From Eledone cirrhosa (Eukaryota): a stretch of DNA of 64,000 nt. Both the position numbers and the translations under genes were made by a program. Of this stretch, positions 1-64,000 are shown one piece after another; positions within the stretch are counted from its first letter, which is position 1; each line of letters begins with the position of its first letter. The stretch lies in contig OZ024741.1 in the NCBI GenBank assembly GCA_964016885.1, positions 278,814,001 through 278,878,000 on the forward strand, given 5' to 3'. Under the pieces are notes generated by a model. That model was not told where the DNA came from. It did no database searches and worked only from the letters and a program-made list of their open reading frames with translations.

Positions 1-3000
1 TTGGGGGTGTTAGTAGGCGTCAGTCATCTTACAATCCCATTCCTTCTAACTAGCCTCTGTGTCACGTGATTGATTCTTTAGAATCGGCCATTTGACTTGA
101 AGCAGTGAGAATTTCGGTACATAGAATCCAGTCCTCGCAAGCTGTTCGATCTACCGAATTATTATTATTTTTATATGAGCCGCCAGTGTCCGCGCATTGC
201 CTGGAGACTTAACTGAGAATAGACTTCCTGATGACGCAATGAATTCTCGACAGTTGGATTACGTAACTGTCTTTATCCCATTGCAGAAACTAATTAGTTG
301 GAGTGAAAATTTAAGTAAGGAAAAAAATTTTTTTTAAATTTTTTTAAAAAAATATTTTCTTATTTTACGTCCTTTATATTATTGTTCTGCATTCTCCTGC
401 ATTGAACCACCTAGGTACTATGACATAACCTGTGTATTTGCTGGCATGGGCGTGCATCTGTGCGCTTATGTTAGTTGATATATTAAATTATCTATATTTA
501 TCTCCAAATCACTGATTTGTCGAGCAAACTTGTCAAAACCACTTCTAAAAAAAATTTTTTTGGGGGTGTTAGTAGGCGTCAGTCATCTTACCATCCCATT
601 CCTTCTAACTAGCCTCTGTGTCACGTGATTGATTCTTTAGAATCGGCCATTTGACTTGAAGCAGTGAGAATTTCGGTACATAGAATCCAGTCCTCGCAAG
701 CTGTTCGATCTACCGAATTATTATTATTTTTATATGAGCCGCCAGTGTCCGCGCATTGCCTGGAGACTTAACTGAGAATAGACTTCCTGATGACGCAATG
801 AATTCTCGACAGTTGGATTACGTAACTGTCTTTATCCCATTGCAGAAACTAATTAGTTGGAGTGAAAATTTAAGTAAGGAAAAAAATTTTTTTTAAATTT
901 TTTTAAAAAAATATTTTCTTATTTTACGTCCTTTATATTATTGTTCTGCATTCTCCTGCATTGAACCACCTAGGTACTATGACATAACCTGTGTATTTGC
1001 TGGCATGGGCGTGCATCTGTGCGCTTATGTTAGTTGATATATTAAATTATCTATATTTATCTCCAAATCACTGATTTGTCGAGCAAACTTGTCAAAACCA
1101 CTTCTAAAAAAAATTTTTTGGGGGGTGTTAGTAGGCGTCAGTCATCTTACCATCCCATTCCTTCTAACTAGCCTCTGTGTCACGTGATTGATTCTTTAGA
1201 ATCGGCCATTTGACTTGAAGCAGTGAGAATTTCGGTACATAGAATCCAGTCCTCGCAAGCTGTTCGATCTACCGAATTATTATTATTTTTATATGAGCCG
1301 CCAGTGTCCGCGCATTGCCTGGAGACTTAACTGAGAATAGACTTCCTGATGACGCAATGAATTCTCGACAGTTGGATTACGTAACTGTCTTTATCCCATT
1401 GCAGAAACTAATTAGTTGGAGTGAAAATTTAAGTAAGGAAAAAAATTTTTTTTAAATTTTTTTAAAAAAATATTTTCTTATTTTACGTCCTTTATATTAT
1501 TGTTCTGCATTCTCCTGCATTGAACCACCTAGGTACTATGACATAACCTGTGTATTTGCTGGCATGGGCGTGCATCTGTGCGCTTATGTTAGTTGATATA
1601 TTAAATTATCTATATTTATCTCCAAATCACTGATTTGTCGAGCAAACTTGTCAAAACCACTTCTAAAAAAAATTTTTTTGGGGGTGTTAGTAGGCGTCAG
1701 TCATCTTACCATCCCATTCCTTCTAACTAGCCTCTGTGTCACGTGATTGATTCTTTAGAATCGGCCATTTGACTTGAAGCAGTGAGAATTTCGGTACATA
1801 GAATCCAGTCCTCGCAAGCTGTTCGATCTACCGAATTATTATTATTTTTATATGAGCCGCCAGTGTCCGCGCATTGCCTGGAGACTTAACTGAGAATAGA
1901 CTTCCTGATGACGCAATGAATTCTCGACAGTTGGATTACGTAACTGTCTTTATCCCATTGCAGAAACTAATTAGTTGGAGTGAAAATTTAAGTAAGGAAA
2001 AAAATTTTTTTTAAATTTTTTTAAAAAAATATTTTCTTATTTTACGTCCTTTATATTATTGTTCTGCATTCTCCTGCATTGAACCACCTAGGTACTATGA
2101 CATAACCTGTGTATTTGCTGGCATGGGCGTGCATCTGTGCGCTTATGTTAGTTGATATATTAAATTATCTATATTTATCTCCAAATCACTGATTTGTCGA
2201 GCAAACTTGTCAAAACCACTTCTAAAAAAAATTTTTTTGGGGGTGTTAGTAGGCGTCAGTCATCTTACCATCCCATTCCTTCTAACTAGCCTCTGTGTCA
2301 CGTGATTGATTCTTTAGAATCGGCCATTTGACTTGAAGCAGTGAGAATTTCGGTACATAGAATCCAGTCCTCGCAAGCTGTTCGATCTACCGAATTATTA
2401 TTATTTTTATATGAGCCGCCAGTGTCCGCGCATTGCCTGGAGACTTAACTGAGAATAGACTTCCTGATGACGCAATGAATTCTCGACAGTTGGATTACGT
2501 AACTGTCTTTATCCCATTGCAGAAACTAATTAGTTGGAGTGAAAATTTAAGTAAGGAAAAAAATTTTTTTTAAATTTTTTTAAAAAAATATTTTCTTATT
2601 TTACGTCCTTTATATTATTGTTCTGCATTCTCCTGCATTGAACCACCTAGGTACTATGACATAACCTGTGTATTTGCTGGCATGGGCGTGCATCTGTGCG
2701 CTTATGTTAGTTGATATATTAAATTATCTATATTTATCTCCAAATCACTGATTTGTCGAGCAAACTTGTCAAAACCACTTCTAAAAAAAATTTTTTTGGG
2801 GGTGTTAGTAGGCGTCAGTCATCTTACCATCCCATTCCTTCTAACTAGCCTCTGTGTCACGTGATTGATTCTTTAGAATCGGCCATTTGACTTGAAGCAG
2901 TGAGAATTTCGGTACATAGAATCCAGTCCTCGCAAGCTGTTCGATCTACCGAATTATTATTATTTTTATATGAGCCGCCAGTGTCCGCGCATTGCCTGGA

Positions 3001-3285
3001 GACTTAACTGAGAATAGACTTCCTGATGACGCAATGAATTCTCGACAGTTGGATTACGTAACTGTCTTTATCCCATTGCAGAAACTAATTAGTTGGAGTG
3101 AAAATTTAAGTAAGGAAAAAAATTTTTTTTAAATTTTTTTAAAAAAATATTTTCTTATTTTACGTCCTTTATATTATTGTTCTGCATTCTCCTGCATTGA
3201 ACCACCTAGGTACTATGACATAACCTGTGTATTTGCTGGCATGGGCGTGCATCTGTGCGCTTATGTTAGTTGATATATTAAATTA

Positions 3286-3291
<6 letters not shown>
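1..3291 (+). repeat. Tandem array of a 559-bp ORF-less unit (about 5.9 copies visible, left end outside window), one hammerhead per unit; candidate non-LTR retrozyme / PLE-derived array
   Basis: Units start at 1, 560, 1119, 1678, 2237 and 2796 and are nearly identical; the last unit runs into (TA)n at ~3291. Confidence 0.95.
223..304 (+). ncRNA. Type I hammerhead ribozyme, array copy 1 (other copies at 782-863, 1341-1422, 1900-1981, 2459-2540, 3018-3099)
   Basis: stem I acttc/ggagt; CTGATGA 228-234; stem II gcaatg/cattgc with inner hairpin gacagtt/aactgtc; GAAA 286-289; palindromic stem III ctaattag; GUU triplet, predicted cleavage after 299; C-A mismatch at the base of stem II. Confidence 0.8.
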
Positions 3292-3861
<570 letters not shown>

Positions 3862-4114
3862 AGAATATATACTCTTATATAAGTAAATACAAACCAAACG
3901 TATATTTTGAAATCTTGTTGAAAATAACTTGAACCGTTTAAAGAGTTATGGAGTAAACTGAAGTATCTACTATATCGACATTTCATATCGGCGTTTTGTC
4001 GATATTCAGACATGGACATGGTCATATATAAGGAAGGACGCCAGCAGTGCAATCAAAAGCGCACTCGTTGTAAAACTTAAAACTTCACTTCTTACTCTAT
4101 GAATATATATTTAC

Positions 4115-4210
<96 letters not shown>

Positions 4211-4242
4211 ATATATATATATACACACACATATATATATAT

Positions 4243-4293
<51 letters not shown>

Positions 4294-4364
4294 ATATATA
4301 TATATACATATATATCTATAAACATATATACTGTATATACTTAACTACGTCTGACTTTCTGTCT

Positions 4365-5135
4365 ACCAGGTATTCCTCACCGACCAACCAGTGTGGGCAC
4401 CGTTTGTGAGACAGGCCTTCCCGCAACTTGTCTCGCTGACGGAGCTGCAGTCCTGGGTCAAGCGGAGACTGAAGAAGATGGGCGCCTGGCACATTGAATG
4501 TGCTAAGGCGCTCACAGTCCTCTGTCAAGCGGGCACAGCAATCAGTGGAGACTCCACTTCGACATTCTATAGAAGGTTAGTACGTCACAAGGGAGACGAC
4601 GTGCTCAGAGAGACTCTGGGCGTCGAAGACGACGAGCTCACCAGTCTATTCGGTAGAACTTTCCACCTGGGACCTATGGATAACTTCCAAAGGTCCCTGG
4701 AATGGCAGTGCTACCGAGGAGCTCTACCAGTACGAGATAAGATCTACAGGCACTGGTGCCCCAGCAGGGATCCTTCCAACAGGACGTGTCCAAGATGCGA
4801 GCAGGTCATTGAAACCGTCTTGCACGCAATTGTACACTGCCCGGGCGTAACTGACCTGTGGAACTATGCAGAACAACTGCTGTCGCGTATGGGACAAATC
4901 CAGGTGACTGCTGAGTCCTTAGTAAGGATCAAACTGCCAACCTCTTTCAAAAACGAAAGAGAGGCGGTTTTCCTTTGTATAGTGGCTATGGTGAAAGAGG
5001 TTATATGGTGGACGAGGTTGAGAGGACTGAGGACAGATGCCTTTCTCTCCGGATAACAACTCCGTTCTGTAGGTACCACTTTAGAAGGAGAATCAGAGGG
5101 AAGAGAGAGGCACTGCACCCCAGTAAATTTACTCT
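4365..5135 (+). mobile_element. L1/Tx1-clade LINE ORF2 3' fragment (zf-RVT-like region)
   Basis: ORF 4391-5056 WQCYRGALPVRDK...CPRC...ETVLHAIVHC; homologous to 40233-41800 and 34175-36160. Confidence 0.8.
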
Positions 5136-5139
5136 TTCT

Positions 5140-5960
5140 AATTAACTTAAGGATTCGAAAATAAACCCTCATATAACTACACCCAGATATATTTGATATT
5201 TTGATTGATTGATTATTTCTAGATAATTTAACGATAAGAAATTATTCATTCACAAAGCTATTCATTCACAAAGCTATTCATTCACAAAGCTATATATTTA
5301 TTTATATATATATTTTTGCATCATCTAATTATACCCTATTTATCAACGACAATACAAATCTCCCTCCCTATGCTTTATACTATAAAAATTATTTTCTCCT
5401 CGTCTCTCTATCCTTAATCAATTTTCTTTTGCTTTCGTGCATAAGATATTTCTATACTTCTAGTCACTCTCTTTTTCCTCATCTCTTTCTCTCTCTGTCT
5501 TTCACTTTTTCTTTCTTCAATAATTTAAATTATTTGAATCTCTAACAGTTATGTAAGTTTGTATTATATTAGTAGTTGTTTATTATTATGTATCTTTATA
5601 AGCTTTCTCACACGCACCCTCTGTATTATATGTAATTTTTTCATGTCTCAATCTTAAGGTATATAAATATTGAGTTCTGTCATATCTTATTCACTACCAT
5701 GACTGAATTTTAACCATCTACTTAGTCAGGGTATGTCATGCATCATCTTATTTTATCTGATGAAGACGTACTGTTGAAGATAGCTCAGTACCTCTGAAAT
5801 ATATATAATAAAATATACTTGATCACACGAATGTCTATTTTTGTTAATATTTTGAATTAATATTAATAACTCCGGAAAACCTTTTATCAGTGGAGTGCGT
5901 CTAATCTATTGTAAAACTTTATTCTTTGATTTATTCATTGCACCTTGTTTAACCTTTAAA
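5140..5960 (+). mobile_element. PLE 3' end / pseudo-LTR fragment carrying an HHR
   Basis: AT-rich non-coding segment with an HHR at 5751-5813, ending in (TA)n; HHR related to 22652-22716. Confidence 0.55.
5751..5813 (+). ncRNA. Type I hammerhead ribozyme
   Basis: ttttat-CTGATGA-aga.gtactg...cagtac.tct-GAAA-tatata-TA-ataaaa; AUA triplet. Confidence 0.8.
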
Positions 5961-5979
5961 TATATATATATATATATAG

Positions 5980-7617
5980 TTAAAAACAAAAAACAAAAAC
6001 AATAACTAACAAAAACAATACTAACAGTGTTAGTATTAGGTTCACGCTTGAGAGTGGGGGACGACGTTTCGGGCATAAGCCCTTCATCAGGAGAAAGGTG
6101 GGAAGGAAAAGAGTTCCGAGCGGGGAGTGGTGGAAAGATATTAAAATTAAGGGGAAGGAAAAAACATTTAAATGATGGAGGGGGAGGGGAGCATGAGACA
6201 GGGGGTCCAAGCGGGGAGGGCGGAAGGTGGTGTGTGTGTATGTGTGTAGGTGTGAGTGTGAGAGTCTGGAAAAGAACGAGGTTCCATGTTCAGGTAATAG
6301 GAAAACCAGTGTGTACATGGGGTGGAGCTTAAGTCAGTGTGTGTGCGTGTGGATGGAGAGAGGTCGGAGGGGTGGGGGAGAGGGGGCGTGCGGAATCCGG
6401 AGGCCGAGTATGTGTATGTGAGGATACGCACGTGTGTGTGTGTTGTGGATACGTGGGAACGTATGTGCGAAAATAGTGTAAGTGTTTGTGTGTGTGTGTG
6501 TGTATTGCTGAATATTTTCTTGGTGAGTGTATGTATTATTGGTGGTGGTGGTGGGGGGTCGAATACGGGTGGTAGGGTGGGGGTTAGTGGTAGTAGTGTG
6601 GGTGTGGAGTGGGTGGTGTATCGGTGTGTACGTGGGTGTGGGTGAGTGTATGTATGCTGGTGTGTGTTCGTGTGTGTGTGGTGAGGGGGAAGGGGGATTG
6701 GAGGATGTTTAATATTATCAGTGGTGGGGTGGTCAGATGTGGATGTGTAGGTAGGGGTTAGTGGTTGAGGTAGGGTGTGTGAATAATGTACTGGTGTGTG
6801 TGTGCGTGTTGAGAGTGTGGGTGCGCGTGTGATAGGGGGGAGGGTTAGTATCATTAGTTGTGAAGTGGACCAAGGAGGTGAGGGTGGCTGGAAGTGGAGG
6901 AGTTGGAAGAGGCAGAGGATGGTGCGGTGGAGGGGTAGGGGGAAGGGGTGGTAGGTGAGGGGGAAGCGGAGACGGTGAGTGGGGGCGCGGGGGCGTGGGG
7001 TGAGGTCGGTGGAGTGGCGGACTGCGCGGGCGCGAGTGAGGGATTGTGGACGAGGTAGGGGGTAACCTCTCCGGATGAAATGGCTGACCAGAGACTGGGC
7101 CTGAGTCTCGAAGTCACCATCTCGGCTGCAGAGGCGGCGGATCCGGAGGATTTGGGAATAGGGAAGGGAGTGTTTGGTGTGTGTGGGTGGGAGGAGATGA
7201 AGTCGAGATAAGAGTGGGAGTCGATGGGTTTGAAGAAGGCAGAGGTGACGAGGGAGCGGTGGGAGGAGTTGATGGCAACGGAGATGTCTAAGAAGTGGAC
7301 GTGGGTGGTGGAGATAGAGGTGGTGAAGTGGAGGGAGGGGTAGAAGGGACAGAAGAAGGAGAGAAAGGAGTCGAGCTGTTATCAGGTGAGGGTCATGGCT
7401 CCGATACAGTTGTCAATGTACTGACCACACAGTTCGGGCGTGGGCCCGGTGTATTGGACAAAGATTTGGGCCTCAACATGGCCAACGAAAAGGTTGGCAT
7501 AGTTGGGGCCCATTCTTGTGCCCATGGCTATCCCAGTGACCTGCTGGTAAAATTCACCCGAGAAGGAGAAGCAGTTAAGGGTGAGGACCAGCTCGGCGAA
7601 GGAGGGTGGGGTGGAGG
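5980..7617 (-). mobile_element. Penelope-like element, degenerate: RT core, C-rich 3' region and pLTR
   Basis: 7382-7639 frame: ELVLTLNCFSFSGEFYQQVTGIAMGTRMGPNYANLFVG...YIDN (PLE RT motifs); downstream FLDISV...KPIDSHSYLDF; 3' region homologous to 27500-27790. Confidence 0.85.
6060..6093 (-). ncRNA. Minimal PLE-type hammerhead motif
   Basis: Reverse complement: CTGATGA-a-gggc-ttat-gccc-GAAA-cg-TC; stem I is weak. Confidence 0.6.
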
Positions 7618-7654
<37 letters not shown>

Positions 7655-7729
7655 CTTAACTACGCCTGACTTTCTGTCTTTATGTATATATCTACCTTGC
7701 CGAGTGTGCGTGTATATATATAAAATCGT

Positions 7730-8097
7730 AGTGGTCTATTTTATGCGCCTTGCACTGGAGAAACACCAGGACTCTAGTTTTACTGTAGCACCGGCTTAGA
7801 GCAGGAGAGTTAAGGCGAAAAAGATATCAGATGCTGAATTTGCCGATGACATAGTTTTGGTGACAAATACAGTGAAGGAAGCAGAGGATTTGATGCAGGA
7901 GGTTGAGACTGTGTCGATGTGTGTGGGGCTGAGAATGAATGAGACTAAAACAAAATATCTGGTAGAGAATGTTGAGAAGCCTGAGGGGATCACTAATGAA
8001 GGCGGGAAGCCGCTAGAATTGGTTGAGGACTTCCTGTATTTGGGAGCAAAGATTGGGAATACGGAAGATGATGTGGTTGAGAGGAAGAGCAAAGCCT
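7730..8097 (+). mobile_element. RTE-type LINE RT fragment, interrupted by a SINE
   Basis: DAEFADDIVL...GLRMNETKTKYL...LELVEDFLYLG...RKSKAW; one in-frame stop. Confidence 0.75.
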
Positions 8098-8290
8098 GGA
8101 TTGGCAGTATCGGTAGAGGGTCGGACGCCATGCTTTGACGCATAGAGTTACAGCCCTTTCCATTCTGAGTTCATATCCCGCCGGTTTGACTTTGCCTTTT
8201 ATCCTTACGGGGTCGATAAAATAAAGTACCAGTAATGCACTGGGTAATTGCTGGCCTTGTGCCAAAAGTAGAAACAATTATTATTATTGT
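8098..8290 (+). mobile_element. tRNA-derived SINE, subfamily A (Meta-like central domain, (ATT)n tail)
   Basis: A-box-like tggcagtatcggt, B-box-like gagttcatatcc, gactttgccttttatcc...ggtcgataaaataaagtaccagt; multiple copies in the window. Confidence 0.8.
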
Positions 8291-8564
8291 TATTCTTTCG
8301 TGTTTGTGGCTGCGTTTCGTTCTAGTTATATAGGCTAATAATAAAATAAACATTCTTATACACTATTAACGTATTGAATACCCTTTTTTAACTGTGGTCA
8401 CCTTCTGATATAAATGCTGCTGTTTTAGTATCCTCCCTCCCCCCCTAAATACCCGATACCCATTTTCTTGTCGGACAAATGTAGAATACAGTCGCACTGC
8501 TCACGTCTGTGTAGACGGAAAATCTGACTGTTGAGAGGATTACTTGTTGATAAGTACCTCGTAA

Positions 8565-8860
8565 GGCAGTGAATTGGCAGAGTCGTTAGAACGCCGGATA
8601 GAATGCTTTGTGATATTCGTTCTGACTCTCTGCTCTCTGAGTTCAAATCCCACCGAGGTCAACTTTGCCTTTCATCCTTTCGAGGTCGATAAATAAAAGT
8701 ACCAGTCTAGTATCTCTTTCTTATTTCCTCTCTCTCACTTTCTATCTTCTTCTGGAAGAAATCTGCTGTACTCAGGTCTGGAGAGGGACGGGCCCCGCTA
8801 TGCTTAAAATGGCCAAGAAACGCCGTATGTCAATACGGTGCCCTTACGACTCGGCGGTCG
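8565..8860 (+). mobile_element. tRNA-derived SINE, subfamily B (same head and body, CT-rich longer tail)
   Basis: tggcagagtcgttag...gagttcaaatcccaccgaggtcaactttgcctttcatcctttcgaggtcgataaa. Confidence 0.8.
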
Positions 8861-9095
8861 AAACCAAAATATTTTGGTCCGGATGAAAAAGAAATGTGAG
8901 TATCTCAACTCTTTGTTAAACTGTTGGAATTCTTTAAATGTTTTTAAATGGGTGTTGCTTTCCTATCAACGAATCAATATGATAAGCTCCGAAGCGAATT
9001 TTCTACGCGCGTTGCATCGCTGCCGTTGAGCAGTTATACAGGAGGCAAGATCGAAAATTTGCGTTGGTTTCTCTGCCTATGGCATCAAATTTCCC

Positions 9096-9132
<37 letters not shown>

Positions 9133-9221
9133 TGACTGAAACTTTTTCTCCAAAATTTGTTTTCTGTTCCTTCCTCTTTTTACTCTCTATCTTTCTATGT
9201 CATCCTTTATTTCTCATTCTA

Positions 9222-9258
9222 TCTTCTGATGAAGGACTCGTATTCAAAACGTAAAGAC
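9222..9258 (+). ncRNA. Decayed minimal hammerhead motif
   Basis: tctt-CTGATGA-...-AAAA(G12 lost)-cg-TA-aaga. Confidence 0.35.
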
Positions 9259-9789
9259 TCTTTTACTTCTATAATAAGCGTTAACCTAATATATTTCTTC
9301 ATTGCTTTATATATATATTAGAGGTAAGAGGAACATAGCTTGATTCGTAATAGAAGTAGGTGTATGAGAAGGCATATACTACTATATGTTTGTGTGTTTA
9401 TGTAACATATAGAAGTCCCACTGTGGGTGTTTTAAGATGTAATCATGTCTGACATGAGGAATACAAAACTCTGCTGATTTTCGTGTGCTCCAATAACCAA
9501 GCCATCAATGTGTTTGTAGTCCATCAGCTCGGCTGATTTTCGAGTGTTCTATTTCCAAAGTCATCTGTATATTTACAGAAACCGTTTATAAAGACAGAAT
9601 GGTTAAGTAGGTAATATATTAGTAACTTGATCATGAGTAGTACTGAGTTCTAATTCTCTCTATATGCTGCTTAATGTTTCCAAACAGAACATTTCGAGGA
9701 ACTTCGGAGTCATCTGTTGTGTGTGAAGATCAGGTTTTGTGGATATCGGTAGGTGAAATAGGGATGGCTACTCCAAAGGACAAAGAGTA

Positions 9790-9965
9790 GGAAAGTGATA
9801 GAAAGGAAGTGAGAAAACGATATAGAGGAAAATCTACTACAGTACTTCTTTTATTGACCCCGGAAAGGATGAAAATTGGTGGGATTTGAACTCAAAGAGC
9901 GCAGAAAGCCGAAAAGAATAACGCGAAGCATTCTATCCGAGGCGGCTCTAATTTCTCTGCCAATA
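9790..9965 (-). mobile_element. SINE subfamily B copy
   Basis: Reverse-complement homology to 8565-8860. Confidence 0.7.
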
Positions 9966-10087
9966 CACCGCCTAGTTTCAAAGCTGTATCTTACAGATAT
10001 TCTAGTATTATGTTTAATGATGTATGAGGAACGCTCTGGTAACTTTAACTGGTTATATGATGTATGGAAGTCGTCCTGAAACATATG

Positions 10088-10153
10088 TAGTATTGCCGGT
10101 AAAATTATCATCATCATCATCATCATCATCATCGTCATCATCATCATCATCCG

Positions 10154-10199
<46 letters not shown>

Positions 10200-10246
10200 T
10201 TCTTCTTCTTCTTCTTCTTCTTCTTCTTCTTCTTCTTCTTCTTCTT
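10088..10246. repeat. (CAT)n followed by (CTT)n trinucleotide microsatellites
   Basis: Direct reading. Confidence 0.95.
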
Positions 10247-10339
10247 GGGTCCTGGGGGAGGGGGGTTGCAGAGTCCTCAAGCACGCAGGGTTGGTAAAAT
10301 CGATCGATTAAATAATATAAACAATGATAATCATACAAG

Positions 10340-10382
<43 letters not shown>

Positions 10383-10411
10383 TACATACATACATACATA
10401 CATACATACAC

Positions 10412-10453
<42 letters not shown>

Positions 10454-10515
10454 TGTGTTTATATATTAGATGTGTTTATATATACTAGATGTGTGTCTAT
10501 ATATATATACTGTAT

Positions 10516-10548
<33 letters not shown>

Positions 10549-10608
10549 CACTAGATCGGTATATATATGTATATATATATATATATATATACCGATCTAG
10601 TGTATATA

Positions 10609-10703
<95 letters not shown>

Positions 10704-10709
10704 TGTGTG

Positions 10710-10778
<69 letters not shown>

Positions 10779-10996
10779 CGTGTGTGTGTATCAAATACGT
10801 GTGTATATATTAGACGTGCATATATATCTGAAACGTGTGTATATATCTGAAACGTGTGTATTCAATGTAGAGATCGCTTTATTTTGTAAACTAGAACGAA
10901 GCAATTCGTAATGTTTGCAATGGACGTTTCTAGTAATTTGTTATGCCTGATGAATTTTAATTAAGGAAATGAATGCGAATGTACAATGCACTGAGT

Positions 10997-13180
10997 TAGT
11001 GTGTATGTGTGAATGTGTGTATGTAGTGTGTATGAAGTGGGTATGTGTGTGTATATCTTGTCCGTGTGTATGAAGTGGGTATGTGTGAATGTGTGTATGA
11101 AGTGTGTATGTGTGAATGTGTGTATGTAGTGTGTATATGTGTGTATATCTTGTGTGTGTGTGGGTGTCTGTATGTATGAAGTGTGTATGTGTGTGTATAT
11201 CTTGTGTGTGTGTGGGTGTCTGTGTGTATGTAGTGCGTATGTGTGTGTATATCTTGTCTGTGTGGGGGTGTCTGTGTGTATGTAGTGTGTATGTGTGAAT
11301 TTGTGTATGCAGAGTGTATGTGTGTGAATGTGTGTATGAAGTGTGTATATGTGTGTATATCTTGTCTGTGTGTGGGTGTCTGTGTGTATGTAGTGCGTAT
11401 ATGTGTGTATATCTTGTCTGTGTGGGGGTGTATGTATGTATGTAGTGTGTATGTGTGTGTATATCTTGTCTGTGTGGGGGTGTATGTATGTATGTAGTGT
11501 GTATATGTGTGTATATCTTGTGTGTGTGTGGGTGTCTGTATGTATGTAGTGTGTATGTGTGTGTATATCTTGTCTGTGTGGGGGTGTATGTATGTAGTGT
11601 GTATGTGTGTGTATATCTTGTCTGTGTGGGGGTGTATGTATGTATGTAGTGTGTATATGTGTGTATATCTTGTCTGTGTGTGGGTGTATGTATGTATGTA
11701 GTGTGTATGTGTGTGTATATCTTGTCTGTGTGTGGGTGTCTGTGTGTATGTAGTGCGTATGTGTGTGTATATCTTGTCTGTGTGGGGGTGTCTGTGTGTA
11801 TGTAGTGCGTATGTGTGTGTATATCTTGTGTGTGTGTGGGTGTCTGTGTGTATGTAGTGCGTATGTGTGTGTATATCTTGTCTGTGTGTGGGTGTCTGTG
11901 TGTATGAAGTGTGTATGTGTGTGTATATCTTGTCTGTGTGTGGGTGTCTGTATGTGTGTGTACGTGTGTATGTGTGTGTATATCTTGTCTGTGTGTGGGT
12001 GTCTGTGTGTATGAAGTGTGTATGTGTGTGTATATCTTGTCTGTGTGGGGGTGTATGTATGTAGTGTGTATGTGTGTGTATATCTTGTCTGTGTGTGGGT
12101 GTCTGTGTGTATGTAGTGTGTATGTGTGAATGTGTGTATGTAGAGTGTATGTGTGTGAATGTGTGTATGTAGTGTGTATGTGTGTGTATATCTTGTCTGT
12201 GTGGGGGTGTCTGTGTGTATGAAGTGTGTATATGTGTGTATATCTTGTCTGTGTGTGGGTGTCTGTATGTATGTAGTGCGTATGTGTGTGTATATCTTGT
12301 GTGTGTGGGGGTGTCTGTATGTATGTAGTGTGTATGTGTGTGTATATCTTGTCTGTGTGTGGGTGTCTGTGTGTATGTAGTGCGTATGTGTGTGTATATC
12401 TTGTCTGTGTGTGGGTGTGTGGGTGTCTGTGTGTATGTAGTGTGTATGTGTGAATGTGTGTATGTAGAGTGTATGTGTGTGAATGTGTGTATGAAGTGTG
12501 TATATGTGTGTATATCTTGTCTGTGTGGGGGTGTCTGTGTGTATGTAGTGCGTATGTGTGTGTATATCTTGTCTGTGTGTGGGTGTCTGTATGTGTGTGT
12601 ACGTGTGTATGAAGTGTGTATGTGTGTGTATATGTAGTGTGTGTGGGTGCGGGTGTGTGTATGTAGTGTGCGTGTGTGTATATGTTGTGTGCGTGTGTAT
12701 GTAGTGTGTATGTGTGTGTATATATGTGTGTGTGTACATGTTGTGTGTGCGTATATATGCGGTGTGTGTATATATGTAGTGTGTGTGTGTATATGTAGTG
12801 TGTGTATATATGTCATGCGTGTATATATGTAGAGTATGTCTGTGTGTATGTGTGTATGTGTGTATGTCTGTGTGTGTATGTTTGTGTGCACGTATGTGTG
12901 TATGTCTGTGTGTGCGTATGTGTGTATGTGTGTGTGCGTATGTGTGTATGTCTGTGTGTGTATGTGTGTGTGCGTATGTGTGTATGTCTGTGTGTGTGTA
13001 TGTGTGTATGTCTGTGTGTGTATGTGTGCGTGCGTATATGTGTATGTCTGTGTGTGCGTATGTGTGTATGTCTGTGTGTGCGTATGTGTGTATGTCTGTG
13101 TGTGTGTATGTGTGTATGTCTGTGTGTGTGTATGTGTGTATGTTTGTGTGTGTATGTGTGTATGTCTGTGTGTATGTGCG
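10997..13180. repeat. GT-rich minisatellite: ~52-bp unit (gtgtatatcttgtctgtgtgtgggtgtctgtgtgtatgtagtg...) followed by a ~24-bp unit (gtatgtgtgtatgtctgtgtgtgc)
   Basis: Recurring atatcttgtc anchor ~11050-12580; shorter period ~12840-13180; source of the long HTHT pseudo-ORFs. Confidence 0.9.
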
Positions 13181-13194
13181 TGAGGTTGGGCGCG

Positions 13195-15510
13195 GTCTTT
13201 GACAAAGAAGGAGTAGAACATTCTTCAATCCCCCTTTCAATCTAAACGTCTCTATCAACTTGCCTAAGGCTTTCTTCTCAATCTTAGAAAAAATGATCCC
13301 ATCCGGCCACAAGTACTATAATCTTATCAATAAAAATACCATTAAAATCTCGTACTCCTCCACACCTAAGATAGCATACCATATAGCTAGTAGTAATAAA
13401 AGGAAGATTAATAATTATTTCCAACTAATTAAAACACAACAGGCGGTAAACTTAGTACCTGTAAACCATAGTAGTAATAATAGTAATAATGATAATAGCA
13501 CTAATGAAATCAGTAACAATACGGATGACAGGCATCATTACCCTAGTGCTACAACTAGAATTCTTCACAACATAGTAACCGTAAACATCCAGAATAGATG
13601 TAACTGTAGAACTAATAGAACTTGCCCCTTAGGTAATAATTGCTTAACCAAAGACATCATCTACTCATGCACCGTCAACGCAAACAACTCTTCTAAAACA
13701 TATATCGGCTCTACTTCGAACAGCTTCAAGACGAGATACAACTCGCACCTCCACTCTTTCAAAAAACACAATCTAGCCAACTCCACTTCTTTATCTAGCT
13801 ACGTACACTCTGAAAACTAGGAATAGACCATTTACGCTGCAATGGGAAGTAGTGGGTAGGGCCTCATCGTATAAACCACCGAATAAATTGTGTAATCTCT
13901 GTCTTCTAGAGACCCATACTATAATCTTTTCGAAACTAGACCTCCTTAATAGAAAGTTAGAGACATTTTCCTCATGCCAACACCGATACCGTCACTCGTT
14001 CCATAACTTTAAACCTTGCTGTTAGTATATAACAATGTCAGATTTGAATTCCTCACCACCATTAACACTTCTCATCTAGGACTTATCAGCCCCCACAGCT
14101 ACACACTCTTTGATCAGCTCTTTCCTTTACACAACTCCTATTTATCTCTAACCTTATACTCTGCAATAACTGTTAGAATTAAACAAAGTTACCACCTTTT
14201 GATATAACTACTATGGCTTAATTATATTATATACACTAATGGATATTTAATATGTAGAGACATTTAATGTAATATGTAATAATAAACTATATATACATTT
14301 AAAATTATATAATTAAATATTTAAATTAATAACATGTATATAAGGGATCTACCTTTAACACAATATAATAATAATAAAGTATATATACATTTATAATTAA
14401 ATATATAATGTAATAGCATTGTATATAAGGGATTAACTTTTAAAACAATAATGTATATTATTACACAAATGATATATCTATTTGGACATATAAACAGCTA
14501 TTTTCCATAACATATATCTTGTCCAGTAATGAATAGATAACAATCTAAGTAGAAACAATTATGTAAAAGAGATTCACTTGTATCCCATTATAATGTGTAT
14601 TAGAGCAAAGAATTTAAATAACTGAATTTAATTAGCTAGTTACCTCCCCTTACACATTAGCTCCCCTTACTCACTTTCGGAAATTAACCGTTGGAAAATT
14701 CTACCTGTTGAACAACTATAGTCCATGATTAAGAATACAATAAGACTAATTTCCAATCCATTGCTTTAACTAACTTAAAACATTCAATATAAACATTAAC
14801 TAAAATATAATTCAACATATGTAATGGAAGAGACTACAATAACTTTGTTTTTCTCAACACTCGCAAATTCAAACACTATCAACATACTACATCCACCATG
14901 GATTTTAATACATTAATATATTTGCTTAAAATACAGTATTTATTTATCTATATATGCATAATAACTTTGCTTATTTCGTTCTCATATATATGACTATCGT
15001 ATGTGCACTTTCTACACACTTGCATATGTATTGCTAATGTACTCTTTCTTTCTCAAAGCTCCTTTCTCAATGCCTCTAATTATTAGACTATTCTTTTATA
15101 TTATCTGCTGCATGTATTCCACTCTGTGCTTTTAATTTGAATTTGAATTATTGCACAATTCTCGTAAAATATATGTCACATCCATTCCACCCTGTAAATA
15201 CGAAACTGTTGCTCACAACATCAATATATATGTATCTATATTATTGTTCAGTTAATTACATGTACAAACATTGATAATGCTCCAATGATTCCAAACGAAA
15301 GTTTGGAAGAAACGATTGTCAGTTATTAAATGATTTGAACACAACTTTGATAATTGTCTAATTTATTTATTTTCCTGCTCTGTAAAACAACTGATGTTCT
15401 TGCATTGAGCTATTTCTCTTACTGGTAATAAGGTAGTGGGAAATTACTGACCTTCCCTGTTTATAGTTGTTTATAGTATAGTATATACATAACTATAAAT
15501 AGTATTATTA
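13195..15510 (+). mobile_element. Penelope-like element 3' half: linker, GIY-YIG endonuclease (frameshifted), long 3' region and pLTR
   Basis: FFNPPFNL...TIKISYS...CNCRTNRTCPLGNNC...IIYSC...YIGST...FKTRYNSH; continues CNLCLLE...LLN...C.H after ~13820. Confidence 0.88.
15279..15323 (+). ncRNA. Hammerhead motif, probably inactivated (CCAATGA core, G5 lost)
   Basis: gct-CCAATGA-ttccaaac-gaaa-gtttggaa-GAAA-cgattg-TC-agt; related to the intact copy at 46139. Confidence 0.6.
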
Positions 15511-15778
15511 TTATATATATATATACACAATCTTATCAAGGAGCAAGACACTCCGAAACAATTGTCAATTGTCGATTGTTTTCTCTCAGCTGGAGCAGAA
15601 CGATGACGTCTCATCTACCACGTGGTGTTTTATGAGGCTGTTTACTTGTAAACAAACAGAAGATTAATAATTGTTTCTACTTTTGGCACAAGGCCAGCAC
15701 TTATCCCAGTGCATTACTGGTACTAACCGAATATTAATAATATTATGTTATTACTATAATATTATTATTCACTCACGA

Positions 15779-15841
<63 letters not shown>

Positions 15842-16318
15842 ATTAGTTACAACAGTGACATATTTAGATAGGTACTTAAGTTTCGGTTTAATTATAGGAT
15901 ACTTTCGAGATTACCTGTCTTTAGAACTCTCTCATACTTTAAAAATCTCCTCAGATGGACCCCATTTCTTTATTGACAGGTTGAATGATTTCGAATAAAC
16001 AACAGAAGCAATGTAACTTATGTACCTGAAAATGTCACTGTTGTAACTAATTATACATAACTCATCCTATACACTGGCTATTTATACGATTTTTATTAAT
16101 CTTTTTAATTTGTGTTTGAGACACGTTGGCTGAGATCTTATGACAGGAGCAGAACTCTTTGATTTCTAAACTCCCGCCATCACGTAAATTTATAAATCGG
16201 TAGCCGGTCGGGGGACAGCATTGTATCAGATCGCAGTTGCTAATAACTTTACTGTGTTGGCCGTCAAAAGCAGTCATAGCCGGCACGGACTGGAATCGAA
16301 TTCTGTCGATCGGCGAAA

Positions 16319-16429
16319 CCAGCCGATGAAGCCACATGCGCCGATTATTCATTGTTGCATAATATATGCGGACAGAGGGTGCAGTGCACCCTACTGCTGC
16401 ATTAAGTGTGGCTGAAACTCGAGTTCGGG
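16319..16429 (+). ncRNA. Type I hammerhead with CCGAUGA core and long stem II
   Basis: ccag-CCGATGA-agccaca...(70 nt)...tgtggct-GAAA-ctcgag-TT-cggg. Confidence 0.7.
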
Positions 16430-16574
16430 AACTACTATAGGTACCCGTTTCCGTGTGTTGTATTGAAGCGAATAACTATGTGTATACTCTGGGAGTGTAT
16501 TTTACATTACCTATTGAGTACGCTGAGATAGAACCGGTCCTGGCATTGATAAATATGGTGGGTCCGTCAACTCC

Positions 16575-16603
<29 letters not shown>

Positions 16604-16605
<2 letters not shown>

Positions 16606-16768
16606 GGTCGGACACTATGCTTTGACGCATAGAGTTACTCCCCTTGCCATTCTGAGTTCAAATCGCGCCGAGGTCAACTTTGCCTTTTATCCTTATGGGG
16701 TCGATAAAATAAAGTACCAGTAATTTACTGGGTAAGTGCTGGCCTTGTGCCAAAAGTAGAAACAATTG
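16604..16768 (+). mobile_element. SINE subfamily A, 5' truncated
   Basis: Homology to 8098-8290. Confidence 0.8.
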
Positions 16769-16867
16769 TATATATATTTGTGTATATGTATATATATATA
16801 TATATATAATGTATATGTATATATATACATATATATATATATACCCACACATAGACACACACACACT

Positions 16868-16906
<39 letters not shown>

Positions 16907-17274
16907 TGTTTTGTTTCAGCCATTCCACAGCAACTATACTGGGACTCCATCTAGCAACTACTATTTTATCTCTTCTCGCCGAATCACTAAGTTATTAACC
17001 TAAACACACAGCTGCATGATATTGTAGTTTTATGAAAGGTTCGCTATTGTTTATTTTGTCGGTTTCTGTCTCTTCAACAAATTATATGAATGGGTGACGA
17101 ACGTGGTAGATCTTGACATTAGAAATTACTCGCTGATCTATGGGTTTGGAGTAACGGAACTGTGTTTGGTGCCATGTAAATGGCGGCCTGGAAGGTCTTG
17201 ATAATCTGGATGTAGCTTGAAGTATTATTATTAATAACTAACAATGCATGTAGGCATCCATGTCCCATAACTCG

Positions 17275-17590
17275 TGAGGGAGTCGTACGGGCGCCCTATT
17301 AACATACGGCGTTTCTAGGACCTTTTAAAACCTGGCAGAGCTCATCTCGCTAGCTCTGATTACAGCAGATTTCTTCCAGAGAAGGATAGAAAGACTGAGA
17401 GAAAGGAAGTGAGAAAGAGATATAGAGGAAGAATCGACCCCAGAATAGACTGGTACTTTTTTATCGACCTCGAAATGATGAAAGGCAAAGTTGACCTCGG
17501 TGGCATATAAACTCAGTGAGTTCAGAGAGCCGAAACGAATACCCCAAAACATTCTATCCGACGTGCTAACGACTCTGCCAATTCGCTCCC
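17275..17590 (-). mobile_element. SINE subfamily B copy
   Basis: Reverse-complement homology to 8565-8860. Confidence 0.75.
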
Positions 17591-17957
17591 TTATCACTAA
17601 CAATACCCTAGCTTACATTTCTACTCTAGTAGACAAGAAAAATCAAAAGAATCTACAGGCAAATATATTCATGATATTTCCACTATTGGCCGTTGTGTTT
17701 CTGAATCATAAACAATTATAGATTGGCTCCAGATTGACGGCTCTTGAGACATCACCAACTAGAACTGCAAAAGGTCTGTTCCAACCTTGAAACAAAAAGA
17801 GTTTTTCTTTCTTCTTCTCTGAGGATGAAAATTCAGGTTACCATTGGCTTTCTTTTCAAGGAAATACCTGTTTTGCTCACCTTAAATACACGTAGCGGAA
17901 GCTTAGTTGCCACGCTCGTTTAGAACTTGAGTGCATGTACTTACAGCTTCACTAGAA

Positions 17958-18141
17958 ATAATTGTTTCTACTTTTGGCACAAGGCTAGCAATTATCCCAG
18001 TGTATTACTGGTCCTTTATTTTATCGACCCTGTAAGGATGAAAGGCAAAGTTAACCTCGGCGGGATTTGAACTCAGACCGTAAAGCGCCGTAACTCTATG
18101 CTTCAAAGCATAGCGTCCGACCCTCTACCGATACTGCCAAT
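17958..18141 (-). mobile_element. SINE subfamily A copy
   Basis: Reverse-complement homology to 8098-8290. Confidence 0.8.
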
Positions 18142-18739
18142 TGTGTAGGTTATGCCGTCGTTTGAATCATGAAACCAACCTCTGCTCGTCGTAAATTTGT
18201 CGTGGTTGTGTCTGAAGCGTGATTCAATATAAAGCTTTTATGAACCCACATGCAAAATGTTCATTTTTAATAAACTTATATAAATTTCGCCGAGAGTAAA
18301 TTAAGTTGTGATAATGTTACAGCTACCTTAGCTGTGTACTCATGTATTTCACAGAATGAAGGGCAAGTAACGTTACGAAGCGCTTTTTATTAGTTTTCAT
18401 CCATCTTTTTGGACCCAAATGTTGATATCATCTGACATTTTTTGTTCATTACACCCCACCTCAAATTTACCCCCTATATCCAGTCCAGTAGTTTGTATAG
18501 TTTTGTGTTAACATTCTATCTTTCGAATAACAATTATATTTTCATCTTCCTGCCTTCCTTCACACTTTCCATCTTTCCCTTTTCTTTTCTTTAATTTATT
18601 ATCTTACGACGATATTCATTCTTTTTATTTCACTCAAGCATTTTCCTCCTTCAACTGTGAATTGATTCCGTGACAAGTCCTCACATTTCCTGCTTTAAAC
18701 TCATAACATTAATGAATCTCCACACAGGAAAGGAAAGGA

Positions 18740-19124
18740 TTATATCATCATCATCATCATCTCCATTATATCATGATCATCATGATCATCATCATCATCA
18801 TCTCCATTATATCATGATCATCATCATCATCATCTCCATTATATCATGATCATCATCATCATCATCATCATCTCCATTATATCATGATCATCATCATCGT
18901 CGTCATCATCTCCATTATATCATCATCATCATCATCGTCGTCGTCGTCCTCCTCCCCTCCTCCTCCTCCTCCGCCTCCCCCTCCTCCTCATCGTCATCAT
19001 CATCATCAGTAGTAGAGGTGTTGGTGGTGGTAGTAGTAGCAGTAGTAGTAGTGGTCGTGGTGGTATTAGTAGCAGTAGTAGCAGTAGCAGTGGTGGTGGT
19101 GATGGTGGTAGTAGTAGTAGTAAC

Positions 19125-19186
<62 letters not shown>

Positions 19187-19193
19187 CAGTAGC

Positions 19194-19245
<52 letters not shown>
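18740..19245. repeat. Compound (CAT)n minisatellite (ctccattatatcatgat... unit) and (TAG)n microsatellite
   Basis: Direct reading. Confidence 0.9.
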
Positions 19246-19573
19246 ACATTTACTTTTAAAAAAACCTCTACGTATACAAACACTTTTCTAAAATGGCTTC
19301 TTTATTCGTTCCGTTTCCTCCCTATTCAATCTATCTCCAAAAGATCAACAAACTTTCTTATCAATATTCTTCTCATTTCAGTCATTCCACTAAAAAAATG
19401 ATAATTCTCTAATGCCAGGCAAAAAATAAGAGAAAAAAAAAAACTTTCGTATTTTTCATGTATAGTTTATATTTTTTATTCCGAAATTGTGAATACGTTG
19501 GAATGGTTTAATAGAAATAAAACGTTTAAAATATAATTTCTTTCTCACTCTCACTTTCTCTTTGTATATGATA

Positions 19574-19622
<49 letters not shown>

Positions 19623-19629
19623 GAGAAAA

Positions 19630-19840
19630 ATGTGAGAAAAACCACAGACCCTCCATCTCAACTCACCTTTTGAAAAGCAGAACTGCGAAACCGGTAAAGG
19701 AACCAAATAAATATATATATTTAAAAAAAAAATAAGACTCCAGTTGCATTTTCGATTTCATCTCTTTTTCTTTATACTTTCACTCGTGTAGGACACCTCG
19801 GTTATTTTTCATTTTGTAAAAAAAACCTCACTTTCTAATA
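19630..19840 (+). mobile_element. Solo PLE pLTR 3' fragment in (TA)n containing the U3-A8 hammerhead (19666-19700)
   Basis: Near-identical to 31597-31810; cctt-TTGAAAA-gcag-aa-ctgc-GAAA-ccgg-TA-aagg. Confidence 0.8.
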
Positions 19841-19860
19841 TATATATATATATATATATA

Positions 19861-20308
19861 CACTAGCCCTGAAAAATGCGCAAGCCCAAAAGAACCACAG
19901 AATGTTATAATAAACCTTCAAAAGTCTGGGACTAGAGTTGTTGCTCAAAAATATTGTAATCATTATCTATCGTACACTCTGTGGCATCGTTTTATGAAAA
20001 AGAGACTCACAATGAACTCAAGATGACACGATAATTATTTAAGCTAATGTTCAATATCTCATATTAGATGTTTAGTAATGATTAATACGAAATGCACTTA
20101 AACCGAATTCTATATTATAAATTCACTTAAATAATTATCGTGTCGTCTTGAGTTCGTTATGAGTCTCTTTTTTATAAAAGGATGCCACAGAGTGTACGAT
20201 AGATAAAGATTACAATATTTTTGAGCAACAACTCTAGTCCCACACTTTTGAAGGTTTATTATAACATTCTGTGGTTCTTTTGAGCTTGCGCATTTTTCAG
20301 GTCTAGTT
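19861..20308. mobile_element. MITE-like element with ~180-bp terminal inverted repeats
   Basis: 19862-20043 is the reverse complement (roughly 90% by eye) of 20126-20307; starts CACTAG. Confidence 0.75.
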
Positions 20309-20475
20309 TAATATTTTTTTAAGGCAACGCTTGTAATACCTCTTCTAGTTAAACATAATATTTATTAATAATAAATTATCGCTGTAATGTAATTAGATTA
20401 TATAATTGTTATTTTATAAATGATCTTATAAATATTATTGTAAGATGTATAAAAATATTTTCAGACTTTTAATAT

Positions 20476-20921
20476 AAAGGAACGATCGATTTTCGTCAAA
20501 TCGGACCGAGGGAACAATGTTTCCGTTGGTCTTTCCAATTGCTAATACTAACTATCGGTTGCAACTCCAGGTAGAAGGAGCAACGTGAAATAAAGTGTCT
20601 TGCTCAAGGACATAACGCATCGCCTGGTCCAGGAATCGAACTCACAACCTTACGATTGCGAATCCAATTCTCTAACCACTCAGCCACACGCCTTCACACG
20701 TGAAGGCGTGTGGCTGAGTGGTTAGAGAATTGGATTCGCAATCGTAAGGTTGTGAGTTCGATTCCTGGACCAGGCGATGCGTTATGTCCTTGAGCAAGAC
20801 ACTTTATTTCACGTTGCTCCTTCTACCTGGAGTTGCGACCGATAGTTAGTATTAGCAATTGGAAAGACCAACGGAAACATTGTTCCCTCGGTCCGATTTG
20901 ACGAAAATCGATCGTTCCTTT
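20476..20921. repeat. Near-perfect palindrome (222-bp arms, 2-nt spacer) made of two head-to-head truncated CORE-type SINEs, each fused to a second repeat
   Basis: Centre ccttcac-ac-gtgaagg at 20691-20706; A box tggctgagtgg, B box gttcgattcc; one arm mismatch seen; taatat direct repeat on both flanks. Confidence 0.9.
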
Positions 20922-21492
20922 TAATATAAACAACTACAAAAAACAATCAATATTAAATAAATATATTTTACATAATAATTGTTATAGTTGAATTAATAAA
21001 AATTAAATATTACATACAAATAGTCGAACATAATAATAAAAAAATAATCTAATATAATAATAATAAAATAATCTAACATAAAACGAACAATATTATGGAC
21101 AAATATACAAGTAAATATTATACAACCAATATTATAAGCATGTTATAACGAACTGAAAAAAAAATTGTTAATATAAATTTAAAAAATCATATATAAATTA
21201 ACAATAAAACTTACCAAAACGAGAAAAATATTTTGATGATAAAACGACGAAATACAGGAGGTAGATTCGAAAGCGAAACGATAAATAGACGTGCAAACAA
21301 AATGGCGGATGCTTTTGAGCAACAATTACTCTCGTTGGTTGATTAGCCAATAAGACGATGAAATTAGCCAATAAGACATGTTTGGTAGCGATCACCACGG
21401 CCAGCGACACCCCTTGAATTTTTTATTCACAAGCTCGCATATATGTCAGACACGCAGACTTAAAACATTCTGTTGTTAGTCACTGCGTGTCT

Positions 21493-21675
<183 letters not shown>

Positions 21676-21679
21676 GTAT

Positions 21680-22535
21680 TAATAAAAGGAATTCCAACTT
21701 TGTCTGATTAACTCGTTTTATTTACAATCCTTTAAAATTATAATGATATTGTAATGAAATAGTATGGTAGAATATTAAATGTTAAATGTTAATTGAACAG
21801 GTACTTTCATGCTTTCGCAATCTCCAGGTTCATATTCAGTGGTGACAGTCAATTTTGCAATTTTCGACTGTAATGAGATGGCTAAAATGTGTGCCTTATA
21901 TACAGTAAAAAGGGGCTACAGAATGCTAAGTTTTGCAAACTGTATTTCGACCAATCGGTGTGTGGTTTCACTAGATTACTAAAGCTGATTGGTTTAGGCG
22001 TCACGGTTGGTTGAGCATGTCTAACGACTTCTATTTGACCCTATCCAAAGCATCAATTGTTTTGCTAATTTTAGAAATGATGAAAATAGCATTTTCTAGG
22101 GTTTTTATAAGAAATCTTCAGTAATCATCACTATCAACATCACTTTTATTATTGTTGTTGTTGTTGCTAGTGGTGGTAGTCGACATGGTCGTAGGCGTAG
22201 TCATAGTAAGAGTAATACCCCTAAGCATTATTATTGTTCGTTTAGCTTGGGTTGGAATTTATCAATAAAATTCTTTTCTTTAATTTTTCTCTTGATTTCA
22301 CTTGGGCTGTGTAGTTTGTAGAATGTGAATATTATAAACATTTTCTGACCACATGTTTCTAGATGCTTACTCAGGGGTATCTGACGCACTTTTGGGTCTC
22401 TGATTTGCTGACGGTGCACCCGTGCACGTTCCGATAGTGCATTTCCAGTTTGACCGACATATAGTTCTTCACAATTCGGGCATTTAATGCAGTAAATTAA
22501 ATTTCTGCTTTTGCAGTTCATATTTGCATTTGGGA
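21680..22535 (-). mobile_element. Penelope-like element 3' end with GIY-YIG domain
   Basis: ORF 22231-22521 NLIYCIKCPNCEELYVGQT...ER...H...KEKNFIDKFQPKLN. Confidence 0.85.
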
Positions 22536-22770
22536 ATATATGATTTGATACATGAAATACCTCTACGGTCTTGATATTTCTATTCCAGTACTGCCAATAC
22601 TGGAATTGAAATATGAAGACCGTAGAGGTATATCATATATCAAATCATATATTTTATCTGACGAGGACATACTGGAAAAAAAATAACACAGTACCTTCGA
22701 AATATATATAATAAAGCATATATTTTGATTATGTGAATATCTTCATTTGTTAATACTTTGAATAATATAT
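22535..22770 (+). mobile_element. PLE pLTR fragment with a 5' fold-back hairpin (22535-22653) and an HHR (22652-22716)
   Basis: ~56-bp inverted arms; tttat-CTGACGA-gga.atactg...cagtac.ttc-GAAA-tatata-TA-ataaa. Confidence 0.7.
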
Positions 22771-23024
22771 ATATATAACGGCAAGAGCTCAGCCGTCGGT
22801 GTCCTGACTCTTTTCATAACATATATATATTAGGTATGCACCGAAGTTGTAGCTGCCTTACTGCAGGTACTATTAGAGTTGTTTGAGGCAATCCCAAAGC
22901 ACTCAATGGAGCGAGAAGTTAATACATCATCCAGAGTAAACACAACAGTTAAAAAGTGTGACACTAAGTAAAACGACCGAAGGCAGTGGCAATACATATA
23001 CCACAATAACAATAGACACAGAAA

Positions 23025-23162
<138 letters not shown>

Positions 23163-23190
23163 TGTGTGTGCGCACGCATGCATGTGTGTC

Positions 23191-23248
<58 letters not shown>

Positions 23249-23445
23249 TACTATGTAAATAATTGTACGTGCGCGCGTGTGTGTATGTGTGTGCCTGTGT
23301 GTGTGTGTGTGAGATAGATATTTAAGTTTCTTGGTAAGTGAGGTGCTGAATCTGCTGCTTTGTTGATATCACTCCTCGTTGTCTTCCCCCTCGTCCATTT
23401 TTATATCTTTATCGCTGAGAGACTCAAGGGACTCATAATAGAATT

Positions 23446-23763
23446 TTAGTTCATCTGCCTTTTCTTTATATTTTTGTCATATTTTGGTTTGAGGTGAAAG
23501 ATTGTGTAGAAATTCAGGAGTTTAATTTGATTCCTGCTGAAGGTATGATGTGATATGTTAAAACATTTGTTTACATTTGTTGGTAACAAAATATTGCCGT
23601 TGTAAACACGTAGTTTAAAAAAAATATTTTTGTTTCTTATGCAGCAAGACACCGAGGTCAAGACATTTTCTAAGGCTAAAATGATGTTATTAAAAAGAGG
23701 TTTATTATTTACTGCTGTTTCAATGTCATTTTTCAGTTTGTTGATTTTTTTTTCAATATCCAA
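23446..23763 (-). pseudogene. Possible degenerate PLE N-terminal coding fragment
   Basis: FNISHHTFSRNQIKLLN and LKNDIE resemble the PLE N-terminal region. Confidence 0.3.
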
Positions 23764-23764
23764 A

Positions 23765-24245
23765 GGGTGGTAGGTTGGTAGAATTGGTGCAGCACCATAT
23801 AAAATATTTATTGCGCTCTTTTTTCTAGCTACTTATATTCTCAGTTCAAATCATAGCGAGGTCAGTTTTGCTTTTCATCCTTCAACGGTCGATAAAGTAC
23901 CAGTCAAGTATTTATGGTCCTGTACCTCCCGATAGAGTCGTAGGGGTGCCGAATTGATAAACAGCGTTTCTTTAGGGATTTTAAGCCTGGCAGAGCCCAT
24001 CCCTCTCCAGACCTGAGTACAGCAAATGTTTTCTAGAGAAAGATAGAAAGTGAGAGAAAAGAAAAATGAGAAAGAGGTATGGAGAAAGAATCGATCCCAG
24101 TACTAGACAGGTACTTTTTTATCGACTTCCAAGGATGAACGGTAAGGTTGATTTCGGTGGGATTTGAACTCCGAAAGCAGAGATCCGGAACGAATTCCAT
24201 AAAGCATTCTATCTGATGTTCTAACAATTCTGCCAATTCGCTGCC
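23765..24245. mobile_element. Two SINE copies tail-to-tail (+ 23765-23915; - 23925-24245, subfamily B)
   Basis: Homology to 8565-8860. Confidence 0.7.
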
Positions 24246-24728
24246 TACCAGTTAAGAACTGCGCTTCATTTAACCAACTTACCCCCAAATTTTCTTTTCT
24301 TGTGCCTAAATTCGAAATCAATGTTTCAATTTCAAGCGTTGCTATGTCATTCTGACGTTCGATAATCTTTCTCCGTTTGTTATTACATCATGAAAATTTA
24401 GATTTGGAGAAACAGCTTTTCGTTCAAACATTGTGTATTAAAAACTTGACTTTGCTCCAGTATGATAAGTTTTATTAAGAATTTTTATATTTCCTTATTA
24501 GTTTTTTAATACTAGGTTTGGAACAATAGCATTCCTAAATCACGAACTCAAAAGCTCCATCTACGGAATAAATGTGGTCATATTAGTGACTTATTGCTCA
24601 CTTGTTAAGCAATGGTCGTAAAGAATCACATAAGTACCAAATAGGAGGGGCACGGTCAGGTTTTCAATATATATTGTTTAGAATAGCTGTTCCTTACTTA
24701 TACATACATACATACATACATACATACA

Positions 24729-24759
<31 letters not shown>

Positions 24760-24939
24760 GAAGTAAATTACATACACACATACATACATATGGAGTAAAT
24801 GAATGTAAAATGAAATACGACATGTTCGGATTAATAAGAGGTGAAAGGCAGAGGAAAACTCGGGGATTCAGGTATCATTCCATAGGATGTTGAAATCAGG
24901 GAATTATTAAATTAAATATCTTTTTTGACGGATGCTGTG

Positions 24940-25019
<80 letters not shown>

Positions 25020-25022
<3 letters not shown>

Positions 25023-25454
25023 GTAGGAGGTGAGTTTTATTGTAGTACAATAAAGCAATGCAGATATCGGATAAGAAGCACTCTACAGTTTGTAGGACTG
25101 GAGTATAAATAATATATAAGATCAAAAGATGGTTAAAAGAGTTCCATGTATTTTATTAAGCGCATTTCAAAAACAAATATCATCATGCAATAATATTTGT
25201 GTTTTCATCAGATAAAACAGGAGAACATGATATGAAGGCTAAAAAACACTTGTGGATAGTGCAGTTTTAAATCAACATATGATATGTTGATTTAAAACTG
25301 CACTATCCACAAATGTTTTTTAGCCTTCATATCATGTCTTCCTATTTTATCTGATGAAAACACAAATGTTATTGCATGATGATATTTGTTTTTGAAATGC
25401 GCATAATAAAATACATGGAACTCTTTTAACCATCTTTTGATCTTATATATTATA
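25020..25454. mobile_element. Head-to-head palindromic PLE pLTR pair in (TA)n (arms 25108-25280 / 25282-25454), one HHR per arm
   Basis: 1-nt spacer at 25281; + HHR 25343-25413 tattttat-CTGATGA-...-GAAA-tgcgca-TA-ataaaata; - HHR ~25149-25219; left arm has an extra ~90-bp tail. Confidence 0.85.
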
Positions 25455-25528
25455 TATATATATATACAAAAACAAGATGGCGTATGACAGAACAAAGGAG
25501 AGGCACAAAAACAAAGAAAAGAATCCCA

Positions 25529-25571
25529 GTCACTGAAGAGGTCACAGAATTTGTGACGAAAGAACTTTGAC
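25529..25571 (+). ncRNA. Type I hammerhead ribozyme
   Basis: gtca-CTGAAGA-g-gtcaca-gaatt-tgtgac-GAAA-gaac-TT-tgac. Confidence 0.75.
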
Positions 25572-25791
25572 AATATATGAACAATCGTCTGGTTGTGGAA
25601 CCAACCAACCAACCGGAAATTTATAAATTCCTAAATTTATAAATTTAATTTATAATAAATTGAAGTGAAGCAACTGGTGCGTGTGTTTCTTATTGGCAAC
25701 ATGGCCCTCCCAAAGTATAACAATATATATATATACATAATTAGAATTTTATTCTCACTCTAGCAAAGCTGATACAAACTGGCAGAGGTAT

Positions 25792-25840
25792 ACAGTCCTG
25801 ATGAAACATGTTCATTGTTCCTCAGAAACATGTTGACTGT
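25792..25840 (+). ncRNA. Type I hammerhead ribozyme (family shared with 28518 and 63140)
   Basis: acagtc-CTGATGA-...-GAAA-catg-TT-gactgt; stem II irregular. Confidence 0.7.
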
Positions 25841-25999
25841 TCCTCAAAGCCAGTGTTGAACAAACAGGTGGCGAACGGTCACCGACGCGGCACAGCTTCA
25901 AATCGGGCTATTTGTTTACAAACGAATCGAACATTATTATTAAAGTTCGATATAACCCATACGTACATATGTATATGTGTGTATGTATATATATATATA

Positions 26000-27668
26000 T
26001 TCCGACGCCTTCAGTCCGACCCCTCCATCTCCCACATCTTCCCATCCTCACCACTTCCCTCCTTCAAACGCGCACGCAATCTCCGCACCCTCCTCGTCCG
26101 CAGCTCCCTACCCCCAACCCACGCCCCCCCCGTTCACTTCCCTGCCCCAGGCCTCGTTTCCACATCTTCCCCCACATTACCAACACCAATACCTTCCAGG
26201 GTCCCAACGGCCATTCTCTCTCTGTCCGGCATGCCTTCCGCTTCACCTCCTCCAAGCTAGTCTATAGACTTCGCCTGGCGGACCGTTTCACTGAACACCT
26301 CCGGGATATTCATCTCGGCGGGAGTTCCCCCATCGCTCTCCACTTTGGCTCCCCTGGACATTCCGCCCACCACCTAACAGTCTGTTGCCTACCCCAAAGC
26401 CATGGAACACCCGCCACCCGATCACGGTCGAACAACGCACCATCTTCACCCTACAGACCCACACACCCCCCGGCCTGAACTCCCCACCCCTATTCCTTTA
26501 GCCTTCGACCCCCCCCCCACACAGACACATCCCCCACTAACACACTCCTCCTTTTCACCGCCCCACCCCCTTGGTCCACCCCACAACTAACAATACACTA
26601 ACACCCCACCTCACCCCGGCCCCCTCCTCCAACTAACAATACTAACATCCCCACCCCTCCCCCTATCACGCACCCACTCACCTGTACATATATACACACA
26701 CTCACACTATCCACACACCCTACTACCACCACTGACCCTCACCCACACATCCACTCCAACCACCCCACAACTAATATCACTAACATCCCCCCCGACCCCA
26801 TGCACACGAACACACACCTTCACACACACCCACACCCACATGCACCACCCACTCCACACGCCCAACCACCACTAACCCCGGTTACACACGCGCATTTAAC
26901 CCTTTCCCTACCATCACTATACTAACACCCACTAAGACCCCCTTTATCACACACACACTCATCCAAACACGCACACACACACACCAGTACACTACACTCC
27001 CTCCCCCGTCCCCAACACCTTTTCTCTCCCTCTTCCTCTCCCCGCTCCACCGACACCCCTTCAAACACACACATCCCACTAACACCTCTACTAATACACA
27101 CCTCATCCCCCCACATCACCACCTCCCCCCACCATCAATCACACCTACCCACCCTCTCCCCTGTCCACCGCACCTCTGCACACACAGACCTCACCACACA
27201 CTGACCATTTCCCCACCTGTCATCCTCCTCTACTGCTATCACTTCACCCTGCCTTGACCCTCTGACCACTTCCGGTTGCGCGCGCACCCCACATCTCTCC
27301 ACTTCCGACCACCACAACCAATGGATTCCACACGACCGGTCATCGTTCCAGCTATCCACTCCATAACATGAAAAATATCCAGCACCTCATCGCACACTCC
27401 ACAGAACTACCTTAGGAACTTACCCACGGACATACACTCACATTTATTTTCGAACCACGCCACCTACATCCACACCACGTATAAACATCGACACACTCGT
27501 GCGTACCGCCACATATACACACTCGGCCTCCGGAATCCACACGCCCCCTCCTCACTCCTCTGACTCCTCTCCATCCACACGCACACACCGACCCACACCC
27601 CACCCCACGCACACACCTTTTCCTGAACAATGAACCTCGTTCTTCCCCCAACTCTCACATTCACATAC

Positions 27669-27706
<38 letters not shown>

Positions 27707-27834
27707 ACACCTACACACATACACAAACACCACCTTCAGCCCTCCCCGCTCGGACCCCACCCCCACTCTCAAGAGCGTGAACCTAATAAACTTTTATTTG
27801 AACTGTCTCTCTGTTTTTGTTCCTGTCCAAGTTT

Positions 27835-27840
<6 letters not shown>
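26000..27840 (+). mobile_element. Penelope-like element 3' part: linker, partly deleted GIY-YIG and C-rich 3' region
   Basis: PSFKRARNLRTLLVRSSLP; TSSKLVY/RLADRFTEHLRDI...PIALHF...H; same family as 5980-7617. Confidence 0.8.
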
Positions 27841-27908
<68 letters not shown>

Positions 27909-27909
27909 T

Positions 27910-28164
27910 ATTAAGGATACTATTTATGGTTATGTATGTAATAAAACCTTTTCTGGTTATATATTTTTTATACAAACCCTAAATATTGAAATATAGTCAT
28001 TAATTACTATCTTATTACCAGTAAGATAAATAGCTCAATGTAATAACATCGGTTGTTTTACAGAGCAGTTATATTGAAATTACATGAATCAAAGTTCAGT
28101 TTAAATCATTTATTTATTTATTTATTTATTTTTTTTGATAAATGATTTAAACTGAACTTTGATT
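27910..28164 (-). mobile_element. PLE pLTR 3' fragment with a short fold-back (28087-28164)
   Basis: Reverse complement resembles 15330-15500 (ctgctctgtaaaacaac...gagctattt..cttactggtaataag); 27-bp inverted arms. Confidence 0.6.
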
Positions 28165-28168
28165 ATTG

Positions 28169-28265
<97 letters not shown>

Positions 28266-28289
28266 AAACTTGGACAGGAACAAAAAACG

Positions 28290-28702
28290 GAAAAAATGAA
28301 ACGAAATTTCATTTCTCACTCTTAGTACGGCTGTTACTTAAATATAAGCATGTACACGTACATACATATATGTATACAGACGTACAGTAGTATGTATATT
28401 TATATACATACATGCACACATATATATATATGTACGTATGGATTCACCGAACATCCCGTATTAAGCCGTAGTGTCTAGCAACCATCGTTGCTCGTTTGTT
28501 CAACACTGACAAAGGAACGCTGTACTAGTTTCAAGCTTATTAGCTATCGTCAGCAACGTATACCTTCCTGCCAGATTATAATAAATGCATTATAATAAAT
28601 GTTCGGTGAATCCATACGTACATATATATATGTGTGCATGTATGTATATAAATATACATACTACTGTACGTCTGTATACATATATGTATGTACGTGTACA
28701 TA

Positions 28703-28709
<7 letters not shown>
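28290..28709 (-). mobile_element. HHR-bearing non-coding repeat with an inverted duplication (28342-28454 / 28599-28709)
   Basis: Arms nearly identical; homologous to 62905-63440 and, reverse-complemented, to 25770-25990. Confidence 0.75.
28518..28558 (-). ncRNA. Type I hammerhead ribozyme
   Basis: Reverse complement: cgttg-CTGACGA-t-agct-aata-agct-t-GAAA-ctag-TA-cagcg. Confidence 0.8.
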
Positions 28710-28746
<37 letters not shown>

Positions 28747-28753
<7 letters not shown>

Positions 28754-31700
28754 AAAAAGGGATGAAATCGAAAATGCAACTGAAGTCTTATTTTTTTTAA
28801 AAATACATATATTTATTTGGTTCCTTTACCGGTTTCGCAGTTCTTCTGCTTTTCAAAAGGTGAGTTGAGATGGAGGGTCTGTGGTTTTTCTCACATCTGG
28901 TTGGTCTCTAAATGTTACTTGTTTTATATGGAAAAAGTGGCTCGAAAACCAGGTTTTTCGAGAAGTAATTTGATTGGTTTGTCAATAATTATAATAAATT
29001 TCGCGCCAGTTCGCGTTACAATAGTTCTTCAAATAAGAGAGGGGGGGGGGGTTGTCACAGGTTGTTTTTTCATATATGAGTGTTTGAATTTCTTTTTACT
29101 TGAAAAAATGAGGCTCACGAAGGCTTTTTTTTGGTTGGTTATAAATGAAATTTGGCTGTCACGTGAACAAGTTTTCATTACATTTTTGCGCCCTTATTTG
29201 GAAAACTATTCTGTAGTCTTTATAGTGAATGTTATGACAATGGAGAGATAGTGGTCAAGGGAAAAGGGATTGGGAGAAATGTTCTGGTTCAGTGAATATG
29301 GCCAGCTGTCAGAGTTCAGGTGTCAGAGTTCAGATTTTCTATTGAGACTGAAGATATGTGTTTATTTGTGTGCTTGTGTGTGTGTATATATATGTGTGTG
29401 TGTGTGTGTATGTGTGTATTGGAAGATGATTCTATTAGTAGAGATGGGGGAGGGAGTTGTGTGTGTGTGTATATGGGTGTTATGTGTGTGTGTGCGAGTA
29501 TGTTAGATAGAGAGAATATATATTTTTTGTGTGTGTGTATATATATATGTGTGTAGGAAAGTGGTTCTATTAGTAGAAATGGGGAGGGTGTTGTAGGTGT
29601 GGGGGTTTTTATGTGTGTGTATGGGTGTTATGTGTGTGGGAGTATGGTTAGCATGTTAAGATGAAGAGAATATATATATATATATATATATTGTGTGTGT
29701 GTATGTGTGTGTGTAGGAAAATGATTCCTTTAGTAGGAATATTTTTGAATGAACATATTTTCCTGACTTTTTCGTGTTTGCTCTTGTATTGCCAGTGCAA
29801 ACGTATGTTTAAGGTTTATTTAGTTCGGGTTTTTATTTTCTAAAGTAGGTGTTATGTGTGTGTGTGTATGTCATATTGTGGTGTTGACATAATGTATATT
29901 AAACCTTATTTAATGTTGGTCTATATTTTTGAATAAACATATTTTCCTTATTTATTCGCATTTGTTCTGTTGTATTGTTAGCGCAAAGGTAAAATGGGAA
30001 GACTTGGAATTTGGGTGTCTTATTACTTGCGCAAATGTCTAGATATGCACTTAGTGGTATTTGTCTCGTGGTTGGATCTCGTAATTGTTGGCGATGAACT
30101 GTCATTCTGTTTCTGAGTGTGAGTTTAGTTTGTCCTATATAATCTTCATTGCATCCTTTACATTTAATGGCATAAATTAGATTTTTTGATGAGCAAGTGA
30201 AGTGATTTTTTACAGTAAAATTTTGTCCTGATTTAAATGTATACGTGTTGCCTTCAATGAGGTGAGTGCAGGTTCCACAATTAGAGCGACCACATTTTTT
30301 GATACTTGGTTGTGGGTTTGTGGTAGGTAATTTGGCATTGGTGAGTAATGTTTTCAGTGATTTTGGTTGTCTTTTGCTTTTGATTATTTTGTGTGTTTCA
30401 AGGGCTTTTTTCATTCTTGGGTTTTGTTTTAGTAGTGGGATGTTATTGTGAATAGTGTTGTAAGCTTCCGCATTTCTTGGGTTGTGTGTTGAGATATATG
30501 ATAGAATTTTACCTTTGCGCTAACAATACAACAGAACAAATGCGAATAAATAAGGAAAATATGTTTATTCAAAAATATAGACCAACATTAAATAAGGTTT
30601 AATACATTATGTCAACACCACAATATGACATACACACACACACATAACACCTACTTTAGAAAATAAAAACCCGAACTAAATAAACCTTAAACATACGTTT
30701 GCACTGGCAATACAACAGCAAACACGAAAAAGTCAGGAAAATATGTTCATTCAAAAATATTCCTACTAAAGGAATCATTTTCCTACACACACACATACAC
30801 ACACACAATATATATATATATATATATATTCTCTTCATCTTAACATGCTAACCATACTCCCACACACATAACACCCATACACACACATAAAAACCCCCAC
30901 ACCTACAACACCCTCCCCATTTCTACTAATAGAACCACTTTCCTACACACATATATTTATACACACACACAAAAAATATATATTCTCTCTATCTAACATA
31001 CTCGCACACACACACATAACACCCATATACACACACACACAACTCCCTCCCCCATCTCTACTAATAGAATCATCTTCCAATACACACATACACACACACA
31101 CATATACACACACACAAGCACACAAATAAACACATATCTTCAGTCTCAATAGAAAATCTGAACTCTGACACCTGAACTCTGACAGCTGGCCATATTCACT
31201 GAACCAGAACATTTCTCCCAATCCCTTTTCCCTTGACCACTATCTCTCCATTGTCATAACATTCACTATAAAGACTACAGAATAGTTTTCCAAATAAGGG
31301 CGCAAAAATGTAATGAAAACTTGTTCACGTGACAGCCAAATTTCATTTATAACCAACCAAAAAAAAGCCTTCGTGAGCCTCATTTTTTCAAGTAAAAAGA
31401 AATTCAAACACTCATATATGAAAAAACAACCTGTGACAACCCCGCCCCCCCTCTCTTATTTGAAGAACTATTGTAACGCGAACTGGCGCGAAATTTATTA
31501 TAATTATTGACAAACCAATCAAATTACTTCTCGAAAAACCTGGTTTTCGAGCCACTTTTTCCATATAAAACAAGTAACATTTAGAGACCAACCAGATGTG
31601 GGAAAAACCACAGACCCTCCATCTCAACTCACCTTTTGAAAAGCAGAAGAACTGCGAAACCGGTAAAGGAACCAAATAAATAAAAATATTTTAAAAAAAA

Positions 31701-31802
31701 AATAAGACTTCAGTTGCATTTTCGATTTCATCCCTTTTTCTTTATACTTCCACTCGTGTAGGACACCTCGGTTATTTTTCATTTTGTAAAAAAAAACCTC
31801 AC

Positions 31803-31810
<8 letters not shown>
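28747..31810 (-). mobile_element. Penelope-like element (Zn-finger linker and GIY-YIG) with a 1.25-kb inverted copy of its 3' end
   Basis: ORF 29899-30414 CGRSNCGTC...NLIYAIKCKGC..YIGQT; arms 28747-29995 / 30506-31746 nearly identical; flanked by (TA)n; HHRs at 28823-28860 (-) and 31632-31669 (+). Confidence 0.92.
31632..31669 (+). ncRNA. Hammerhead variant with U3-A8 core (UUGAAAA)
   Basis: cctt-TTGAAAA-gcag-aagaa-ctgc-GAAA-ccgg-TA-aagg. Confidence 0.75.
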
Positions 31811-31860
<50 letters not shown>

Positions 31861-31864
<4 letters not shown>

Positions 31865-32717
31865 CACCCCAAACACATAATTGGGATTATACTTAGGTAT
31901 ATCCTAATGTCTGTTGAGTGAGATGGAGTTGGTCAGAGTATCGCTTAAAGCTTTCACTGTTAATGTATTAAATGTTATACTCTTCGCTGGCCAGACATGA
32001 AAATTCCAGATATTTATGTATGACTTTCTTTATTTATTCTTTATATAAAATATTGATTGCATTTCCCTGTATCTCATGTCTGATATTTTTGCCTGAGAAA
32101 ATACCTATATGTGTGTATAGATAGTGCGTACATATATTTTTTTTTTTTTTTATATCTCTATGTGTGTATGGATGGTACATACATATATTTATTTTTTTAA
32201 TATCCAATTGAGTTCTTAAACACGTGGTTAAAATACCTAACAGGCTTCAATGACCAGCGTGTATATTATTTTATATCTTACGATGACCTCCCCTTTCTCT
32301 TTTGGGGACATTGTGAATTTTCTTTTTGAAGGACTACTGGCTTTTCAAATTTAGCTGTCCTTCTAGCACTGACGGAGACCATAATTAATTATTAATATCG
32401 ATGTAGTTTTTTATATTGATATTGCATGGGCATCCACTGATGAGTTATAAGGGCCCGCTTGTGTGTATTTCTATGAATTATATACACGTTTCTACATAGC
32501 TTGGGCATTATTTATCCCAACGAAACGATCGTATAGAAAGAAGGAGAGATTTATTTAATTATGTCTCATATAAAATAATACAACCAACTTTCCACGGAAT
32601 ACTAAATATTTAGCACCCCAAACACATAATTGGGATTATACTTAGGTATATCCTAATGTTTGTTGAGTGAGATGGAGTTGGTCAGAGTATCGCTTAAAGC
32701 TTTCACTGTTAATGTAT

Positions 32718-32722
<5 letters not shown>
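31861..32722 (+). mobile_element. 749-bp ORF-less unit present as a 1.15-mer (112-bp terminal direct repeat) in (TA)n, with one HHR; candidate retrozyme
   Basis: 31861-31972 matches 32610-32721 with one mismatch seen; HHR at 32433-32537. Confidence 0.75.
32433..32537 (+). ncRNA. Type I hammerhead with long stem II
   Basis: tcca-CTGATGA-gtt...tgtgtat/atatacac...aac-GAAA-cgatcg-TA-taga. Confidence 0.7.
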
Positions 32723-32805
<83 letters not shown>

Positions 32806-33619
32806 ATTATGTAAAAACATAGATAGGTATATATACTTATGGTAAAGATATAAAAACTGGAACAGCTGCAGAAGATTTGAATCCTTTTTTTTGTGTGTCT
32901 GTAAAAAGTCGCAGCTGAAAAGAATTTCTTAACGAAATAATTTAATTAGTATGGTCGTGAGAATGTGTCGTGAAATTTCAAAACATTGTTTTGTTTTTAT
33001 TCCTTTCTTTCCTTTTCTTCCATTCTACTCAATTTTGCTTTATTCTATTTTGTCTAATATTTGTGTACGATTGTTTTTTTTTTCCATTAAAATGTGTTAT
33101 TATTTCTCATCAATTTCTGTAATTGGATAACAGAAGGTGTATAGGAATTTTTTTATCACCTTCAAGAAACTGAACAAACATTTTTATTTCACGGTGAACA
33201 TTATAAATTTAGGATCATCTAAAGGAATCTAATAATAACAAATAACATTCAATTATTAGACCGTCCTTTGATAAGATTAGTCCGCTAAAATTATGTGGAC
33301 AGTGTCCATCCTTCAGAGAATACAAACATTGGTCAGCTAAAAGAAAACCTTTTGTAACAGAAAGATCATCTCTTTTTCATTGAATGAATGTATCCAAAAT
33401 ACATCATACTATTAAGAAGTTTTAGTTGAATTTGTTGTAGAGCTTGCATACAAAGCTTGCACACAAAAACTGCACATAAAGCTTGCTCATAAAGCTTCTA
33501 CATAAAGCTTGCATATAAAGCTTGCACACTCCTTTCAAATGGTTATTGATACCTGAGTAGATAAAAAAATTTTTATCTGAAAAAAAGATTTCAAACGATA
33601 GTGAAATGATATTAGAAGG

Positions 33620-33950
33620 ACGATAGCAAATCGACCGAGTCATTAGAACGTCTGATAGAATACTTTGGAGCATTCGTTCCGGCTCTTTGTGTTCTGTGTT
33701 CAAATCTCACCTAGGTAAACTTGGCCTTTCATCCTCTTGAGGTCGATAAAAAAAAATAGCAGTCCAGAACTGGGATCGATTCTCCTTCTATTATGTCTTT
33801 CACACTCTCACTCCTTCTCTGGAAGAAATCGGCCATGTTCAGACCTAAGAAGGGATAGGCTCCGTCAGGTTCGAAATGTCCCAAACACGCTGTATGTTAC
33901 TAAGGCAACCTCTACGACTACATCAAAAGTTGCGGGTCCATACATGCATT
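33620..33950 (+). mobile_element. SINE subfamily B copy
   Basis: Homology to 8565-8860. Confidence 0.7.
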
Positions 33951-34174
33951 AGAAGTACAGTGGAGTGGCAGAATCATAGAAACCCCAAAACAACGTCTTT
34001 TTCTGTTCTGGGTTTATATCTCACCCAGATCAATTTCGTTTTTCGTCCTTCTGGAGAGGAAAAAATCTATGCAATGAATGTATTACAGGGAAGAGGTTTT
34101 AAAAACAAACAAACAAATAAATAAAATAATAAATAAAATAACAAATAAATAAATAAACAAATAAATAAAATAAT

Positions 34175-36160
34175 AGTTTCATTTATTGGCCACAAGGCCC
34201 GGCATATAGGGGACAATACAAAAGACAGGGACAGTGGGAGTTTACATATACAACGCCTAAACAATATAAATAGCAATAACAAAATAATAAAAATACAACA
34301 AGAAAAATTCCCCAATAGGGAGGATAACCACCCAGGGGTCACTCAGGTACCCCACCAATCCTAAACCACTCGACGCTTCGGGAACATCCAGGAAGGGCAC
34401 CCCTCTCCTCCTCAAATTCACCCACCTACAGGCGCATGATCAGAACAGGCCCACTCACATGGGCCATTCTCGCACATTCACCCACCTTTCAGCAAATGTA
34501 CTGGGGGGGGGGGGGGGGGGGGCAGGACTTCTCTCTCCACCCTCACCTTCCTTTCCAGGTGAAACTTGCAGAAGTTGATGAGGGATTGGCCGAAGAGAAA
34601 AGTGTCTGTCTTCAGTCCTTTCAACCTCGTCCACCTTACAACCTCTTTCGCTACTGCCACCAGGCAGAGGAAAATTGCCTGCCCTTCCTGGCCAAAAGAA
34701 GGCGGCGGGTCGTTCTTCACTATGGACTCGGCCGATAGCCGGATTCGTTCTATACGCGACAACAACTGTTCAACATAACTCCACAAGTCAGTAATGCACG
34801 GACACTGGACGAGTGCGTGTAGAACGGTTTCGTCGCGCTGCGCGCATCTCGGGCAGGTCCGTCTGACAGCACTTCCGTGCCTGTAGAGTTTATCTCGAAC
34901 CGGCAGTGCCCCCCGGTAGCACTGCCAAGCGAGGGATTTTTGGAAATTATCCATCGTCCCCGGCTCGAAATCCTCCAGTACAGACTGGTTAGTTCGACTT
35001 CGTTGACTCCCAGAGCCTCTCCGAGTGCGTCGTCGCACTTGCCCACCACTAATCCTCTATAAAACTCGAGAGTGGAAGTTCCACTGACCGCATTGCCCGC
35101 CTGGTAGAGGGCAGTGAGTGCCTGGCAACATTACAGATGCCAGTCACCCAGTCTCGGTCTCTTCTTGACCCAGGGCTGAAGCTCAGTCAAAGAAACGAGC
35201 TGAAGAAAGGCCCGTCTGACAAACGGCGACCACACCTGTTCACCGTTTAGGCAGAATATCTGGAGATGCCGCAGCCTCAGCGCATGTCTGTGCATCATTA
35301 GCCACGGCATGCCCAGCCCTCTACGTAGAGGGTGCTGGCAGCAGATGGACCGCCTCACCAACAGAACCTGTCCCCTCCATAAGAATTTGAAGAGGAGCCG
35401 TTCCAAGTCGGCGAGGCGCGAACGGGGGCAAGGGACGACGGTCAGGTGGTAGTAGATGACGGACGCGATGTATGCGTTCGCCACCTCCGCCCGACCTTTC
35501 AGCGATAGCTTCCTCGCAGCCCATTTCTGGGTGAGACTGGCTACCCTGTCCGTCACCTCGTTCCAATTTTTATCCACCTGGAGGTCTGGCCCGAACCAAA
35601 CCCAGAGCAACTTTACCGGTCCGTCCGTCCAGCGCCCAACGACGCTGTTGGACGGCATGGACTTGCGTCTCCAGGTGCCGAGTTGCAAGCCCACCTACTT
35701 TTCCGGGTTAAGTTTCGCTCACGTCAACCTTTCATATTCCTCCAATAAGTTATCGACCACCTCGATTTCCGAGAGGTGGCCATTAACTTTGACCACCAAG
35801 CAGATACCGCTGTGCATTGCAGCGATTCAGCTTCTGAAGACGGGGCCAAAGCCAGCTGCCTTGAGAACAGCCTCCAGGTACCGTTGGTCGACCCTATCGA
35901 ATGCTTTCGATTGATCTAAATTGATCAGAGCCCCACCGAAGCCAGGCTTACACCCTACCCTCTTTATGATGTATCGCAGTAGGTGGGGGTTGTCGTGTAT
36001 GGACCTGGTCGGGATTGCGCAAGTTTGCGCCTCCCCAACCAAATCCTCATCCTCGACGACAAGCGCCAACCTATTCGCTAACACCTTGGCCAAAATCTTA
36101 AACTCTGTGTTGAGCAGAGTTATGGGCCTAAAATTATCTAATGTGTCCCTCTTGTTGCTA
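34175..36160 (-). mobile_element. L1/Tx1-clade LINE ORF2 (RT N-terminal part, internal deletion, C-terminal zf-RVT) with 3' UTR
   Basis: NFRPITLLNTEFKILAK...LDQSKAFDRV; KLSLKGRAEVAN; CPRC...ETVLHALVQC; AATAAA near the 3' end. Confidence 0.88.
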
Positions 36161-36427
36161 GAAATATATAATGAAAATAAATATATATGCATAAATGAAT
36201 AATAGGTTTCTCGAAGACGATGAAATTGAGAGTAGTTATGGCCGAACTGTCTAGAAAGCTAAGTCATATCAAAATATATGAGAAACCATAAAGTGAAAGC
36301 TGTATACAATGGCGGACAAAACATTGGATTAAAATGTACACAGTTCAGGTAGCGTAATACTTGATATAAATGTATGCTTGTATTGTATTGTTGGAAAGAC
36401 AGGATTAGTTTACCAGATAATAACTCT

Positions 36428-39172
36428 ATGTATTATGTTCTGGCTTTATAATTTCACAATTTTTTTCCCAATAGAGAGAGAGTCGGTTTCTAACATAGAC
36501 ACAAGATTCTCTCATTGGAATTTACACATCAACTAGGTAGATTATGTATGCATGCATGCATGTGTAGATATGGATGTTATTGTATGTGTGGATGTGGATG
36601 TTTTGAGTTGTATGTGTGCGTGTGTATATGCTTTGTATCTGTACAAGTGTATATGCAGTTATTAGATGCAAAACTTTTTGAATGTTTTACATATTTTTAC
36701 TTTTCCATTACAAGTACTGGATTGTACTTGTAATTTCCTAACTAGTGTTCTTTCTGTTCCTGTGAAGCCTAGCTTCTCAAGATTTGTATTGAGGCAGTTA
36801 CTAACATACCCCAGTTCCCCAATAATCAAAAGCATAAATCTGAGTTCTGTATAAATATTCTCTTTTTCGCTAATTTTTGATATTATATTGGCATCTGCTG
36901 GGCAGCTAACTTCTACTACTGTGCATGCTTTCTTCTCCCTGTCGCATATCATAATATCTGGTCTGTTATGCCTGCATTTTATTGGGGTTTTTACTGGAAC
37001 ATTCCACCAGTACTCTTTCATATTATGTACATGGATGTCTTCCACATTGCTGTAGCTTTTAATGTGTTTATTATCGGAGCTATCTTTTTTACGGATTGCA
37101 TTGTACGGTGTTTTGGCCACTACATCATGCCTCATACGGAGATAGTACTGCGATGACATCTTTGGACAGCTGCTGATGACATGAGTGATATCATCGATGT
37201 TAGTTCTGCAGAGTCTGCATTTGTTATCACATCTAGGTGTTTTGCCTGCATCCCTATCTCTTTTGTGAATCAGGTATTTCGTGTTAATTTCCTGCTCTTG
37301 GATTGCAAAAGCGTATCCTTCAAAGTGGGAGCCAATATAGCGGTTGTTGGTCCAAGATAGATAACTTTCCTTATCTATATTACTCTCACTCTGGAGCTTC
37401 CTGGCAACATATCCATGCATGATGTTTTGCTGATAAGCTTGCAGTTTTTCATCCATGGATTCACTGCGATACTGCTGAGCTACTTCCCTGGGTGTGAGTT
37501 TTTGATTATCACAGATAGACTTGCTCGAGAGACGGGCTCCTATGCTTCGAGGTTCGTAGATGTCGGAGAGATATGATGCGACATTCAAATGCTGTCTGGA
37601 CTGATGTTAGGCCTCTGCCTCCCTGCTTACGTTTCAAGTAAAGGCGGTCTATGTCACTATTGATGTGGAAGTTTCCGGTGTTGTTTAGTATCTTTCGAGT
37701 TCTAACATCAACTGCTCGGATTTCGTCTATCGTCCATTTGAGTATTCCAAACGTTGGTGTTAGGACAGGCACAGCAAACACATTGTGAGCCACTGTTTTG
37801 TTTTGCGCAGAGAGTTCTGATGACCAGGTCTTTCTTAATCGGGTGTAGTATTCCCTGGTTACACGTTCCGTATTACAGATACCATTATAGGATATGTTCT
37901 CACCTATCCCCAGGTATCTGTAATAGTCCTCATCAGATATAGGTGAAACAGTTAGGACATTGATGACAGCGTTGCTAGATTGGGTTGTTGTTTTTCTCCG
38001 CTTTACAGTCATATATGAGCATTTATCTTGGCCAAACTCCATTCCTATATCCTTTGAGAACGTTGTAACCAGGTCAAGATTTTTTTTCATTCCATCCATG
38101 TTCTTGGCATAGAGTTTCAGATCATCCACAAAGAAATTATGGGTTAGGTTCGTATTTCTGTCCTCCTCTGAGCCAATGATGTATCCCTCACATTTCTTGA
38201 GCAGAAAGGACAATGGGTTTAATGACAAACTTAATAATATCTCAGAGAGACTGTCTCCCTGAAATATATCCCTGCGATATTTTATTTTATCAGTGAAAAT
38301 AGAGTCCTCCCTCTCTGTCTTTAACCTTAGGATAGTAGCCCAAGAAGAAGACATCTTCTCTATGCCTCTGATAATAATGTCTGGGACTTTAGCAAGTTGG
38401 AGGGCCTCTATCATCCAAGAGTGGGGAACAGAATCGAAAGCTTTCCTGTAGTCCAGCCAGACTGTAGCCATATTCCTCCTAAGTTGTCGTACCTCCAACA
38501 TCGCAGTTTTGTTGATTAAGAGTTGTTCAGCACATCCCCAAACCCCTTTCTTTCCAGCTGCTTGTTCATCTGTGATGATGTTATTATTTTCACAGTGATC
38601 TTGGAGGAATAGGTTCAACCAAGCTGTATACATCTTGTACATCAGGTTCTGGCATGCAATGGGTCGGTAGTTTTTTGCCAAGTAGATGTCTTTGTTAGTG
38701 GGGACCAGTAACGTTTGTGCTAATGTCAACCATTCTGGTATAAGTGTATCTCCCTTAAGAAATTGTTGGTAGAGGTCAGTAAGATACCTCCGATAGAATA
38801 TTAGTTTTTTGTACCAGTACCCGACAATCATATCTCTTCCTGGTGTTTTCTTACCTTGGAGTTTTCCTATCACAGTCTCAAGAGTACCCTCACTTATTTC
38901 GTATGTTTTTGTTGTAGTGTAGGAGCAATAGTTCTTTCGGATTTCTTTTAGCCACACTGCTTCTTGGTTGAAATTCTTCTTTTCACCCCACATTTTGCTC
39001 CAAAAGAATCTGTCTTTCTGGGATAGGGCCTCAGTGACACTTATTATTTTGTTCTTCATATATCTATAGACTGATGTTTGGTTTCGTCTGAATCTTTTAT
39101 TAAGCACTTTTCATCTACCTTCTTCAGGTATCGGCGTTTTTCGCTAACAGCTCTCAATTCTTGTTTGAGGGT
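36428..39172 (-). mobile_element. R4/Dong-like non-LTR retrotransposon (RT, CCHC and restriction-like endonuclease), 5' truncated, frameshifted
   Basis: ORF 37509-39107 NYRPIAC, LDYRKAFDSVPH, IFQGDSLS, FFVDDLKLY; ORF 36662-37588 CRLC...HVISSC, RHD, RPD...VEV. Confidence 0.9.
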
Positions 39173-39207
39173 GATGTATGTATGTATGTATGTATGTATG
39201 TATGTAT

Positions 39208-39661
39208 GGGGCAAAAGAGCTCTTAAGAGTCAATGGCCATCCAAAATCACCGGGAGAGATGACCCCTTAGCCTTTGTCAAGGCAGAATTCTAGGAGAAGG
39301 AAAACTCTGATATAACACCTGCAACCCTGATGGTATTCAATGATGTTGACTTGTTCTTCTTTTTGGTAAATATCATCTTGGTTAAGAGAGTGGGACTGGC
39401 TTTGTGCAGTGCCTTTGCTCACTATAAAAGCTTCACGGCACAAGCATTGCTTTATATCTGGAGATCTCTCTGCACTTGTCATCACATGGTACCATGGGCC
39501 TAGCACAATGTGTGAATAATTGTCACAAGTGTAGTGTTTGTACCAGAGTTTTCAAGTCGCTGGCTGGACTAAAAAGTCACACTCGTTCAGCGCATCGGTA
39601 GGGGTTCTCCTACATGGATATAAAGTAGTGGCCGTACTCGAAAACGAGTTGGCAGCCACTG
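39208..39661 (+). mobile_element. Probable internally deleted RTE derivative (5'UTR-like head fused to C2H2 tail and 3' UTR) in (TATG)n
   Basis: ctaggagaaggaaaactctga resembles RTE 5'UTRs; 3' part encodes CSVCTRVFKSLAGLKSHTRSAH*. Confidence 0.5.
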
Positions 39662-39720
39662 TATGTATGTATGTATGTATGTATGTATGTATGTATGTAT
39701 GTATGTATGTATGTATGTAT

Positions 39721-39945
39721 CTTCTTCTGGTTTTATAATTTCACAAATCTTTTCCCAATAGAGAGAGAGTCGGTTTCTAACATAGACACAAGACTCTCTC
39801 ATTGGAATTTACACAACAACAACTAGGTAGATATGTATGTATGTCTGTATGTATGCATGTGTAGATATGGATGTTATTGTGAATGTGCATGTTTTGAGTT
39901 GTACGTGTGCATGTGTATATGCTTTGTATCTGTACATGTGTATGT
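39721..39945 (-). mobile_element. 3' UTR fragment of the R4/Dong-like family in (TATG)n
   Basis: Homologous to 36430-36660 and, reverse-complemented, to 43530-43742. Confidence 0.8.
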
Positions 39946-40139
39946 ATGTATGTATGTATGTATGTATGTATGCATGCATGTATGTATCTATCTACGTATA
40001 TCTATCTATGTATGTACGTATGTATGCATGGATGGATAGATGGATGTATGTTTGAATGTATGTATGTCTCTTTTTCTCTTATTTTCGAGTACATTTTTAA
40101 CCGGCCACCTTCCTGTCTGTCTTTCTTTCTACCTGTTTT

Positions 40140-40232
<93 letters not shown>

Positions 40233-40234
<2 letters not shown>

Positions 40235-41800
40235 CGGCAACATACTGAAAGAATACGAAACGCTGACGGGAGCAAAACTAAACCCAGACAAGTCTGTCGG
40301 TTTGCAACTCGGTACGTGGAGAGGCAAACCGATGACGACCGACAGCGTCGTTGGACGCTGGACGGACGGACCGGTGAAATTGCTCGGGGTCTGGTTCGGT
40401 CCAGACCTCCAGGTGGAGAAAAACTGGAACGAGGTCACGGCCAAGGTGTTTGCACTCACTCAGAAGTGGGCAGAGTGCAAACTGTCCTTGAAAGGTCGAG
40501 CGGAGGTGGCGAACACTTTCATAGCGTCCGTCATCTACTACCGCTTGACTGTCATGCCTTGTCCCCGTGAACACCTCACGAAGATGGAACGCATGCTCTT
40601 CCAGTTCCTGTGGAAGAAGCAGGCTCCGCTGGTGAGGAGATCCGTCTGCTGTCAGCACCCTTCCAACGGAGGGCTGGGAATGCCGTGGCTGATGATGCGT
40701 AAACATGCGCTGAGGCTGCGGCATCTCCAGGTATTCCTCACCGACCCCCAACCGGTGTGGGCACCGTTTGTGAGACAGGCTTTCCCACAGCTCGTCTCGC
40801 TAACGGAGCTGCAGTCCTGGGTGAAGAAAAGACCGAAAACGATGGGCGCCTGGCACATTGAATGCGCTCAGGCGCTCACAGTCCTCTGGCAAGCGGGCGC
40901 AGCAATCAGTGGAGACTCCACTTCGACATTCTATAGAGGGATTGTACGTTACAAGGGCGACGACGTGCTCGGAGAGACTCTGGGCGTCGAAGACGATGAG
41001 CTCACCAGTATGTTTGGTAGGACTTTCCGCCCGGGACCTATGGACAACTTCTAGAGGTCCCTGGCCTGGCAGTGCTACCGAGGAGCTCTACCGGTTCGTG
41101 ACAAGATCTACAGGCACGGACGCCCTGGCAGGGATCCTTCCAAGAGGACGTGTCCAAGATGTACGCAGGACATTGAAACAGTTCTGCACGCTATTGTACA
41201 CTGCCCGGGCGTAAGCGACCTGTGGAACTATGCAGAACAACTGCTGTCGCGTATGGGACAAATACAGTTGACTGCCGATTACATAGTAAGGATCAAACCG
41301 CCAGACTCTTTCAAAAACGAAAGAGAGGCGGTTTTCCTCTGTACGGTGGCTATGGTGAAAGAAGTTATATGGTGGACGAGGTTGAGAGGACTGAGGACAG
41401 ATGCCTTTCTCTCCGGACAACAATTGATTCCATTCTTTAAGTATCACTTTAGAAGGAGAATCAGGGTGGAGAGAGAGGCACTGCACTCCAGTAAATTTAC
41501 TGAAAGGTGGGTGAATGAAGCGAAAATGGCCCGAGTGATTGGGCCTTCTCTGTTTATAAGCCTGTAGGTTGAGGAAGAGAGCAAAAGGAAGAAAGGAGCA
41601 CTTGCACAACACGCTCCTTGAGTTGAGGGTTGTTCTATCGACGGGGTATTAAACAACCCATTTGTGGCGCCTCCCCCCTATTGGGGATTTCGATTGTTGA
41701 AATTGTTTGTTTTTATATTTTTTACACGACTGTATGTAAAATCCCCGGCATGTCTTTGTATTGTCCCCTTTCTTGTTGCGCCCTTGTGGCTAATAAAGAA
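40233..41800 (+). mobile_element. L1/Tx1-clade LINE 3' half inserted in (TCTA)n
   Basis: ORFs 40302-41054 and 41253-41567 separated by a stop; AATAAA then TCTA repeats; (CTAT)n on both flanks. Confidence 0.88.
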
Positions 41801-41869
41801 ATCTATCTATTTATCTATCTATCTATCTATCTATCTGTCTGTCTTTTCACCTGTCTGTGTCTACTACTA

Positions 41870-41929
<60 letters not shown>

Positions 41930-42225
41930 CTTTCTATCTGTCTTTGTCTGTTTAACTCTCTCTCTCTCTCTCTCTCTCTGTATAGTGTAAGTATTTCAAC
42001 TCTTAGTTAAATTGCTGGAATTCTTATATTTCTTTGATTGTTATTAGTCTAGTCTGTTCTATACAGCTTTCCTATGAACAAATAACTATGGATGTGCTTC
42101 GTGTTATCTTTATCGTTGAGCAGTTCTATAGGAAGCCAGATCGAAGAATTGTATTGGCATCTGTGCTGTTGGCATTACATTGATCTAAATTCCCCATTAT
42201 ATATGTATATATATATTCACGCGCG

Positions 42226-42317
<92 letters not shown>

Positions 42318-42474
42318 AATTCATATATTCATGTATATGTGTATCAACAAAATAAAACTTCATTTTATTTTTATTTACATTTGAACTGCCTCAATGAAAA
42401 CGTATGGAATAATAGTTGAATAGCGACTTATTCGTACCGTCGTAGATGTATTGAAATAAAGGAGATAACTCCAG

Positions 42475-42620
42475 TACTGGTCTGGTACTTCTTTATCTAC
42501 CTTAAATGGATGAAAGACAAAGTTGACCTCGGCGAGAGTTGAACTCAGACAGCAAAAAGTCGGAACGAATAGTGTAAAGCATTCTATCCAACTTTCTAAC
42601 GACTCTGCCAATTCGCCGCC
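42475..42620 (-). mobile_element. SINE copy
   Basis: Reverse-complement homology to the SINE head and body. Confidence 0.7.
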
Positions 42621-43185
42621 TATTCATACATACATACAAACATACATACATACAAACATATACATACAAACATATACATAGAAACATATATACATACACA
42701 CACACGCACACACACACACATACACACATACATACATACATGCAAACACACACATATACACACATACATATCTACATACATGCATACATGATGGCAATGG
42801 CTTGCCAGATTACAGAAAATGGTGCACTTTTAGGCTACGGCCAGCCACACTAACCTGTAACATATCTTGAACAAGCAATGCCTGTGCTTTGAAGGTTTTT
42901 TAAAGCGGGGAAAGGCCTTGCACTCGACCAATCCCACTCTCTGAGCATCAAAAATACTACCCCAAAAAGGGGAACTGGTCAACATCATCGGAAGCTTCCG
43001 AAGCCGCAGGTTTTTTTTCAGTTTCCCTCTCTTAGAAAAGTGTTGTGACAACAACTGGGGGCCTTTCATTCCCTGGTGAAAAAAAAATACTGTTTGGATG
43101 GCCGTACATACACACACACACACATACATACATACATACATACATACATACATACATACATACATACATACATACATACATACAT

Positions 43186-43742
43186 AGACCAGATATTATG
43201 ATATGGGACAGGGAGAAGAAAGCATGCACAGTAGTGGAATTTAGCTGCCCAGCAGATGCCAATATAATATCAAAGATTAGTGAAAAGGAGAATATTTATG
43301 CAGAACTGATGAGAAATCTGCAGATACTCCACTCTGATTACACCTTCCGATTTATGCCTGTGATTATTAGGGCACTGGGATATGTTAGTAACTGCCTCAA
43401 TACAAATCTTGAGAAGCTAGGCTTTACAGGAACAGAAAGAACACAACTAGTTAGGAAATTACAAGTACAATCCATTAATGGAACCATAAAAAAATGTAAA
43501 ACATTCCCAAAATTTTGCATCTAATAACTGCATATACACATGTACAGATGCAAAACATATACACATGCACACATACAACTCAAAACATCCACACATACAA
43601 TAACATCCATATCTACACATGCATACATATATATCTACCTAGTTGATGTTGTGTAAATTCCAATGAGAGAGTCTTGTGTCTATGTTAGAAACCGACTCTT
43701 CTTCTATTAGTAAAACTTTGTGAAATTATAAAACCAGAAGAA
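43186..43742 (+). mobile_element. R4/Dong-like 3' fragment (RLE domain and 3' UTR) in (CATA)n
   Basis: RPDIMIWDREKKACTVVEFSCPAD...; (CATA)n on both flanks. Confidence 0.88.
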
Positions 43743-44073
43743 CATACATACATACATACATACATACATACATACATACATACATACATACATACATACA
43801 TACATACATACATACATACATACATACGCCATGCCTTCTTGAAGATCTTCTTGTAACGAGGAATGTCATAATATGAATTCTATTCTTTCATTGACTTTCA
43901 TGTTATAAATTCAAATGAGTTCCGATAGATTTTTTTTTTTTACAAAACCAACAGAAAGTAATACAACCTCTTTCATGCATGAAAATAACAACTGTGAAAC
44001 ACACAGTATGTCTACATAAAAAACAAAAACAAAAACATTTGAAGAGAAATATATGATATAGTAAGTAAGACGA

Positions 44074-44258
44074 TAATTGTTTCTACTTTTGGCACAAGGC
44101 CAGCAATTATTCCAGTGTATTACTGGTACTTTATTTTATCGACCCCGTAAGGATGAGAGGCAAAGTTAACCTCGGCGGGATTTGAACTCAGACTGCAAAG
44201 AGCTGTAACTCTATGCTAGAAAGCATGGCGTCCGGCCCTCTACCGATACTGCCAATCC
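44074..44258 (-). mobile_element. SINE subfamily A copy
   Basis: Homology to 17958-18141. Confidence 0.8.
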
Positions 44259-45124
44259 ACCAGAACGATAATATCACAAGGTTCGTTCTTATCTCAAAAG
44301 ATACTGACTGTTATGAGAGGGGAGAGGAGGTAGTGCAAGGGGAGTTACATGAAAGATGGGGGCGGGCAGTACTATCCTCTGTCCTTTAGTAAATTATCGT
44401 CATCAGCTTGAGGGATGGCAATCTTATCGAAATACATTTTTGGGTTTATTTATGTTTATAACGTATCTTTCTAGAACACTCTCTCTCCATCTCTCCTTCT
44501 CACCCTCTCTCTCCTTCTCTCCCTCCTCTCTATCTCCCTCTCCTCTGTTTCTTCCTCTCCCTCTCTCCTTCCTCTCTCTCCCCCTCTCCCTCCCTCCCTC
44601 TCCCTCTCTCTTTATCTTCCTCTCCTCACTCACACTCTCTCACACCCTTACTCTTTCTCTTTCCGTGGAAGAAATCAACTGTGCCCCATCCTGGAGAAGG
44701 GATGGGTCCCATCATGTTTAAAATGACCAATAATGTAGTTAGTGTACTGTGACTTAACTTTACTCCTCAAGATGGTATCTAAATGTCTGATTCTGTGGCG
44801 TAGGATGATTTCTAATATATATATTATCTTCTATATTTTGTTAACCAGTTAGATTGTTTCATTACCACTTTAAACTGCAGCTAACTCCTTGGCGTACTTT
44901 CAGAAATATAGCAGCTGTATTGAAGCACGTATCGGTTATCGATATGTTTCATTACATATTTGTATAAAGTGTCCGGGGATAACAGCAATAACATTGACAG
45001 AATATAGTTGGTTTTTCAGTAATGTCGAAAAAGGTGATCCGACTTACTAAGCTTAGAGAAATTTGAAAAGTCCTCAAACTACGCTTTCAATTTATTTTTT
45101 CTAAGCTATATATATATATATATA

Positions 45125-45400
45125 GTGAAGGCGCGTGGCTTAGTGGTTAGAGCATTGGGCTTGCAATCGAAAGGTTGTGAGTTCAATTCTCGGACCGGGT
45201 GATATGTTGTTTCCTTGAGCAAGACACTTTATTTCACGTTGCTCCAGTTTACTCAGCTGTAGAAATGAGATGAGGAGGTACCGGCCTTCCCGCCCAGCCA
45301 GTGGGATGGCGTTATCTTATGGCTAAAACACCACGACGTGCTTTGACCAGCGGCGCCGAATGGACGCCCGACAGACTGGTCGGTCAAGGTCAAGGTGATA
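45125..45400 (+). mobile_element. tRNA-derived CORE-type SINE
   Basis: A box tggcttagtgg, B box gttcaattct, ccttgagcaagacact...ccagtttactcagctgtagaaatg resembles the MIR CORE domain. Confidence 0.75.
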
Positions 45401-45404
45401 TATA

Positions 45405-46360
45405 TATAACGGTTTACCAACAACTTAATAACGGTTAATACAAACCCTAGAAAAGATAATTTGTAGATAAAAATGCATAAAATAATATACCTACAATAAC
45501 ATGGCCAGTAATTCGGTGGAATTTACATTTAACAAACAAACACCTATTGACTATAAACGACTCAAAGTAATCCCATGCTTAATAGCTGTGAGTTACAAAC
45601 AACACATACACATGCATACGAACTACAACACAAAAACACTTGAATGAAATTCACATATCCAACTCTATCACGTGCTTTGCATTACACCTCACATAACAAA
45701 TACCTACATTATCACTACATGCCTCTCTAACAAATTGCACGCTATCTTAAACATCTATAACAATTATAACATGCTTTAACACCCCACACAAAATATGTTT
45801 ATTTCAACTGCATTATAACTCTTTCCTCATACATGCCTTATTGACTGTATTGACTCCTGCATTGTACACCCATAACATTAACTGTTCTCTAATGTTAAGA
45901 TATCTTATATCTTATATCTTATGTCTATCCTATCCCACACTTTTCTTTGCTTATAACTATTTTGCCTGTACTTTTTGCTTATACCTCTTACACAGTGCTG
46001 CCTGTAATTGTGTTCTCTCAAGCATAACATCTTTTTAACTCCTGACTTTCCACATGATGTCTATGACACTAACACCAATTATGTACCCTAAATGTTCAGA
46101 ATGACTAGGATTTTAGTCACATGTTTCGACATTCCCTATGCTCCGATGATTCCAGACTTCCCTCTGGAAGAAACATTTGTCAGCAAATAAATGTTCTAAA
46201 CTAAAATTTGATCATTTTAACACTTTGTATCTCGGCTCTGTAAAACACTTGAACATTTGCATTGAGCCTTTTGTCATACCGGTAACCGGCTAGTACTTAG
46301 TACTACCCTCCGTATTTATAGTTGTATCAAACATATATAAATATAAATATTCTTATTACT
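45405..46360 (+). mobile_element. PLE 3' region / pLTR related to 14600-15510
   Basis: Shared 3' motifs (gctctgtaaaaca, gcattgagc, tttatagttgt) and HHR position. Confidence 0.6.
46139..46185 (+). ncRNA. Type I hammerhead with CCGAUGA core
   Basis: tgct-CCGATGA-ttccaga-cttccc-tctggaa-GAAA-catttg-TC-agca. Confidence 0.8.
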
Positions 46361-46376
46361 ATATATATATATATAT

Positions 46377-46540
46377 AACAAAGAAAATGTGGTAAGGAAC
46401 TAGGTGGAGCATAACGCATCAGAGTACTCGATAGTTAGGGTAGTAGCGTGGATAATGGGAAAAGCGGCCTGCTGGCTTAGTTCAGATCTAGCTGTCGAAT
46501 CGGCCGGAGCTCAGCCGCCGGGGTCCTGACTCTTTTCCTA
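46377..46540. mobile_element. Short fold-back element with half a hammerhead (family also at 52227-52366, 53135-53280, 54529-54720, 56679-56835 and fragment 22778-22817)
   Basis: Shared ataacgca...gtactc.atacttagggtagtagagtgggtaat plus gtcGAAAcggc..gagctcagccgTCgggg; mostly flanked by (TA)n. Confidence 0.75.
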
Positions 46541-46554
46541 TATATATATATATA

Positions 46555-48106
46555 TATAACAGAGGATGTCTGTATGTCTGTCTGTGTATCTGTCTGTCTG
46601 TGTAAATCCTTAAAACTCGAGAAGTACCCGACCGATTTTTTTCAAACTTTATACATGCGTTACTTATATTTCTTGCAATGAACTAACACAATTTTAACTT
46701 TTTCTGCATTAGGCGAAAAACCGCATTTTAAAGGCATTTTTAGGCTTTTTTGAGGCGTAACTTAAAGATAATCCAGCCGATTCCCTCGAAATTTACAGCA
46801 CATATTAGTTAGTCGCCTGACATTGCTGTGGACAAAAAGTATTTCCGATTCCATTAATGGTTTCTAGGAAATTTACGATTTAGCATTGGGCATTACATGC
46901 CATTTTCATTTTCAATATAAACGCTACTTAAACATCGTAAGTAGCGTATAATATTTCGTTTAAAATTTGGTTTATTTAACAGAGGACACAACACTTACTT
47001 TTAAGCAAGACCATTTTCGGGGGATTGAGGAAATGAGAGGACTTTAAAATTTGTGTCGGCGCCCTGATGACGCTTCGTTGCACCTACACCGCTGAATGAA
47101 CGCCCTGCGCAAGTGTGCCGAACAGCGGTTGTGCTAATTCCGCGGTGACCCGTTTTGTCGCACCTTTGTTGCTGTGTAAACGCAATGCAACCAGTGCCAC
47201 ACAGCGTTTGTGTTAATTGCACTATGACCCCTTCTGCTGCAGCTGCGTTGCCACGCTGATTTCGTCATCTCAATATCCCTACTTAAACGTACATCCCTAC
47301 TGGTTTTCACACAATTGACTACGTCGCTTCTTCAGACTGACGTGTGTTCCCTATCCGTGACGTAATTCGTGAACAGACTTACGACATACATCGCCCCTCC
47401 TTTCGCATACAGTATTTCCGCAATCAGCCCACTGACACTGCTACTACTGGTATCCCTGCTCGAGATCAATTCTCCATTCATTCCACAGAAAGTTGGTAAG
47501 TACACTATACTTTTTTCACCAGTTTTAAGCAATTGTATTGACTATGACGCCTTTCAATAGCCTAGCACTTCATTTCCGCCCACTTTTAGTTTTCGTGGCG
47601 TTGTATACGTTGTGCGGCATTAATCCTACTTTCCCAGTTACAGCAGTAGTAAAAGTACTAGAATTTACGAAGAGGCTATGGTCTCCTGTGGGGAAGGCCC
47701 AACATGCTGTGCGGTTGCATGACATGTCTTACTCAAGCATTGCAGGCTTTACTCTGTACAGTATGCATGCAGGTGCATTAGACATAACTGGTGATGTCTG
47801 TCCGGATGACTGGGTGCGAATCTATAAAACTCGAAAAGTACCTAACCGATTTTCTCCAAATGGAAGAAAAATCATACTCTAAGATTTAGTACGCTTAAAG
47901 AGTGTCCAGCTGATTTTCTTCAGATTTTGCACATGCATGCAGCTGTTTCACGATTCGGGCCTGCTGGTGTTCTACGTTTCCAGTAGATGAATAATCATTC
48001 CCTGAGAATAAGGGAATTCAAGTACACAGCTATATTCCTCAATATTTGCATATGCGTGTTGCTATTTCACGTTTTCTACCCCGTTCAACGCCGGGCCCTG
48101 CTGCTA
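46555..48106 (+). mobile_element. Non-autonomous Helitron-like element
   Basis: 5' gaggatgtctgt(ctgt)n...aaaactcgagaa...ccgatttttttcaaactt; 3' hairpin cccg-ttcaacgc-cggg followed by ctgcta. Confidence 0.6.
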
Positions 48107-48113
48107 TATATAT

Positions 48114-50234
48114 AAATTAATAAAAACAATGAATAAAAACAAAGAACAAGTTCCTTATATTAAAAACTTCATCATTTTACGATCGTTTCTAGGATATATA
48201 TGTGTGTTAGTATGTATATCATATAGATCTATGTAAAAATATTACAAACTATCAGAGGAAATATACATACCTTCACATATATATATGCTGTCTTCAGAAA
48301 TAATGGGATTTGTTTATTGAAAAAAAACAACAAAGATTTAATATAATAGGTCTGTTTGGGAACAGGTTTTGAATTGACCAATAGAAAAGTAGTTAGAGGT
48401 CAAGTTGATAGAATAGTAGTAGTAGAAATTTAATTTAGGGGTAGCGGAATGCAGACTTATGTTTTGAATGGAAAGAATACTTTGAATGAAAAGAATACTT
48501 TGGGGATGAAAAGATGTCAAGCCGGTGAAGGGTACACGAAAAGTTGATGTTGTTAAAGAATAATGTTAAAAACGAAGGAGAGTAAAATTTTAGGGTAAAG
48601 GTATTAGTGAGACATACCAATCTTATTTAAAACACAAGGAATTTAGATCTATAACAAGAAATTAAATTAATTGATAGGTATACTTATAGGGATAAATTTA
48701 TATTAATTCATATGGATGTGATAAATACGAATTAGATGTTATTAAAGAATGTTGTTAAAAACGAAGGAAAATAAAATTTTGGGATAAGTGTAGTAGTGAT
48801 ATATACCAATCTTATATAGACTACAAGGAATCTAGATTCATAACAGGAAATTTAATTAATTTATATGTATACTTTTAGGTATTAATTTTAGGAAAAGAGA
48901 GCTGTAAGAGGGAAATAAAATTATGAAGTTCTCTGTAGTAAAGTACTAATTATAGGTTAACTAAATTTAAAAAACTAATTATAATAATATGTAAAATATA
49001 AGTGTAAAAAAAATTAATTATAATAATATGTAAAATATGTAAAATATAAGTTCTTCTAATTCTATGATTGCAAGATATAATTAATTATTGTCACTTATTT
49101 AATAGGATATCCTTAGATTTCATTATTTTGTGCCTAAAAGTAGAAACAATTATTTCAAAAAGTTCCTGGGAGCATAATCTACACTCATATCTGTTATTTT
49201 GATAAGGGGTGGCCCTTTTGAGCACTCTCCAGGTCAGGTTGTAATCGATATTCTTTTTTCTATAATTATTAATTGCTTCAGCCAAGGATGTTGTATTAGC
49301 TAATGCGGCATTTTAAAAACTATGTTTGTGGGTATTAAATCTTATTTTAAACTGGTTAGATGTAGCTCCTATATATGAATAAGTTGAGTCCTTAGTGCTA
49401 ATTTTACATTTATATACTATGTTATTAATAAGACAATTTCCCTTTAATGGGCAATTTCTTTTGTTTCTACGGTTACAACGATTCGTGAATATTATATCAG
49501 GGGAGTTAGTCAAATTTGGTGTGGAATTTACTCGACTTGTTATATGTGAAGGAGATGGTGGTTTGTTACGGTTTATTTTAGTATTATGGTTGGTTTGATG
49601 TGTTGGTGGTATATTCGTGGTTATTTTACATTTATATGCGTTGTACGCACTTATATTTTGTTGTATATTTTTGGTAGTGGAGTAGGAAAATTTGACAGTT
49701 GATCTATTTAAAATTTGATTGTATTTCTGGTTTGGCGGGAAGTTTTTCTCTAGGATAGTAAAAGTTTTTTTAGGAATATTATCTTTAAATTGTAGATTAA
49801 ATGGAGCATTATACCAAGTAACTCGTCTATTACGGTTTCGATGTTGTTTAAATATAAAAAACAACCTCAAAACCGTAATAGACGAGTTACTTGGTATAAT
49901 GCTCCATTTAATCTACAAATTAAAGATAATATGCCTAAAAAATTTATGTGAAGGTATGTATGTTTCCTCTGATAGTTTGTAATATTTTTACATAGATCTA
50001 TATGATATACATACCAACACACATATATATCCTAGAAACGATCGTAAAATGATGATTTTTTTAATATAAGGAACTTGTTCTTTGTTTTTATTCATTGTTT
50101 TTATTAATTTATCTTGACTCTGTTTTCCTGTGATTTTCATCGAACATTTTTGAATGCATTTTCTCTTTTCATGATATTTGGATTACATTGAGTTCTTCAT
50201 ACGGATTGGACACTACCGTATATTTTGGTAGATT

Positions 50235-50240
<6 letters not shown>
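48114..50240 (-). mobile_element. Penelope-like element (linker and GIY-YIG, frameshifted) with an inverted partial pLTR
   Basis: ORF 49313-49870 VTWYNAPFNL...VKFSYS...CPLKGNC...IVYKC...YIGAT...RFNTH; arms 48114-48279 / 49945-50110. Confidence 0.88.
48170..48305 (-). ncRNA. Type I hammerhead with a ~100-nt stem II domain
   Basis: Reverse complement: cattattt-CTGAAGA-cag.catatatatatgtg...cacatatatat.cta-GAAA-cgatcg-TA-aaatgatg (8-bp stem I). Confidence 0.75.
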
Positions 50241-50321
<81 letters not shown>

Positions 50322-50327
50322 GCATAT

Positions 50328-50627
50328 AAATAACAGGAGGCTGGACTGGTGTAAATCCTTGAAAGGTTTATTTTACTATGATCATTTCAATGACCGGGTT
50401 CCATATGAATCCGGTGATATCATCAGGTATTCGATATATAACAAAGGAATATGTAAAAACCATGGGTCCGAAAAATCAGAGACAGAGAGGACGACTGACC
50501 AACTAGCTGTCTTCACCTCGGCCAGTCGCCCTCAAAGTGATGGCAACTCAGTCTACTAATGACCATCTGGTGAGGGGACGAAGGCTTATAATGTACTACC
50601 ACCTCTCCATTTAAAGAATAAAAAAGG

Positions 50628-50677
<50 letters not shown>

Positions 50678-52180
50678 AGAAAAAAGAAAGAAAGAAGTCA
50701 GCGTAAGGGTCACATTACAGTCAAGCTAGAAAACGCAGCGAAAAATGTTATTCTAAAGAATCAATATTTTAACAAAGGCATATATAATGGGTGTCTGTAT
50801 GGTCTAATGTGTGAACAGAAATTTGGAACGTTAACTAATGTTAAGAGTTAAAGGATGAAATTAAATTAAAAAATAATAAATTGAAAATTGGAAAATAAAT
50901 TAAAAAAATTATTTAATGAACTTACAGAGAGAGTCTTATATGAAAAAGTTAATCTCGATAAGATATCAGGGTGAGATAAAGATTAAAGCCTTCGAATGTG
51001 AATCCCAGCCAGCACCTCCTAACCACGTGTCAGCCAGTTTCGAGTGATATCGTCCAGCGAAAGAAATGGAAATTAATTTTTCCGAGTACTCTAGGAACGT
51101 AGCTACACTAGGCCCCGGGTGTGCTAGCGGGAAGTCTACTATTTCAACAGGCCATCGTCTATACCAAACGAATACTATTAATTCACACATGAGGGATTTA
51201 TTTACGTGCCAGTAGAGGCATGATACAGCTAACAGATATGCCTAAGCCTGGAGTTTATAGGTATAAGTATAATATGGCGGTCAAAACAGGCGGCGCGGCG
51301 GGCCCGGGGCAAGGCAAGCCGCTCCGAGTAATTTCGTTTACCGAAAGAGGCGAAATTTATTTTTCCAAGCACTCAAGGAAGGCAGAACTTTCCGAGCGAC
51401 CATCGCGCAGCCGGGAAAAGCCACCACATCAATTGAAGGTAGCAAAACTCAATAAAGAGTGCAAATAGACTATAATTATTTTAAAGTCCCAGTTAGTCCG
51501 GGTTATAAGTAGTGTGGTTCTTTGGTGGGTAGGGGGCTATGAAAGGTGCATAATGACCTGAGTAAGGAAAGTTGCAAATAAATAAAAGTAGGATACAAAG
51601 ATAAAATACAAAGATAAAGAATACATTGATAAAAATACATTAATAAACTAATAAAAGTAAAAAGTAAAATACATAAATAAAACGTCTTCATAACTAGGGT
51701 AGTGATGTAGTAAGACGGAAGTATATAAGAACATATCGGAGGAATCAGAGCAAAGGGGAAATACAATATAGATCAAGTTGTAGTAAGATAATACAGGTTG
51801 CACATATAGATATAGAGGATGGAAGAGATGGAATGGTAACAGGTGGTACCTAGTGCAAAGTTCGGGTCTCCGAATTCAGTGTGAATTTTTCGGACCCATG
51901 ATTTTTACATATTCCTTTGTTATATTTCGAATACCTGATGATATCACCGGATTCATATGGAACCCGGTCATTGAAATGATCATAGTATAATAAACCTTTC
52001 AAGGATTTACACCAGTCCAGCCTCCTGTTATTTTTATTTATAATTAACTCCGTATTCGCACCACCAACTACACGAACGAAGACGGGTGAACTGCACTACG
52101 TTGAGTACTCTCCACAATATTACACGAAGATTGACCATACGGAATGACCAATTCCATCCAGTGGTGAACCAACAAACCTA
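50328..52180 (-). mobile_element. ORF-less PLE-like element bounded by inverted HHR-bearing repeats (50328-50475 / 51886-52033)
   Basis: HHRs at 50373-50430 (-) and 51931-51988 (+): atac-CTGATGA-tat.accgg...ccggt.att-GAAA-tgatca-TA-gtat. Confidence 0.75.
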
Positions 52181-52182
52181 AA

Positions 52183-52228
<46 letters not shown>

Positions 52229-52362
52229 CGGAGGAAATGTGGTAAGGAACCAGGTGGACCATAACGCACCAAAGTACTCAATACTTAGGGTAGTAGAGTG
52301 GGTAATAGTCCAGAATTAGCCGTTGAAACGGCTTGAGCTCAGCCGTCGGGGTCCTGCTCGTT

Positions 52363-52406
<44 letters not shown>

Positions 52407-52452
52407 TTGTTATACTTTGGGAGGGTCATGTTGCCAATAAGAATATATATAT

Positions 52453-52571
<119 letters not shown>

Positions 52572-52873
52572 AGGCCGGGTGAAGTGACAAGAATACTTAC
52601 GCCGGTTTTAGATAACTAATATGTTTGGTAGTTATCTTGATTTCAATATTTGTGATGTTGTAATCAGTGGACTCAGCATGGCGGCCTAGTGGTTAAGTGA
52701 TCCACTTAGCACCTATTAGGTCCCAGGTTTGGGGGCAAGTGTGACATTTACCATAGTCACAAGCCGACCCGTACTTTATGTGTGAATTTCGGTATCCGGA
52801 AATTGATTGGAATCCCATGTGTTTTTATATATATATGTAATTATGTAATATTTAATTATGTAATAAATAACAT

Positions 52874-53070
52874 AAGGTTTCGCGAAGACAGACGAGCTCA
52901 ACAGAGACGTCTGAAATCGCTCATCAGAATCTGTTGAGCTCGTCAGTCTCCGTGAAACCTTTGGTAAATGGAATAATTGTCTCATGTTGTTTATTACACA
53001 ATTAAATAGCTCTGTAGCATACATAGATCACTCTCCTTTCCTTTACCCTTCCTACGGAAATACTTCATAT
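52874..53070. mobile_element. pLTR fragment with a fold-back hairpin (52874-52961) that splits an HHR between strands
   Basis: 32-bp arms; homologous to the reverse complement of 62535-62693. Confidence 0.65.
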
Positions 53071-53077
53071 ATATATA

Positions 53078-53136
<59 letters not shown>

Positions 53137-53462
53137 CGAAGGAAATGTGGTAAGGAACCAGATGGACCATAACGCACCAAAGTACTCAATACTTAGGGTA
53201 GAAGAGTGGGTAATAGGAACGAGTAGGAATTAGCCGTCGAAACGGCTTGAGCTCAGCCGTCGGGGTCCTACTCGTTCCTATATAGATATATATTAAAATA
53301 ACAGATTAAAGTTTAAGCAAAGAATCGCTGCTTTCAGCCTTAACGGGATCTTCTGAAATATTTATTTGAAATAAATATTTGCTCTACGGTTCTTATATAT
53401 TTGATATATATTTATCCTTTATCGAACCCTCTTTGGATTTTAGTCTTCAAATTTATTATTAT

Positions 53463-53542
<80 letters not shown>

Positions 53543-54040
53543 ACTAGAAATTGATTGACATATAAATATATCTAAAATAAACGTATGAAACAATCTCAGG
53601 GGATAATTTGTAAAAGTGTGTAAGCACACATAGCTATGTAGGTAACTAAATAAAGTTTAACTAGAACTTCAAAAATAGATACCTTATAAATTGATTAATC
53701 TTCCTTGTATATATTCCATTAAAGAAATATATTTCACCAATTAATCGATTGGTTAACGACAGTAGCCAGATCTTGGATTTTCAACAAGGAAGAGGACTAA
53801 CCATCTGTGTTTACGCATCAAATTCAAATCAGCGACTGGCCAGTAACACGTGCTGTATTTACTAAAAATACTCACATCGTATATTGATAGTTGATCGACA
53901 AGATCCCACACCTTATTCGCTTAACGAGTGGGGTGGAGCTCGTCCAATCGGACCGAGGAAACGATGTTTCCATTGGTCTTTCCAATTGCTAATACTATCT
54001 GTCGGTCAAAAATCCATATATATACATACATATGTGTGTG

Positions 54041-54154
<114 letters not shown>

Positions 54155-54204
54155 CACACATATGTACATATACACACATCTGCAGGCACATGTATATACC
54201 ATCA

Positions 54205-54243
<39 letters not shown>

Positions 54244-54413
54244 CAGTGATCTATAATATCATTACATGGATGTCTTGTAAGTAAGGCTTCTTTTCCATTC
54301 TTATTTATTTAATTTTATGTCTGCTTTTGAAAGTTTAAAGTTGTTACTGTTAATGTCTACACCTGCGTATGTATGTATGTATACACACATACATACATAT
54401 ATATATATATATA

Positions 54414-54532
<119 letters not shown>

Positions 54533-54892
54533 GAATGGCGGCAGTAAAAACCTCTTAGACCATTACTCACCAGAGTACTCGATACTTGGGGTAGTAGAGT
54601 GGGTAATGTGAAAAAATTCAGGACCCCGACGGCAGAGCTCCAGCCGTTTCAACAGCTCGATCCAAACTAGCTGTTGAAACGGCCGGAGCTCAGCCGCCGG
54701 AGTTCTGAAATTTGTTCATATATATATAATTATATATTAGAAAAAACGAGTAAGTTTCGTTAATATGTATATGATATTTATTGTGTTACGCACGTTCGAA
54801 ACTTCCTCGTTTTGTTATAATATATACACTCTGCCTGTGCATAGAGTGCTTGTTTTGGTACCAACACCAGTAATTCATTGAATCATCTGCAC

Positions 54893-55015
<123 letters not shown>

Positions 55016-55210
55016 TTTTATTATTTTTCCTGGCTTCAGCCAATAGGCTACCGCCATGGTGGGGCAACGATATGAAAGGATTGTTTTAAAGCCTGGAATT
55101 TATTTTCTCAATTTCTATTTGACTAAATGTTAAGTTACAAGGCATAGGCAAACAGCCACCAAACATACACACGCACACACACATACATATATATATTTAT
55201 ATATATATAT

Positions 55211-56635
55211 TAGGGTGGCCCTTAGCAATAGGTAATTTTCCAAACGTTTTGCTGCTCCCACCCGTACTCCCGTTTCAATCAATATAAAAACGGGGTGAGC
55301 AATATTTCAGCTCAATCAGAAAACTGTTAGGTGGCCCTTGAATTTGGAACATAGTATACGCAACGATTAATTCTGTTCAAAAGCTATATACTGTTCCTTG
55401 TCTCGACCATTTTCTTTTTTCTTCCTAGAGAAATTTTTGTGGACACATCCAGGCAGCCCCAGCAAATGTTTAAAAACGTTCTGAATCAAATTTAATAATA
55501 GTTAATTTTAAAAATTTCTGAAATAACATGAAGAACTTAAGAAATTTTAGGTTTTCTTAAAACCTAACTTCTATAAGAGAAACGCATTTTTATTTACAAC
55601 AATAATTTCTATAGAATCAAAAACATGTGAACACTGAACATTGAACATTATTTTCGCATAAGAGAGAATTTAGTGGCATTTGGGCATGTTTTATGGTTTT
55701 GGGTAACGATCTGTAAAAACAAATTGCTTCTCAGTTTCCTCTTTTGTGAGAATGTTATTGTAATCCTGAATGAGTTTGACATCTTTTTCTACATTATTCA
55801 CAACTATCTTCTCAAGTTTTTCAGGTCCACTTTTGTAACCAGGATCATCCTTCCACGTTGAAGGGTCTTTGTCGAGGAAATCGGTGCCGAGAGAAAATCT
55901 CGTGAAGAAAGTTTTTGTACCAGGAGTTACAAAAGACAAAAAGGAAGAAAAGTCATTTTGGTGCAGAATGTACATCTTCAATTGATTTCTCTCACCCTTG
56001 TCTGCTTCCGGCATAACTTGAGCAATATTTGCCTTAATCTGCTTGCTTTCCTTTTATCCTTGCTCTCCTTACTCTCTTTTCTCCCCTTGCTCTCCTTGCT
56101 CTCCTTTTCTCATTGCTCTCCTTTTATCTTTGCTCTCCTTGCTCTCCTTTTATCCTTGCTCTCCTTTTCTTGTTACTCTCCTTTTCTCGTTGCTCTCCCT
56201 TTCTCCTTGTACTTTATATAACAAATACAATGAGAAAAGGGGAGCAAGACGAAATATAAAAGCAAGGAGAGTATATATATATCATATATATGTATATATG
56301 TATATGTATGTATGTGTATATATGTATATATATAATCAAGGTTTAGCAAATAAGAAAAAGTTTCAAAATAAATCATATTTATTGTCACTTATCCTTCTAA
56401 TACCAAGAATATGTCTGAACAAGTTTTTAATTTAAGAGAAAATTATATAAGAGGTAACAAATTTTTATCTGAAAAAATGACTTTCCGGGCGACAACTTCA
56501 AACTTTTACGGTCGATGAGGGTCGCCTTGCCGTTGTTCGATTGAGGTAAGGTTTTGTAGAGGCTGGTTGTTTGTTAATTGGAATAAGACAGGCGAGTGGG
56601 AGCTAAACTTTTAGAAAGTTGAAATAAGGGCCAGC

Positions 56636-56638
<3 letters not shown>
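55211..56638 (-). mobile_element. Internally deleted hAT-type DNA transposon
   Basis: TIR tagggtggccctta / taagggccagccta (one mismatch); 55691-56014 frame VVNNVEKDVKLIQDYNNILTKEETEKQF resembles a hAT C-terminal dimerisation region; internal ctccttttatccttgct repeats. Confidence 0.7.
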
Positions 56639-56684
<46 letters not shown>

Positions 56685-56829
56685 AAGAGGGTGTCGTAAG
56701 ATACCAGGTGGACAATAACGCATTAGAGTACTCGATACTTTGTGTAGTAGAGTGGGTAATATGAAAAGATTATTTCGGATCATCTAGCTGTCGAAACGGC
56801 TGGAGCTCAGCCGTCGGGGCCCTAAATCT

Positions 56830-56872
<43 letters not shown>

Positions 56873-56874
<2 letters not shown>

Positions 56875-57848
56875 TGGCCGTTGACTCTTGTGAGTTCTTC
56901 CGCCCTTTGTCAGGTTTTGTTTTTTTGTCCTGCAGGGTGTCCAAAATCACCCTCCTCACCAAGTAAACTTGGTGGGGTTGCCGGTTTAGTCGCCGACGAC
57001 CCGACCATGCGATAGGTTATACCTGTTTACATGTTACCAGTAGCACTCAAGAGTGACCTGACACAAGTACCTCGGCAGTGTCATCAGCAGCGATGGAAGC
57101 CTCGACAAGGAGATAAACGCCAGGATCTGCAAGGCCAGTCAAGCCCTTGGCCGCCTGAGAACACGCGTCCTGAACCAGCACAAAATCAGACAGTCCACCA
57201 AGCTCAAGGTATAAAGGGCCGTTGTTCTCACCAGCCTCCTCTACGGATGTGAGACAAGGACACTGTACAGACGGCACCTGAAGCAGCTGGAACGGTTCCA
57301 CATGCGCAGCCTGTGGTCAATCATGAACATCAAATGGCAGGACAAGGTCTCCAACCTCGAAGTTCTTGACATGGCTGAGAGAACCAGTGTTGAAGCTATG
57401 ATACTGAAGAGCCAACTTCGATGGGTGGGACATGTCATCCGGATGGACGATCACAGGCTTCCGAAGCAACTGATGTATGGGGAACTCTGTTCGGGGAAAC
57501 GAAAGCGGGGCAGGCCTCTCAAGAGGTTCAAAGACTGCATGAAGTTCAGCATCAACAACACTGGAATCGCCCCAAAACAACTCGAGTCCCATGCTCAGGA
57601 CAGGACTGAGTGGCGAGCCCTTACCAAACGCGCCAAAGACATTTTTGAAGAGAAGAGACGGGCAGAGGTCACCGAGGCCCGTGAAAGGAGGAGAAAGGCA
57701 TCAGCAGCTGCCCCAAGCGACTCCGGTCTCTTCCCCTGCCCCCCACTGTCCCCGGATCTGCAAGTCAAGGATCGGCCTCCACAGGGACCTTCGTGCCCAC
57801 GGCAGACGGGAACTAAAATAAAGAAGATGTCATCATCGTGACAACCAA
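56873..57848 (+). mobile_element. RTE/BovB-like LINE: probable 5'UTR fused to the RT C-terminus and 3' end
   Basis: TKLKV*RAVVLTSLLYGCET...LRWVGHVIRMDDHRLPKQLMYGEL...GRPLKRFKD; C2H2 tail. Confidence 0.8.
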
Positions 57849-57859
57849 GATATATATAC

Positions 57860-57896
<37 letters not shown>

Positions 57897-58294
57897 AACA
57901 ATTTAAAAAAGGAAAACTCGTGCAATATAAGCTTAAAATAAAGATATTTACACACACATGTGTGCGTATGTATATGTGTATGTGTGCGCGTATGCGCATG
58001 TGTGTGCGTATGTGCGTGCGTACGTGCGTGCGTGCGTGTATGTCTGTGTGTGTGTATGTGTGTGTGTGTGAATTAGGAATGTTTGTGTACACTGTCGTAT
58101 TTACAGTTTATTTCTGTTTCTTTACGTTGAAAATAACTTTACGTTCTGTTAATTGGAGAGAACTATTTGATGTTTCGAAGATTTACTAAGACTTCTTTTA
58201 TTTTGTCCTTTCGTTATCAGATTTTTTACTTGTGAATGAATTGTTGACTGGTAGTGAGGTCTAGAAATAACGAGGCCGTATAACTACACAGAAG

Positions 58295-58620
58295 AAGCGA
58301 ATTGGCAGAGTTGTTAGAATGTCGGAAAGAATGTTTGTCGGTATTCGTTCCGGCTCTGTGAGAGGTCAACTTTGGCTTCTATCCTTTCGAGATCAATAAA
58401 AATAAATACTAGTCCACTACTAGGGACGATTCTTCCTTTATGTGATTGTCGCCATTTTACTCTATTACACCCCCCTCCTTCTCTAGAAGAAATTGGCCAT
58501 GTTTAGACATAGTGAGGCAGGATGGTCTCCACTAGGTTTAAAATGCCGAAGAAATGCGTTATCTCACTATGGCTCACTGAATTACTACGGCTCCATCAAG
58601 AGTTATAGGTTTCTATACAT
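58295..58620 (+). mobile_element. SINE subfamily B copy
   Basis: Homology to 8565-8860. Confidence 0.65.
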
Positions 58621-59079
58621 ATACAAACAAATCCACAGCATACATGCATAAATATATATATATAATTAAAATTCTTAAGTTTGAAGAATAGTCAGACAAA
58701 ATTTATCCAAGTCTTTCATATTTTTTAAATTGTATATTGACTACATTATCTCTTCTTCTTCTTCTTCTTCTTCTTCTTCTTCTTCTTCTTCTTCTTCTTC
58801 TTCTTCTTCGGTTTCCAGCGGCCACTGCGGGGAGGTCGACCACTCGGGCCCCGACTTGAGGACAGTTATGCTGCTATTTCTAAGTGTTAAAATGTGTTTA
58901 AAATACCGTAGTACTTCAAACGTTCAAGTTTTAACTCAATGAGCACTCAATACTGGTGGGTAGAGGCTAAAAATTAATTTTTCATCAAGCTGCCCGATAA
59001 AGTGACTCAGCTTCGAAGTCACTGCTATTTCCTATTTAGAATATTTTGTAGAACTTTTGTCGTTTCCAACGACGATTAC

Positions 59080-59320
59080 TCCAGCTGGTTTAGTCAACGG
59101 AACTTAACATAGTTCTCAGGGAGATTCAGCAAGATACAATGAGTGACAAATCTGATCTCTTCAATTACAGTTACAACTCATTTTTACCAGCTGAGTGGAC
59201 AGGTAAAATTGTGAGATAAAGTGTCATGTCCAATAACACAACGCGCCATCGGTCCGGGAATCGAACTCAAGACGGCTGTGAGCCAAACACCCTAATCATT
59301 AATACACGTATCTTCCGCCT
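59080..59320 (-). mobile_element. Degenerate CORE-type SINE
   Basis: gggaatcgaactc, ataaagtgtc, cagctgagtggac are reverse-complement matches to 45125-45270. Confidence 0.55.
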
Positions 59321-59345
59321 TAGAAACACACGCACACGCACACGC

Positions 59346-59385
<40 letters not shown>

Positions 59386-59386
59386 G

Positions 59387-59486
<100 letters not shown>

Positions 59487-59513
59487 TTATGTGCTCATGT
59501 GTGTGTGTATGTC

Positions 59514-59565
<52 letters not shown>

Positions 59566-59574
<9 letters not shown>

Positions 59575-59675
59575 ATATATATGATGAAACACAAATACCA
59601 ACATATCTGTATTTATATTGCTATATAAATACAGATATGTTGGTATTTGTGTTTCATCATATATATTAGTTTATA
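59566..59675. repeat. Perfect hairpin palindrome (53-bp arms, 4-nt loop)
   Basis: ...cagatatg arm is the reverse complement of catatctg... around tgct at 59619-59622. Confidence 0.9.
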
Positions 59676-59734
59676 CACGGCTCAGAAATATTTCTTTCTT
59701 TGAGCTAATTTCATTGTAAAAGAATTCATTACAC

Positions 59735-59777
<43 letters not shown>

Positions 59778-59869
59778 TACCCTTAAACACGTTGTGACTT
59801 CTCTCTCCCGCGTGTAGCTGGACAGTCACTTTTAAAATTCTCTTAGTGTTGTCTGAAATGTATAGACTT

Positions 59870-59949
59870 ACACACGCTGATGAACCGAGGCTAACCCATT
59901 TCTTTCAACAAATTACGGGTGAAACATATCTTTGGATTTGTACGTGTGT
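59870..59949 (+). ncRNA. Type I hammerhead with extended stem III
   Basis: acacacg-CTGATGA-acc...ggt-GAAA-ca.atc..gat.tg-TA-cgtgtgt. Confidence 0.78.
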
Positions 59950-60049
59950 TATATAGTTATAGAGGTATTTATTTACGCTTCAATTTATATTTTTAATTAT
60001 CGTGTCTATAGTCTGCCTTTCATAGGTTATAGATTCCATACACTGGTGG

Positions 60050-61314
60050 TTTTTCTTAGACATTAATTTAGACCTTCGCACACACACCCACAGACCCTTC
60101 CATAAGCTAAACGAGAAACTTAATTACATTCACAAGGACTCATGCCACCCTCCTACTGTTTTTAGAAACTTCTTTAAGAATATCAGTACTAGAATCTTAA
60201 ACCTCTCCTCTAATAAGGCTATCTTTGACAGGGCGGCACCCTACTAAAACACGGCGTTGGCTAACAGCGGCTTCTCACAATCTATCACTTACTCTCCCAC
60301 TAGCAACAACACCATTAAGAAAAGTAAGCGCAACAATAGACAAACTATCTGGTTCTCTCCTCCCTTCTGACTCAACGTTAAAACCAATGTAGGAAAAAAA
60401 TGTCTAGCCCTCTTAGATAGACACTTCCCCATAGGTCATAAATACCGCTCCATCTTTAACTGACACAAAGTTAAACTAGGATACTCCTGCGCTAAGAACA
60501 TGAAGGCCCACATCACCAGCAGCCCTAGGAGCAACACCCCACCAGGGTGCTCTTGCCGTAAACCTGAAGCTTGCCCCCTTCAACAGCAATGCAACGCACC
60601 AGCTGTAATCTATGAAGCTGTGGTCACTTCCAACCGACCAAACGAACCACAGGAGGTCAAATCCTATGTGGGCATGGCGGAGGGCCGATTCAAGGAGCGT
60701 TTCCTGAACCACCAGTCTACCTTCAGATACCCGGACAGACGTTCAACCACGAAACTCGCGAGCCACGTATGGTCCCTCAAGGACTCAAGTATAGGCTACT
60801 CCATTCAATGGAAAGCCATCACTAAGTCCAAGCCATACGGAAGGGGAAATCCGACGTGTGGCTTATGTATTGACGAACGAATAACTATTCTAAAGAGATT
60901 ACGCAATAGTGATTGCCTAAATACGAGAAGTGAATTTTTCACACGCTGTCCACACGTCGCCAAACATCTATTGCATAACTACAAGGCTCCGGACTGATTC
61001 TTTGTAATTTTATTTTTAATTTTATTTTAATTTTATTTTCAACCTAAAAACTTTCCGGACTTTCGTAGTTATCTTCCTTACACCTCACGCACGTAGTCTA
61101 GTATTGCCTGTGTGAAGTGACCGAGTTTCTGCGCATGCGCGTTCGTACGGTTGTCCTTCCTGTTCCTATAACCATACACATCCCGAGCTGAAGATCCGCT
61201 AAGGTGAAACAATTGTTCTCGGTATGGTGAACTAACTGCTGTGTAACCACTTCTACCTAACTCGTCCCTTGGACTGAGTGCTCTACCACCACGGATATTA
61301 CCTTCCAGTATTCC

Positions 61315-61320
<6 letters not shown>
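60050..61320 (+). mobile_element. Penelope-like element 3' half (thumb, linker, GIY-YIG, pLTR)
   Basis: FLDINLDL...YIHKDSCHPP...IWFSPPF; ORF 60500-60997 CSCRKPEACPL...VIYEA...YVGMA...FKERFLNH...CGLCIDE...LNTRSE...CPH. Confidence 0.9.
61183..61222 (+). ncRNA. Type I hammerhead ribozyme in the PLE pLTR
   Basis: ccgag-CTGAAGA-t-cc-gctaa-gg-t-GAAA-caattg-TT-ctcgg. Confidence 0.8.
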
Positions 61321-61358
<38 letters not shown>

Positions 61359-61468
61359 ATATATATATTTAATTATATTTATTATATATATATATATTTA
61401 TATATATATATATTTATATATTATATATTTATATATATATTTATATATATATATTATATATATATATT

Positions 61469-61502
<34 letters not shown>

Positions 61503-61688
61503 ATATATATTATATACTATATATATATATACATACATAATATATATATACTATATAGTATATATATATATATATATAATATATATATATATATATAATA
61601 CATATATATATATATGCATATATAGATAAATAGATAGTGAGAGAGAGGGAGGGAGAGAGGCATTATATATATAATATATATATATATA

Positions 61689-61887
61689 GGCACAAGGCCA
61701 GCAATTTTAGGGAGGGGGGAAAGTCGATTAAATCGACCCAGTACGTTACTAGTGCTTTATTTTATCCACCTCGTAAGGATGAAAGGCAAAGTTAACCTCG
61801 ACGGGATTTGAACCCAGAACGTAAAGGGCCATAACTCTATGCTGTAAAGCATGGTGTCTGACGCTCTACCGATACTGCCAATCCAGC
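61689..61887 (-). mobile_element. SINE subfamily A-like copy
   Basis: Homology to 17958-18141. Confidence 0.75.
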
Positions 61888-62230
61888 GCCCTTTGCGCTA
61901 AAATATATAATACTTTTCGTATAGAAATAAGAATTTGTCATCGAAATTTTAAATATTGGAATACTGTCGAAATGTTGATTATTGAAGAAACCTGTTGAAA
62001 ACTAACAATGATATGGTGTGTCTGTGGGAAGCCTCTCTATGTTATCTATCGTAATATATATCATATATGTATGAGTTGGCGAATGCCTGGCTAAAAACTT
62101 TGAAAATTTGTGTTAATTTTTGTTATATTAAATATTGTGCATATATATGGAAATATACGTGTGTTTGTGCGACGGCGTCTGCATTTTATCAACGACAGTT
62201 CAAGTACCTTTTCTACTTAACATTTTGAAC

Positions 62231-62346
<116 letters not shown>

Positions 62347-62495
62347 GTTCAAGAAAGAAGAGTGATATGGTTTGCTATACAATAACGGGTTTATTCACAT
62401 TGCTGACAATTGTTTCTTTGATCTGGTAGGTCTAGAGTCAGCTACTCGATTGATGTTGCGTTAATGGACTGCATATAACGATAACCTGTTATCCC

Positions 62496-62534
<39 letters not shown>

Positions 62535-62538
<4 letters not shown>

Positions 62539-62693
62539 CTATTTCCATAGGGTAAAGGAAAGGAGTGTGCTCTATGTATGCTACAGAGCTATTTAATTAT
62601 GTAATAAAGAACATAAGACAATTATTCCATTTACTAAACGTTTCACGAAGACAGTTGAGCTCAACACAGACGTCTGAAATCGCTCATCAGATT
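62535..62693 (-). mobile_element. pLTR fragment with a decayed HHR (62628-62693)
   Basis: Reverse complement: CTGATGA-gcga...tcgt-GAAA-cgtttag-TA-aat. Confidence 0.6.
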
Positions 62694-62848
62694 GAAAATT
62701 TAATATGGACGTAAGATATGAATTTAAAAACAAAGGCTAAAACAATTGAAAACGAGGCTGATATATAATAAAATAAAGATGAGAAATAAAATAAAAAATA
62801 AAAAATAAAAAAAAATAAAATAACGGGAAATAGAAGGTTATGGGGAAA

Positions 62849-62904
<56 letters not shown>

Positions 62905-62906
<2 letters not shown>

Positions 62907-63440
62907 GAAAAATGAAATATCATTTCTCACTCTGAGTACGGCTGATACTTAAATGTAAGAATGTATACGTACATACATATATGTATACGAACGTACAGTA
63001 GTATGTATATAGATACATACATGTACACATATATATATATTATAATGCTCGGTTTGTTTGTAAACAAACAGCCCGAATTATTAGCCGTACAGTGTTCGGC
63101 AACCATCGTTGCCCTTTTGTTCAACACTGACAAATGAACGATGAACTAGTTTCTAGCTTATTAGCTGTCATCATCACCGTATACCTTCCTGTCAGTTGAT
63201 TCAACGTTTGAAAGTATATACTTTCCTTATGCATATTAACGGCTGAGCAGCCTAATTTGCATATCGAGTGAGTTAGTCGGCCGGGCGTACCGAAAACGAT
63301 AAATGGAAAAAATGAAATTTCATTTCTCAGTCTTAGTACGGCTGATACTTAAATGTAAGTATATATACGTACATACATATATATATGTGTGCATGTATGT
63401 ATGTATATACATACTACTGTACGTCCGTACATACATACAC
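62905..63440 (-). mobile_element. HHR-bearing non-coding repeat (family of 28290-28709) with a partial tandem copy; HHR 63140-63178 has C3 changed to A
   Basis: Reverse complement: ggtg-ATGATGA-c-agct-aata-agct-a-GAAA-ctag-TT-catc; 63305-63380 repeats 62905-62980. Confidence 0.7.
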
Positions 63441-63459
63441 GCATACATACATACACATA

Positions 63460-64000
63460 GCTTTTGAATGTTGCCTCATATGCCTTCGACAACATCTACT
63501 AATCACCAAGCGTATAAGCCCATCCATAGAACTTGTAGATAACTTCATGAGAGTTGGGAAGTATCTTCTTGAGAAATACTCCCTGAATGATGACACATAC
63601 ACTCATTGGAAATTGCACAGCATAATGCATAAAAGAGATAGAGCAAAACACCTAGATACGACAACAAATGCAAACTCAATAGAATAAACATCGAGTATAT
63701 CACTCACATCATAAACAGCTGTCCAAAGATACCACGATACTATTTACTTACGAGGCATGACGTAGTGACCAAAACTCTATACAATGCAATGCGTAGAAAG
63801 CATAGTTCAGGGAATAAAAATATAAAAAGTTGCAGCGATATGGAGAACTTACTCACACATATAGAATACTGGTGGAATTTACCGTCAAAACCCCAGTAAA
63901 ATATAGACATACGAGAGGTGACATAATGATATGCGACAGAAAAAAAGAGGCATGCACAGTAGTGGAAATTAGCTGTCCAGCAGATGTGAATATGTTGAAG
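63460..64000 (+). mobile_element. Degraded R4/Dong-like 3' coding region (runs off the window)
   Basis: TAFECCLI, HKRDR, RHDVV, EYWWN, CTVVEISCPADVN match 36662-37600. Confidence 0.75.

What the first reader, a model, noticed from the sequence alone, without database searches (positions are those of the whole stretch)
31861..32722. 749-bp ORF-less unit inserted as a 1.15-mer: footprint of copying a circular template
Seen: the first 112 bp recur at the end (period 749), both ends abut (TA)n, and a single HHR (32433-32537) lies inside the unit, outside the duplicated part. Inference: terminal redundancy of this kind is expected if reverse transcription runs slightly more than once round a circular RNA. 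This would be a second retrozyme-like family, unrelated in sequence to the 559-bp array.
Basis: partly seen in the sequence, partly recalled or inferred. Interest (0 to 1): 0.75.

Follow-up and report, generated by a model that had tools for sequence, protein, structure and literature searches.

The report
Truncated hammerhead retrozyme riding Penelope elements
This is one damaged, 5'-truncated copy of an abundant non-coding jumping repeat that carries a predicted self-cutting RNA motif and sits in TA microsatellites; it is likely copied by a Penelope-type retrotransposon enzyme, probably from an RNA circle, which is a known kind of element.

Summary
But '1.15-mer' is only where this copy broke off. 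Its family shares one fixed 3' end about 190 nt past the predicted cleavage site, while 5' ends run from 86 to 1,338 nt. It belongs to an ORF-less superfamily (6,937 exact hits of one 20-mer; periods about 690-1,030 nt). The hammerhead has a branched helix II and covaries across subfamilies; this copy's is crippled by an 18-nt deletion. An autonomous Neptune-type Penelope element next door has the same anatomy, so this is the known partial-tandem pattern of Penelope elements and non-LTR retrozymes. Copying a circle was proposed in 2014. The family modestly favours it: repeats inside one insertion share lineage and private variants, lengths cross one unit without a step, and no array of this subfamily was found. 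Against it: a Penelope enzyme used uncleaved linear RNA in vitro, and local recombination occurs. No RNA data; partner enzyme not identified. The scan already noted this superfamily's satellite (e1-8819025) and similar families in this genome. New member of a known kind.

The parts
31809..31859 (.). (TA)n tract on the 5' side; likely the insertion target, shared with the 3' end of the neighbouring Neptune element
31861..31973 (+). Upstream copy of the 113-bp terminal segment (pseudo-LTR-like overlap); starts at this copy's 5' truncation point, with TA microhomology back to 31854
   Evidence: 5' ends vary across copies
31974..32609 (+). Rest of the 749-bp ORF-less unit (subfamily A; family period 767-771); includes an internal 51-bp duplication at 32101-32198
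32433..32537 (+). Type I hammerhead with branched helix II (two inner hairpins) and palindromic loop III; predicted cleavage after 32533. In this copy 18 nt are deleted at 32521/32522 (3' strand of helix II and of the second hairpin) and stem I carries a G>A change at 32535, so it is likely inactive
   Evidence: the deletion junction is unique in the genome, 1 exact hit
32610..32722 (+). Downstream terminal segment ending at the family's fixed 3' end (inferred internal reverse-transcription start, 188 nt past the cleavage site)
32629..32657 (+). Conserved predicted hairpin in the terminal segment; candidate protein-recognition element (inferred)
   Evidence: 16 sequences, two pairs with double changes
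32683..32708 (+). Conserved predicted terminal hairpin ending about 13 nt before the fixed 3' end; T>A at unit position 96 in both repeats of this copy breaks one pair
32721..32800 (.). (TA)n then (TG)n tract on the 3' side; no target-site duplication can be read in microsatellite
28747..31808 (.). Neighbouring, separate insertion: 5'-truncated autonomous Neptune-type Penelope-like element (GIY-YIG frame 29899-30519, minus) with an inverted arm; U3-A8-type hammerhead-like motif at 31632-31669, 144 nt from its fixed 3' end. Same anatomy, no sequence similarity to the unit

Best explanation
It is a 5'-truncated, decayed copy of an ORF-less hammerhead repeat family with a fixed 3' end in TA tracts, likely pasted in by a Penelope-like (probably Neptune-type) reverse transcriptase-endonuclease that most likely copied a unit-length RNA circle a little more than once. 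Steps: (1) inferred: a source copy with two ribozymes (at least about 1.4 units) is transcribed and the hammerheads cut as a dimer through the palindromic loop III; (2) inferred: the monomer is ligated to a circle; (3) inferred from the fixed end, shown in vitro for another Penelope element: the enzyme nicks (TA)n DNA and starts reverse transcription at an internal AU-rich site just 3' of two conserved hairpins, about 190 nt past the cleavage site; (4) shown: copies stop at variable lengths, often at TA-like internal microhomologies, and about one in six passes one unit; this one stopped after about 1.15 turns; (5) likely after insertion, it lost part of its ribozyme and is a dead end.
For: Fixed 3' end: 29 of 30 loci end at unit 111-119. 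Lengths of 83 subfamily-A copies run 86-1,338 nt; 15 exceed one period against 16.5 expected from one exponential; 1 stops within 5 nt of the cleavage site against 1.6 expected. 1,073 read-through junctions beside 6,937 hits of a terminal 20-mer give a similar share, about 15%. No subfamily-A array: 33 read-through junctions, none adjacent. Repeats inside one insertion match: 112 of 123 polymorphic-site comparisons agree in A (43 disagreements expected if drawn independently), 141 of 155 in C (52 expected). In 14 of 16 C multimers, lineage markers are shared 22 times and unshared 2 times, and 10 private variants are shared by both repeats (chance expectation about 0.4 for all 16). Ribozyme under selection: 91% of cells paired, 11 of 37 pairs with double changes, 0 of 500 shuffles as high; palindromic loop III kept as GATC, AATT, GGCC or GACGTC in at least 154 of 176 motifs, and only 1 of 176 has an extra base at the cleavage site. 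The autonomous Neptune next door (RT and GIY-YIG; intact 775-aa frames) has the same layout and TA target. Circular RNA is shown for animal retrozymes (PMC7229834); more-than-unit copying of circles is proposed in PMC4209133.
Against: No RNA evidence here. In vitro, an anole Penelope enzyme used mainly uncleaved RNA and ribozyme mutants still inserted (PMC11167929). Two of 16 C multimers break the pattern: L186 joins two haplotypes, L262 shows nested local duplication, so recombination after insertion could also homogenise repeats; a C-type satellite of at least 42 kb exists. Long copies are somewhat fewer than the exponential predicts (8 vs 12.8 above 884 nt; KS p=0.015), and 11 copies stop 0-19 nt 3' of the cleavage site against 3.3 expected, though similar clusters sit at other TA-like sites. 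In older subfamily A the finer shared/unshared test is uninformative (51 unshared vs 34 shared; recurrent mutation), and L008 disagrees at 4 sites. The partner enzyme is not identified: no sequence similarity to the Neptune element.
Confidence: 0.55

Rival explanations
1. Same element and same Penelope-type enzyme, but the template is a linear, uncleaved transcript of a dimer or array; repeats are homogenised by gene conversion, unequal exchange or template jumps.
For: Internal initiation on unprocessed RNA, with the ribozyme dispensable in vitro (PMC11167929, parts 1-2 read). Dimers, a 2.45-mer and a satellite exist in sister subfamily C. L186 and L262 show switching or local duplication. Mild shortage of the longest copies.
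Against: No subfamily-A array in the assembly. A linear source should pass on different variants in its two units, yet lineage markers are shared 22 to 2 in 14 of 16 young multimers. The catalytic core and dimer loop are kept across subfamilies 25-28% apart.
Confidence: 0.33
2. It is only the orphan terminal repeat or an internally deleted copy of an autonomous Penelope element that shares these ends, not a self-propagating non-coding family.
For: Same anatomy as the autonomous Neptune. Li et al. derive retrozymes from pseudo-LTRs (10.64898/2026.07.22.740005). Only a small share of several thousand copies was examined.
Against: 46 of 51 read-through junctions return to the same unit within 582-1,030 nt, and none leads into a long frame (longest 225 aa). 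Five Penelope proteins searched against 181 loci gave scattered hits with no fixed linkage. Many subfamilies with their own periods imply long independent propagation.
Confidence: 0.07
3. A true LTR-type or SINE-type element, or a chance local duplication of 113 bp.
For: Two near-identical direct repeats bound this copy.
Against: Overlap length varies from none to more than one unit between copies; no fixed 5' end, no readable target-site duplication, no tRNA or other Rfam match in the element.
Confidence: 0.03

Closest known systems
Metazoan non-LTR retrozymes (Cervera and de la Pena 2020, PMC7229834; Li, Clavereau and Pollet 2026, 10.64898/2026.07.22.740005)
   Same: ORF-less, low-GC (31-32%) tandem unit with one type I hammerhead; palindromic loop III; monomers, dimers and arrays; co-occurs with active Penelope-like elements; circle-templated copying proposed.
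   Different: Unit 690-1,030 nt (170-400 nt in the 2020 paper; up to 972 bp in the 2026 preprint). Mostly dispersed 5'-truncated copies with a fixed 3' end in (TA)n. Helix II carries a branched insert of about 80 nt. Circular RNA not shown here.
Partial-tandem (pseudo-LTR) insertions of endonuclease-bearing Penelope-like elements, Neptune clade (PMC8557442, PMC3846280, PMC4209133)
   Same: 5'-truncated copy preceding a full unit; hammerhead near the 3' end; microsatellite target; microhomology 5' junctions; occasional inverted 5' copies (L120, L173).
   Different: No ORF; no sequence similarity to the autonomous Neptune found here; a clear 30-40 bp tail pattern was not established.
Poseidon PAc of Anolis, internal initiation of reverse transcription (Frangieh et al. 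2024, PMC11167929)
   Same: Fixed 3' end downstream of the hammerhead at an internal site next to a stem-loop; AT-rich target; copies read through the cleavage site.
   Different: There the start site is AC-rich and not homologous to the target; here it is TA-like and matches the target. There the element is autonomous and uncleaved RNA dominated in vitro.
Non-autonomous Chlamys elements such as MRC1 (PMC8557442, passage read)
   Same: Non-coding, form pseudo-LTRs and head-to-tail multimers, once mistaken for LTR elements.
   Different: Those mostly lack canonical hammerheads and resemble their autonomous partner at the 3' end; no such partner was found here.

Membership tests
Non-LTR retrozyme | Type I hammerhead in each unit | tested here: met
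   Core and three helices conserved with covariation over 14 sequences; damaged in this copy
Non-LTR retrozyme | No protein-coding capacity | tested here: met
   70 aa longest frame in this unit, 68 aa in subfamily C; 51 read-through junctions without a long ORF
Non-LTR retrozyme | Head-to-tail copies with at least two ribozymes somewhere in the genome | tested here: met
   4 of 83 subfamily-A copies are long enough for two ribozymes (e.g. L003, L008); C has a 2.45-mer and a satellite. Not met by the window copy itself
Non-LTR retrozyme | No LTR, PBS or PPT architecture | tested here: met
   Overlap length is variable and the 5' end is not fixed; PBS and PPT were not searched separately
Non-LTR retrozyme | Stable self-paired circular fold | tested here: inconclusive
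   Circular fold z = -7.5 (window), -2.5 (L003), -9.1 (C), 62-64% paired, only 12 shuffles each; internal repeats may inflate this
Non-LTR retrozyme | Self-cleavage and expression as circular RNA | not testable with these tools
   No RNA holder listed; no assay possible
Penelope-like element (autonomous) | ORF with telomerase-like RT and GIY-YIG endonuclease | tested here: not met
   No ORF
Penelope-mobilised non-autonomous element | Fixed 3' end, variable 5' truncation, partial tandems | tested here: met
Penelope-mobilised non-autonomous element | Microsatellite (TA)n targeting as in Neptune or Naiad | tested here: met
   3' ends abut TA tracts
Penelope-mobilised non-autonomous element | Sequence shared with an autonomous partner's terminal repeat | tested here: inconclusive
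   None with the one autonomous family examined; other Penelope families in the genome were not assembled
Penelope-mobilised non-autonomous element | Inverted 5' copies and 30-40 bp tail | tested here: inconclusive
   Head-to-head inverted copies in L120 and L173; too few to define a tail
Plant LTR retrozyme | Type III hammerheads in true LTRs with 4-bp target duplication | tested here: not met
   Type I fold, one ribozyme outside the overlap, variable overlap

The most novel reading that the evidence does not exclude
This superfamily is a multi-thousand-copy natural record that a Penelope-type enzyme reverse-transcribes covalent RNA circles from a fixed internal start and rolls past the origin: each insertion's repeats carry the private mutations of a single source unit. 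That would settle in vivo the open choice between the circle model (2014, 2020) and the uncleaved-linear model (2024). It also carries a hammerhead with a conserved branched helix II that my searches did not find described.
Probability: 0.45. Interest if true: 0.65.

Novelty: new member of a known kind. Interest (0 to 1): 0.38.

Why it matters
How Penelope-like elements and animal retrozymes regenerate matching terminal repeats is still open: circles are proposed, linear uncleaved RNA worked in vitro. A large, young, many-lineage family with a fixed start site and an active Neptune in the same genome makes that question testable from genome sequence and one RNA experiment. The window copy itself is a dead, ordinary member.

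Tried and rejected
Rfam gathering search: no hammerhead call; the long insert is the likely reason. RNA runs: no RNA holder listed. Three runs of unknown kind from one sample were laid as contigs: depth was far higher on the ribozyme and terminal segment than on the interior, which led to the sister subfamilies; it says nothing on expression. Partner hunt: the 32-nt exact match to another repeat led to a CRE-like non-LTR element, not a Penelope partner; the open frame there was not identified. The adjacent Neptune shares no sequence. 51 read-through junctions gave no ORF-bearing parent. A direct dimer search with a long gap was not run; a junction pattern answered the array question. A nearest-neighbour comparison of end-to-end divergence was ambiguous. 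The shared/unshared test in subfamily A is swamped by recurrent mutation. Pile-up of 5' ends at the cleavage site is confounded by TA microhomology. Look-up of earlier findings by sequence gave nothing. Literature: 'octopus' plus 'hammerhead ribozyme' and a search for branched helix II listed no description of this family; subscription journals, Repbase and Dfam were not searchable, and no supplements were read (those of the 2026 preprint are closed and may list comparable families).

Full report
Observation. The window holds a 113-bp direct repeat at 31861-31973 and 32610-32722 with one mismatch, period 749, between (TA)n tracts. No frame exceeds 70 aa. A hammerhead core lies at 32433-32537 with predicted cleavage after 32533. 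The window lies in a 3.0-Gb animal genome, G000; earlier AI notes call it octopus-like, which I did not test.

The family. A DNA search gave 3,640 first-look candidates, 40 scored. Of the 30 best loci, 29 end at unit position 111-119 against a TA tract and one at position 90, while the 5' ends differ. To avoid bias toward long copies I anchored on a 31-mer near the 3' end: 140 exact hits, 100 listed. After removing hits that belong to another repeat and repeated places, I tallied 83 copies; six chains were corrected by hand, three rows were dropped as other subfamily or ambiguous, and ten lengths came from the first loci. Lengths run from 86 to 1,338 nt, median 440. Fifteen exceed one period (16.5 expected from one exponential), 8 exceed 884 nt (12.8 expected), and the fit is imperfect (KS p=0.015). 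So 1.15 units is only this copy's truncation point. 5' ends cluster at TA-like internal sites, as expected for microhomology joining, which PMC3846280 describes for a Penelope insertion (passages read). The usual period is 767-771. The window copy is 3.8% from the column majority, within the range 2.1-8.7% for 56 long segments.

Superfamily. Laying three coded runs showed far more depth on the ribozyme and terminal segment than on the interior. This led to sister subfamilies 25-28% diverged. A shared 20-mer has 6,937 exact hits, control 0; a read-through pattern has 1,073, control 1. Of 51 read-through junctions examined, 46 return to the same unit after 582-1,030 nt, mostly 690-1,030, and none leads into a long frame (loci reach only 1.5 kb). 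Subfamily C (about 990 nt, about 96% identical copies) has dimers and a 2.45-mer. Subfamily A has 33 read-through junctions, none adjacent, so no array is assembled.

Ribozyme. 144 distinct motifs were collected and 14 representatives aligned. The structure I drew by hand is type I: a 4-5 bp stem I, a 7-8 bp helix II opening into two hairpins, and a short helix III with a palindromic loop. 91% of cells pair; 11 of 37 pairs change on both sides; no shuffle of 500 reaches that, and slid controls give 34-44% (relatedness inflates the shuffle test). Loop III stays palindromic in at least 154 of 176 motifs, the dimer-cleaving design described in PMC4209133 (passages read). The window copy lacks 18 nt, including the 3' strand of helix II, and has a stem I mismatch; its deletion junction occurs once in the genome. 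It is likely inactive, and with one ribozyme it could not release a monomer. Two hairpins are conserved just before the fixed 3' end (3 of 26 pairs with double changes, weak support).

An internal control. Immediately upstream is a young Neptune-type Penelope element (clade from the CxxxxCxxC linker, recalled): many intact 775-aa frames, GIY-YIG above and RVT_1 below the Pfam cut-off. Its long copies are partial tandems, end at an internal TATATA, and carry a U3-A8 hammerhead-like motif 144 nt upstream (the variant is in PMC4209133). The unit's distance is 188 nt and that of the 559-bp array 193 nt. So terminal redundancy with a fixed end is the general Penelope pattern (PMC8557442, passages read). 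The Neptune shares no sequence with the unit; it is a candidate partner only.

Circle or line. PMC4209133 and PMC7229834 (parts 2-4 of 6 read) propose copying of circles beyond unit length; the latter shows circles in coral, mussel and axolotl. PMC11167929 (parts 1-2 of 4, the main text) shows internal initiation, with uncleaved RNA as the main template in vitro. The 2026 preprint (parts 1-3 of 5) derives retrozymes from Penelope repeats, with units up to 972 bp. My genomic test asked whether the repeats inside one insertion come from one unit. They agree at 112 of 123 polymorphic comparisons in A and 141 of 155 in C, against 43 and 52 disagreements expected. Setting aside L186 and L262, 14 of 16 C multimers share lineage markers 22 to 2 and share 10 private variants; with those two included the counts are 27 to 21 and 17. 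The window's own ends share one rare change. This shows a recurring one-unit bottleneck, which a circle gives for free. But L186 joins two haplotypes and L262 shows nested local duplication, so recombination can mimic it. The cleavage site is crossed cleanly (1 extra base in 176, among motifs with intact flanks). An excess of stops just 3' of it (11 vs 3.3) is confounded by TA microhomology. No RNA holder was listed.

Verdict. Penelope-mobilised, non-autonomous hammerhead element: about 0.9. Circular template: about 0.55-0.6 of that question, so 0.55 for the whole best explanation. It works like, and by the testable features is, a non-LTR retrozyme; expression and cleavage are untested. It is a new member of a known kind, with a branched ribozyme that searches did not find described. 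Interest 0.38.

Noticed in passing
window 31924-31955 and 32673-32704; L034, L036, L038, L041, L042, L056, L057 at 1500-1531; L061-L100: A CRE-like non-LTR retrotransposon has two 5'-region variants; one carries an exact 32-nt stretch antisense to this unit, the other lacks it at the same junction. Looks like capture by template switching; direction unknown.
   Followed up: partly
window 1-3287; L263:2851-6601: The 559-bp array is nearly 100% identical between units, continues upstream and flips into an inverted array. Its hammerhead also has a long helix II insert and a palindromic loop III, and its fixed 3' end lies 193 nt past the cleavage site at a similar TATTAAAT motif.
   Followed up: partly
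window 28747-31808; L252:1480-7400: Very young two-ORF Neptune-type element (409 aa and 775 aa, overlapping frames, period about 4.7 kb; 22,756 first-look candidates) with a U3-A8 hammerhead-like motif. It is younger than the unit's subfamily, so it likely inserted later into the same TA tract.
   Followed up: partly
window 5757, 22658, 25211 (-), 25351, 50426 (-), 51935, 48297 (-), 52946 (-), 61188, 62690 (-), 6090 (-): Many further hammerhead-like cores, several near Penelope-like GIY-YIG fragments (13203-13820, 49313-49912, 60464-60997).
   Followed up: no
L186:201-2135 (-) and L262:2294-4724: L186 is a multimer made of two haplotypes with a switch near unit position 400, not at the ribozyme; in L262 units 1 and 2 are closer to each other than to unit 3.
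   Followed up: partly
L124:1565-1907; L149: One copy jumps from unit position 696, exactly the predicted cleavage site, to position 391, and another begins exactly at 696; possible rare traces of a cleaved linear template.
   Followed up: no
L009, L126, L154, L123: Serial and tail-to-tail insertions of different subfamilies into one TA tract.
   Followed up: partly
window 45134-45197: tRNA-like match (Rfam 30.9 bits), part of a repeat also at 20577-20820; likely a SINE head.
   Followed up: no
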